The translations under genes and the position numbers were made by a program. The notes below the pieces were generated by a model. That model searched no databases. It had not been told where the DNA came from and saw nothing but the letters and a program-made list of their open reading frames with translations. This document shows, one piece after another, positions 1 to 64,000 of a stretch of DNA of 64,000 nt. The first letter of the stretch is position 1. The number at the start of each line of letters is the position of its first letter. Source of the stretch: Lepidodermella squamata (Eukaryota > Animalia > Gastrotricha); the NCBI GenBank assembly GCA_047495785.1, contig JBLDXI010000024.1, forward strand, positions 5,394,001-5,458,000, given 5' to 3'.

Positions 1-202
1 ATTCATGGCCGATGAATGTATCACTTACGACTGCCAGCCTGGATATGACCTTGCCCCGAGATGCAACAATTGCGCTCAATTAACTTGCAAAGACGATGGA
101 ACTTGGACATCGCCAACTTTCACTTGTGTTTGCAGCACAGCCGTCGCTAGCGGCTTTTTCGGGCCAACTCGTAACTCGGTTAAAAATGCCAGGATACCGT
201 GA
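1..202 (+). CDS. 3' end of a sushi/CCP-domain gene (starts upstream of window)
   Basis: ITYDCQPGYDL...LTCKDDGTWTSPTFTC matches the CCP consensus (Y-x-C-xx-GY-x-L...C-xxx-G-x-W...C); stop at 200-202. Confidence 0.75.
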   Translation, partial: FMADECITYDCQPGYDLAPRCNNCAQLTCKDDGTWTSPTFTCVCSTAVASGFFGPTRNSVKNARIP

Positions 203-313
203 ACTTCGCCCATTCGAAATCAGTATTTATTTCATAATTTTCATAATTTACAAATCATAAAACGAGGCTTATTTATCTCTACGAGATGACAAGAAAAAAT
301 GAAGAGGTATCGA

Positions 314-3300
314 TCACACTGTACAAAATGGCGTATCGGTCCACTGAAAAATAATTGTGACTTTATAATGCTATTTTGACATATCATTTCTCACCTTGCC
401 GTCGGTATTACATAGAATGGTCGAATCGCCAACAAGTCTATAGCCGTCGTTACATTGGAAGACGAAGAATGCGCCAACTGGGAACATGGCGTTGTTGTTC
501 TGCGTTATCAGCTGCGCTATGACTTGGGCGTTCAATGGAATCATAGGCGTGGGACAACTGATGCCAGGGAAGGCGGCCGAAGGAGAGGCCATTGCAGGCG
601 CCATCTGCGGAGGAGGAAAAGGGGGTAACTGAACCCGCGGGGTGGGTAGCATAGCTGGGGCCGGCGTTGGCGGTGGAGGTAAAGGCATGTTCGTGACAGG
701 TGGTGATGGGAGTTGGGGCTGGAGAGCTGTGCCGTCCTCGCAGAAGAACACGCTTGCACTCCAGGTGCCATCTCTCAAGCATGTCATTATCCCGGTTACC
801 TTTCACATCGCAATATTCTCTAAAATTCTCTCATTCTTAAGGACTTACTTGAAATCCTGGTTCGCATTGGTATTGGATGAATTCACCAACAGCGTAAGTT
901 GCCGATGAGCTGATTGGGGCCGCATTCGCTGGAGCTCTCGGCGCTTGGCACGTCGCACCGGTTGCAGCAGCAAGAGCGTTTCTAAACCCCGATAAAACAC
1001 CCCTAGTAGTTGGCTGACACGTCATCGAGGCAGACGACCAGGTACCATCAGATCTACATTGAACAGTGCCGAAAATCGTATACCCAGCTTGACATCCGTA
1101 TTGCACGTAATCTCCTCCAGCGTACTCATCGGGGGCGAAAGATCCGGTCGAGAGGGCTCTGCTGTTACGAAGTGTCGTCGAGTAGGTTGGCAAATCGGGT
1201 GATTGGCAGTAAATTGATGGCATTGTGGTAGTTGTCGTGGTCGTTGTCGTAGTGGTGGTCGTCGTTGTAGTTGTTGCCAAGTCGCACTGCAAACACGTTT
1301 TACCGTATTTCAAGAAATGCATTATTCAACTCACCACAAAATCGCTCGCAGTCCATTGACCGTTTGTTTGGCAGGTCAGTAAAGCCGTTCCTGTAAGGCG
1401 TCCCAACCGCCCGCTTGGTGTGAATCCATTTTCACAAGCCAGTGTGATAACATCGCCAGGATTATAAGCTCCGTTTCGATTGCTGGGCGCAAAGATCGGG
1501 CAGGAATGCGCTGGATAAACTGGTTCTCCGCAAAGTATCACTAACATCAGAGAAAATGAGATTATGCGTAGATTTGGCTATACATGCTCACGCTTCTTTT
1601 GACAGTTGAAGTTCAACGGACTCCACGATCCACTTTGAAGGCAAGTAATTTGTGGCGGTCCTTGCGGCGTGAATCCATCTACGCAATCCAAAAGCAGCGT
1701 ATCACCCGCTACGTATTTGCCATTGCTACTTGGCATTGACGAAGATGGTAGGAGTCGAGAATTAGGCGGCGCAGGTGGCATGTCACACGTCACTATGAGC
1801 ATAATGGTTGGTATTCGTGTATCTTATAGCTCAGGTTACCTGGTGCCGCACGCTGGCAATCAAGAAGGCAACCTGCCCATGTCCCATCTTGTTGGCAAAC
1901 CACAGTGGCCGTGTTCCCACCGCTTGGTGGCTTCGACCCAGGGCTGCACACGAAGGTAACGCTGCGAATGCACAAATTCAACTTAGAAAACACAGCGAGC
2001 TTCAACTAACGCAAAACCTACGTGTTCCCGACGTTGTAGCGCCCATCAGGGGTCGGCTGGCTCCCACTCAAAGCCATCGACATTTCAGCGTTGTTAGGAG
2101 TGGTTGGCTTGCTGCATGTTATTAGCGGTGTGCTCCTCGTGCAGTTTAATAGGGGTCGAGTGAAGTTGCCGTTATCCTGGCACATGATGAATGGGCAGCC
2201 CTCGGCTTGGTAGCCTTCCGCACATGCCAGAGTTACTACGTCGCCAGGTGAGTAGAGGCCGCCGGTTTTCGAGCCGCTTGCGACTCTAGCCGCTGCTGGG
2301 AGATCACATGGCGCCGTGCATTGCTTAGCCCCGTTACTGTTCCCTCCCCCTGCCATGACCATAGCTGAAGCGGGTAGGGCAAGCATTCTTGAGAAAGCAG
2401 CGTGGCTGAAACTTCGAAACGATGTCGCTTGGGCCACAACTTCAATCGCCGTGCAGCTTAGAGCAGTGGTGCTCCATTCGCCACTTGGTAGGCATGTAAC
2501 TAAACCATGACCAGTCGCCCTGTAGCCTTGGTTGCATTCGTATTGGAAAAAAGCTCCGACAGGATAACGGCCATCTGTTAAGCTAGAAGGGCTAGTTGAA
2601 ACAAATGCATTCACGGGCATTGTCCGCGGTTGTGCGCATGTAACACCTAAACAGAATTTAAAAATGTATCAAATTGGGTTCATGATTTTTACCTAAAACG
2701 CCGGCTGGCGTGCAAACAGGCAGTCGAGTCCATGTCCCGTTTTGAAGACAGTAAGATCGAGGCTCTCCGCTCATTTTAAAGCCTGCTTCACATTTAAACT
2801 CGAGAAAGTCGCCGAGTGAGTAACTTTGCTCGCCCTGTCGACTTGAGGTGATTGTAAAAGCGTGACGGGGTGAATTCGGCGTTGAACACTTCTTAGCAAG
2901 TAGTAAACGGTCAGGACATATGGAGAGTAAGAAGCCATTCTTGCCAGCACATTGGGGGGCTTCTGGTGGCTCACAAATGCCAGGGTGAGATAACCGTCTG
3001 GGGTCGGTAATATGAGGCTCATTCGGCCCAGCAGGACGCCATACACAGTCAGGATCGCCGAGTTCTACAAAATGAATCGGAGCGATGAAACTTGAACGTT
3101 CAGCTCGAAATAAGTCAAACCTTGGCCATTGGTCAGTCCATCGCCGTCGCTGTCTTGCCGGCAGAGCGCGACGGTCCACATTTTGCGAACTTGGATGAAG
3201 TGTTGACCGAAGATGTTCAATTTCCCACCGCCCTCTGGTTCTTCATGACCGACTGAAACAAAATGGCTTGCATTTACCATGATTGGGTGGAAAGATGAAT

Positions 3301-3489
3301 TAGTGCACTCAAACCTCCTGACCAAGTTTTCGTCCGGTCACAGACATGCGGTACGCGGTCCCCGTTAGGTATAAGCATTTTAAAGCCAGGGTAGGCCCAT
3401 GCCGGTTGGGCAGCGAGTTGCAGTAGCGCCAAGGAAATTGCGCTTGTCGCAGCCGATATTTTATATGCAATAAGGTGATTTGTAGTCAT
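314..3489 (-). CDS. Secreted protein: signal peptide + temptin-like domain + 9 sushi/CCP domains with Thr-run and Pro-rich linkers (multi-exon)
   Basis: Spliced through short GT-AG introns. AYPGFKMLIPNGDRVPHVC..WSGVGH..GGGKLNIFGQHF..WTVALCRQDSDGDGLTNGQELGDPDCVW..LSHPGICEP is the temptin signature. It continues within the same exon (ORF 2658-3179) into CCP1, followed by 8 more CCP repeats. Last exon reads WTDTPFCTV-stop (TGA at 314-316). Confidence 0.8.
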
Positions 3490-3742
3490 AATGCGTTTAC
3501 AGGACAGTTGCTATACAATGTTAGCTTAGCTTTACTAACATTGAACAAGGCTACATGCATGCATCATCACTGTTGTGGTGTAGGATGCACTGGGGCTACT
3601 TAAGAGATATAGGAAGGAGCGAGACGGGAGGCAGCAACGCCCGGTAGCGGCACACGCGTGCGTGCACCCATGTGAAAAAACACGCGGATAAGTAAACAAT
3701 TTATCACAAGCTGTTAAGTTTGTAAATAGCGCGTTTCCAAAG

Positions 3743-4947
3743 TTACTGGTTAACATTGATGATTGTGTCGATCCAAGCCCGAACAGTGCATATTCGTGTG
3801 TAAACGGCGGGATACTGGCCCCTAGCGCATCCCACTGCATTGGAGACAACTCCATCGATGGTGAAATAGCCGTCTCTGAAACACGCCAATGGCCCGCCGC
3901 TGTCGCCGGTACACGGTGCCACGCCGCCAGCTGGGTAGCCTGTACAAATCTTCGTGGATCCAATAACTTGAACGCCGACATAAGCACTCGCACAGCTCGT
4001 CGGCGATAGAACGGGAACCATTGCCTTCTTTAGTTGGGCGCTCGACGATTTCTCTTCACCTGTGAGGCCCCAGCCTGATATGATTGCCATTTCCCCAGGT
4101 TGACAAGAGGCCGCACAAGAGTCTGGTAAGCATATCGGTTTGATGGCCCATCCAATAGCGACGAGAGCCGGAGTTTCTATAGCAACAGCGGGATAAGGGT
4201 AAAAAATGTGTCTTCCTTGAAACTCCTACCTTCCATTTCAAGGATGCACACGTCGTAGTCAAGTGAAGACTCATTATACAAAGGATGCATGTTGATTTTG
4301 AAAGCCTGCGTATTGCGGCATTTTTAGTTATCTAACAAAGCAGTTGAAACACTAACTTTTATTCGGAGCATGGCTGAGTCCTTTAATCGTGTTAGATTGT
4401 GAGCACCATAATGCACGGTTACATCTCGTGGATCGTCGGTATATGCACAGCAGTGGGCAGCCGTAATTACAAAACGCGTTGAATCAATTACCGAACCTCC
4501 TATGAATCGAATTGAGCTCTCTTTTCAGGAATAGCAAAACACTCACCGCAATGCGAGACAGTTGTTGGTCTACGAAACACCAGATAAACTTGCCAAGGGA
4601 ACTCATGTTTCGCAGCATCTTTATGAACAAATTGAACGACATTGAAAGCAATCAACTGATTTGCCACTACTAACCGATGCCGCCGACAATTGAGCTTGCA
4701 GCGTTCCAGTACCTCGTGTGGCCGCAAGCAGACCCATTCGGTGGAGATTTAGCGGTAACGCCGTACTGGATTGCAGCCTTTGGCGAGGGTCTGCAAGTTC
4801 GCAACATATGAAAAATCCTCCTGCTACATCAGTGAAAAATGAATGTTCAGACCTAATGGTAGCTGGCTGTGTTCGACGGCTCCCCCTGTACGTAGTGCAT
4901 GCTTCCGTCAGCGTAATCATAACGTAGATGAGGATAACGACAATCAT
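3743..4947 (-). CDS. Secreted S1 (chymotrypsin-fold) serine protease zymogen, 6 exons
   Basis: Signal peptide, then spliced IVGGIDAAKHEFPWQV, HCGGSVI, VITAAHC (His), DYDVCIL (Asp), ISGWG, CTGDSGGPL (Ser) and YPAVYTRI..WI. Confidence 0.92.
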
Positions 4948-5315
4948 CTGTCTTCTTTTGGGTTAAAAACCTCTTTTCACCTGCAGGTTCCTTCAATTTT
5001 AAATTGGGCAACAGCAATGGATGCTATATTTGCTCGTGAGATAAACACCAACTTGCCGCAGGTACACTTGCACGAGTAGTGTATACGCAACAAACAAGTT
5101 ACCCATGACTACGCGTGACTTACTCTGAGCAATTTTATTGCTTTATCGCCGTGTGAGGCAGTTTACTTAGACGAACACTAGTTAAAAGTTAAAACGGTAC
5201 AAAATAATGACAGCCAGGTTTTAGAGTTCATGCCAGGAACAGCTATTTCTCGTCATTTGAGCGGAAAAATGAGTTCACAAGCTGGTCAAAATTCTTGATT
5301 TTTGGCGGCCTAAAT

Positions 5316-6515
5316 TCATGGCTCATAGCCGAGCTCAAATCTTGAGTTTTTAGCAGCGGAGCGGACGTTGTTGCTTCCTGCTGATAGGCGGTTGCACACG
5401 GGTGGCGGTGAGCTCCATTTGCCTCCAGTCGAGCAGAAAACTGTCTTCTCGCCGGTCATACCGTAGTCGAGGATGCAGTCGTAAGTGATGTAAGAGCCAA
5501 GTTGGAAGCGATTAGCTGACTGAGGACGCGACTGCTCAACAATATCTAGAAATTAAAAGCAACATCAGAAAGAGAGGAAATTCCGGAAAGAAGTCGACTT
5601 ACATGCGTTTTCTGGCGTTGGAGGAGCGATGCAGGCGTGGGCATTGGATCCTGCGCTTGAAGCTCCGCCCATCGCAGCGTCGAAGCCACTTTTTGGCCGA
5701 TTGCTTTCGGCCTGCTGGGCCATCTTCTGCACCGGTGATTTCTGGCAAATCGGCAATTGACCGGACCATGTACCGTCCGGCTGGCAAGTCACAGCATCGT
5801 CGCCACTCGTCAACTCGAAGCCCTCATCACACGCATACTTGATAAAATCGTCCGCCTCGTACTGGCGGATAGCAGATGGCGGTTGTTGCTGCTTTTGCTG
5901 AGCTGGCTGGCCAACAATGTGTGCGTTACGCGGTGTTTCTGGCTCGAAACACCGCTTCGTGGTTGAACGCTGGAGATTCGCGACACTCCCACTAACGCGT
6001 GGTGAATTACGGCGGCAGGTCGGCAGTTCGTCAGACCAGAATCCCGAGGGATGGCACAATAGCCGGCCAGTTTCACCTTCGTCGAACGCATAGCCATCGT
6101 GGCATTCGAACAGGATGTAGTCGCCGGACAGAAAACGGTCATCGTGGGACTTTTGATCGGCGATGAACGCATTTTCGGGGGTTACAGGGGTTTCACATTG
6201 TTTAGCGTTCGAACGGCGTCGGCAGAAACCTACGCCGCCGGCGGTCCAAAACCCGCGACCAGAGCATGTCGAAGCATCATCGCCGACCAATTCGTATCCC
6301 TGCGGGCATGTGACGTGGATAATTGTTCCGGGTGGGTAGTCGAGCGATGCGCTTTGGCAGAAAGCGTTAGCTGAGCTAGCGGCCTCGTAACCTGCCGGCG
6401 AGTCTGATTGCCGCTGGGCGGCTGCTGCCTGTTCGGCGCCGTTGAAAAACACCATAGCGGCGTGCGATTTGGCGACGCCGAGAACCGTCACCACATACAA
6501 CGCGGCGACGATCAT
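5316..6515 (-). CDS. Secreted protein with 4 sushi/CCP domains (2 exons)
   Basis: Signal peptide MIVAALYVVTVLGVAKSHA and three CCP repeats in ORF 5565-6515. A GTAAGT donor near 5602 and acceptor near 5546 give the 4th CCP (YITYDCILDYGMTGEKTVFCSTGGKWSSPPPVC); TGA at 5316-5318. Confidence 0.85.
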
Positions 6516-7158
6516 TTGCGATGATCAAAAAGTTTGTTGCAGTGAAGTTGAACGAAATGAGAAATGCAGAATCGCGGATGTAAGCGCGTGTTTTCTGTTC
6601 CGTGGTATTTTTGTTGTTGTCGCACGTCGCAAGTGTTTAGGACCGCGCGCGCCTTTGTTCGGTCACGGCTGTCGCAAAATATTGTCGCAGAATTGCTGCT
6701 ACGCTGGTGTGTTATTTTGCGAAAACGCTCGCGTGTTTGCTTCGACAGCGTGGCTCGGCAACACGTTCGTGGATCAGCCGTTGTCAGAAAATTTCAGAAA
6801 AACATCATCCGCTACTTGAGAAGGCTGAAATATTTTAGACACATTGAAAAAACGCTCCGTGCACGTTTTCGTGTGGCAGCATATATGTGTTCACTTGATG
6901 TCCCTGATGCTAAAACCAGAATACCTTGTGGCTAAGAATTCTCGACTTAGGCGGCTGACGCAAAAGAGTCCCCTGTGCAGAAAGTCGCGCATTTTTATTA
7001 TCGTCCCCGAAAATTTTGATATTTCATGCCATTTTTGGCGAGCAGCAGACGAATGACAGAACTAGCAATCGACCAATCGAGCGAAACAAAGCCCAACGGA
7101 ACAAAAATTATTTGTAGAGGGGGTATTAGCTAGTAATCATCAACTCGGATATCTGTGA

Positions 7159-7801
7159 TTAGCACCGGGCTATTCGGTTGTCAATAAAATAGTAGCCAAT
7201 ATCGCAACTGGGCGTTGGGAACGACCATCTGCCGTCTTTCAGGCAAGTCAGTGTTGCGAAGCCTTTCAGGATGTAGCAGAATGAACATGAATAGCGAATG
7301 GTACCACCCACTTCGAAGCGCACTTCGTTGCCGGTCTCGTTCATCAGACCCGTGTGGGTGATTATGAAGCCGTTCTTCGGGGTAGGCGGAGCTAAACAGC
7401 CAGGCCTCCGGACAACTATAAGAAAATAGTATGGTAAAACACCACTAAATGGCGCTAAGTTTGAAATGGCGCTTACTTTTCTGGCACACTCCCAGTGCAC
7501 CGCCATTCCACGTGTAGTTCTGATCGCACGTCACAAGGGACGGGCCTAAGAGTTCGTAACCTTCCGGGCACCTGACTTCAATGATTGTACCACGTGGGAA
7601 AAACCGATCAGCGCTGCAGCTGCCTGGCCCAGTGTCATTCGTCCGATTCATCATCAGCATCGTGTAGTTGACAGTTGTAGTTCGCTTGTAGCGATGAGCT
7701 GACACTAGATGATGGCCATTTTCAATGAGTAAAGCGAAGAGACAAGAGATCGAAATCGCAACTAGACAACGCAAGTTGTTACCGCCCGAGTGGCGATGCA
7801 T
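7159..7801 (-). CDS. Small secreted protein with 2 sushi domains (2 exons)
   Basis: Hydrophobic N-terminus; RCPEGYELLGPSLVTC..WNGG; intron about 7475-7415; second CCP YSCSFCYILKGFATLTCLKDGRWS; ends GYYFIDNRIARC. Confidence 0.85.
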
Positions 7802-8065
7802 CTTACTAACTATATTGCGAAAAACCAGGAAGTTGCTAAGACTGACGAGCTCATCGAGCGCCCGATGCTGAAATGCACTAACGCCCTGAAATCCGAGCGC
7901 GAGTAAATATTAAAAAATCTCTCATTTTTTGCGCAAATACTGCAGAACGTGCCGCTTTCGCGTTGGAGGTGTGAACGAGGTCACGCGTAAATCTGCGGGT
8001 TTTGCGGTTTCTTCGCGCATTTGCGTGTTATTTTGCGCAGGTGAATTTCCTCCAGCCGAAACGAA

Positions 8066-8708
8066 ATGCACCAGCTGCTACTGCTCTTCCTAATCGAAGT
8101 GATACTTGTCGGCGCGCACCGATACAGAACTTACTTTCCGACAACAACCGCCGTATCAACAACCTCTGGTTATGACAACTCAACATCTTCGGCAGTCCAG
8201 TACTGGCAGCCGCCGAAAAAGCAGTGCAATGTGTACCGGCAATATCCGAGAGGGACTACTATTACCATCCGCTGCCCTGAAGGCTACGAACTCTTAGGAA
8301 GTTCATATGTCACATGTGGCGGGAACGCGGATCAGCCTAACTGGAATGGCGGCGCCTTACCTGCCTGTCGCAAGAGTAAGTCTCAACACTCTGGCGTTTT
8401 ACACTATAATTGACTTGTTTTTCGCAGTCGTGCCTAAACCAGGATGTGTTGCTCTACCCCCGCCTAAAGGCGGTTTTATCATTGAGCACAACGGTTTAAT
8501 CGGGAACAGGACTAACATTATCGGCTTGTATGGCCCAGAAGAGGTGCGATTCGAAGTGGGCGGTTGGGTCAGGTATTCCTGTGGATTCTGCCACATCCTA
8601 AAAGGCTTCGGTCAGCTTACATGCCGCAAGGATGGTACGTGGGACTACCCACTGCCTTACTGCCAAAAGGGCTACTACTTTGTGAGCGGTCGTATTGCAC
8701 GCTGCTGA
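8066..8708 (+). CDS. Small secreted protein with 2 sushi domains, paralog of 7159-7801 (2 exons)
   Basis: Signal peptide MHQLLLLFLIEVILVGA; RCPEGYELLGSSYVTC..WNGG; GTAAGT intron about 8376-8427; second CCP; ends GYYFVSGRIARC. Confidence 0.85.
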
Positions 8709-9193
8709 GATATACATATGCATTTTTGCACAACTTCGGCTCAAAAAATATTTATTCAAAAAACGAGACATTATAATTCGCTCTTGTTTCAAAACCTCGA
8801 TCTTTGATCGTAAAAATTTCACTTGTCATTCAATTAACATTTCGTTGTTGGAATCTATTATTATCGCGTTTATCGCTCAGCCCTAAAAGGGATGCAATAA
8901 ATCTGAATCCAGTTGTTTACGGGATTAAAATAATAAAATTTGCTTTTAGAATGTGCTGTGTGTTGTTTTCTTGTCACACCGAACAAACAAACATTGATTT
9001 CTACGCATAAGTTTTAGCTGCTGTTTTTTTGCTGTCAAGCGTCGCGCTATGAGCAAACAACTAAGCGTGGGCGCATCCTACAAGAATGGCGTAGGATTGA
9101 ATTTGGTTAGTTTTTTGTCAACTACTGTCTCAAGCAAACACAACGCTGCTTCCCATGTTGTGACACAATTTTCTGACAGGAAAATTAAGCGCC

Positions 9194-9959
9194 ATGCAAA
9201 GCGGAGTGATCCCAACTTTCTTTTTGTTATGCATTTTGGGTAACACATCAGCTCAGAATGCAGCACCTACTTCTAACACACAGAATGATTTGTTGCGAAC
9301 ATTGCAAATGCTCCTCTTGATGGGCAATGCGGCACCGGGCAGTGATCAAAACTTGACGAGCAAAGCCGTAGTTGGCTATTTGAACAACTACTTTCGCAAC
9401 GTATCCTCGGCTGGCCACCAAGCGAAAATGGCACCGGCATCTGCTCCTATGGAGTCACAAGTTAAACGCTGCAATGTTTGTCCCAATGCTAAATGTCCGG
9501 TAAGTTCGTCATCCGACACAAGAGAACTTAATTTTATGATTCGTTCCAACGTGATTAGGTATGCTTGAATGCTCCATCTACTTCGACTATTATACCGGCT
9601 GCTGGTGATCGGAATGCTAAGAAAATGGCCCCGGGAAATCAGGAAATATTATTGAGCCCAGAGGACTCGGCTAAAACTGTGCGTTGTGGAAACATTCTTT
9701 AATTAGATTTTAGATCTGCTCTTGTTTAAAAGTGTCTGGAATGCTGTCCATCGAGTTGCGTTAGCAGTGACATCGACTGTCAAGACTGCGTCCGTTTCGA
9801 CGAAAGCATTTTCAGCAACTGCACTGATTTGGATTCTGACTACGTGGTAAATTCTTGAATTGGATATAATCTATCCAAGCATATTAATTTGTGTTTATTT
9901 TATCCCAACAGTTTACCAGACGTCTAGCAGCTATCAGTTGCTCTTGGCCGCGTGATTGA
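9194..9959 (+). CDS. Secreted orphan protein with C-terminal Cys-rich domain (4 exons)
   Basis: Signal peptide MQSGVIPTFFLLCILGNTSA; GT-AG introns give CNVCPNAKCP/VC...CLECCPSSCVSSDIDCQDCVRFDESIFSNCTDLDSDYV/FTRRLAAISCSWPRD-stop. Confidence 0.65.
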
Positions 9960-10357
9960 AATGTTGCAATTTGAATAAATAAAATAAGTGGAAGGAGTGA
10001 ATAAACGCATTTTTGTTAGCATTTGAGGCAGAGGATGATCTACAAGAAAGACAAGTAGAGAGTGCACACGTTTATCAAACAGTTGAGCGGGACAAACGTG
10101 TTGGGTAGGCTTCATCCCGATGAAAGACAAGAAAGAACAGTAAAGACTGTTGGTAGAGAAGTATACGAATGTTTGTTCACATCGCCGATGTTCTGCAGTA
10201 ATGTTGCATTAACATTGTCCAGACATCGCACTAAGCTGCAGTGCAGCCTGCAAAGAAAAGATAAACATTTGTAGTGTTTTTCACAACAGTGTGCGGTTTG
10301 ATGCGACACTTCAATTTTATAATAAATCCGCATCCAAGACACAGTCAGTGCAAATTC

Positions 10358-11413
10358 ATGGAAACTCACAGAACTCCGACTTTCATCGTAATGGTGGTGG
10401 CTTTCCTCACCGGATCAAACCTAGCTCAAAACAGTAAAATTGCCCCGGAATTGGTAAGGATCCTCCTTTCACAAGGACGTAGTTCCGCAATTCCTATATC
10501 TTATAATTTCATTTCCTAGCCGTTGCAGCCCGGTTTAATACTTACCACTTACAGCAACGCAACTCTGGCTGCAGAATTACTGCGGTCTCTTCAGCAGCTG
10601 CTAGTAGCTGGCGGGAGTAACAGCACATCGAAAGCCATCAATTACATTAACGCCTTCCTAGCCCCTTACCAACCAGCAACAGGTCGACGTCTTTCAAATA
10701 TGGAATCTGAGAAGCAGCAATCTACAACTGCTGGAATTCCTACAACCACTCAGCCCAATCCTCCAACTACAACAGCGCCACCAGCGAGAAACTTTTCGCT
10801 GAATGATGATGCTGATTTGAGTGCGATTTTGGAACCCATAGAACTGGACCCTATTGATACTGAAACAGCAGCTTCGCTTGACGAGAACGCAACGCGGAAC
10901 GGAGTTGAGTTCAGTGAGCTTTTCAATCTTAAACTCGCTGGACTACGAGTTCGCGCTAATCGGACTCGAAAATCGAGCGCGAATCGAAAATCCTTGAATG
11001 GCAGCAGTTCTTCGTTCGAAGATGACGCAATGGAATACTACGACGAAGATGCCGCGGACGAACAGGGAACGACTACAACCGCGGCGCCGTTCGAACCCTT
11101 AACGGAGCAGCCGGTTGTTGCGAAATCGACCAGATTGGTGAGTTGATATCGTTCATCTTTTCGACATTGACAATTTTCATCCGCCCAAACAGTGCATCGA
11201 ATGCTGTCCTGTGTCGTGCTTTGAACGCGGGAAAAACTGCGTGGATTGTTTCCGTGTATACGACAGCCGAATTCGGAACTGCTCAGACATCAAGGCTGGT
11301 TACAAGGTAGGAGCTAAGCTGCAAATAGATTCCATCAGTGTTTACCGTGTTTATCGTTATTACAATACCAGTTATCGGAGAATCTCGATGCGCGATCGTG
11401 CTTTAGTAGATGA
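10358..11413 (+). CDS. Secreted orphan, paralog of 9194-9959, with Thr/acidic linker and C-terminal Cys-rich domain (4 exons)
   Basis: Signal peptide METHRTPTFIVMVVAFLTGSNLA; shared ELLRSLQQLL..SKAINYIN segment; CIECCPVSCFERGKNCVDCFRVYDSRIRNCSDIKAGYK/LSENLDARSCFSR-stop. Confidence 0.65.
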
Positions 11414-11729
11414 ACTCAACTTCTAGTTCTGCTATATCTAAAAGCTTTTTGTTATTTTGTTACCGCGGGGCATATATTTCCATTTTTTATTCAGTGATAC
11501 TAAACTTGTGGCGAAAACCAGTCTAATAAATAAAAAATAGCGCATCGTCGAAAAGCTGTTTGTTTTACTTATTTCAACTTGACAACACCGGCAACAATAC
11601 AAGACGAAGAGAAAAAAGGCGAATAAGAAAATACCGAAGAAATATATTATTAAACATCAATAATCAAATCGCAATGCGAAAAAATGTACAAACATGTGGT
11701 GACGAGATGTATGAAGTTCATCACTGCTA

Positions 11730-12722
11730 TCAATTCACTTCTTTGATTGATAGAAGCTTGCGGTACTCGGTGCATTTCACGAGCGTGCGATCAACAAGGT
11801 AGTAGCCAAATTTAGTTTGAATGCATATGGGTGTCTCATTCGGCTGCCAGATTCCACCTATAACAAGAAAGATTACATTGCAGCCGCTCACCAATCTAAA
11901 ATTTAACTCACCAGCCATGCAAGTGATTTTTTGCACGCCGCTCATCGAATAGCAAAACGAGCAGTTGTAAGATATCGTACCACCAACTGCGAATGTATTG
12001 TTGCCGAAATCCAGCGTCTTGCTTTGAATGAAAGCATTATCAGGGACGGTTGTCGGGGCGTTGCAAGTCGTTCGCTGCGTCGGAGGTGGCGAATCGTTGC
12101 GCCTGCACTTAGGAATCGGACTCGACCATTCTCCCTTGGCAGATTTCCCAGGGCCTTTACCGCATCGAACGATGGCATTGCCGACTAAATCGTAGCCGAT
12201 GTCACAGCCGAACTGGATATAGTTGCCTATCAAGTATTCGTTGCCTGTTATCGATTGATCGACGACGTAAGCGTTGCGAGGAATTTCGGGAGTCTCGCAT
12301 CGTGTCTTGCGCCACCTGCAGTATCCGATTCCGTTTGAACTCCACAAACCGCTGTAATCGCACTGCGTCTTGTCCGCCCCAACCAAGTCGTACTCGTCAG
12401 GGCACGAGACTGTTACAATAGTTCCAGATGGGAAGAGCCGCACGGTGTCCAAGGGCTGATTCTGGCACTGCATGCCGGAGTTTTGGTTCGGGATTTCGTT
12501 GTTATCCGGCGTAGTCATTGGCTGGCCAGTTGACAGCGCGAAAACCTGACCTTGGTTAACAGTGGGATTCGCGTACGAGCCCGCACTGCCGCTGCCTATC
12601 ATCGAACTTCCACGGCTGGCACCGCCGAGTTGAGCCGAGATGGGATCTGCAGTTGCGATGAGTAAAATCAGTGATGTCGCCAACATGGGTTCGAAATGGC
12701 AGAATGAGTGTGCCGCGGTCAT
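11730..12722 (-). CDS. Secreted protein with 3 sushi domains (start may be ATG 12686; one in-frame intron about 11912-11859)
   Basis: Signal-like MLATSLILLIATADPISA; three CCP repeats; GTGAGT...TATAG intron inside the last CCP; C-terminus FGYYLVDRTLVKC resembles the 7-8.7 kb pair. Confidence 0.85.
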   Translation of the reverse strand: MTAAHSFCHFEPMLATSLILLIATADPISAQLGGASRGSSMIGSGSAGSYANPTVNQGQVFALSTGQPMTTPDNNEIPNQNSGMQCQNQPLDTVRLFPSGTIVTVSCPDEYDLVGADKTQCDYSGLWSSNGIGYCRWRKTRCETPEIPRNAYVVDQSITGNEYLIGNYIQFGCDIGYDLVGNAIVRCGKGPGKSAKGEWSSPIPKCRRNDSPPPTQRTTCNAPTTVPDNAFIQSKTLDFGNNTFAVGGTISYNCSFCYSMSGVQKITCMAGELNFRLVSGCNVIFLVIGGIWQPNETPICIQTKFGYYLVDRTLVKCTEYRKLLSIKEVN

Positions 12723-13889
12723 TTTTTCGGGCAATATTGCGCTTTGCGGTCAGAGTGGACACGGGCGACACAACACACCGAGTGCAACAGACAATTAGCG
12801 ACAAGGAGAAATGTTTTGCTTCGGCGAATTTAGAGAGTTTAATTGACGGCGGCGTATCGCAGTTGAAGATGCGCGCGTGTTTGCTCACACCTATAGCCCA
12901 TCTTAGGGCTCGGTGATCGCACTTGGCCACACGCAGACGCAGTGTCACTCGCATTTATTTGGCGGCACGTTTTACCCGCCTTCTGGCAAAAAATGCTGCG
13001 AACTTGTAGGTTAAATGCGCGTTTCGTTAAACAACGGTTTGCTATCTATTTACTCGACTCGCAAATAAGAAAAATTTATGTCTAACGAAAAGCTGCGGTT
13101 TCACAGTTTCGTATCTGCTTTTTAGCTTCACCGTTGAGTCATACAACGCGCAGTTCTGTCGTCGCGAAGCTCGCTACTGCAAAGCTAGTTGTACTCTCAA
13201 GTGGAATGGCGCCGCCAGTTTGGTGGGCCAAATAACCAAATTTCAGAAATTTTCTCATAATGATCAATAAGCCAATACATAAAAAACCAATAAATTTCTA
13301 AAACAACTCTGTGATTTTGAACGCTCGAATAACCGAAATGGGGCTTGAAAGCTTCCACGGCGAACCGCTAAATTCCGGGAAAAGATAGAAGTAAAATACA
13401 GATAATAATTTTGCACCCCAAAACGCTGTCATTTACCCAACTTCGAGGATTTCAGCTATTGTCTCCACATGTAGAACCTACTTCATGATAGCATCCCCAT
13501 AGCATCCCAATTTTCCAGTAAGATTTTTCAAGCTGAAGCCTGAAGTCGCAACAAAAACACCAAGTTGATTCGATGTCATTTATTGGAAAAACCCGATGCT
13601 GGGTTTGAAGTTACAAAAAAATCAGTCTTTGAGTCTGGCTAGACGACAAATACGAAAAACAAATGACAATCACAAATGATGATATTCGATAGCATAAAAA
13701 ACAAATGATAGAAGTATTCTGAAATTCGCATAGGCAGTTGCATTCCTGACAAATGTATGAGAATCATTGGAGCAAATTCACAGCGGAGTAGTCAAGTTTT
13801 GCTATTTTTGAAATAAAAACAAAATGTAGAAGTAAAAAATTCAGGCATAGTTGGTGCTATCAAGGACTAGACAAATAAACAAGACACAG

Positions 13890-14476
13890 TCAATTAGAAA
13901 ACAAATGAATATCGTTGTCAGTTTCTTCAACGGCACTCGAAGAGGAAGCGGGCAGTTGAACTTCCGTTTCCATGTCTTTCAGCCTGGCGGCGATTTTCCA
14001 CCGCGGGAACGTCAACCAGTTGCCGAAGTTCAGGAACGGCTGGTACCACGTGCCGTTGGATGTTTCATTCGCTGATCTCGTGGTCATTTGCTGATAAACA
14101 GGATTCGCCCGGCAGAATTCAGTGAAACATTCATCGGCGTCTTTTGACCGACCAATCAGATCGAGCAGTGTGCATTTGTGAGATATCGCTATCCAAGAAT
14201 CCGTGCATATCGATAGCGATTTGTCAACGTCTGAAAGCGCGGATTCGTTGTCACCAAGCCAACTTTTGCATAGACCGAGATGTAGCCACACTTTTGCGTC
14301 TTGCGGATTCAACTCACTGGCTTTTGAGTATAACAGAAGTGCTTCCTTATAGTTACCTAAAACAGGAAATTATGTCATGGATTATTGAAAATCGTATGCG
14401 TTCCGGCTTCAAGCTAACCATTATGAAATTTATCAGCTGCTTGGGACTTTATGCTATCTGCGTCATTTTCAGCCAT
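13890..14476 (-). CDS. Small TPR-repeat protein (2 exons)
   Basis: MAENDADSIKSQAADKFHN/GNYKEALLLYSKASELNPQDAKVWLHLGLCKSWLGDNESALSDVDKSLSI matches the TPR consensus. Confidence 0.7.
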
Positions 14477-15093
14477 TCCATTAATTTCTAAACAAATTAT
14501 TAAACTAAAATAATTAAAGCTGCATTTCTCAAGAGCATCATAAATTCACTGGACAGAAGCACAATGCATGGAATGACAAGTATGTACTGTATTACGCTGT
14601 ATCTTAAAAGGTAATATAGGTTAGTAGTAACTGGTAGAATCCTTAATCCCATGACTACTCTCCCAATAATTAACCGTGACACATAACAATGGTTTATATG
14701 AGAATGAGGCATACGCCATGAGCACGTACTGCATTTTTCAGATGTCAAATAAATAGGAGATTTGCGAAAATAACAATAGCAAGCCATTGAGAAAGCAATA
14801 AGCTGAAATTTAGGTTGGCATCATTTCTTGATGTTTATCAAGCGTCTATTATAACTCTTTATAATCTTTATAAGGCATAAGAAGAGGCGGCTTCTAATCT
14901 CCGAGAAACGGCGAAAAATGCACATTTGCCCTGACCCAACAGCTTTTCCAAATGAGCCTCCAGCTTCCAGTACTAAACAATAATACCTCTGCGCTCTTTG
15001 GAGTTTTGTTTTATGGAGAATGTAATGAAATTTAGGCACTCCAGAGTACTCCAGACTCCAGATAATTCGCTTGAAAGCCTTGATATCAGTTAT

Positions 15094-15375
15094 CAGTGAC
15101 GGCGCCAAGGGGGGGGGGCAAGTGGGGCGGCGCCCCCTGGCGAAGAGTCTTGCCCCCTAAACAAATTGGCCAGTGAACCCGATTTAAGGCATTTCCAGGC
15201 TATTTCTGACAAAAAATACTCAGAAATAGCGTTAGCTAAAGCTCGCTTCGCTCGCATGGAGGTTGTTGTATGATATTTCTGCAACAGCAGCTTTTTTAAA
15301 TATCCCAAACCATATGTCCATTAGTAGTGCGCCCCTGCTTGCCCTCCTGGCTCTACTACCCTGGCGCCGTCCCTG
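15094..15375. mobile_element. Non-autonomous hAT-like MITE (282 bp)
   Basis: Imperfect TIRs CAGTGACGGCGCCAAGG ... CCCTGGCGCCGTCCCTG flanked by a perfect 8-bp duplication TCAGTTAT (15086-15093 and 15376-15383). Confidence 0.85.
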
Positions 15376-16387
15376 TCAGTTATCCATTGCGCATTGCGGT
15401 TTGTCTCCGCAAGAGGTGGCTGCTACGGACGCCGCTGACCCTTGTGAACTCATTATTGTCATTTGCGATTTCAATAATTATTGACAAAAAAATAACAAAA
15501 ATATCAGAAAATGCCTTTGTGGTAAAAGTATATTGCCAGCCAACAGATTATACTGAATTTTCCGGAAATGTAATAAAATGTATACCACGCCAGCTTGGCA
15601 TCGATCCAATCCTTTTTTTCGCAGTCCAGTCCAGCGCGACCGATGCGTACACCTGGTATGGTCTATGGGCTGACGGCTGACGAGTGCACGCACGCATGGC
15701 CACACCTCACTGGGCATGATTTTTTAGTGCTTTTATTTTTTTGGCGGCGGCGGTGGAGCGCATTGCTTTTTCTAGCGTTAATTTTGTTGCTGCGCTCGGA
15801 ATACTCCAAGAGCCTCATAATATTTTGCTCATCCGCCTGCGGTCTGTGAAAAAGTTTCTATACACTATTGGTGTGGCCTATAGTTAATATTCTTAAGGCG
15901 GTTTGTGGAGCATTGAGCCTAACCTATGATTAAGCGTCCGGAGATCATGGTTGCGCATCTGAGGACGTCATTTACTATTTTCATAGCTGTATAGTATTCA
16001 AATGTGCCTATTGCCTATGGCTTATAGCCTATAGATTCGCAATATTCACAATATTTGCAATATAACAATGTTTAAGCCTCATAAAATAGAGATCAACGAT
16101 TACTCTACTTAGACGTCGGTCACACTGAAATGTCCACCGTTCTACCTTGCCGCTTGCAGTACTGGGTTTGGGATTTCGAATCTAGTAACACTGCGTAAAC
16201 TATTTGTCTGAGACAACGTTTTAATGGGTCACATCCAGTATCTAAGATCTGGGATCTCAGGTACTTATCCTGAACCCAAGTTGCACTGAAATGGTTTTAG
16301 ATTCTTGAGTTATTATTTTGTTGGCATTTTTCATCCACCTATACATCTTTATCTAGGCTAGCTGTTAGATAATTTATTTTCACCATT

Positions 16388-17674
16388 ATGCACACTGCAG
16401 CTGAGTTGACAAATCGCGCTACTTCTGCTTTCAAAAAGCAGTTTGGAGCAGAGCCAGCAAGTGCCGCTTTCGCTCCAGGCCGCGTTAACGTTATCGGCGA
16501 GCATACAGATTACAACAATGGCTTTGTAATGCCAATTGCTCTGGAACTCGGCACCGTCGCAGCTGGTCGAATTGAAAAGACACCTTTAAGCGCTGACTCG
16601 ACAGCTGACGAATTGACGATCCACTTAGCAACTGCCACGGAAACTGCTGCTCATGGCAATGAATCTCTTTCGCTGAAACTTGAATACAAGCACCAAGCCC
16701 TGAGCCCGGGCCAGTGGTCGCCGCCACTTCAACCGGTCAGCTCACCAAAGTGGGCGAATTACATCCTGGGATCGATCGCCTGCTACTCGGAAGACCTGAT
16801 GCAGTTGTGTGATTCGAAGAACACGCGCATTTCCATCGAAATTCTAGTCGATAGCTCGGTGCCACTCGGCGCCGGCCTCTCAAGCTCGGCAGCTGTTGAA
16901 GTCGCGACTTACTACTTGATGCACGCGCTGCTCGAGAAACCAGGCGTTAATCCGCCGGTCGAAAAAGCCGCACTCGCCTGCCAGCAGGTTGAGCACAAAT
17001 TCGCCGGAGTGCCATGCGGCATCATGGACCAAATGGTGTCGTCGGGCGGTCGGCAAAACGCTGCTATGCTGATCGACTGCCGCGATCTGACTTTCAAGCA
17101 CGTTCCCCTACCGTCTTCGAGCGATGCGGTGTTCGTCATAGCCGACACTGGAGTTCGGCACAGCCTAGCGACGTCTGAATACGCAGTCAGGCGTAAGCAG
17201 TGCGAGGAGGCGTCGAAGCGACTGAACGTGTCATCGCTGCGAGAAGTCGCGACTTGGGATGACAAACTGGACACCTCGAGTGTGGAAATGAGGCGAGCTC
17301 GGCACGTGATCACCGAAGACGAGCGTTGCTCGAAAGCGGCCGAGCTGATGGCCAACCCCGGCGTCGAGTCGCTGAAGCAACTCGGCAAGCTGATGACGGC
17401 GTCGCACGTGTCGTTGCGCGACGACTACGAAGTGTCGTGCAAGGAGCTGGATCACCTGGTGGAGACGGCGCTGCAAATCGACGGCGTCTACGGCAGCCGC
17501 ATGACCGGCGGCGGGTTCGGCGGGTCGACGGTGACGCTGGCGAGTCCGAGCTGCGTCGACCGCCTCGTCGCCGAGTTGGCGAAGCAGGGCGCTGTTCGCA
17601 CGCTGGTGGTGTCGGCGGCTGACGGCGCTCGAGTTCTGTTCAGCAAGCATAGTTCTGCTAGCCAGACTGCGTGA
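16388..17674 (+). CDS. GALK1: Galactokinase (GHMP kinase), single exon
   Basis: APGRVNVIGEHTDYNNGFVMPIA (galactokinase signature), VPLGAGLSSSAA (ATP loop), CGIMDQ, GSRMTGGGFGG. Confidence 0.95.
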   Translation: MHTAAELTNRATSAFKKQFGAEPASAAFAPGRVNVIGEHTDYNNGFVMPIALELGTVAAGRIEKTPLSADSTADELTIHLATATETAAHGNESLSLKLEYKHQALSPGQWSPPLQPVSSPKWANYILGSIACYSEDLMQLCDSKNTRISIEILVDSSVPLGAGLSSSAAVEVATYYLMHALLEKPGVNPPVEKAALACQQVEHKFAGVPCGIMDQMVSSGGRQNAAMLIDCRDLTFKHVPLPSSSDAVFVIADTGVRHSLATSEYAVRRKQCEEASKRLNVSSLREVATWDDKLDTSSVEMRRARHVITEDERCSKAAELMANPGVESLKQLGKLMTASHVSLRDDYEVSCKELDHLVETALQIDGVYGSRMTGGGFGGSTVTLASPSCVDRLVAELAKQGAVRTLVVSAADGARVLFSKHSSASQTA

Positions 17675-18617
17675 TTTCACGCGGGGCACGGGTGGGAATC
17701 TCTGCTTCCTCTTGGTTACTTTTCCCTTTTACTAGCAATCTCAGTTGTGCCAATTTCTGAGATGATGCACAATCATTATAGCGAAACTGTATTTGCCTCT
17801 TCTTTATAATTAAAGTGAGAAGATCTGCGTGTGATGTCAGCCGGTTGAAACCATATTATTGTGTACTTATCTATTTTTCTAACAGTTTGCGGCGCGGCTG
17901 GTTTGTAGCTTCCTTTCAACGTGCATAATCATGATTATTTGATGACATGCAAATGAGATTCACTTACTCCTGGTTATTTTCTGGTTAACTTATTTTCAGT
18001 AGATGAAGCTTACTTAGTGATGTATTTATTTTCGTGAACTCCAACTAACAACTCGGTTAATTTCAGCATTCCTCCATTTATTGAGATGTATGTTGTAACT
18101 GCAAATACGTGCAATAAAGTTTTCTCAGCAATTATTGAGTGCGTTTTCATCACTATTTCGTGCAATACATACTAAGGTGTTTTGAACATGTCCTGAACAA
18201 CGCTGCGGAGGCTGTTCGTCCTGGAATTACGTTACTCAATGTGTTACAGTTGCTACTTCAATTTCGGCTTCGAAACAAAACTGCAGAATTTACGGAGCTT
18301 GCCTAGACTTTCATATCGCAGAAAAATTCGAGAGCTTAACTGAAAAATGATATGCCGACAACTTGGCATTGTTTACACAGCTGCACTATCTATGAAAAAC
18401 CGCCGAAATGTCCTGCGAGCGAAGTGTGACCGGCGCACTGATGTAAATGATGCCCAGCAAGAAAACCGAAGCTGCGAGTACCTACCTCAGTTATAAACTT
18501 CATACAGCAGTTCGAAACCGTCTGCGCTTAGTAAGCAGGACATTTTCGCATATAAAACCGCAGCTTCGCCAGCTGCCACCTAGTTTTTGAACAGCGTGGA
18601 AGGACTAAAAATGTTTG

Positions 18618-18689
18618 TTCCCTGACCGGGAATCGAACCCGGGCCGCCGCGGTGAAAGCGCGGAATCCTAACCACTAGACCATCAGGGA
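18618..18689 (-). tRNA. tRNA-Glu(TTC)
   Basis: TCCCTGATGGTCTAGTGG...CTTTCAC...GGTTCGATTCCCGGTCAGGGAA cloverleaf. Confidence 0.95.
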
Positions 18690-18780
18690 GGTGCAAAATC
18701 CCTGTTGTATGCGTAAACTGTGAAGAACTCAAATTATCAACGTCATCGCCCCTTCAGCAACTCTGTGCAAAAAATAGAAT

Positions 18781-18852
18781 GGGCCCGTTCGGGAATTGAA
18801 CCCGAGACCTCTCGCACCCGAAGCGAGAATCATACCCCTAGACCAACGGGCC
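18781..18852 (-). tRNA. tRNA-Pro(CGG)
   Basis: GGCCCGTTGGTCTAGGGG...TTCGGGT...GGTTCAATTCCCGAACGGGCCC. Confidence 0.95.
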
Positions 18853-18931
18853 AGCCTGACTTTGCCAACTGGCAACTGGCAACCAAAGACTTTATTAGAA
18901 CGTCTCCAGCGTTTATGCAAAACATGCGATA

Positions 18932-19004
18932 CGCCGAGACCCGGGATCGAACCAGGGACCTTTAGATCTTCAGTCTAACGCTCTCCCAACTGAGCTATCT
19001 CGGC
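18932..19004 (-). tRNA. tRNA-Phe(GAA)
   Basis: GCCGAGATAGCTCAGTTGGGAGAGCGTTAGACTGAAGATCTAA...CTCGGCG. Confidence 0.95.
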
Positions 19005-19101
19005 TGTTATTTACAGCAGTGCTAAGGTCGAAGCGTAACTTGTAGCTTAGCTAGGGAGCTCAATGCAGGCTGCTATGACTTTGGCAGCAAATAAAAAATT
19101 G

Positions 19102-19169
19102 CGCTCCTGGGTGGGCTCGAACCACCAACCTTAACAGCCGAACGCGCTAACCAATTGCGCCACAGAAGC
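19102..19169 (-). pseudogene. tRNA-Asn(GTT) pseudogene (6-nt deletion removing the 3' strand of the anticodon stem)
   Basis: Identical to the intact copy at 60736-60809 except that it lacks 6 nt (AACCTTAACAG vs AACCTTTCGGTTAACAG on the + strand). Confidence 0.88.
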
Positions 19170-19352
19170 TGGCTAATCGCAGACTCGGCATCACCACTAA
19201 GCAATATGTAGCTTTTAACGCGAGCGTTGCCATGATCACGTTGTTGTCGTTACAGTTTGGCTGTAGCCGAGGTTAGATCGGCCTTCGCATAGAATATAAA
19301 CAGAGCTGAACTGTCCTTCATCAATGATCCTCAGCCGCTTTAGCTCTGCCAA

Positions 19353-19438
19353 CCCGCGATAGCTCAGCTGGTAGAGCGGAGGACTGTAGATGCAACGCAG
19401 CTATCCTTAGGTCGGTGGTTCAAGTCCGCCTCGCGGGA
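19353..19438 (+). tRNA. tRNA-Tyr(GTA) with 13-nt intron
   Basis: CCCGCGATAGCTCAGCTGGTAGAGCGGAGGACTGTAG[ATGCAACGCAGCT]ATCCTTAGGTC...CGCGGGA. Confidence 0.95.
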
Positions 19439-19515
19439 TTGCATGGTTTTTCACTTTCGTTGGGTAGCAGCTTTTCATTCGTTCGTCAGTAAAAATGCGC
19501 TGATAGATGTGCAAA

Positions 19516-19587
19516 GGCCCGTTGGTCTTGGGGTATGATTCTCGCTTTGGGTGCGAGAGGTCTCGGGTTCAAATCCCGGACGGGCCC
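19516..19587 (+). tRNA. tRNA-Pro(TGG) (A14->T variant)
   Basis: GGCCCGTTGGTCTTGGGG...TTTGGGT...CGGGCCC. Confidence 0.85.
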
Positions 19588-19671
19588 AAGCTTTTTGAGC
19601 TAATAGCTGAAGCGGCAGCATTACAAAAGGTGTTTGCCATAACCTTGAGCGCATGTAATGTTATCACAGCG

Positions 19672-19742
19672 GCATCGGTGGTTCAGTGGTAGAATTCTCG
19701 CCTGCCACGCGGGAGGCCCGGGTTCGATTCCCGGCCGATGCA
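19672..19742 (+). tRNA. tRNA-Gly(GCC)
   Basis: GCATCGGTGGTTCAGTGGTAGAATTCTCGCCTGCCACGCGGG...CCGATGCA. Confidence 0.95.
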
Positions 19743-19838
19743 AGCGACCCTGTTTTTTCATATCAGCTTCGATGTGCATCAGGCAAATTATGAGCGCAGC
19801 AAAATCAAAAGCACTGACAATTCAAGACGCTTCAGTCA

Positions 19839-19910
19839 TCCTTGGTAGTATAGTGGTTAGTATCCCCGCCTGTCACGCGGGAGACCAGGGTTCGATTCCC
19901 TGCCAAGGAG
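19839..19910 (+). tRNA. tRNA-Asp(GTC)
   Basis: TCCTTGGTAGTATAGTGG...CCTGTCACGC...CCAAGGAG. Confidence 0.95.
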
Positions 19911-19980
19911 TCAGCTTTTTTAGTTGCGGCGCATAGGTTTCGAGCCAATTTTTTGAGAAAATTGCTAAAAAGTTGATTGC

Positions 19981-20053
19981 CGCCCGATGTGGGGCTCGAA
20001 CCCACGACCCTGGGATTAAGAGTCCCATGCTCTACCGACTGAGCTAACCGGGC
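19981..20053 (-). tRNA. tRNA-Lys(CTT)
   Basis: GCCCGGTTAGCTCAGTCGGTAGAGCATGGGACTCTTAATCCCA...TCGGGCG. Confidence 0.95.
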
Positions 20054-20132
20054 TGAGGCGCTATCAATTGCCTAAGCCGACAATTATGAAGCAGTTGACT
20101 TCTGGCGAATGTTGACTGCCATCAAAAATACT

Positions 20133-20205
20133 CGAGGCTGCCAGGAGTCGAACCTGGAATCTTCTGATCCGTAGTCAGACGCGTTGTCCATTGCGCCACA
20201 ACCCC
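20133..20205 (-). tRNA. tRNA-Arg(ACG)
   Basis: GGGGTTGTGGCGCAATGG...TCTGACTACGGATCAGA...CAGCCTCG. Confidence 0.95.
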
Positions 20206-20272
20206 ATTCGGTCGAAAGAAGGCTTGCAAGCGCTAATTAGCAGGCAGGAATGGGACTGAAGTGAAAAATGCA

Positions 20273-20356
20273 TGTCAGAAGTGGGATTCGAACCCACGCC
20301 AGTAGAAACTGACTGCGACCTGAACGCAGCGCCTTGGACCGCTCGGCCATCCTGAC
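20273..20356 (-). tRNA. tRNA-Leu(CAG)
   Basis: GTCAGGATGGCCGAGCGGTCCAAGGCGCTGCGTTCAGGTCGCAG, long variable arm, ...TTCTGACA. Confidence 0.95.
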
Positions 20357-20522
20357 GGGATGGTGGAATAGATTGATATCCCGCAGACGGCATTTTGCAA
20401 AGCTAAGATATCGCAGAGCAAGTACAGCAAACAGCAAAGTCGTATAACTGTTGCCAATATAAAACTAGCCAGCTACGCCGATCGGGGTGTATTGTTATTG
20501 AAACTGCTGAATGAGCACTCAA

Positions 20523-20604
20523 GTCGCTATGCCCGAGTGGTTAAGGGGTCTGACTAGAAATCAGATGCGGTCTCCGCGCGTAGGTTCAAATCCTACTGGC
20601 GACG
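20523..20604 (+). tRNA. tRNA-Ser(AGA)
   Basis: GTCGCTATGCCCGAGTGGTTAAGGGGTCTGACTAGAAATCAGA, long variable arm, ...TGGCGACG. Confidence 0.93.
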
Positions 20605-20679
20605 ACAGTTATTTTTGCATTATAACGACTGAAACTCAGTTCTGCAGTTAGCCTCCAGAACAGTCCTCGCTTTCATCAG

Positions 20680-20751
20680 GCGTCAGTGGTGTAACGGTCA
20701 GCATGGTTGCCTTCCAAGCAGCCGATCCGGGTTCGACTCCCGGCTGACGCA
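20680..20751 (+). tRNA. tRNA-Gly(TCC)
   Basis: GCGTCAGTGGTGTAACGG...CCTTCCAAG...CTGACGCA. Confidence 0.95.
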
Positions 20752-20840
20752 CACGTTTTTAGCTCACACGTTTGAAAGCAGCAAACGCATTGCTAGTGAC
20801 GAGATTATAAAGCTGTCCTTCCCAAAACCAGCGTTCGAGA

Positions 20841-20912
20841 GGTCCCATGGTGTAGCGGTTAGCACTCTGGACTCTGAATCCAGCGACTCGAGTTCGATTC
20901 TCGATGGGACCT
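20841..20912 (+). tRNA. tRNA-Gln(CTG)
   Basis: GGTCCCATGGTGTAGCGG...CTGGACTCTGAATCCAG...TGGGACCT. Confidence 0.95.
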
Positions 20913-21010
20913 TGATAAGTTTTTTCAAACAAAATTAGCTGGAACTCAACTGCTGGAAACTTGCGATCATAATATTTGTTACCATTCAAACCTTTTCTTT
21001 CACTAGCCTA

Positions 21011-21082
21011 GGGGGCATAGCTCAGTGGTAGAGCGTCTCATTCGCATTGTGAAGGTCTCGGGTTCAATCCCCGATGCCTCCA
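21011..21082 (+). tRNA. tRNA-Ala(CGC) (one anticodon-stem mismatch)
   Basis: GGGGGCA/TGCCTCC acceptor stem with G3:U70; anticodon loop TTCGCAT. Confidence 0.85.
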
Positions 21083-21130
21083 GTTGGCACTTTTTTCGCG
21101 TGAACGTGTTTGAGAAGTAGCAGCCATAAT

Positions 21131-21196
21131 ACTGATGGGGTTCGAACCCATGCCAACTTTCGAGGACCAGACCTTAGACCGATCGGCCATCCTGAC
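21131..21196 (-). pseudogene. Degenerate tRNA-Leu remnant (anticodon arm deleted)
   Basis: GTCAGGATGGCCGATCGGTCTAAGG 5' half and GGGTTCGAACCCC B-box are present, but the anticodon arm is missing and the 3' acceptor strand is lost. Confidence 0.75.
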
Positions 21197-21651
21197 TTTC
21201 AGTGGGTAATAATATATTGTATGCTTTAGTCGGTTTAATTATATGTTATAATTATAGTGGAATCTTATCGTACTGTCTTAGTTAAAAACCGTGACATTTA
21301 TAATTTCCTTTCGAATGCTCGAAGTTTAGGGGTTCACGGAGAAACTTTCAAAAGGAGGGTCCCAAAAGTGGAATATCCCTACCCTGACATATTTCAGGCT
21401 GACATTGGTTTCGGGTTTCGGGAAGTACGGTAATTTTTTTGACTTTGAGGCGGAGGTCTCTACTAGCTGCAGCTCCCAGGAAAGCAAGAAAGAGTTTAGG
21501 CCAAGTGAATATGGCAGTTGAGTATGGTTTATTATCGCTTAGATATTTATTCTAAGATATAAGTATCCGGCAAATCAGCAAATTGACAGCAAGCCATTGG
21601 CTGCTTTATCGCGTGATTTCTCAAAAGCAGTGGTTAACATTGTTCATCAGT

Positions 21652-22034
21652 TTAGTGGCGTTCCATCGGCGAAACGCCAGCGTCCAATTCATTGGCAATT
21701 TGCAGCATAGAGCAGCAAGGGCAGCACCAAACGGCGCAAAAATCACCCATGGCCGAACCGTCGATGTGCTTCTCACTGCGCACCTTTGTTCTCAGCATAT
21801 TGTGCGTGATGCACTGTACGATCGGGCAGAAAACCGACAGGCCACACAGCACGCAGGAGCCGCCCATTTTAGCCCATGAGCTTGAAAATTAGTCGCGATC
21901 ATGCTCTGATTTCAACTCTTTTGTATAAAGAAAAAAACTTACTTGCCATAGGCAATGCAAGGGAAGCAGGACACGCACAGACAGTTCAGTGGGTGAGCGC
22001 AGCAATTGAAGAGACCATGAGACCAGCCGCCCAT
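21652..22034 (-). CDS. PLAC8/cornifelin-family Cys-rich protein (2 coding exons)
   Basis: MGGWSHGLFNCCAHPLNCLCVSCFPCIAYG/NSWAKMG...LRTKVRSEKHIDGSAMGDFCAVWCCPCCSMLQIANEL matches the PLAC8 motif. Confidence 0.88.
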
Positions 22035-23078
22035 TTTTCTTTGTTGTATTTCCTGAGAAAATTAAGCCTCGCTATAAATGAGAAAACAGCCGATTGTTGC
22101 GGCGTTATTATTATTTCCACTGAGATATATAGTTTCTTATCACACAACGGCTAGCTATATCGCAAATTGCAAAGGGGTGTGGGCGGGTATGTCCACAACC
22201 TCTTTACTTTTCTTTCTTGCAGGGCTGGTCGGTGACAAAGCGGCAAGGGGTCGCTGTGTCGAATCTGCGTTATCTTTCTTTACTTATCTTTCTTCTCTTT
22301 CGTCCAGCTTGTGCCCTACATCAGCAAAAATAGTTTCTTATCTTAAACTAACGCTGGTGTGCGCAAAAACAATTTACTGCGTGGTTAAACATTGGGGAAT
22401 GTGTGAGTGCTTACTCGTCCATAGATCGACACGCTAAGAACTACGAAAAAGTGGTGAATGTCTACAGATGGTGATTTCGCGGGTTGGGCGGCATAGCGAC
22501 TCGCGTAGGATAGAAACAAATGGCACAAATCTTTTGATGCACAGTTCAGTGATCAGGCACGCGACCGATGTTTGCAAAGACGCTAATAGTCAGTTTTACA
22601 CCATTTTTTCTATTCCAGGCGAGTACCGCACATCCCGCAATGTAAGCCCAAGCGAGATTTTGAAAAATCTGAAAAATTTCCAGCTAACGCTCATTGATGA
22701 GTTTGTATAAGTCGCCAGAAAATTATTGTTCTAGCAATAACCTATGTGCAGCAACTAGTAAAACCTTGGTAATCACACGTTTGTGCTGCATTTTTATTAG
22801 CATGCCAGCAGGTACAATTCTCAGACGTTCTGTCGGTCCATTTCGTACTCTACTCATATCTTAGTGTTTGCTTTCTTTCTGTAATTGGGTAAATGTATTT
22901 GAACGAAACCAGCTAATAAGCAATAATTGGCCAATCTTATTATTGCGTCTTTAGAAGATTTTCGAGTCGCATTACGACTGGCAACAAGAATGACATGGAA
23001 CAAAACAAGGATTACAATATGAAGCCTAATATGAGTGAATGCAGCAGTATTTTGTGTTACTGATAATTTACTCAAAGC

Positions 23079-23741
23079 ATGCCAGCCTGGACCCATAGTA
23101 AGATCGAATTGAGTTTTTGGCTTAATACAAAATCTAATCGACACAGGTCTCCTCGACTGCTGCTCCCATCCAAAAAACTGCTGTTGCGTTATTTTCTGCC
23201 CATGCTTCGCATTTGGAAAGTAAGGATCTTAACCATTGATTTCCCTCAAGACATCGTTAGCGACGTTGAATAAGTAACTCGGATTTAGACTTGCTTACTT
23301 CCATTTCAAGTTGATAGGTGACAGGTAAAAAAGTCTTTTGTTTTTGCCTCTTCATTCACGTTAAAAAGCCGCCTTTTTACTTGTCACCCGCGCCCTTCAA
23401 CCGGATATAAAAAGCCTAAATCCGAGTTATTCAACGTCGCTAACGACATCATTTTTTGTTCAGCGCTTGGGCGAAAATGGGTAGCTCCTGCATTGCTTGT
23501 GGATTGCTATCTCTATTCCCTGCCGCGCAGTGCATTTCTCACTTTATGTTACGATCGAAAGTTAGAACAGAGCATGATATTCAAGGATCTGCAGTTGGTG
23601 ATTGTTGCGCTGTCTGGTTCTGCCCTTGTTGCTCATTAATCCAAGTAGCAAATGTAAGACTTTTTTACTACTGTGTTATCATGCTTCAGTTTAATGTCTC
23701 AGGAAGTTGACGCCTGTATGGATGTCATGGAACGCCGCTAA
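23079..23741 (+). CDS. PLAC8/cornifelin-family protein, paralog of 21652-22034 (4 coding exons)
   Basis: MPAWTH/SLLDCCSHPKNCCCVIFCPCFAFG/NAWAKMG...LRSKVRTEHDIQGSAVGDCCAVWFCPCCSLIQVAN/EVDACMDVMERR-stop via GT-AG introns. Confidence 0.85.
23256..23444. mobile_element. MITE inside intron 2 of the PLAC8 gene
   Basis: About 30-bp TIR GTTAGCGACGTTGAATAA(GTAA)CTCGGATTTAG ... CTAAATCCGAGTTATTCAACGTCGCTAAC, plus an inner IR GGTGACAGGTAAAAA/TTTTTACTTGTCACC; flanked by direct repeat GACATC. Confidence 0.85.
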
Positions 23742-24496
23742 CCTCCAACCACCAACCAGATTTGCTCACTTCTTCTTTCAATCTTTCTTCTTCACTTTAT
23801 ATGACCCGACGAGTCATGAATAATACCAAGTTAATTTTCAGTATGATGCCTCAAGTGAATATAAATCATATCGGAGGTCTAATAAAAAGCAGTCAGGTCT
23901 CCAAATTTGATCAACGTGGTTATCAGTTCAACAGCTCAAGGTTATCAGTTCAATTGTCATCGACATTCGACAATCGGAACCAGCAGAAGGCTCAGAGATA
24001 AGTCCAAGTTCCATCGTGAAGGCGGACGAGAGGGTGAGATTGATTCGAGTTCAGTAAAGATTCCAAGGTCCAAGGTCCAAACTTCTAACTCCTGACACGC
24101 TGAATCTCATGCAATCATAACTTGAGTAAAAAATTTAAAAATTATATATGATCTTACTGGAAATTTTAATTTTTTATTAAATATTAATTATACTTTTTTT
24201 ACGAAATAAACCTTGACGTGCCATATTGAGCGGGAGTTATTTTAATCGCGTCAGTTGATGCTGTTTGTCCCACTTTTGATCTTGGTGTTTGATGTGGATG
24301 AAGTAGAGTGGAAGTTATAGGAGTTTGGAGACATAAACGGAGCGCGGAGCGTCATGGCAGAGCTTCGTTATCACTGATACTGATAGCTGCAATTCTGCTG
24401 CGGTTGGTAAATCGTATGCTTAATCTTTCTCGCTGCCCTATTTTATGTGATCTGGGAAAGTAGCCAAGATTTTCTCGCTTCGCCTTATTTCAGAAG

Positions 24497-24765
24497 GCGA
24501 TCGGGGAACACAGTGGCGCAGTGGATCGAGCGCCCCCTCATCATCATGAAGGTCGTGCGTTCGATTCCAGCTGCCCACAGAGCAACACCAAAAAGTGTTG
24601 CGGCCTTGAGCAAGTCGCTTCGCGGACCTGGACATGCAAAGCCTGTGTGTGCGCATGATTCCCTGTGTGTCTGTGTTAGGCAGTAAAATGCCCACTCCTT
24701 CAAAACGGGAAACCGTTAGAGACGTTTAGTCGTAAGGAGTATAATTAAAGCCATTATTATTATTA
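24497..24765 (+). mobile_element. tRNA-derived SINE
   Basis: A-box TGGCGCAGTGG, B-box GTTCGATTCC, central CCTTGAGCAAGTCGCTT, (ATT)n tail, 12-bp TSD TTATTTCAGAAG (24485-24496 and 24766-24777). Confidence 0.88.
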
Positions 24766-25289
24766 TTATTTCAGAAGAAGGCATGGAAACAAATGCCTCG
24801 CATGGTTTGGTTGGTTTGATGTGGAATAGCTCGTGCCTAACAATCTAGCGACTGGCGGCTCGATCTGTTATTCTTTTTCCCTGATTTGAGCCACATGACC
24901 CATATAAAACATCAACGCCGCGTACTTAAAGCTTATCGATCGTTCTCTCGCTTAAACTGAATTTCCTTGAAAATAATAGCTGGTATCATTTTGACCGTTT
25001 TCAATTGGTGGTCATTCTTTTTAGTGTTTGCATTTTGTCACGTGTAACACATCTGCACTTGAATGCTCTACGTTGAAAAATATAGTTGGCTGTGAGAAGA
25101 TTGATTGTTATCAAGCGCCGAAGAGGTGTTACAACTGAAATGGGTGCGATGCGCAATCGATGGCGATCTTTCACACACACCCACACCTGACTATCATTGA
25201 TACTTTCTTTCTGCATTCTAGGAATTTTAGAGAGAGTGATATTTAGACACATTTCCATATTCTGGTTGCGGCCGTTCAAGTAGTCATTG

Positions 25290-28200
25290 ATGATGATGAT
25301 CGGCCTTCTTGCACCATGTACGGCTGCCTTCCTGCTAACAATTGCCGGTGTCAATAATGCGTTGCGGCCGTGCGTGGTGACAGAGACACGGTACGCGTTG
25401 ACGGAGTGCGACTCGGGGCGCGGGCGGTGGCGCGTGCGCGTGCCAACGGACGCAACCGCGTGCGAAGTGGCTCCGGGTGACGCAGCGCCTCCGAAGCGGA
25501 CTTCGTGCGACGCGGCGTGCGCGCCCGGCCAGTTCTACGACATCGCGGGCGACCTGCAATGCCACGACTGCGAGCCGGGCGCGTACTCGCTGGGCGCCGC
25601 CGAGGAGTTCACGGCGTGGTCGGAGGTGCCGAAGGCGTTCAACATCGACGTGGCGCTGCCCTCGTCCGCCGACCTCGACTCGAACCTGTACGACACGCTG
25701 AACGAGACGGAGGCGCAGCGGCAGTGCGCGTTCAAGCCGGCGACGCGGCAGCCGGCGGCGCTGGAACTGCGCGCCTCGCGCTGCGTCGTCATCGTGTCGT
25801 ACGCGGCGAGCCTGGTGCGCGACGGGCGGTTCACGCTCGCGTACCGCCTCGTCGACGCGCGCAACAACTTCGCATCGTTGCAGATCGAGAACTCGGCGTG
25901 CCAGAAGACGCGCGACCGCGAACGCTCGTTCCGCCTCGAGGCGACGAAGGCCGGCGAGTGGCGCCAGCTCTCCGTTCCGCTCACTACAGGTACGACAGTT
26001 GAATACTTTTACAAATCTTACGGCAGATCACATAATCAATTTCAAAGTTGATCGCGTGTTCTTAAATTACGGCCAATTTTTCGAATTTTCAACTCAGCGT
26101 TGAAATTCTAGGCGAGAACGACCTTGATAATAGTTAATAAGTTAGCTGAATACCGTGTTCATGATCAGCAATTCGAGATTTTCGAAAATGTGAGGATAGT
26201 TCATTGTGATGTGAGTCTGAAGTAGTTCATACCGGTCCTCCGTGGAACAAACCGCCTAGCTATGAATCGGAAATTCTTGGCTGCCCGTCGTACTGTTGCT
26301 CAACTTGAACCCGAGTAGTTTTGAATCCGATTTATTTTTGTGATTTTCTAGGCACGAGTGTGATATCGCTGTGGCTGGAGCGCGGGCCGGTGGCGTCGTC
26401 GGACGTGGTCGCATCGCCGCTGATTGTGAAGAACGTGACGGTGAGCGGCGTGGCGTACGCGTCGCAGTGCCGCCGCTGCCCGCCCGGTTCGTACGCCCCG
26501 ACGCCGAAAACGCCGCGCTGTCTGCCGTGTCCGCCCAACACGTACGCCGTTGCTGAAGGTAAGAGCCGCTGCTGTTGCTACGAAGCCCTTACTCATGATG
26601 AAAATCGGTCGATTAAATCGGGATTAAATTGGTGGTTGAGTTGAATTCAATCGGCATGAAATGCAAATTTTCTGTTGAATTTTTTCCAACTTTTTGGATT
26701 TTTTTTTCGAAGAAACTTGAATTTAGGTAGGACTGAAACAAGAGTGAACAATTGTTAACAAGTTGCTGTGTATCTCCTTACTTGAATTGAATTTATTTCT
26801 TTTTTTGTGTCTGTTTGAAGGATCGACCAAGTGCGTGAAGTGTGGCGATGACGAGTACGCGGATGCGGGCGCGGCGGTGTGCGTGAAGCGGCCGGCGTGC
26901 ACGCCCGCGGACTACTACGCGTCGACGGGCGGCGTGTGCGACCAGTACGGCGAGACGACGCTGGCGTACGCGTGGTTCGAGCCGAAGCGCTGCTCGGAGA
27001 CTGCGAGCGGCGCCGTGCAGTTGCCGCCGCCGCAGAAGCGCAAGTGCCCGCACTGCAACCCGGGCATGTTCTACAACTCCACGACTAGTGGTACGGCGTC
27101 GTCGTCGAAGCAGTGCGTCTTCTGCCCGCCGAACACGTACAACGACGGCTCAGAGGTGGTGTGCAAGCCGTGCGTAGCAGCAGCCGCAGGAAATGGCCAG
27201 CAGCAGCAGCAGGCGTACCGCGTGTCGGGCGTGTTTTGGCGGCTGTGGCGCCAACCGATGCCGGCCGACGTGGTCGGCAACACGTGCGACGGCGGCGACG
27301 ACGCGTGCGACGGGCCGCGCGGCTGGCTGCCCGCCGACGACCACATGGCGACGATCCGCCGCCACGCCGCCACCGCCTATTCGGTAAGCTCAGCGGCTTT
27401 AACTATTTCTAGTGAGAACTAATCGAACAACAACAAATTGATTTGATTTGACATTGTGACTCTGGTTTAACGGATTTGATTCACGTTCTCTGAGCTCGAG
27501 TGTTCATAATTTTTGGCTTGCACTCAAAACTTGCACTTGTTCGGATGAAAATTAGCTTCCTGAATGAATACTTTGAATGCTTTCGTAATATTCCACCGTT
27601 TGTGTTCTCTATATGATGTAGGTGCTGTCATTCCGCGTCGACCGGGTGACGCGGCGGCCGGTGAAGCTGTCGCTCAACTTCGAAACCGAGTGCGACGACG
27701 CGTGCATTTTCCTAGTCGCAACCACGGTAAGTCGAGTCGTGAATTATCATGATGTCCTAATAATGTTTTTTATTTGTATACACTGAAACAGCCGAACAGC
27801 GAAGTGTCGGAAGGCGACGACTTTGAGCTCATCCACAAGTCGGTGGGCAAGCAGGCGCGGCAGTGGCGCGTCTTCGACGTGACGTCGGCGCCGCCGTTCA
27901 CGTTGCACGTCATGTTCCGGAAACTGACGGCGGCGCGCTTCAACGAGCTGCTCGCGAAGAAGCTGGCGGCGAACGAACTCGCGCTGCCGCACGGCGACTT
28001 CGACTCGAACGTCGCGCGCCTCTACGCCTTCAACTTGACGAACGTCGAGCCGGGCGGCATGGCCGAGTGCTACGACTGCGCCAGTCTCCTAGCTACCCAG
28101 CAGCAGCGGGTGCCTGTTTTCTGCACGACGTGCCAGCCCGGCTGGGTGCGGGGTGCCAACGCGACTGCGGCATGCTCGCCCTGCCCACGAGACCACATCA

Positions 28201-30413
28201 CGCCGCTTGTGCTCAGCAGCAGCAGCAGCACTGGTTCGGAGGCGACGGCCGAGCATTCGGACACGTGCGTCGCGTGTCCGGCGCACATGCGGGCGGCGCG
28301 CAGTGGCGTGGCGTGCTACTCGGACTGCCGGTTCAACAACTCGGCGCTGCACCTGCGCTACGACCTCAGTTCGTTAGGGCTCGGCCGCGCCGCGTCGCTG
28401 CCCATGTTCCTGCCCTCCGGCATCAAGTTCGTGCACACGTTCAACGTCAGCCTGTGCGGCGATGCGGTGCCGCCGGCGTGCCAGCGCGGCCGTGCGCCCA
28501 GCCTCATCGACTCGGTGCTCAACACCGCCAACTCTGCGGCTGCTGCTTCTGCTGCTTCGGCTGAACTGGGCTATGGCGCGTCGCGGGTGTGCGCCGCCAC
28601 CCTGCTGCAGCCGCGCAACGACGTCTACTCGTCGAAAATGTAAGCAAGCACACTTCAACAAATAATAGATCTATGGAATTTCATTAAGAAATTGATTTTT
28701 CGAATTATTCACCAAAAGTTTGATCATTTGAGAATTCAACTTTGGAATTCAGTTGCTGAATTCAGTTGTAAGCCAGAACATCACCACTTCGTCGATCAAA
28801 AATACCAATTTGAAAATGACGCAAAGTTCTGCTTGGTTTCAGTTGCAATTTTTAAGTAGTTTTTCACCCAGAAGAAACTAAGGAACCTTTGCCTAGTTTT
28901 TAAAACTAGGCTCCGCTAGACTGGCTATTTCGTCCGTGTGAAAAAGTTCCATAATTGTTAACGACACTTTTAGATACGGCATTTTCCCCTGAATACGAGA
29001 ATTTGTCAAAAATTACACCAATTTAAAAACTTGTTATCTATGAGTGCATAATGTGTTTTATTTTCTCTCGCATGCAGTGTTGGCTCTCGCCTCGTGTCGA
29101 TAGCGTTCGGCGACGTGGCTGAGGCGGTGCGAGCGACGAACCTAACCGGAGGAAGCAACGGCTTGCCGGCGGTGTTCAACGTGTCGCAGCTGCCGGCGCC
29201 GGCCTACGCCAACCTGCCCGACGTCGTGTTCGTGTTCGCGAGCGACGAGCGCACCGAAGCGTGTCCGAACGGCGCCATCACCGCTGTCGTCCTACGATGT
29301 GGCGGCACTGGCACTGGCAGTGGCAGTGGCAGTGGCACTCTTCACCTGCCGTCCGGCTGCCCGTCCGGCTCGTGCGACAACTGCCACTACATGGTGGGCT
29401 GGGTGGCGCCGGGCGCGTGTCCGCTCTGCAACGACACGGACCTCGACTTTGACCTCGTCAACGGCGACTGTTCCTTCGGCACGCAGACCGTCTACAGGGT
29501 AAGCAAGCAACAAATGATACGCGCGCAGATTGCAGAGTAGCAATAAGTGACTCTTGAGTAAGGTATTGTAAGGAGTCAAGTACAGTCGAAAGAATTAACT
29601 TCAACGCCGCTGTCGAGTCGAAATTTCGATAGTTAATGCGGAAAATTCATCCCTTCATAATAAGATTTTCAAAGCTTGCGGAACTTGACAACATGGGAGA
29701 AACGGCGAGCTCAGTGAATGTATTCCAAATCGGAAAAACTTGAAAACAGAGCGTAAATCGTATATTATGGTTTAATTTAGAAAAAAGTTGACATTTTTAT
29801 TCGAAATTGTTTTTAATGTGAGCTAATGTTTTGTATGAATTAATTTGTTTGTGTTCGTGCGTAGTACCCGCGGCCTCACTGCGTGCTGCTGAGCAACCGC
29901 GAGCGGCAAGCCGTGCGGTCGCAGTCGTGCGCCGCGCTGCCGCTGTGGGCGCAACTCTCCATCGCGGGCGTCGTCGCGCTCCTCGTCATCCTGCTCATCG
30001 TGCTGCTGTACACGTGCAAGCGTACGAAGAAGCTCGAGTACCGCTACATGAAACTCGTCCAGTCGACGGGCGGCGACGGCGGCGACGACGACGACGATGG
30101 CGACGGCGGTGGGCAACTGCCGCAGGCCGAGTCGTGCGCCGTCGAGGTGGACGCGCCCGACGATGGCGACGGCGATGAACGCGAGCACTTCAACAGCAGT
30201 CGCAACAACAAGCAGCATGTGAAGCAACAAGCCAAACGATCGTCGGCTGCGGCTTCTTCGAAAATGAAAAAGTTTCGAACTCTTGACAGCGGGTCGTCGT
30301 CGGGCGGTTCGGGCCGGTTGAACAACGCCTTTTTCGAGGTATTATTACTTGTTGATGATGACAAACCGGTTGCAGCTGCATGTGATAGTGGTAGTGATCA
30401 AGCCATAGCTTGA
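25290..30413 (+). CDS. ELAPOR2: ELAPOR1/2 (KIAA1324/EIG121-like) type I membrane protein, about 7 exons
   Basis: Signal peptide; LTECDSGRGRWRVRVP; CEPGAYSLG; VSGVAYASQCRRCPPG; CPHCNPG; MRH-like region (CPSGSCDNCHY..ACPLC); TM helix; KKLEYRYMKLV..LPQAESCA tail. All are family hallmarks; ELAPOR1 versus ELAPOR2 cannot be resolved. Confidence 0.9.
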
Positions 30414-32645
30414 TTGAAGCCAACATGATGTGATAAAACATATTATTTTTAATACTCTAATTTTGTGTTTGTGCGATATTATTAATTGTAAAGGCATCGG
30501 ATGCTGATAACATGGAGTCACTGATGACCGCCCGGCCATCAGTGCTCTAGTAGCAACAGCGACAACTGAAGGATGAGTCTACAAATGACATACATACATG
30601 CATGTTGTCTTGTCTTGTCCCTTGTTCGGTGAATGTCTCCGTCTAATAAGTACTTAATGCCTATAGTTTCTTAACTACGTCATGGATCGCGCTTCAACAA
30701 GGCTTGAAAAAAAACAAGTACTTATATAGCAGCAGCAGCAGCATGCAGAATTGCTTTTTTCCGCTATCCTAAACCCCTGATATAGAAGACACCTGGCTGG
30801 CTGGCTGATTGATCTGATACTTATGGTGATGGGGTTATGCATAGACTACCTACATATGATATAGACGATTGTGAAATCTATAACAAAAACAGACCACGTT
30901 TTACAAATTGACACAGCTATAACATTCCTTTCTTCTCACTTGCGTTGTTGTTCGTTTTACCTAAACGTTGTTGTTGTTGTTGTTGTTGCCGTTGTTGATG
31001 ATTTGATATTTGTTCGTATTAGCAGAATTTTGAGCTCAATCGCAGCTGATTTTGTGTGCAATATCATCATCACGTTCAGTTTTATGTTGTTGTTGTCAAT
31101 TGCAAGAGCAGCACATTTATATTATTTATTTTTTTCAAGTTCAACACCCTAAAACACCTCTAGTCAGCTCTATAACTAGAACCCTGTTGTTACTAGTTTG
31201 TTCTCCGATGGCCAATTATTATTATTATGCTACTATAAGTCGAGATGATAGTAAGAAGTGAAATGAGCAACAGCAGCAGCAGCAACTAATCCTCGAAATC
31301 GCACTAAATTGGTACAGAGTTCAGAGGATTGGCTAGTCTTGGCTTAATCTATGAATCAAAGCGAAGTGCAACAACAACAACCCGAGACAGCGATGAGCAG
31401 CTACGATTCTCTTACATTATTGACAGTGTGCAGCATCAAAATGTCATGGCTTCTTCCTTTCTTCTCCGTTCGTTGTAAAAAAACTTGAACTACTTACTAC
31501 ACCTTATTCGACCTCGATATTTTTTTTTGCCGTGTTTTTGTACCAACTACCAACCATTCATTCATTGGTAGCAAAGTTGAAGATGGTGGTGGTGGTGGTG
31601 ATTCCTTTCATTGATTCATGATTGTTTTCATTATATCGTTATATAATATTATAATATTATAGTTGATGTAGTCCCGGTTCAATGAAACTAAATGATAATA
31701 CATATAACATGAAACAGCTACTAATTGATTGGTCTCAAGCTTTAAACATAAGAAGAGTGTTAATTCGGTCAAGTTGTGATTACAAATGTGTGCATATTAT
31801 CCAAGCTTCGAAAGCAGCCCGCCCCCATCTCCATGTATAGTATGTTGTGCAAAAAATGGCGGCGGCTTCTACTTGTTGTGATTGATCTCTGCAACTGCGT
31901 CTTCGGCTGCGTGAATATCAAGTATAGTCATCTCTTGATCTATCTGACTGACTGACCTGAATGATCTCGGCGTTATGTTGAATTGATTCTCGATTTTGGC
32001 GTCTTGTCATGACAGCGTGATTCTCGTTCTTCCACCGTCTGCCTTGCCAGCCATTGTTAATCTCAAACTTGTTGCTTTTTGTCGAAAACTGGTCTCATTA
32101 TTGCAATGCTTATAAAAATATCCGTGTTGTGCTTATATGGTGGTGGTGGTGCAAAATCTAGTTTTTAACTGTTGTTTATTCCTGCGCTGCAATCTTTTCG
32201 GTGTCTCCTCTACACGTGATTTTCGAACGGTCTCAAACAAATAACTAAAGTAATACATAATATCCTCTAGTGGGGTTGATGAACCAAGTAAACGCATCAT
32301 TCATCTCAGGAGTCTCTTCTCTCGCATAAATAGCTCTATTCGAACCAAAATTGACGTTGCATGTACGTACGTTCATCATCGACGTGGCGCTTGTTTGCTT
32401 GCGTTTTTTGTCTCCAGCTGGCGCCAAAATTAGTGTTCATTTTCGGCTATAACACTTATCTATTATGGATCGAATCGAAAATTTATTAATAAAGAATCGT
32501 ATATCAGCTCAATCGAACGCGTGTTTTGTTATAGGTACATTGGATTCACTTGGGGTTGGGCTTACTACATCAGAGCTGTTTAAAAACATATTATGTTGTT
32601 GTGCATCTTATAGATAGATACCTATATCGGTTTTATAAGGCACAA

Positions 32646-35600
32646 ATGATGGCGGATGACTTTGACGGAGCCATCGAACTGCTGACGGCTTCGAGTAACG
32701 GCGCTGACCAGGTGGTGTTGGAATGCCTGAGAAAAGCTCGCATCGCCATGAGCAGACTGGCGTCGAATTCGACGATCGACGCGGCGAAAGCGACTCGCCT
32801 CGCCGACATTTGCCTCAACAAACTCGTCGAGGCGGAGGTGAGTGATAGCGAAAACGAGGCGGTCGCTGTCAGTTTGCTGCAGCTGCTGTGCAATGCAGTT
32901 GTCGCCGGTTTCTTGTCACCGCCGTTTGAACGCGTTCTCCAACACGCGCCTCGCCTCGCAGCTACATGCTCGTCGACGACAAAGCGCGGTTCAATGGTAT
33001 CGGCGTTGTTTTTCCAGTGCTCACTGCGCAATGACTGCTTCATCGACGAGTTGCTACTCAGACTGCAGATGAACGATTATTCGCTCCTGGGGTCTTATGT
33101 GGAGAATCTCGCGAACATGTGGCTGCAGGCAGAGCGGCACGACTACCTGGAGTGGAACGTGTTCTTGCTCGAGGCCGCGTTCGCCTCGCCGCACTTCGGC
33201 CTGCTCGTCGCCGGCCGCATGGCGCCGAGCAGGCGGCGGCTCGTGCTCGAGGCGCTGGTCGAGGCGCCGCAAGCCGCAACGACGCAGACCCACCGCTACC
33301 TGCGCTGCGTCGCCGACGAACTGAACCGAACGTGGCAATCGATATCGAGCCGATATTCAATCGATATGGATTTGCGTGATGACGACGACGAGTTGCGGTG
33401 TTTGAGTCTGCTAGCCGAACTCGTGGCAGACGCGCCGCCAGATCTCCGCCACTCGATCGACACGCCCCAGTTGTTCGCCACTTGCCTCGATCTGCTGCAA
33501 TTCGTGCGTTCGATACCCGACACGAAAAACGATTCCAACCAGCAGCAGCCGTGTGGTGCGTTGAATTTGAAGAGCAGGGTGATTCAGCTGGTGGGCGTGC
33601 TGCTGCGAGACTCGCCCGCCAACAAAGCGGCACTGCTGCAGCGAGACGACGCGCTGCTCGGCCTCGTCGACGTCATGAGCCGCCTCGACCTCGCCAGCCC
33701 CTTTGCCTCGCAGTGGTGCATCGTGGCGATTCGCAACGCCGTTGACAACAGCCCCGAAGTCGCGCTCGCCCTCTACGAACTGCTCACCGGTTCCGATCTG
33801 CTGGGCCGGCTAGGCGTCTCCCTACAACCTGCTGCTGCTACGGACGATAGCAAGAATGCTCAAGAATGCACTGAGTGTGTTCAAGTCGAAGCTGGTGAGT
33901 CGACTAATGAGATCTACTACTACTCGAAGGCTGATTTCGTATGTTCGCCCGATGATTCGCCGCCGCCGTCGATGACTCGCTTCAGTGAGCACTTGCGGGC
34001 GGCGTGGCAGCGCGCGTGCGGCACGCCCGGGCTGCTGCGGTTCCGGTGCCGGGCCGAGTCGACGCCGGCGCGCCGCATCGGCCGCTACTACGCGCTGCTG
34101 AACGAGCAGCGGGCGACGAACCGGCGAGCGGCGCCGCACTTCGACTCGGTGACGCAGCCGCCGGACGAGCACGCGTTCAACTTTTCGAAATGCCGCCGGC
34201 AAGAAGTGCTCTTCGCCATGCACTGCCGCGAGGACGTTGAGGCGGCTGGTGGTGGTGCCGAGCTGGAGTTGGAGGCAACTGGTCGGCGCGTGTTCAGCCG
34301 GCGGCAGCAACGCGTCTCGCCGCTGCACGAGCGCCACGTCGTCATGGTGAACGTGTCGCCGATCGGCGATCCGTCATGCTTGATCGTACCCGACAGGTGA
34401 GACAGCAAATAGTCAAAAGTAGTCGGAGTAGTTAGTTTTGCGTTCGGTCGAAAGGTCAAAAGGTGCCAGTTAGGCGAACGAACCATTTGTTGCTATAATG
34501 GCATCGTGTACACATTTCAGAGTGCAACAAAAAGTGGTTCACTATTATAGCCAAGAGTGCAGTTTTTTATTAAAGTTATTTTTCTGTTTTGCAATATTTA
34601 CTCGTTTTCGTTTTTCGTCTTCGATCGATTTTCACAAGATCGATCGAATGGTGGTAAAAAATTTGCGTAAAAAGCAGCGCAATATGGGATGACATTGAAA
34701 AAAAAGTGTTTAATTTTTGCAATATAGACTGGCTGTGCTGCCGCAGTTGATGACGGTGGAGGCGGCGCGGCTGGCGATCCACTTTGCGCTGGCGTGCGGC
34801 GACCGGCACATGCGCGTCGGCTTCAACTCGCTGTGCGCCTTCGCCTCGGTCAACCACCTGCACCTGCACGCGTGGTCGAGCCGCAACGGTGCGCCCGGCT
34901 ACGAGCGCGACGGGCTCTACGTCGAGTCGACGCCATGCCACCGCCTGCTCGTTGATCAGCAATCGCCATCGGTGTTGTTCGAAGTGCGCGCGCCCGACGA
35001 CTCGCCGCTGCCCGGGTTCGCGCTGTCGTTGCGCGAGTCGGCACGAGGCGACCCGGACCGCCTCGCGCAGCTCTTGTACCTGGTGTGCGATGCGCTGGTG
35101 GTGCGCGACACGCCGCACAACGCGCTCGTGACGTGGGGCCGGCCCTTCGAACAGCAAGCAGAAGCAACTCGAACTGATGATGACGATGCCGAGCAGACTG
35201 AGTGGACTGTTCGCGTGTTCGTGTGGCCGAAGCGCAAAATCGAACGTAAGTTGATGCTTGCTTTGCTCGTCCTACTCTTCTTACGCGTGTAGTATTTGGT
35301 GTTGTGTGCTCATGCGTGACTGTGTGTATGATTTGATTTGATTTGATGATGATGCTCGTTCGAATAACACACACACAGGCTGGCAACAGCGCCGGCCACT
35401 CGCCGCTGCTTCGATGGAGTCGGGCGGCTACGTCATTGTCAAATCGCCAGCTGCCTTCAACGCCATCTTCCAATCAAAGTCAAATCACGTTGATGACGAT
35501 GATGATGATGATGTATCATTGCTGGGCTCACAGATCGCCATCGACGCGGAAATGTTCGCGCAGACGGCGGCTGCGTTGCCACCACCAACCAGTCGTCGAA

Positions 35601-36129
35601 CAGCCGATGGATGTGGTGGACACGGTGGTGGTGCTACAATAGCAGCGAGTGACGAGTGGCGGCGGCTGTGCCACGCTGTAGCCAGCCACGTCGTTTCAGC
35701 AACAGCATGATGATAACACCGCTATAAACACCGCTCAGTATTTTATTCTGCGTCGTTTTTCTCGTTTGTGTGTGTGTGATTGAGTTATTTGGCATGGTTC
35801 TATTGGTGATTTGTCTGAATTGTTTATGCTCTCCTCCTATACATGTACAGGTGGTGAGAAGGATGCGGCGGTGTGCGCAGCCGTGGGCGAACTCGCCGGC
35901 TACCTCATCGTCAAGGACGAGTCGCTGTTCTACGACGACGACGACCAAGATGGTGGTCAAATGTCAGCCGAGTGGTGGCATCGCCAAGTCACCCAACAGG
36001 TAAGCGTCAGTCACCCTACTTATTAGTTTGTTAGTTTTTTGTAATCAATTCAAACAGGCTGCGGTGGCGCCACCGCACGAGTACGCCGCCATTCGCCAAG
36101 CTGTTGTCGACGCTGTTTCATCATCGTAG
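32646..36129 (+). CDS. ATXN10-GDPGP1: Ataxin-10-like ARM region fused in frame to GDP-D-glucose phosphorylase (GDPGP1/VTC2-like HIT enzyme); exons 32646-34396, 34728-35245, then 35379-35710 or 35851-35999 + 36058-36129
   Basis: Ataxin-10 C-terminal motif LKSRVIQLVGVL...SPFASQWCIVAIRN (about 33561-33780). It is followed without a stop by GDPGP1 motifs RFSEHLRAAW, LNEQRATNRR, FNFSK, VNVSPI, LPQ, RVGFNSLCAFASVNHLHLH and ELAGYLIVK. Confidence 0.8.
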
Positions 36130-36927
36130 CAGCCGAGATCCGATCCAATTCACTCTGATGCTGCTGAAATGGCCTTTTACTCGTGTATTCTGTGATTACT
36201 TATAATATACCTTCTGCTCTACTGCTTATAGTTCTTGTTGCTGATTTCTATGCTGATGATACATATACATTCATAGCTTATATTTTGTGCTCTTTGTTTT
36301 TTCTTTCTCTCGCTGCTGACGATGATGATGATGCCGGTTTGTGGACAAAATGATAATAAAATTGAAACAAGTCACAAACAAGTCTCAGTTGTTTATCACT
36401 TTTCCATCGAAGACAAGTTTTTTCCTTTCTCCAAAACATAACTAACTTGCCAATTTTCACGTGCCGTTGGTGCAATATAATTGGTCATAATTGTCGCATT
36501 TTTAGTTTTAGACCACAGGCCACTCGAACAAACAAACAAACTAATGAAGAAACAACGCTGCTGCGGCCAACAGGTGCTGAATTCTTTATAGGTACAACAG
36601 CCCCAATTTACTGTGCGGTCTTCGAAGGCGCCATTGAATCGATATTACATATATGCTACTATCGGAAGTATAAAACTACTCTATCGAAGTGGGCCTATTC
36701 CGTCTTTTAATAAAAATTAATACTTGGCCCACCGACATTGGTTCGATGGATAGTAAACAATGGCACAGGTCGGTAATAAACGTGTCGTAGTCGCGTAGGT
36801 GAGACGCTAAGCCGGCAGTCATCCACCATCCATCCATTCATCGTCGTCATCATCATCATCATCATCCTGATAATGACGACGACGACGATGACAGCTGAAA
36901 ACTGCCGCGCTGCTATAAAGTAGCTGC

Positions 36928-36959
<32 letters not shown>

Positions 36960-37320
36960 CGATCAAAAATCGATCGATCTGCCAGTAGTGTAGTTCATAC
37001 CTTGACAGCTGCCGTTGATCACTTGGCAACCGCGGTCTTACTTGCCTATATATGTTGTGCCCGACTGCCCACCGACACTACGTCGCATATATACATAGCA
37101 TAGTTGTAGTTGCTGCTGCTATTTTCAATCGGAACAGTTTATCACCCAGGCACGTTGCTGCTGCTGCTGAATATATACCATACCTAAAAGCCATTTTCTT
37201 CTTCAAGAGCGCAGCCACAACTTCCCGCTCTTCAAATATAACAACCGCACATTTTAATACCTCCTACCTGTTGTTTTTCTCAATGAATTTAATAGCAGCT
37301 TTATTGTAAAGCGATTAGAG

Positions 37321-38506
37321 ATGCCGAACTCGAAAGCGAATGCAAACGCGAGCAGTAAAGACACCGGCAAAGCGGCCGGCGGTGGCGGCAAAAGCGGCAC
37401 CCAGGAGTCGATGGGCGCCGTGGCCGCCGGCGACCGGCCTGAAACCATCGTCGAGGAACAGGAGAACGAGGCCATGAGCATTCAGGTAAAATTGTTCATT
37501 AATTGTTCAACTATAACCTGAGACACTTTTATCTAATCAGGAGACGACAGTGTCGCGGTTGTCGCGCACGCAGCGCGGGGCCCGCGACAAGACCGGCATG
37601 GGCGAGAAGACGTCGCAGGCGCTCGTGTCGCAGCAGCGCCTCGAGAACACGTACAAGCTGATGCCGGACATGCCGTTCCGCACTGGCCGCGTCAACGAAA
37701 AGGTTACTTCGCCAATTCACTCTACAGCAATCTACTGCTTCTTCTCATTAATCAAACTTGCCGAAATCGCCATTTTTTATTAGGCACCCAGAATTGTTAT
37801 GAACAATCTAAGAAAATCATTTTGGGAATTTTGAAAGCGGGAAAATTTGTAGCAAATTTCTTCAGTTTCATGTGTTCATATTCGTTGGGCGGAACCCGGA
37901 TTCGTTGTTTTTTCACCGATTTATAACCGTCAAGTTGTATTAATAACATAACAGCAATATTTCACTTGAAGTTCTCATAGTATTCGAACTATCGGGATTT
38001 AAGCCGGGAAAATACCTGAAAACGCTGAATACTTGTAGAAATTTAAAATAATCTCAAATTACCATGGGCAGGAGTTTCAGAAATTGGAAAAAAAAATCTA
38101 CTGTACTCCAGCTTTCTTGTTGCTGAGTCATCAACTGCGATGAGAAAAAAATGAAAACACAAGTGTTCTTAAATCAGCGTTTTGTTTTTTTCATTATGAT
38201 TTATTACAGGTTCACCAAGTGGTGTCGGCGCGCATGGCCGATTTCACGTACTCGCCTGAGCGGGCGGCGGCGCTGACGTGCGAACTGGCGGCGGCGTGCA
38301 AGGCGGCGGTGAAGCAGCTGCGCATGGCGCGGCACAAGCTCGTCGTGCTGGTGACGCTGCTGCCGGCCGGCGCCGACTGCCGCCCCTCGCTCATCTACTC
38401 GTCGCGCTGCCTGTGGAACACCGACACCGACTCGTCGACGAGCGTCACCGTCACCGCCCGCGCCGCCACCGTCGTCGTCCTCGTCTTCGGCCTCTACTAC
38501 GACTGA
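37321..38506 (+). CDS. Tctex-1 family dynein light chain (TCTEX1D/DYNLT5-like), 3 exons
   Basis: LENTYKLMP..F; YSPERAAALTCELA; RHKLVVLVTL; SRCLWNTDTDS; VFGLYYD-stop. Confidence 0.88.
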
Positions 38507-40144
38507 GCCTTCTAAAGTAGTACCCATTTATCAATTAGATAGGTACTTGTATAGCTGATCATCCATCTATCACATCCGCGGCAGCCGCTGAGTAAACACA
38601 TTTGCGAACTTGTTATTGTCAACGATGAATTGCCTTTTTCGATTAGGAATTTAATATTATTTTTAGGATTATTGGATTGGCTTAATTGCTTCGATTGCTT
38701 AATTATTTTTCATCCGAGTAAAATAAAACGCGCAATGAATAATGGAGATCACAGATTATATCCAATCAGTAGAGCTTAAATACCTTTAACCTGGTTTCTT
38801 CATTTCTTCCGATCGTGATGAAAAAAATCAAATGACGTGTAACAAGATACTGACACCCTCATCCATCTCGCCAGCAGCAACGGGCGACAATTTTGAGTAG
38901 ACAGAAAGATAAGTAAAGAAATTGACGCTCTCTTAAGATTTGGTTACACACACTTGCTGTTTCGTGGTGGTGGGTGATGAATAATAAGTGAAGAGAGTGT
39001 AGGGGTGTCGTAATTCGATGAATTTGCGGCTTAGGAATGCGTCGAAAGCCACTTGAAGGTGTCTAAGCCGTGTTTACTCGCCGGCGATCGGTAGGTGCCA
39101 CCATGGGCAAGTAACCAATTAATCGCTGCAGGTGTACGCCTAGTGCCCAAAGTGCGATTTGACACTCTTACTCTCCGCATCTCGGCACGTTCATCGCGGC
39201 GCAAGTATTTGCCGACTTTGCGCAACACTTCCAAACAGCAGCAGCAGCAGCAGCGATCAGGAATTTGCGATCGCACTAATTACTTGTCGAGTGGGCAGCC
39301 AGCCAGCTTAACACACCGCAGGTAACAAGTTACCGGCTCGGCCAAAAACAAACAAAAACTGTTTCACAGCGAGCACTTTTATTCGCGAGCGCGAAAATCT
39401 CGGCGCCAAATCGCAACTATTTCATATAATAGCAATAATAACAACCATGATATTAATAATTAATAATTAATAATAATATTATTATTGTATTAGCAATAGC
39501 TAGTCAGTATATAAGGTCATGACACTGCCATGAATATAATATAATACTTCTTTCATATTAATTAATCAATTAATTATCATAAATAATAATCAGAATATTT
39601 TTGCATTTTGCATCATCTCGAGGTTTTGATTTCTTTAATAAAATTAACAATTACAGTTAATTACAATGATGATGATTGAAAAACAATGGCGGCGACGGTG
39701 ACGACAATTTTTTTATGTTGAATAAAACCACGAGCATAGAGAGGGAAAGAAGGCGATGTAGTAGTAGTAGTAGTTAGTTGTAGAACACGGATGAGATGAA
39801 CAGGAGTACATTTAAATACATAAATAAATCGACTTTGTACACCCGTGGCCGGGACTGAGATTCAGAGGGATGAGATGAGGCGGAGGCGCGAAGGAGAAGG
39901 AAAGCAAAGGAACTGCTGATGCTACACACCGATGACTTTTGTTAATTAAACGGCAGACGACAAAGCGACAAGAGTAAGTACGAAAACAGATAGCGAACAA
40001 AGAAACACCTCGTTTTTCATGCGATGATTGCAATACAATTATTAAATCCACAACAATTCATATATATTGTGTAAGAAATATTTTCTGATTATTAATCTGC
40101 TGGCAATATAAATAATAGTAATTTAACAAGATACAATTGATTGG

Positions 40145-42453
40145 CTACGAGTAATTGCTCATTCGCATGAGTTTCGCCGCCGTTGGCCCACTGCCAGTGT
40201 GGCACGGCGAAGCGGAGGCGCTGAGGCGGGACGAGTGAGACGCCAGCTCGACATCGTCCTGCTCGTCGACGTCGAGTTCGTCCGACGTCGAGAACCCGTC
40301 GTCGTCTTCGTCATCCTGGGCGGCAGCGGCAGTGTTACTTCGATGGTGCAGATTGCCAGCACGGTTGCGCGCCACCGATGCGCGCATGTCGACTGCGCCA
40401 ATGCCGGCGCCGCCGCCGTTGCCGATCGCCGTCGGGCTCGAACTGCTGCAGTGCGAGGCGGAGGGCGAGGCAGCGGGTGAAGACGACGAGCAGCAGCCGT
40501 CGGGCGACGACGACGACTTGGTGGCCTGCTGCTGCTGGTGATGGTGATTCTGGTGGCTGTTGTGCACGTTGATGAGCTGCGACGCTGTCGCCAGGGTGCT
40601 GAGGTGCAGGCGGCGGGCGCTCTCCTGCTCCTCGCGCTTCTGCTTCCGCCACTTGGCACGCCGGTTCTTGAACCACACCTTCAAATCAAAGACGAGAAAT
40701 TAAATAATAGAATATTTCAAAAAAATTATCTTTCATTTTTTATCATCTGTCTGGTGTTTTTATCGCCGTTATTTTAGGGCCGTGTGCAAGCGCATGTGGT
40801 GACCTAGTGCGATGATGAGATGAGAGATGAGAGATGACCTACTTGCTTCGACAACGTCATCATTATCATCATTTTTCGAAAGCAAAAAAGCTCGTCGTCG
40901 TCGTCGTCGTCGACGATGAAAAGCAAACAAGCCGTGGCGGTGGTGAAAATGCGCAACAACATGATGAGATGATGATCGGGTAAAAACGCCAGGTATGATG
41001 CGCTAAAATTATTACGCACGCAATACATAGATAGATAGATAGCAGCTAATGATGAGTCTCTAAAATCAACATTGGCGCGCTCGCTCGCGCTGGCCCAGAT
41101 ACGCGCAGCAGCAAAAGCGAGAGCAAACAGCCTACAGCCTATCATTGAGGTGTTGTTGAAATTCAAAGTTAAATTGCGATCATCACCAGCAAATGCATGA
41201 TGAGCCATTATTGTTATATTAGGCAGGCTGACGACGACGATAAACACGCGGCGCGCGCGCGAGCGGCACCACCTCATCTGCGCAAACAATCACCGCCGCC
41301 GCCGCCGTCATCGCCAATAATAGATAAAAACGTAAATATATCTATCTAATATGATATCTAATAAATGGCGATGATGGCTCTGCGCTAAGTGCTAATGAGC
41401 CAATATCCGATTTTGAGACAATGAGACAATGAAAATGAAAGTTACCTCGACGCGTTCCTCCTTGAGCTCGATCTTGGACGCGAGCTCCTCGCGCAGCAGC
41501 ACGTCCGGGTAGTGGGTGCGCTGGAACGTCCGTTCCAGCTCCTCCAGCTGCTCCTCCGTGAATATGGTGCGGTGGCGGCGTTTGCGCTTCGACGCCGCCG
41601 ACAGCGACCCGCTGCCCCCGCCGCCCAATCCGCCGCCGCCGACGTGGTGATGCGCCGCCGCGGCCGCCATCGCCATCGACGCCGCCATGTGCTGCGCGAA
41701 CGCAGGGTGTTGCATCGGCGACTGATGATGCGACTGAATCGACTGTTGCGGCGGTGGCACGGCGAGTCGGTGCTGCTGCTGCGGCGTCGACGCGCTGTTG
41801 GCGGAGGCGAACAGCGACTGCAGTTGCGCGAGCGGGTCCGCCGCCGACGAGGCCGACGCAGCCGGCGACGTCGTCGATTGCAGCAGCGCGTTGATGAGGT
41901 CGAGCGAGGCGTTCGACGCTGGGCTGGTGTGTTGGTTGTGGTGCAGCTTGTTGTCAGCCAGCTTGTTATCGGCAGCCGGCAGCAGCAGCGACGACGGCGT
42001 GTTCGTTTTGTTCTTCAAATGCTGCTGCAGTTGCTGTTGCTGCTGCTGCTCGGCTGGGGCTGACGACGAGGAGGCGTTGGACGACGCCGAAGCCAGCGGC
42101 GCCGCCGTCGCATTCGTCGACGAGTTGACGTTGAGGGCGAGTGGCGACATGGGCGACGAACCCACCGGTTGTTGTTGTTGCTGGTTGAGCGCGGCGAGGA
42201 GGGCGTGCTGCAGCAGCGCCTGCATCGCCGCGGCCGCGTGTTGCTGCTGTTGCTGTTGCGCCGCCGCCGCTTCCATGTCGGCGGTGCGTTGCCGCTCGGC
42301 TGCGGCGGCGGCCGCAACTGCCGCAGCCCACGTCGCCAGGCCGTTCGAAGCAGCAGCAGAAGCAGCCGGTGACGACTGTTGCTGTTGCTGTTGCTGTTGG
42401 GCGGCTGCTGCGGCGGCTGCCTGCAGGTACGCCGAGGCGATGAAGCTGTTCAT
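40145..42453 (-). CDS. gsc: Goosecoid (PRD-class K50 homeobox); intron 40679-41445; possible further upstream exon
   Basis: [64 protein letters not shown]; Lys50 and the typical intron between homeodomain codons 46 and 47. Confidence 0.93.
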
Positions 42454-45400
42454 CACTTTTCGACTTGTGTTCGACGACTAAAACAATGAGTATATAACGA
42501 TGATGATCTATTGCGATAAAGAATGCATGAATGAGAGCGACTTATGATCGCCGTGAAATGGCTCAACTATTAACTATATAATAATATCGAATAAACAAAA
42601 CATCAGCAGCAGCAGAGCAGGGGGTGATAATTGGATATTGACAAAGCATTTCTCTCCCCGCCCGCCCGACGACGACGAGACCATCATCAGGTGAGATCAT
42701 CGCCATCATCGTCGATGCTGATGGATGACCTATACGTGTGGGCCCCGAAAACAAATATTTTTGCTGGCGATACTTGCATGCGCCTGCCTGCCTTTACGGC
42801 TTTAAAAATGACGAAATTATAATATCCGAGAATAAATGAATGAGAATAATGCAATATTTATTATTAGATGATGATGATGAGAGAAAAGAGCAAATTGACC
42901 CACACATACACACACATACAAGCATGCATGCATGGTGGAATACAGGTGAGGAGCTGGTGTTAAATTCGCATTATACGCTGCTGAAAAGTGTAAATGTCAT
43001 GTTTTATCAGCAGCAGCAGCAGCAGCAGCAGCAACCTGGTGGTAGGTATAGAAGAGTAGTACCAACCTGGTCGCTAATGAGGCGCTGGCCAATGAGCGCG
43101 CGAGGCCGAGCCGCCGTGCCAACCAATCAGCGAGCGCGCATTGCTTGAGTAAACATACCTATCTAAAACACTAATACTCACTTGTGTGTGGCGCATTTTT
43201 CTACCATCAGCTATTATTATTATTATTATTATTATTGCAGACTCTGGTGGTAGGTAATAGGTAAGTATGTCGCGCGCGCGCGCCTAATATACGCGCGCTC
43301 AACAAGGCTTAAAGCAAACAGGTAGTTGCGCGCGCGCGCGTTAAATTGACGAACAAATCCGCGTCTCGTTTCGCCTAAGACTGAGTAAGTACATTAACAG
43401 CTCAGGTATTTGTCGACGACGCGAGCACACGCCCCCGAAACACTGGAACACCACTAATGCTAAGCCCGAGTGTTCAAGTGCGCGAGTTTCGAAATCTCAC
43501 ACATTACTTTTACTTATTTGAAACGCGTGCCTAAAACCAGCAGCACCAGCACCAACTACTACTCCCTACTACTGAACGGTAAATAGTATACTTACGACGG
43601 TGATAATGATGAACTTTAATGCGTTTTAATGTTGACAATCGCCCAGGTAAATTCATTCACACACACACACACACACACACAGGTGAGTGGCAGAGATCAT
43701 GATGACGATGATGAAGAGATGATGAGCCCATTACAACTTTCTCATGCGACCATACCCGTCAATCAGTCAAATTTCCGAGATATGTCTCCGCTTGGCATGT
43801 AACTAACTAAAAAAAGGGAAAATAAAGCTAAGTGAGCGGTAGGTAAAAAGTAGATATATAATTAGGCAAGTGACTACGCTGCCTGGCTCTGCCTGGCTGG
43901 CTGTTCGATGAATTCACGTGCGAGTGAGTGTATGTTCAGGATTAGCAACACAAAACGTTGTGTTTTATAGCTTACACTTATAAAAAACTAATCATAATGC
44001 GTTAATCCGCGCCATCACAGGATTACCTTGAGCAAATCCAATAATAATAATAATATTATGTAATAATACTAATAATACTAATAACGATGATCGCAAGGTT
44101 CGAAACACCCTTCTGCTGCTGCTGCTGCAATTGCTGCTAGCAGACAGACATACATAGACAGACAATCGGCACAAAAAATGACTAGTCAAAGTAGTGGATA
44201 CTTGCTCTAGGTGGCGGGTATTAGGGTACTATATTAAGGCTGATGAGATTAATTCCTTAATTAATTGGCATTTATGCTTTAATTAATTGCCGCCTACTAC
44301 TATGCTGCAATCGCGGGCGCCCGCTCACCTGATGCCTCGACAAGACAAACGATCGAGCGCCGAACGATCGAAGCGCGAAGACTGCCTGCGGAAATGGCAC
44401 CTCCATACCTCCTGCTACCTACACCTGCTAATAATGCCTAATACCTTGTAAAAACGATATACCTACTGATTATTAGGTGTATACCTCGGCGATGATGATG
44501 ATGAACATCAGGTGCAAGGAGACAATAACGATGTGCGGCGACGACGTCTTCGAGTGGTGGGACTGACTACGACGAGGCGTCAAGGCGTCTAAAATGGTGT
44601 GTATAAGAAGCAATAATAAGTAGGCACATGTCTATGAGCAGGCGCAAACACAGGCGCGTCTAATAAGGCGCATTATCGGCGCATTATCAGCAGATAAAGC
44701 TGTTGACGTTTCGGCCACTTGTCAGCAGCCCAAGCAAGTGTAATATTACCTCTAGGTAGTCTGTAGCATAGATAGATAGCTAGTTGGTTGGGGATGAGGC
44801 GACGCCTCGCCTACACCTGTGCGATGCGCTGCGCCGTACTAGCCGTAGCAGTAGCAGTAGCAGCGGTAAAGAGGCGGGCTAAATTGTTCCGCAAACACTA
44901 ATATAGCTGCGTGTCGCCGCGGTTGCGCATGCAGCAGATTTACACTTTTCGTGGTGTTGTACTGCACAAGTACTTTTACTATACCTACCTATACCTACCT
45001 ATACTTATATATGGTGGTGTTGGAAGCAGCGCTGGGCGTTGGCTCTAAGTATCTAAGCAATGTTTGCCCCTGGCAGCAGTCGCATCAGCAGCATCAGCGC
45101 CAAGGTGTGCCTGCCTTTACACGTTATTTATTGTACAGGTAATAATGATGGCCGCAGAAAGCCCTTTATCCCCGCCAATCACAATAAATTCATCGGTAAA
45201 GCGGCGGAAACGCGAGCCGGCCGAGTGCGCCTAATCACCGCGTCGTCAAACACTCTGCTACTACTACGACCACCTACCTATATACTATACCTTGTATTCT
45301 TGTCTTCTTGTTCAACAATACACCTGCTGGTGGTGGCGATGTAACGGGTGTGTATAAAACGATATAATAATATAATAATAATATTATAGGCGGCGGCGGC

Positions 45401-47895
45401 GGCAAAAAGACACCGGGTAATAATGCGCCGGTGATCACGATCTGTCAACACTCGGGCACAGGTGCGATATTTCGCATCAAATTATTACAACCCCAATCCC
45501 CACCTCCACCACCACCATACCAGCTCATGCTAAGCCCAGACCAGTCCCAGACCCAGACTTGTACCATCCCTATGCATCTTATAACGGCGGTAATTTACAA
45601 CTGTCAAGTATTTGCGCAAATGGCATTATTGCGGCCGCGTCGCATCGTCGCCATCGCCACCGCCACCGCCGCCGCAGCCTCATCATCAGATGATGAGGAT
45701 GGAAGAAGAGCATATCAGCAGCAGGTGCCACATCGTTAATGCTTCCTAATCGACGACGCGAACACACAATAAACGTCTATAGATAGGTAGATAGACTGAT
45801 GAGAAGAGCAGGTTCCCGCGCCTATAATATTATCTATTTTACACAAAAGAGTAGCACATGCGAACGCACAGCAGTACCTATACGTAGTAGTATAGGTTAA
45901 TTAGCACAACGAATCCGCCCCGGTTCATAACATGCGGCTGAACGAACCGAACGAACTCACGCACAAGTTCAGTTCCAGCGCTTAGCTATCTGGTGCTGCC
46001 TGTTCATTAATTGAAGCTTGCAACATCGGAACAAAACAGTTTGCGACCAAAATTCATAATATGCGATTGGGGAGATTAATCGAAAGAAAGATCGGAAGAT
46101 GCTTCTTTGCAATCACGGTGTTGATATTGTAAAATGACTGAACCTTTCTATAAGAGAGGTACTAATAGTTGCAACTCGGAACAACTTGGATTCGCGAATG
46201 CCCTACAATTTACCGGTTTAAGGAATTCATGATAACAGTGCCATTGCAAAGTACCTTAATTTCTCAAATGTCACCTTAATCCATCAGAATAATCCTGAAT
46301 TTGGCTAAAATGAATGTAAGAAAGGTTCGCCTTCTCAGTGGAAACCAGCTACCAGCTTCAATTACGCGTTGCCAATAATTCCACGGGCATTTCGAGACGA
46401 ATTCTGGCCAAGTTTGTTAAATACGCGGGAACCTCGCAGTTTTTCGGCCGACAGCTGGCCGACGTACTGCCGTCGAAGACTTATTTGAAGTCAAATGCAA
46501 TTTTGAGTTGGCCCGCAAGTTCCTAATCGCTATTCTTTTGGAAGCCCAAGTCGAAGCTGTCGAATAATGAGGCCCGAGTGGCAACGTTTTCGTAGCCTAG
46601 ATAATTCCTTGTTATTTCAAGTGCCATGGAGAAGCTAGGACTGTGATGCTTATAATATATGCCGCTGCTATTCGACTGCTATGATAGCAGGCTCATAAAG
46701 TAATTAAGCTGCGTTGAGACATCATAGCAACATGAGCAGAAGAGCGGCTCATCAGTGTTGACCTTGAAAACGAGATACTAATAGATGACATGCCGTCATC
46801 AAGGCACCGCCACGAGAGTCGAATCTCTTTTGTACTATTATACCTACGTCTTTATGGCCGATTACGGATTTACTTTTTCCTAATAACTTTTTCATTAAAC
46901 AATGATTCAACGTGTCGTCGCACCCTTCTTTCATCTTTCAAAGCATCTTTCAGATTGCTGTTTTACTTAGTTGGATTGAAGTCGCAAAAGTAGATGATCG
47001 GCTTCAGAGTATGGTGCGCAAAAACTCGGCCACGACCTATATATTTTCTTTTCATTTCAAGTATTATTATTTATTTCGCAGATGAGATCGGCTGCGCTGT
47101 CTTACATCAGTATATCGCAGTGCTGAGCTTGCGATCAAGTGACTTGCGCATCAGTCGAATGACTTTTATTACTTATTATTATATTCTTGAGCAAAAATGG
47201 CGCACGGGCAATGTAATTTGCTTCCCACCTCTCGTTTCTCTCGATACATCTCGAGCGCTCAGCCGCAATCCTCTGCTCTGATGTTATACTGCCATCTACA
47301 AAAATAAATTATTATTAATATTGTTTTTTTGTGTTTAATTAAGCGTATTTCATAGCTCTCTTTTATGAATAATGTCCCCTGCTTGGCGATGCATGCAGCT
47401 AATCGCTCAGGCTCGCAATCTCTTTGCTTCTTTCGTTCCTAATCTTTCGTCAGGTGAAACAGGGGATGCGTATTAGTGACAGTGGATGGCAACTTCGCCT
47501 GGCCACGCAACCTCCAGGCAAATTTGCAGAAAGGTAATTGCTGGTTATTTGCTGCAATTTCAACAGCTTTCGGCGTTATTTCGCCCTTGAAGATTGACCG
47601 GAATTCACCTGAGAATCGAAGAGGAAAAATTTGCATCAGCAATGCTTTTTGAAAAAAAGAACGGCACCCATTGAGGCCTCTTTTCCAATAACGCTGCTTG
47701 TAAACTTCAATTCAGAAAAGAAATGAGGTGTAGGGTCATTCAGCGCCATTCGAAACATGCACTATACCTACCGCCGTTATTTCTTTCAGTCTTGAAGTTG
47801 GCGCTGATTGAAGAAAGCAGCGTGTATTAAAGAAATCAAAGACCCCACAACGTACTACACAGCATACCTATACAGCAGCAGATCACTAATACGGG

Positions 47896-49440
47896 ATGCC
47901 GTACGGGCGACAGCAACAGAATGATCAGAACCAGCAGTACCAGCAACAGCAACAACAGTACCAACATTACGGTGATGATGAACAACAGCAGCAGGAACAG
48001 CCGCAAGACTACCAAGCCGGCGAAGGCTACTATGACAACGGTGATGGCAATAACAACCCGGACGATCAGTATTACGCGAATGAGCAGCAAAATGAGCAGC
48101 AGCAACAGGTTGGCGACGACAATCAACAGCCATCGGCAGCTCCGGCTGCAAGCGTGACACCGACGCCGACTGCCGGGGCAGGCCAGCGTGTCGCCAGCCA
48201 ACAGCCCCAGCAGAGCCAGCAGCAGTCGCAATCTCCAGCTAAAAACCAACAACAGGCAAACGCCAATAATAATGATAAGCTAATGTCGGCAAGTGACATG
48301 CAGCTGTTGATGGAGATCAAAAAGCTTAAAAAACAGGTTGGCTTTTAGGTTATAAACCGGTAATATCTTCGCATTTTGCGCCTTTAAGAATGCGGCCAAG
48401 GACGAGGAGATAGGCAGGCTGAACAAGGCGATTGCCAAGTTGAAGATCAAGCCGAAAATCGATGAGCTGGAACGCAATCTCAGGGTAACACTTTTCATCA
48501 CACTGTTTCCTCTTTTCATAGTTTCAATAATAGGCTGCAATTTTTTCCAGTCAGTAATAATTATGATTTGCAAAGAAGCGAGATCTAATTAGGGCCTCGA
48601 CAAATCCTGCAGCTGAGAATCCTGTTCCAAACGTGTTTAACCAAGTAACAGGTTCTGAATAGATCAACATAGAACATCGACCTTAGACGAATTCGTAAAA
48701 CTGTCAAAGAGTTCGGATTGTCGATAGAATTTCGATTTCTCCATATCACTGATTGTCATAGTTTTATAAATAGCTTTATCTGATTGTCAATCAGAGCCCA
48801 TTATGGGCAATACGGGAATACTCTATGGCTAACCATGGAGAAATAAAATTTCCCCCCGATCTGGAACCCCTCGATTCGTTTGGCTGCGCCAAACTCACTC
48901 GGGGTTCCAGATCGGGGGGAAATTGTATAGGAATTGGATAGGAATTGGTCAAGTTATTATTCTACTGTCCCAGAACTGCCCTGGTTACCAAGCGAAATAG
49001 CTATTTCCAAGACTCGGCACTGATCGGAAGCTATTTTCGATTACTCTCGGAATCCCCAGGAAACTCGAAACCTCCATGTTATTTCAAATTTGAAATTATT
49101 TTCCGATTATGTTTTAATGTCGTGGATTACATCATAGAGAACGTACCTATTTTCCTTCAAATTTCAAACTATGGTTGTAGTGAAAGTTTCAAGTCAGATT
49201 TTCCGACAAAAATTGTAGCAATTAGGTCTTTCCCATTATTATAAGCTGATCCCTATGAATATTCTCTGTGGTTTACAGGAGGCGCAGGGGCTGGTTGATG
49301 AGCTGAAGCAACGAGTGACCACCACGAGCCCAACGGGTTCTACATCGCCATCTTCATTGTCTCGAGGGTCTGTAGGCGGCGGCGGCGGCGGCTACAACAA
49401 CAGCAATCAGCAGCAGAAAAACAACAAAAGAACTTATTGA
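47896..49440 (+). CDS. Orphan with Q/N/Y-rich low-complexity N-terminus and coiled-coil C-terminus (exons 47896-48336, 48389-48484, 49279-49440)
   Basis: Three phase-0 compatible GT-AG exons: ...LLMEIKKLKKQ/NAAKDEEIGRLNKAIAKLKIKPKIDELERNLR/EAQGLVDELKQR. Confidence 0.65.
48847..48924. repeat. Perfect 24-bp inverted repeat with inner 7-bp hairpin (mini-MITE-like) in an intron
   Basis: AATTTCCCCCCGATCTGGAACCCC ... GGGGTTCCAGATCGGGGGGAAATT; inner GTTTGGC-TGC-GCCAAAC. Confidence 0.85.
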
Positions 49441-50279
49441 AACTGTTATCTTCAATTAAATAGGTAGGCTGCTAATTATTTCCAATAAAATTCTTATTTT
49501 TTAATGAGAATTTTTGTGATTGCGACGGAAATATTGCGGCTTTCTATAAATTGATGCTGAAGACCGGTAGACGTAGGTACTCATAGCTGGAAAAAGTATC
49601 GGAAGGCAAGCATCTTGCTGGTATTGCAAATCGGGCGTTTCTCGTTTTTTGGGACTTTCTAACTGGAACTCCGGTGGTTTTATTTTCGTGTTGTTTCCTG
49701 TTTCGAACGTCTTCGTTTTGGTATTTGTTTCACGAATGGCGCGCGCGCGCTCTCTCTCTCTCAATGTACATCTGAGGTTGCGGTAGACAGACACTGCGTG
49801 TGCAACTTACGTATATGCGGAGGTATCTCGATACTTTTGCGATCTGCGATACCCAATAGTGCGATATACCTAATAGGTAGCAAATCGCCGGCTCGTGTGT
49901 AATACTACTCGGTATAGGTACCGAATGCGGAATGCGGACGCGCATCAGCGGAGACGGCCGTAAGGAGCGAATCGCCCAACTGCGAGCCGGTATTCGTACG
50001 TCTAGTAACATGCCGGTGAACTGCAGCTGCTCGCCGGCTCATCGGGTGTATAGGCATCTTCTTATATAGATACATTTGTGCTCAGCTTAACCGCCGGGGC
50101 GAGTAAGTATTACGATGCACTCGTACCATCATCGGTCGAGATCAGCGCGGCAGCAGCGGCAGAGAGACGGGAACGCCCGGTGAGGCGCGAAACAAATCGG
50201 AATAATGCTGTGACGTGAAAAATTCGAAAACAAAACTTGAAAACAAATGCCGTAGATTGGTGGTGTGTTCACTCAGATA

Positions 50280-53200
50280 ATTTATTATTGTTATTATCAT
50301 CATTATCGTTATCATCGATCATCACTTTTTTCTTTCTTTTCATTATTATCAGTATTATAGCGCATGTTGTTGTGTAAATTGTCGCCATTTTGTTGAAATT
50401 GGCGTTGGGAGTACGCCATGCAATAAGCAGGCAGGCGTAACAACACACAGGGCCTGCGATTATTCATCTTTTTCTGTCAGTCTTCTTCTTCGTCTTCCTC
50501 TTCTTGTCAATTTTCGATTAGGTAGGTATTCGACGAATGACAAATAAATCAGCAACATGAATGGCTGGCTCTACAGGTGATAGATATGTATATTCGTGAA
50601 TCCAGCAAGCAGCCATGATGATGCATCAACGTGTCGTAAGTATCTTCGAGAATAACACAGACACACAAGAACAAGAAGAAGAAGAAGAAGAAGAAAAACA
50701 TATGACAGCAGGCTGTTTTCGTCACAGAGAGAGAGAGAGAGAGAGAGAGAAGAATGCGAACAAGAATGAATATTTCGTTCATTCCCTTGATTTGTGTCTT
50801 TGGTTTTTTGCTTGCTAAATTGGCTGGTGTTTTCGGAACCATGTCAACGGGCTGCGCGCATGTGTGTGTGCGTGTGTCTTTCTCTGTTATATCCATTATT
50901 ATTGTTAATATTTGTTGATCGGTAGTAGTAGTAGTAGTAATCTTTGTACAACATACAAACATGAAGTTGAAAACGAGAACGAAGAACAAGAAAAAAGAAT
51001 AAGAATTATTAGAGAATAAGAAGAACTTAGAAGAAGAAGAAGAAGATTAAGAAGATGTTGCGTTGCGGGCGTCGAAGAAAGCCATCATCATCATCGATAT
51101 TTCTCTCGCTTTTTTTTTAGAAAAAAATGATTAAACAAACAAACAAAATGATGGCCGATGATGACACATGTAAACTAGTATGCTAGTAGTAGTAGTAGTA
51201 GTAGTAGTTCGAAGTGGTTTTCAGAGTGGTGGTGGTGGTTGTCACACGCGAGCAGGCAGGCAGGCAGGCAGGCAGGCACACACACACACATAGGTGGTAC
51301 ATAGGTAATAAATAATACAAATATGCAGCAATAGCCTCGGCGAATCAATCACGAATCAAATGGCATCCATCATCATCTTTTATCTTGCAATTTCGCAGCG
51401 ATGAACCGTTGAAATATTATCATATCATAGAAGTAGTACGATGTAAAAATGCTGAATACTACATACATAATCGCTTATCGATTTGAGGGACGACGACGAC
51501 GACGAAAAAAGAACAGTCATCGAAAAAAAACTCGGGAATATTAAGAAGAAGAGAAGAGCGAGCGAGCGAGCTTTTGCTTGCTTGCTTGAGATACAAAGTG
51601 CAGTTTCATCATCATCATCATCATCATCATCATTGGCAATCAATCGCATTGTGTCAAATGCGCGTGAAAACACATTCACATGTTGTCACAGTCGTAGTCG
51701 TAGTAGAAGTATGAAATTACAACGATTTGATATAAGATATAATATGTAAGAAGAAGTATAGAAATAATTCGCATATTAACAAGTATTATTATTACTGTGT
51801 TCGGTATTGTTATTATTATGACCAGCAATTGTTCGAAATATCACTTTGATCATCATCATCATCAATTTCTAACATACATAGTAGGTACCATCATCAGTAT
51901 TATCAGTAATCAATTAAGAAACGACGAATAGAGCAGTCAGTAGTAGTAGTAGTAGCGCGTACGTGTACAAAACACTAACTACAACAGAACTCAATGAAGA
52001 AGAAGAATGATGACAATTGCTTTTGGTCTGGCCGATGACTGATATCATCTATCTAGTCTGTCTTTACTACATACTACCAATGCAGGTAGCAGCGAGCGAG
52101 CGAGCAAGCAAGCATACTTGACTTATAGTCCATCGCCATCGATTGCGACGATATTATTGCAATCGTACGACGGCGGTAAGGGCGATTTCAAGGGCGCACA
52201 ATGGCCTTATTGTAGCGAATTGAAACGAATTGACAACGATGAGAAGAGAACAATGCGTACGGGCGAGCGATACTCTAGATACCTAACAGAAGATGCATGG
52301 CAGGATGGATGGCTACTACGTAGGAACTCATTCAATGAGTCTTTGAACGTCTTTGAACGAGTAGATAATCAAGCATGGATCGATGGATGGATGATGACGG
52401 GGAGACAAGACACGTAACACCTAATAAAACATCATCATCATCATCATCATGAGGGTGTAGGCACTACGTACTAATAGTCAGTGGTCAAAGTAGCCTAGAA
52501 CAAGCTACACAGTTGTTGTTGTTGTTGTTGTTGTATCTCTGGCAGAACAAGAGACAGAGATGGATAGATACATGGAGAGGTCAGAGATGAGACGGAGAAC
52601 GCAAGTTGTTGCATGCGAGTGGGTGGGTGACTATAATTATGATGCTGATGAAACAAGAAACAAGAAGAAGAAGAAGGCGAAAACATTAAATTGATACAAA
52701 TCGGCGTCTCATTTAAGACACGTGCTGATTCGCCCATCGCCCTGCCCTGTCTATCTGTCTATCTAGCGTGGTGGTAGATTTTGCGAGTTTTACTAAGCAC
52801 AGAGTAGAAAACAGAGAGAGAGAGAGAGAAGAGATTGGTACTCTACAAGGCTACAAGTAAGTAAGTATGTATCGCCTATCATCATCATCATCATCCGTAT
52901 TATTATTTCTATTATGAGACTGTCTTGTTGTTGTTGCTGTTGTAGTCAAAGTGGGTGTGTAGTTCGGCTGCTAACTACTGAGACTGAAACTTGAACTGCT
53001 GCTGCTGCTGCTATTTCACGCGCTTGTTCAACGAGGCTGTTGCTGCTGCTGCTGTAGTAGTAGAAGATGATGACGACGAGGTCGAGCCACTGCCGCCTGG
53101 CACACCCGTCGAGGTTGAGCCGCCGCCGCCGCCGCCTATCGAGGCGATGCCGACGCCTGAAAAACGACATTGTATGTTAAACATTAGGTACTTGAATGCA

Positions 53201-56080
53201 ACAATTTCGCCAATAAATACACAACATTTTTGTATTAGTGCATGATACTACCTACTTAATCATGAATGACCCCCCCACTGCAATCATTCACAGTCACGCC
53301 TCACAGTCGCCACTGTTTTACACTGTTGTTTGTTTTTTCAGCCTCTCATGTCAGCCAATTGTTTAGCAAAGCAACTTGAATTTTCTAGTCGCAGCGTGCC
53401 TAAACAATTCAAGTGCTGCCTGCCTGATGATTTCATGATGAGGCACCGCGCACCGCATAGTCAACTGATGATAGGTACTACTTTCCGAGTGTTCAAATAG
53501 TGCAAGTTGCAAGTTTCATCTCAGTTGCACTTCAGCTACCATCCATCCTCCATCCAGTTTTGTGAGACATTTGCGAATTCGATAGCTTGCCCATGAAAAA
53601 TCACTCACTCACTCACCCGGCGGCTGCTGCGAAATCTACCGAAACCACGTGATCATCGCGTACAGCAAAAGCCTATCTACCTACGCCTATCAAATGTGAT
53701 GACGGCTCGGCGTCGTCGTTGTTGATACGAATGTCAAACTGCGACAAAAATGCGCAGCGAGGAGGAGCCTGCCGCCGCCGAAATTGCGAGTGTCACACAC
53801 TGTCGAGGTCAAGTTGTTGCCCGCAGTAAAAGTGCCCGCTCATTTCAATTTTAAAATTATACAGAATACTATTGTCAAACCCACCGACATACATATTATT
53901 GTGGCTGCTAACGAGGCGTGACTGTGACTGACCGTGTACACTACTACAAATGCATAGTAGTTACCTATAATGCTTACCTATATTAGGCGACGTGTTCGAG
54001 ATCGAGTTGTTGTTTGAAGAGGACGAAGAACCGGCAGGTGACCGTCCACCCCCACCGCCAGCAGCTGTGCTCGTAGAACCACCGCCTTGTAGCCTCGCGC
54101 TACTCGCAGCTGCATTCGAGTTCGAGGATGATGGCGCTAGAGACGCAGTGCCATCCGTCGGTGGCACGCGTACAGGCAACTGAGCCGTGCCGCCTTGGCT
54201 GTTCTGTTGCTGTAGCTGTTGGCTGCTCTGGCCCTGGTGCTGTACAGCCGAGAGAAGGCTGACGCCGGACTGGAAGATGCGCGGCTTCTGGCCGACGGGC
54301 ATGCGCGTCAACGCCGTCTCGACGTCGGCGAGCTGGCGCCAGAACTCGTCGCGCTCCTTCTCGCGCCGCTTCGCCCCCGCCACCACGTCCTTGTTCTTCG
54401 CCGTCAGCTCGTTGAACAACGCCGTGTTCATGTCCTGCGAATTCATGTGAATATACGTAAATAAAAATCAGAAATAAATCAGAAACATCAATCACGCAGA
54501 ACCGCCACATTGACGTTGCAGCCATACCCCATTTCACACGTTCATTGCTCGCTCAGTACCGCGTTCTTATTAATTATTAACATTGGTTGGTCGCTGAATT
54601 CATCTTACGCCTGTGTTTCTGATCGCTTCCGCTGCTTTTTACGCCAATAATTACTTATTAGATTAGAGCGAGCCCACACACGTCTCATCAATAATCGATA
54701 ATCGATAATCGATCAATGGATCGCAACACCACTACTGCTGCTGCGAGTGATTGGCCCTACAGGGATGGATGGATGTGATGGACGATCACAATTGCGGTGA
54801 TGATGATGATGGTAGATGAATGTTAAAGCGAGGCGCAAAAAACAAGTCCGTGTTCGTTCGTTTTCTCACATTACATTGCATTGCATTGCATTGCATTCAA
54901 TTAACTTAGCTAACAGTCAGTCAGCCGAGTCGATCAATGACAATTTACTACTACTGCATATCGCATTATCAATTTATATCGATCACTCTTCTGTAACTGA
55001 CTGACTGCTGAATATGATGACATCATGATGAAATCCTACTATTGTGCCTTTTGGTCTTTCTCAATCATAAATAATGTCATGTTTTCATCTCAACTGTACA
55101 TCATCGATACATCATCTCGATGCAGATAGCAGGCACAAACGATGAGTAGTAGTAGTAGTAGTAGATCAAATCAATCAATCAATCGATATCGACCCGCATC
55201 GATCGATGCTACCACCAATCGCATTAGTAGATTTTGATGAAATCGGCCATTTAAATGTTGCAGCAGCAGCAGCAGCACATGACGATGCAATAATGACTAC
55301 GATTTAGGCTACGACGACGAATGCGACAGCGAATCGAAGAAACGGACGGACGGACGATCGAAATAATAGCAATCTGATGCGCGAGCGAACACACGGACTA
55401 GTAAACTTGCCATCGCTCGATACAGCTCTAGTAGTAGTAGTAGTAGTAGCGCGTGTGTAATGCAGTTTAGCAGCAGCAGCAACAACAGCAGCAGTAGTAG
55501 TAGACGGCGACGAAGAAGAAGAAGAATCGCCTTAGCCGCGCCTCACCCACTAGCCGTAGTAGTAGTAGTAGTAGTAGTAGCGTTTTTCTACTCTGCTACT
55601 ACTATTGCTACTACTACTACTGCTGCTGCTGCTATTATTAGCAACTGCCGTACGCATGCTACTGTTGCTGCTGCTGCAGCCCTAACTGCGCTACTTGTTC
55701 ATTTTTCTTTATAATATAGATGTGTTTGTTTGTTTGCTCGATTATTAATAGTACTATCATCATCATCATCATCATACGCTATATTGCGATTGTAGCAGCA
55801 GCAGCAGCAGCCATGAGCAGTTAGCCGCCAACTTCATACATACAGACATACATACATGCATACATGGCAGCGCGTATCGATTCAACTGAAGAATATCAAT
55901 CTCGCTCTTTATAAACATAATATACGATTGTAGCACTCACTCACTCGATCGCTCACTCGCTAAATCTAATGTAATTGATCGATGTGACACTCGTCACAAT
56001 CGCTAGCTAGCTCATTCATTCATTCACTCGCTCGCTCAATTCTCCTCATCCAAATAAGTAAGTAAGTAAGTGAACTCAAC
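50280..56080. repeat. Microsatellite-dense region ((TAG)n, (CAT)n, (CAG)n, (GAA)n, (GA)n, (CA)n) in PP2A-B56 introns and 3' region
   Basis: Numerous short tri- and dinucleotide runs read directly from the sequence. Confidence 0.85.
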
Positions 56081-57808
56081 CAAGTACTTACCATGAGCAC
56101 TTTTAACACGTTGAAAGCCAGTGACACAATGGTTCGGTTCCAGTGCGCCTGTTCCTTCGAGATCCGATACTGTTCAATACACAAACAAACAACAATTGTT
56201 GAATTAAACAATTAGAGACTATATAACAAATGAAAAGCTGGTGCGCGGACCTCTTACGCCGAATCAGCCATCACTATCAATTAGCAATTGCAATTATCAG
56301 TATTTCCTATTTCGGTTAATTGACACAATCTAGAAACTTGGTCAGCAGTTCATTTACTCAACAGGTGTCGAAAAGGTTCAACACTTGAGTAAAATCGCAT
56401 TAACATCCAAGAAAAAAGTAACAATTGACTCGCTGACTGATTCGGTCATTGAAGGATGTGAAAACGTGCGAATAAAACTTACGAGAGATGGAAAGATGAT
56501 GGGCATTATCACCGTAATGTTCTCCTCCACCAACGACAGCAACTGAAAACAGCAAATGAAATGCATAAAAACACACTATATAGACAGCATTGAACGTACG
56601 TATTCGTTGTTGAAGAGGAAGAGCGCGCGCTCCGAGACCTGGAAGTGCGGCGACTGCATGCAGCGCGCGATCATGCCGAACAGCTCGACCATGATCAGCT
56701 TGAACTGCGTCGCGTCGACGATCTCGAGAATCTCCTCGAGCTCGCCTAGAAACATCACCTCTTTGCGCGAGCACGTCTTCGGCCAGTAGCGGAGCACGCT
56801 GCGCACGACCGGCTCCGTGAGCGTCGCGTCCTTCTCCAGGAACTGCACCACGCAGTACGTGAGCTGCGCGTGGAAGAACGCCAGCGAGCGCGCCGTGTGC
56901 AGCGGCAGCAGCACCTTTATCAGAAACTGCTTGTGCTCCGCTTTCAGCGGCAGCGCGAAGCCGTTGATGATCGAGCCGAGGATCTCCAGCAGCTCGCCGA
57001 CCCCGTTGAACTTCTCCGTCTCGTAGACGAAGCGCAGGAAGATGTTGTTGATCTGCTTGCGGATGAACGCGCGCAGCCCCAGGAACTTGCCGTAGATGCG
57101 GTGCAGCACCGTCTTCAGGTAGTCGCGTTCGCGCGGGTCCTCGCTGTCGAACAGCTCCAGCACCTGCAACACGAACTTCTGGTCCAGGTACCGCTTCGCC
57201 ACGTTCGGCTGGAACTCGGGCGACTCGAGGAAGCGCAGGAACAGCTCGTACACGAGTTGCAGGTGCGGCCACGCCAGCTCCAGCTCCGGCTCGTCCTCCT
57301 CCGGGTCAAAGTCCTGCATCTCGACGGGCGGGAGGGCGCGGAACACATTGACACTAACCATCTTCACCACCTCCGGGTACACCGCGTCCGACAGCACGCC
57401 CTTGTTCGTGCCGATGTAGTCGATCAGCTCGTTCAGCACCGCCCGCTTCACCTCCTTGCTCTTCACGTCCGTCACCGCGTCGCTGAAGTCGAACAACACG
57501 CAGCACTGCTGCAGCTTCCGCACCAGCAGCTCCACCTGCTCGCTCGCCGACGCGTCCTTCAGCAGCGGCAGCGGCGTCAGCTCCGTGTGCGTGCTGTTCG
57601 AGAAGCGTGACGTCGACCCGCCGCCGTGCGACATGCCCTTGCCCTTGCTGCGCCCCGGCACCTTCAGCGGGTCGCCCTGCTCCTTCTTCATGTACGTATC
57701 TAGGAAATCGCCCGGTGCCTTCTCCACTTGCGACGAGTGCAACGCCGCCTGCGACGGGCCGTGACTCCCCGACGATGGCCCGTGCTTACTACTACCCGTT
57801 AATGACAT
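53011..57808 (-). CDS. PPP2R5: PP2A 56-kDa regulatory subunit B' (B56, widerborst/PPP2R5A-E-like), 5 exons
   Basis: [91 protein letters not shown]; last exon ends KRVK-stop at 53011. Confidence 0.95.
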
Positions 57809-59037
57809 AACGATAATGTTGCTGATGCTGCTGCTGATGGTCTCAGCAACAATGACAATAATAATAACAACCTAGTCAACTTGTCTGTTGCCGGTCCAGC
57901 TCAAGGCCAGCCTCTTTTAATCACCTATAAGAAGAAAATAAAACAGAGTAAAAAAAGCACCATTCACAACAGACTTCCTAGACAGAAGAAAGCGTATATA
58001 AGATTGAAGATATGCGTTATGAGATTGAAATTCAGCAAGCAATACACTTTTTACTTTTGGTCTTTCATCGGGATGACAGATGGATATATAAGCCCAACCG
58101 CCACTAACCCGACGATACGCTTGGGCATCGGTTAGGCAAGTTTGACAAGAGTCACCTGGTGAGCTTTTACACGAGCCTCGTGGTGCAATAAACTAGAGAA
58201 TTAGTTGAACCAATTCTACCATATTCCGTGGCGTCTTGGTTGCACGCATGCTCTCAGGATGGCTGTCCCGTGTCCCGCACAACGTACAACTCACTTTCGT
58301 TCTCTTCATCAAAGGTCCAATAAATCGCAGCTCGGCTATTTTTTAAACCTGAAATGGCTGTGGAGCTCTCATCATCAATGGGACTCTTTATTTTCCCGTG
58401 TTTAGCATTTAGCCTAAGCTTCGTTGGCTTCGTCAACAGGCAACAGGAGACGAACAGTTCTTAATGTAAGTATGCTACATGTATATGATAAATGGTAGTG
58501 GATATTTTCGACTAGAAATAACTCTACATCTTCCACTCCTGTTCCTGGAAACTGGAAATATCATGCATGACATTGAAGTAATAAGTCAAGTTATCTTCAG
58601 CCACATTAACAGAAAAAATTGGAAAATGGCCTTCAGGTAACCTTGAAAGTTAAGAATCCTGTTAGAAGTTGAAACAATGTTTACAAAGTAAATTTGTGTA
58701 GGTAGAGATGTTGTCGTCGGGTAATAATTTTGTCCTTTGCCATTGCCATTTGTCCCGGCGCCTAGCGGGGTTCGGAATTCTTCAACGAACCGTTCACACA
58801 TGCAGTGTTTTACCCACAGGCTTCCGAAATCCAAAAACCGGCTCCCCATACGATCAACCATGTAACCACTTAATTTCTGATAACATTCCTAAATTATTAT
58901 TCCACAAATTAGGAAATTTTAAAATTAAAGCAACGCAAATTATAGTAAAATACAAAATTAAAAAGGTCAAAATGTATTTCCAGTTTTGAGTGGCGTCCAT
59001 AGCTACGACAGCACTATCTCTGCTACCCTTTGAAGTT

Positions 59038-59595
59038 GCGTTCGACACCATTGATCGCAACAAGCCGATGTCTATACTTCAATAAATCATCGACGACTCG
59101 GAACTGGCACTGATACACCTTCTACTCAAGGATATGAAGCTTGAAATTTCGTTCGGCAAAGCGGCTGATAGTATTGAAACGATTATCGGAAGCCCAGGGA
59201 GCCCAAGGAGATTCGCTCTCACCTGTTCTATTCATCATATACCTCGAAGCAAGTTTGAGAGCTCTCAGGGCTGCTCTGCCTCAGCCGACCGAAGAGCTCA
59301 CATACGCTGATGACACGGACTGGATCACCAGCAACATGGATAAGGCCGATCTTATCGGAGAAACCACAGCAGCGAAACTAGCGTCTGACAACCTGCTCGT
59401 CAACAAAACAAGAAGGAGTTGGTCAACTACGGTCTGATCCCCGTATATCCCTTGCCTTCAATACCGCAATCAATAAACAGCACCGAAGACGTCACTCTCC
59501 TGAAAGATGCTGCTGCAGATCGCGAACGTTTGAAAGCTGTGGTGAAACTCGCGGCATCCTCTGCTATGCAGTGAAATGTTTTAATTAACTACTAC
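59038..59595 (+). mobile_element. 5'-truncated, frameshifted non-LTR retrotransposon RT fragment
   Basis: AFDTIDR, QGDSLSPVLFIIYL, YADD, LLVNKT; stop codon and a small tandem duplication causing a frameshift; short (CTA)n-like tail. Confidence 0.8.
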
Positions 59596-59971
59596 TTGAG
59601 TTCGAACTTTTTCTTGCGGTTTTCTGCAACCTCTTTCGTCTATTATACGGGGTGGTGATCCTAAGCTCCTTAACCACACCTTAATTCCTCAAGTACTAAA
59701 AGGTTGGTCTTCCTCTGATATTTTCAAAGTGTTACTGAAAAGGATTGTGGCAATGAAATCCGGTGTATGAAAACATGTAATATCTGTCTAACCGTAGTAT
59801 ATGAAATTATAATATTTGTATCATTTAGATAATAAAGTTTTTATTGCGTTTTTCGGGTGCCAAAGCGTCCAATTGTTTATTTTGTATGATTGCTTTTTCC
59901 TTGCTCATTTCAGCTGCATTCGGCAGATTTCACCGCTTCGACGACTCACTTGCCGTGGCCTTGAATACGAC

Positions 59972-60044
59972 GGGGGATTAGCTCAAATGGTAGAGCGCTC
60001 GCTTAGCATGCGAGAGGTAACGGGATCGACGCCCGTATCCTCCA
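59972..60044 (+). tRNA. tRNA-Ala(AGC)
   Basis: GGGGGATTAGCTCAAATGGTAGAGCGCTCGCTTAGCATGCGAG...ATCCTCCA. Confidence 0.95.
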
Positions 60045-60121
60045 CAATTTTTTCTGCGTGGGGAAACGGTTTCTACGCCGATAAATGAGACGTAGGTCCT
60101 GATATTCTAGCTGTCATCATC

Positions 60122-60192
60122 GGCTCAGTAGCTTAGTGGTAGAGCGTCTGCCTAGTAAGAAGAAGATCGAGGGTTCGATCCCCCCTGAGCCT
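60122..60192 (+). tRNA. tRNA-Thr(AGT), probably degenerate
   Basis: GGCTCAG/CTGAGCC acceptor stem, loop CTAGTAA; anticodon-stem mismatch and T-stem one nt short. Confidence 0.7.
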
Positions 60193-60275
60193 GGTCTTAG
60201 GTGAAATTTTTGAAAATAAATCCACGCAAATTCGCAGTCAGTTTTTATGTCGCAGGCGTGGAAATCATAAAAACG

Positions 60276-60347
60276 TTCCCTGACCGGGAATCACACCCGG
60301 GCCGCCGCGCTGAAAGCGCGGAATCCTAACCAGTAGACCATCAGGGA
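60276..60347 (-). pseudogene. tRNA-Glu(TTC) pseudogene
   Basis: Copy of 18618-18689 with the T-loop/B-box changed from GGTTCGA to GGTGTGA, plus D-loop and anticodon-loop substitutions. Confidence 0.85.
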
Positions 60348-60442
60348 GATGATGACAACAAGACCGCTGGACGTTGTGTTCATTCATTCAGTCTGACATT
60401 CAGCGCTTGCTTTTTGCACGTCGTCACAGGTAAAAATGCGGT

Positions 60443-60514
60443 GGGCCCGTTCGGGAATTGAACCCGAGACCTCTCGCACCCGAAGCGAGAATCATACCCC
60501 TAGACCAACGGGCC
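60443..60514 (-). tRNA. tRNA-Pro(CGG)
   Basis: Identical to 18781-18852. Confidence 0.95.
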
Positions 60515-60589
60515 GGTGCTACGCTACCGCTAGGAAGGTTCTACCTAAGCGTTCGTAGTGGCACTTGGGGTTACCAAAAACGTGGGGCA

Positions 60590-60662
60590 CGCCGAGACCC
60601 GGGATCGAACCAGGGACCTTTAGATCTTCAGTCTAACGCTCTCCCAACTGAGCTATCTCGGC
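60590..60662 (-). tRNA. tRNA-Phe(GAA)
   Basis: Identical to 18932-19004. Confidence 0.95.
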
Positions 60663-60735
60663 TGTTATGTACAGAAGTGGTAAAGTTGATGCTTCGATTG
60701 CTCATTGCAGGCTGTTATAGTTTGATTACAAATTG

Positions 60736-60752
60736 CGCTCCTGGGTGGGCTC

Positions 60753-60792
<40 letters not shown>

Positions 60793-60809
60793 AATTGCGC
60801 CACAGAAGC
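60736..60809 (-). tRNA. tRNA-Asn(GTT)
   Basis: GCTTCTGTGGCGCAATTGGTTAGCGCGTTCGGCTGTTAACCGAA...CAGGAGCG, intact. Confidence 0.95.
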
Positions 60810-60982
60810 TCACGGCAGGCGGAACTAGCAGGAGGCTAACGATTCGCCAAGGTCTGCGATCTTGGGTCCAGTTCGATATGCAGTCATTAGAGTAGCGGAC
60901 GCGATTTTATCCTTTACAGCCTTTACAGCCGACAAGCTTTTGTATGATACACCAGATTAACATCACCTCACCCCTCACTCGA

Positions 60983-61068
60983 CCCGCGATAGCTCAGCTG
61001 GTAGAGCGGAGGACTGTAGATGCAACGCAGCTATCCTTAGGTCGGTGGTTCAAGTCCGCCTCGCGGGA
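60983..61068 (+). tRNA. tRNA-Tyr(GTA) with 13-nt intron
   Basis: Identical to 19353-19438, including the intron. Confidence 0.95.
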
Positions 61069-61145
61069 TCGATGACTTTTTCAGCTGATAAGCAAGCGAA
61101 TTCGGTTATTTTCGAGCCTCGCAGAAGCTTTGCCATCTTGGATCA

Positions 61146-61220
61146 GGCCCGTTGGTCTAGGGGTGTGATTCTCGCTTTGGGTGCGAGAGGTCTCGGGTTC
61201 AAATCCCGGATGACGGGCCC
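61146..61220 (+). pseudogene. tRNA-Pro(TGG), probable pseudogene
   Basis: 3-nt insertion at the T-stem/acceptor junction (CCCGGATGACGGGCCC) and a D-arm substitution. Confidence 0.75.
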
Positions 61221-61292
61221 AAGCTTTTTGATTTAACTAAGCTGAAGCGGCGGGAAAAGGCACATGCAATAAATAACCTTGAGCATGTAATG

Positions 61293-61940
61293 TCCTTTAT
61301 GCGGTCATTGCTAAGTACATCTTCCATGAAAAGCGGCCTGTCTTCGCCTGTTTCTACGAGTTTAAAAAGGCCTTTGACCGTGTACCGCACGACATCTTAC
61401 TACGCAAATTGAGTAAAATCGGCGTTTCAAGGCATTATCTGTTTGTATTAGCTGACATCTACAGCGACAATAAGGGCGGCCGAATGAGAGTCGAAGGTCC
61501 ATCGAAGAGCAATTACTTCAAGATGGAGCTCGGAGTCAAACAAGGCGACGTTCTCTCCCCTCTCCTGTTTGCACTCTTGGTCTGTTATCTGCGCAACTAT
61601 CTAGAAGCGAAAATCGACCCGGAGATATACCTTGCGGACAACAAGACGCTTCCCGATATACAATTCGCCGGCGACACCACTACCCTAGCTCTGAAGGCCC
61701 GAACACTACAGCTAATGATGGTCGAGGTTGCGAACTATGGTCGGGAAATTGGGCTTGAATTGAATGCTAAATAGTAGTATTCTGTCAGAAAAGAACTCAA
61801 AACCTGCGGGATTTAAATGACTACTTCTTCATTGATGGGACGAAGATCGAAGTCGTTTGGGAGTTCGTCTATATGGGTATCCCTATCTGCTACAACCTCA
61901 AATCACTACTGAAGTTGTTAAAGTCTGGGGATTTAATAAT
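61293..61940 (+). mobile_element. Truncated LINE (RT) insertion with long TSD and (TAA)n tail
   Basis: FKKAFDRVPH, GVKQGDVLSPLLF, FAGD (mutated YADD), GLELN; flanked by direct repeat AATAAATAACCTTGAGCATGTAATG (61268-61292 and 61941-61965). Confidence 0.9.
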
Positions 61941-62101
61941 AATAAATAACCTTGAGCATGTAATGCTGTCCCGGACAAGCGCCTTTTCGTGATGTGCCTG
62001 CGCCTTTTTTTCTTACCTTCCAAATTGTACATTTTCGTTCGTTTTATCTGGAAAAAAGGACAAAATAAAAAGCTTTTCGTTTCGTTTTCGCTATCATAGC
62101 G

Positions 62102-62172
62102 GCATCGGTGGTTCATTGGTAGCATTCTCGCCTGCCACGCGGGAGGCCCGGGTTCGATTCCCGGCCGATACA
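62102..62172 (+). pseudogene. tRNA-Gly(GCC), probably degenerate
   Basis: Copy of 19672-19742 with substitutions in the D-loop, D-stem and acceptor stem (…CCGATACA). Confidence 0.7.
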
Positions 62173-62270
62173 AGCGGCCCTGTTTTTGCATGAAAGCTTT
62201 GAGCGGCTCCAAGCGAAAAATGAAACGCTGAAATTCAAAAGCACTGACAACAGACTCCATCTCACCCAAA

Positions 62271-62345
62271 TCCTTGGTAGTATAGTGGTTAGTATCCCCG
62301 CCTGTCACGCGGGAGACGTGACAGATTCGATTCCCTGCCAAGGAG
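62271..62345 (+). pseudogene. tRNA-Asp(GTC) pseudogene
   Basis: T-stem 5' strand replaced (GAGACGTGACAGATTCGA vs GAGACCAGGGTTCGA), destroying the B-box. Confidence 0.85.
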
Positions 62346-62417
62346 TCAGCTTTTTACATGCGGCATGTGGATTTCAAGCAAATTTATTCAGTAATAAAGT
62401 GCAAAAATGTCGATTGC

Positions 62418-62490
62418 CGCCCGATGTGGGGCTCGAACCCACGACCCTGGGATTAAGAGTCCCATGCTCTACCGACTGAGCTAACCGGGC
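62418..62490 (-). tRNA. tRNA-Lys(CTT)
   Basis: Identical to 19981-20053. Confidence 0.95.
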
Positions 62491-62580
62491 TTAGCCGACA
62501 TAGCTGGTGACTGGGGCAGGTTCAAAGGCCAAAAGCAGGCATGCGACACGAGTCAGAGACAGAGAGTGTTTAAAAACACT

Positions 62581-62648
62581 CGAGGCTGAGTCGAACCTGG
62601 AATCTTCTGATCCGTAGTCAGACGCGTTGTCCATTGCGCCACAACCCC
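62581..62648 (-). pseudogene. tRNA-Arg(ACG) pseudogene
   Basis: Copy of 20133-20205 with a 5-nt deletion removing the 3' strand of the T-stem. Confidence 0.85.
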
Positions 62649-62679
62649 ACGGTGTTGCTTTAGCATCAAATCGTGGATC

Positions 62680-64000
62680 GTGATACGTACTTTAATTTCC
62701 TTTAATTTCAGGCATCACAAAACCACCGGAGAAACTCGACGGTCATTCATTGATTACTTGATGGTACCTCAATATTTAAGAAAAAGCATTTTTGCCTGCG
62801 AAACAAGAGAAGATGCGTGTTTAGGCCCTGATCATTTTTTAGTATGCGCGCGAATGAGGTTCGAACTTGACCACAAACCAGATGAAGTTGAAGAGGCATG
62901 GCGCACGGCTCATGAGCGGCTAGAACAGCCGACATTTTCTTCTAAATTAAAGCGGGCAATGGACCAAAAATTGATTGGTATAGATGAGACAACTTCAGCT
63001 GAAGATGTGTGGCTAAAACTAAAGGCGCTTGAGTCGGAAACGGCGAATATTTGTGGTAAAAAGCGGGTAAGGAAAAGCGGTAAACGAACTAGATGGTGGG
63101 GCAACAAAACTAGAAAAAAAGCAGCGACAAAAAAGCGGAAATTTAAATTGTTCGCGAAGGAGAGAAAACGCTTAGATAAACTTGGCGTTGCTGCTAGTGA
63201 AGATTTAAATAAATTATGGAACGATTACGTTGAGGAGCGTAACAGCGAAAAGAAAGTCATAAAATAGGCTAAGGACGATGTCAAAAAGGAATTTGGAAAT
63301 AAGTTTTATGCTCTCAGAGATAAGCCTCAGGAAGCACAGTCGCTCTTTTGGCATCTGGTCGCATCTCTAACCAAAGGTTCGGGCAAACACGACTATAAAT
63401 TGGTGATTGAGGACGAAAACGGGAATATTTTATCCGACAAAATTCAAGTAGCTGACAGATGGAGACGGTATTTCATGGGAGTCGTAGATGGCGTAGAAAT
63501 ATTAGCTGGCGAAATAAATAAATTAAATGAAAATTTTGAATTCACTAGTCAATGCGAAGCGCGCGTCTTGAAATCAATAACACGCGACGAGATTGAGCTT
63601 GCTATTTCAAAAGAAAAATTAGGAAAATCACCCGGTCTCGATGAAATTAGATTAGAAATGCTCAACGCGCTACAAAATTCGAAAAGTGAATGGCTAGAGT
63701 CTCTCTTTAATAAAATATGGGCTGAAAAACGCGTTCCTGATGATTTTCTGAATTTAATTCTGATCCCAGTGCCAAAAAAGGGAGATTTGAATAAGTGCAA
63801 TAATTACCGCGGCATAAGTCTAATTAGTATCGTTGCAAAATGCTACGCGCGAATTCTTGAAAAGCGGTTTCGGGATGAAATAAATATATAACTGGAAGAA
63901 TTTCAACATGGTTTTATGCAAAACAAAGGCACGGGTGACTGCACTTTCATATTAAGGCAAATCATGGAGAAAATTATTGAATTTAACCGGAGCATTTCTA
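62680..64000 (+). mobile_element. Decayed APE-RT LINE (RTE-like) ORF running off the window end
   Basis: APE C-terminus IDYLMV...DHFLV; RT N-terminus KSPGLDEI, LIPVPKKGD..CNNYRGISL, QHGF; in-frame stops at 63265-63267 and 63889-63891. Confidence 0.9.

Follow-up and report, generated by a model that had tools for sequence, protein, structure and literature searches.

Ataxin-10 is a conserved protein that has been linked to spinocerebellar ataxia type 10 and to cytokinesis, and its molecular function is poorly defined. Its signature domain, Atx10homo_assoc (Pfam PF09759), is presumably also common to yeast Ctr86. Reported binding partners of ataxin-10 are OGT and Plk1/Aurora B (PMC4322367 and others). 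Little work has been done on the enzyme GDP-D-glucose phosphorylase 1 (human GDPGP1, C. elegans MCP-1/C10F3.4), which removes GDP-glucose and influences neuronal glycogen and stress survival (PMC7041677); for its chemistry we follow Adler et al. 2011 through the citation in PMC7041677. VTC2/VTC5, the GDP-L-galactose phosphorylases of plants, are homologues of GDPGP1. We found no paper in the literature on GDPGP1 and ataxin-10 together. The sole paper containing both 'GDP-D-glucose phosphorylase' and ATXN10 deals with mouse neuroanatomy, and its title and abstract draw no link between the two.

In the window (the whole 64-kb stretch of DNA that was analysed) an animal-type gene on the + strand (32646-36372) combines an ataxin-10-like scaffold with a complete GDP-glucose phosphorylase in a single frame. 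We are fairly confident that the fusion is genuine and conserved and that its product is, in all likelihood, a single two-module protein of ~92-95 kDa. The ataxin-10-like module differs from ataxin-10 in having no terminal stop codon, as it runs on into the enzyme, and the enzyme differs from GDPGP1 and VTC2 in being preceded by ~420 residues of solenoid and linker and having no start codon of its own. A second copy of either module is absent from the 64-kb window.

Gene layout and the two modules

The features of the gene up to its second intron are as follows.

32646-34396, + strand: exon 1, with the start codon, the ataxin-10-like module, the linker and the N-terminal part of GDPGP1; one open frame of 583 codons + 2 nt with a phase 2 donor
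32646-33800, + strand: ataxin-10-like ARM/HEAT solenoid module, residues 1-385, as judged from an AF2 model, a structure match and identity to the relative described below
33570-33758, + strand: match to Pfam Atx10homo_assoc (PF09759), residues 309-371, including PFASQWCIVAIRN
33801-33908, + strand: poorly conserved linker of 36 residues between the ataxin-10-like module and GDPGP1
33895-33900, + strand: donor-like GTGAGT
33909-34396, + strand: GDPGP1 N-terminal region, residues 422-583, opening with YYSxxDFV, delimited by phmmer alignments
33972-33974, + strand: earliest ATG in frame within the GDPGP1 part, Met443
34397-34727, + strand: intron 1, GTGAGA...ATATAG, 331 nt, GC ~0.37, read from the sequence
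34728-35245, + strand: exon 2, the catalytic half of GDPGP1 with GFNSLCAFASVNHLHLH, joined by an in-frame splice
34855-34869, + strand: histidine triad HLHLH, read from the sequence (NHLHLH at 34852-34869)
35246-35378, + strand: intron 2, GTAAGT...CACAG, phase 1, at a position shared with the relative

The frame is open from 32550 to 34400 with its first ATG at 32646 (ORF listing of the window), which bears out the claim of an earlier note on this DNA that one uninterrupted frame occupies 32646-34396. The motifs quoted there sit where they had been placed, from LKSRVIQLVG (residues 308-317, nt 33567-33596) to YYYSKADFV (residues 424-432, nt 33915-33941), and the HIT motif HLHLH was indeed found in the next exon. 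The start of exon 1 aligns with the beginning of the relative's protein. The donor GTGAGA at 34397, in phase 2, and the acceptor at 34727 keep the frame into exon 2; intron 1 is absent in the relative.

The C-terminal half is, by homology, a full-length GDPGP1. Searched against proteins named GDP-D-glucose phosphorylase 1, the spliced protein of the window gives E values of 1e-31 to 1e-35 (phmmer, Z = 1e6), query residues 422-790 being aligned with target residues 2-330 and the alignments starting at target residues 2-5. YYSxxDFV is the N-terminal motif of stand-alone GDPGP1 proteins, and full-length homology to GDPGP1 and to VTC2/VTC5 extends to the C-terminal ELxGH/Y..VK element. Protein language-model features likewise point to the GalT and GDPGP1_N families (the GDPGP1 N-terminal region). 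The Pfam copy that we searched gave no match even for the clear GDPGP1 proteins P0006 and P0012, and it therefore seems to be without the PF26217/PF26216 models.

The three His columns of the triad are invariant in 24/24 stand-alone GDPGP1 proteins. The columns without variation in these 24, among them HxHxH, GFNSL, NxSP and HN, are all retained by the window protein, as are 42 of the 56 columns that are conserved in at least 22 of them. With end-to-end homology and an intact triad, the GDPGP1 identity proposed earlier is confirmed. It should be noted, however, that the conserved His of 'EYGH' is Ser in both fused proteins, a difference from GDPGP1/VTC2, and that 13 other well-conserved columns are also altered, among them the Gln (column 142) and the Tyr (column 121) of stand-alone members, so activity or specificity could differ.

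The enzyme module of the relative, 47% identical to that of the window, was modelled by AF2 with a pLDDT of 82 as a GalT-like double HIT fold, and Foldseek matches it to Apa2, At5g18200 and GalT. The best structural matches are yeast Apa2 (Ap4A phosphorylase, PDB 4i5v) and the Arabidopsis ADP-glucose phosphorylase At5g18200 (PDB 1z84, 2h39), with probability 1.0 and E values of 1e-5 to 1e-3, but identity to these two is only 11-18% and their substrates differ. Sequence searches of the PDB with exon 1, both profiles and P0001 (a protein of the relative) gave no match, and a search with the Atx10-domain protein P0016 gave a single match, at chance level.

Residues 1-385 form an all-helical AF2 model of 21 helices (pLDDT 67), which in a structure search matches ARM/HEAT proteins at TM 0.5-0.6, these being generic solenoids. 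The likeness to ataxin-10 (human ATXN10) lies in a helical ARM-like solenoid of ~385 residues that ends in the PF.SQWCI.AIRN signature domain: the domain occupies residues 309-371 of 385, with the solenoid before it, and SPFASQWCIVAIRN falls at residues 351-364 (nt 33696-33737). The window's own PF09759 match reaches 17.9 bits (E 0.003), below the Pfam gathering score of 28.9, and the orthologous stretch of P0001 reaches 40.1 bits (E 3.6e-10), above the cut-off. A profile of the window and its relative was aligned by hhalign with P0016, which itself scores 74 bits to PF09759, at a probability of 96% and E 2.7e-9, over the C-terminal 64 columns only; phmmer matches the window to P0016 at E 8.6e-4 in 1.84 billion proteins. 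The window is thus assigned to ataxin-10 through the relative's 40.1-bit match and the profile match, not through its own score. The ataxin-10 identity suggested earlier, for which an HMMER check had been proposed, accordingly stands for the signature domain by way of the relative and the profile, and the window taken by itself falls short of the Pfam threshold.

The first 270 residues found a sequence match only in P0002 of the relative (HMMER search, 1.84 billion proteins) and appear, from the model, to show just a generic ARM/HEAT fold. Neither this search nor the hhalign comparison with P0016 detected sequence similarity between them and other ataxin-10 proteins. When look-alikes were sought with a protein language model, for the N-terminal half and for the Atx10 region, they belonged to generic ARM families, with no ataxin-10 among them.

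The same join in a second species

Two metagenome samples contain a relative with the same collinear order, at about 34% identity; its DNA is AT-rich and its introns are 58 and 100 nt long. When 1.84 billion proteins were searched exhaustively with HMMER, the best match was P0001 (E 1e-53, 41% identity), aligned with query residues 275-583, that is, across the junction. P0001 is one ORF of 464 codons that holds the Atx10 domain, the linker and GDPGP1, and beside PF09759 it carries PF26217 GDPGP1_N, which is listed in its precomputed annotation. Immediately upstream, in the same orientation, comes P0002 with the N-terminal ARM part, and the 58-nt intron separates the two. The full spliced proteins of the two species are collinear, and tblastn aligns 515 residues across the join in one HSP (E 3e-82). 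In residues 1-274 they are 27% identical and in residues 275-385 43%, and the linker is the least conserved part at 22%. As a distant relative has the same join, we take the fusion to be real. A fused ortholog, which the earlier note had recommended looking for, does exist, and the structural side of that note's fusion interpretation (GDPGP1 homology, the Atx10 signature, the relative's single ORF) holds, with the shortfall of the window's Pfam score among the reservations.

None of the 85 other GDPGP1 homologues retrieved is fused; all are stand-alone proteins of ~260-480 aa. For the closest stand-alone match, P0003, the gene upstream on its contig is Cu/Zn-SOD-like and not ataxin-10. No Atx10-like region was seen at 36 GDPGP1-like metagenome loci (HIT-exon scan, tblastn), a scan of JGI metagenomes for junction-side motifs gave no relative, and word-index protein searches with exon 1 and with the profile of window and relative gave nothing beyond the relative already described. 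The relative's neighbours, a WNK kinase and Ras/Roc genes, are absent from the window, so gene order is not shared. In these sequence searches the fusion turned up in two species only, both of one lineage.

The linker and other readings of the join

The linker, put at about 40 residues earlier and found here to have 36, stays open in the coding frame beyond chance expectation. In the window this frame has 0 stops against 1 and 4 in the other two, and in the relative 0 against 3 and 4, even though the relative's linker is AT-rich (GC 0.28), where stops are frequent. For the window, 0.19 of shuffled linkers stay open (0.06 with intron composition), and for the relative 0.057, figures which exclude the further 1-in-3 demand that both domains share the frame.

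It might be supposed that two separate genes lie here head to tail, for example in an operon-like arrangement with trans-splicing, that the enzyme mRNA arises from a promoter or SL acceptor in the linker with Met443 as its start, and that the continuous frame is of little consequence. The linker has several properties that would suit such an arrangement. GC3 is 0.37 in codons 33816-33905 versus 0.57-1.0 elsewhere in exon 1, as in non-coding DNA, and the AG dinucleotides at 33928-33929 and 33983-33984 are possible acceptors. Its evolution is also fast, as was seen in an independent DNA data set (X2) that is ~2% divergent and has one contig spanning 33543-34416: 3 of the 5 linker substitutions listed are at first or second codon positions, and two indels, each of 3 bases, fall inside it or shortly beyond its end (33828 and 33958). 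However, in neither species does a stop follow the upstream module before the enzyme, only the coding frame is open in both, and AATAAA is absent from the linker. A start at Met443 fits poorly as well. As had been claimed earlier, the homology to GDPGP1 precedes the first Met: its start is at residue 422, so this Met lies 21 residues inside it. The Met stands behind two out-of-frame ATGs (33941 and 33952), and no Met occupies the corresponding position in the relative. A usable internal start thus appears to exist in neither species, and we regard two separate genes as improbable.

Another reading keeps the fusion transcript and adds an alternative donor at 33895, which would give an ataxin-10-only isoform or, with an acceptor at 33984, an in-frame deletion of 30 residues. 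The GTGAGT is real and fits the donor consensus, and the interval 33895-33984 is 90 nt long, a multiple of three, and ends in CTTCAG. But the identical hexamer occurs at 32838 inside the conserved ARM part, so the one at 33895 is not special, and the relative's linker contains no GT[AG]AG. The caveat raised earlier about an ATXN10-only isoform is weakened to this extent, and use of this donor seems to us very unlikely. Two candidate introns that begin here were rejected: one of 35 nt (33895-33929) shifts the frame, and that of 90 nt would delete the conserved YYSxxDFV, common to stand-alone GDPGP1 proteins.

An artefact of assembly or of reading, be it a chimeric contig or a pseudogene in decay, is scarcely credible, as we found no point in its favour, the single X2 contig comes from an independent DNA run, the relative has the same join in both of its metagenome assemblies, no family-invariant residue is lost, 22 of the 32 X2 substitutions listed in exon 1 are at third codon positions, and the indels listed in exon 1 are multiples of three (those in the non-coding flanks are of 1, 2 and 8 bases, plus one of 3 bases).

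Alternative 3' ends and possible role of the fusion

Translation of the fusion as one chain is the reading that we retain, and its 3' part adds a further peculiarity, since, unlike GDPGP1 and VTC2, the gene has two alternative C-terminal exons.

35379-35710, + strand: alternative terminal exon 3a, giving an 866-aa isoform, stop at 35708-35710
35851-35999, + strand: alternative exon 3b, giving an 829-aa isoform, with the canonical C-terminal element VGELAGYLIVK and the same phase as 3a
36058-36372, + strand: exon 4b, coding as far as the stop (36127-36129) and continuing as 3' UTR with AATAAA at 36355-36360

In exon 3a the C-terminal element A..E..GY..VK is present as a divergent copy, and the relative has an orthologue of this exon; exon 3b is conserved at the relative's locus L002. 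Against stand-alone GDPGP1 proteins 3b outscores 3a (126.6 versus 115.5 bits for P0040, for example). A cDNA-like run (X1) covers the locus at 32300-32462 and about 35862-36372 only; its contigs have depth at exon 3b, one of them has its start precisely at 36058, and the alignment of another reaches 36372. The two 3' ends, conserved in both species, would exchange the last structural element of the enzyme, and the conserved pair of terminal exons may allow isoform-specific tuning of the enzyme's C-terminus.

We propose that the N-terminal ~385 residues constitute an ataxin-10-type ARM solenoid, which a flexible linker would connect to a complete GDP-D-glucose phosphorylase of the GDPGP1/VTC2 family (GalT branch, HIT superfamily) with HxHxH intact. 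By analogy with characterised GDPGP1 enzymes, the C-terminal module would be a phosphorylase that uses phosphate to cleave GDP-D-glucose, or else a related GDP-hexose, so that GDP and hexose-1-phosphate are released, presumably through a nucleotidyl-histidine intermediate. The solenoid might be a platform for protein binding by which the enzyme is positioned or regulated. As to origin, two adjacent genes probably lost the upstream stop and the downstream start, and former non-coding DNA may have become the linker.

Neighbouring genes commonly fuse in single lineages, and such a fusion often says nothing about function. Taken as a Rosetta stone, as the earlier note did in proposing a possible link to nucleotide-sugar quality control, this one would imply that ataxin-10 and GDPGP1 cooperate also where they are separate proteins, with ataxin-10 acting as a scaffold that recruits or regulates GDP-glucose clearance or glucose-1-phosphate supply; we consider this extension doubtful. 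If true, it could tie into the reported association of ataxin-10 with O-GlcNAc transferase and with glucose-starvation responses, and it would give ataxin-10 a concrete biochemical partner. That at least two divergent species have retained the fusion is a cheap and testable hint that ataxin-10 and GDPGP1 may work together.

Gene structure and alternative 3' ends

Exons in the window have a GC content of 0.55-0.70, and introns and spacers are AT-rich (0.35-0.40). On the plus strand a frame is open over 32550-34400, with its first ATG at 32646, and the following exon-intron model of the ataxin-10-GDPGP1 (GDP-D-glucose phosphorylase 1) gene was read off the sequence and verified by translation.

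Exon-intron model of the fusion gene
32646-34396, plus strand: exon 1, donor GTGAGA, phase 2
34397-34727, plus strand: intron 1
34728-35245, plus strand: exon 2, donor GTAAGT, phase 1
35379-35710, plus strand: terminal exon 3a, giving a product of 866 aa, 95.4 kDa
35851-35999 and 36058-36129, plus strand: exons 3b and 4b, giving a product of 829 aa, 91.9 kDa

Every motif quoted in the earlier note was found at the position it gave, HLHLH occupying 34855-34869. The gene has two alternative 3' ends, exon 3a and exons 3b/4b, and each supplies, at the same splice phase, a separate form of the C-terminal A..E..GY..VK element of GDPGP1; the form in exon 3b is canonical, and exon 3a, a diverged duplicate, carries a stop of its own. 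Both ends are kept in the window (35379-35710 versus 35851-36129) and in a metagenomic relative that has the orthologous fusion (locus L002, 2214-2400 versus 2504-2700), and 3a and 3b look like mutually exclusive terminal exons conserved as a pair.

Letters at the loose ends of sequencing run X1 are recognisable as SMART cDNA primer sequences, and we take the run to be cDNA. It is small, and its coverage is limited to 32300-32462 and ∼35862-36372, neither patch lying over the junction of the two modules. In the 3' patch one contig starts precisely where exon 4b does (36058), and a second extends to 36372, 12 nt beyond AATAAA; the 3b/4b end is therefore transcribed. In the 5' patch a contig terminates at 32462, joined to SMART primer sequence. 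The region 32245-32462 contains a minus-strand ORF that runs from 32427 (MAPAGDKKRK...) into a GTACGT donor-like site; a neighbouring gene, transcribed divergently, probably has its 5' end here. The gap to the fusion ATG would then be only ∼180 nt, which suggests a shared bidirectional promoter. On the other side, ∼950 nt downstream of the fusion poly(A) signal, begins a further putative coding exon, GC-rich and on the plus strand (37321-37487; MPNSKANANASSK...), which terminates at a GTAAAA donor-like site.

Identity of the two modules

The spliced window protein matches proteins named by their sources as GDP-D-glucose phosphorylase 1 (molluscs, Lepidoptera, Priapulus, vertebrates) with E-values of 1e-31 to 1e-35. 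Since query residues 422 to ∼790 align with target residues 2-5 to ∼330, the fusion protein contains a complete GDPGP1. The homology starts at YYSxxDFV, 21 residues before Met443 (nt 33972), and so lies upstream of the first methionine on the enzyme side, as had been noticed earlier. The window protein retains all columns that do not vary among 24 stand-alone GDPGP1 proteins, HxHxH, GFNSL, NxSP, HN and Arg among them; of the 56 columns shared by 22 or more of the 24, it retains 42. The histidine of 'SP.EYGH' (22 of 24 stand-alone proteins) is serine in both fused proteins (SPIGDPS at 34356-34376 of the window), a substitution specific to this lineage that lies in the first half-domain and might influence how metal or substrate is bound. 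The predicted structure of the relative's enzyme module (pLDDT 82) has its matches among HIT enzymes of the GalT branch: Apa2, the ADP-glucose phosphorylase At5g18200, and GalT. The Pfam copy used was blank even on clear GDPGP1 family members, and seems to contain no GDPGP1 models.

The ataxin-10 C-terminal motif claimed for the other half is matched by Pfam Atx10homo_assoc at residues 309-371 (E 0.003), at a score of 17.9 bits that falls below the cut-off of 28.9; the relative's orthologous stretch reaches 40.1 bits. A profile built from the window and relative sequences matched the same domain with 96% probability in P0016, a 74-bit Atx10-domain protein that phmmer had found among 1.84 billion proteins (E 8.6e-4). 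Residues 1-385 are modelled as an all-helical solenoid (pLDDT 67) resembling ARM/HEAT proteins generally, and the language-model look-alikes of this half are generic ARM families. Because of its C-terminal signature domain, we read the N-terminal module, from sequence, as an ataxin-10 family member whose first 270 residues have strongly diverged.

The fusion in a second species and alternatives to a single chain

An exhaustive HMMER search returned two proteins of the relative. The alignment of P0001 (464 aa, E 1e-53) covers query residues 275-583 and crosses the join; that of P0002 (269 aa, E 5e-13) covers residues 21-267. Their coding regions share one strand of a 20-kb metagenome contig, called 16 nt apart, and are connected by a 58-nt GTAAGT...CTCTAG intron; the locus recurs in a second metagenome sample, the two copies showing 10 differences over 2392 nt. 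The relative is AT-rich, and its Atx10 domain, linker, GDPGP1 N-part and HIT half form a single uninterrupted ORF. After splicing, the window protein and the relative's are collinear over their full length.

Identity of the window protein to the relative
Residues 1-274: ARM N-part, 27%
Residues 275-385: Atx10 domain region, 43%
Residues 386-421: linker, 22%
Residues 422-757: enzyme, 47%

With the relative's protein as query, tblastn aligns 515 residues to the window in a single HSP that spans the junction (E 3e-82). Neither species has a start codon where GDPGP1 homology begins. The only intron position they share is the phase 1 site after ...KRKIE; the enzyme-internal intron (after ...VPD; 34397-34727) is present in the window and absent in the relative, and the 58-nt intron of the ataxin-10-like part (L003 8782-8839) is present in the relative and absent in the window. 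The in-frame ATXN10-GDPGP1 fusion proposed in the earlier note is confirmed as an observation, the comparison with the relative being decisive; the fusion gene is real, and its product is likely to be a single chain.

Internal trans-splicing within the gene is a formal rival to a single chain. The linker is stop-free in the coding frame only, in both species. After shuffling, the window's linker stayed open in 0.19 of trials and the relative's in 0.057, and a further 1-in-3 frame requirement comes on top. GC3 of the linker codons (33816-33905) is 0.37 versus 0.57-1.0 in the remaining exon 1, which is the value of this genome's AT-rich non-coding DNA; it fits recruitment from a former intergenic spacer, and weak constraint fits equally. 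As for an ATXN10-only isoform spliced at 33895, the GTGAGT is indeed there, but its use as a donor finds no support, the same hexamer occurring at 32838 in the conserved ARM part. No GT[AG]AG was found in the relative's linker. The only in-frame candidate intron, 33895-33984, is unlikely: it would remove a motif common to stand-alone GDPGP1 proteins.

Chimeric assembly is ruled out, since 33543-34416 is spanned by one contig of X2, a run of DNA sequenced in a different study. The whole stretch 32300-36400 is present in X2 with many small non-coding indels, and its ∼2% divergence makes the source another strain, another haplotype or a sibling species. Two indels lie in or just past the linker (33828 and 33958), 3 bases each; those 5' of the ATG, in introns and 3' of stops mostly measure 1, 2 or 8 bases, and a single 3-base indel lies in the 3' UTR. 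Among substitutions listed in exon 1, 22 of 32 fall at third codon positions. The run should be useful for a full dN/dS analysis.

Distribution and possible meaning

Among 86 P0001-related proteins, P0001 alone combines PF09759 (Atx10homo_assoc) with PF26217 (GDPGP1_N), and an Atx10-like region was found beside none of 36 GDPGP1-like metagenome loci. The gene upstream of the closest stand-alone GDPGP1 match is unrelated to ataxin-10, and a literature search found no publication on GDPGP1 and ataxin-10 together. With no other fused protein or locus found and no publication on the pair, the architecture appears not to have been recorded before and to be restricted to one lineage. Two known families are combined here in a new domain architecture.

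From GDP-glucose and phosphate, GDPGP1 produces GDP and glucose-1-phosphate, and GDP-glucose levels rise when the enzyme is lost (Adler et al. 2011, as cited in PMC7041677). Publications on ataxin-10 discuss it in connection with O-GlcNAc transferase, with Aurora B/Plk1 and with chaperone-mediated autophagy induced by starvation. That the two proteins cooperate in other animals, as the fusion would then reflect, seems to us improbable. In the fused protein itself, an active phosphorylase would most likely be tethered to an ataxin-10-type docking platform.
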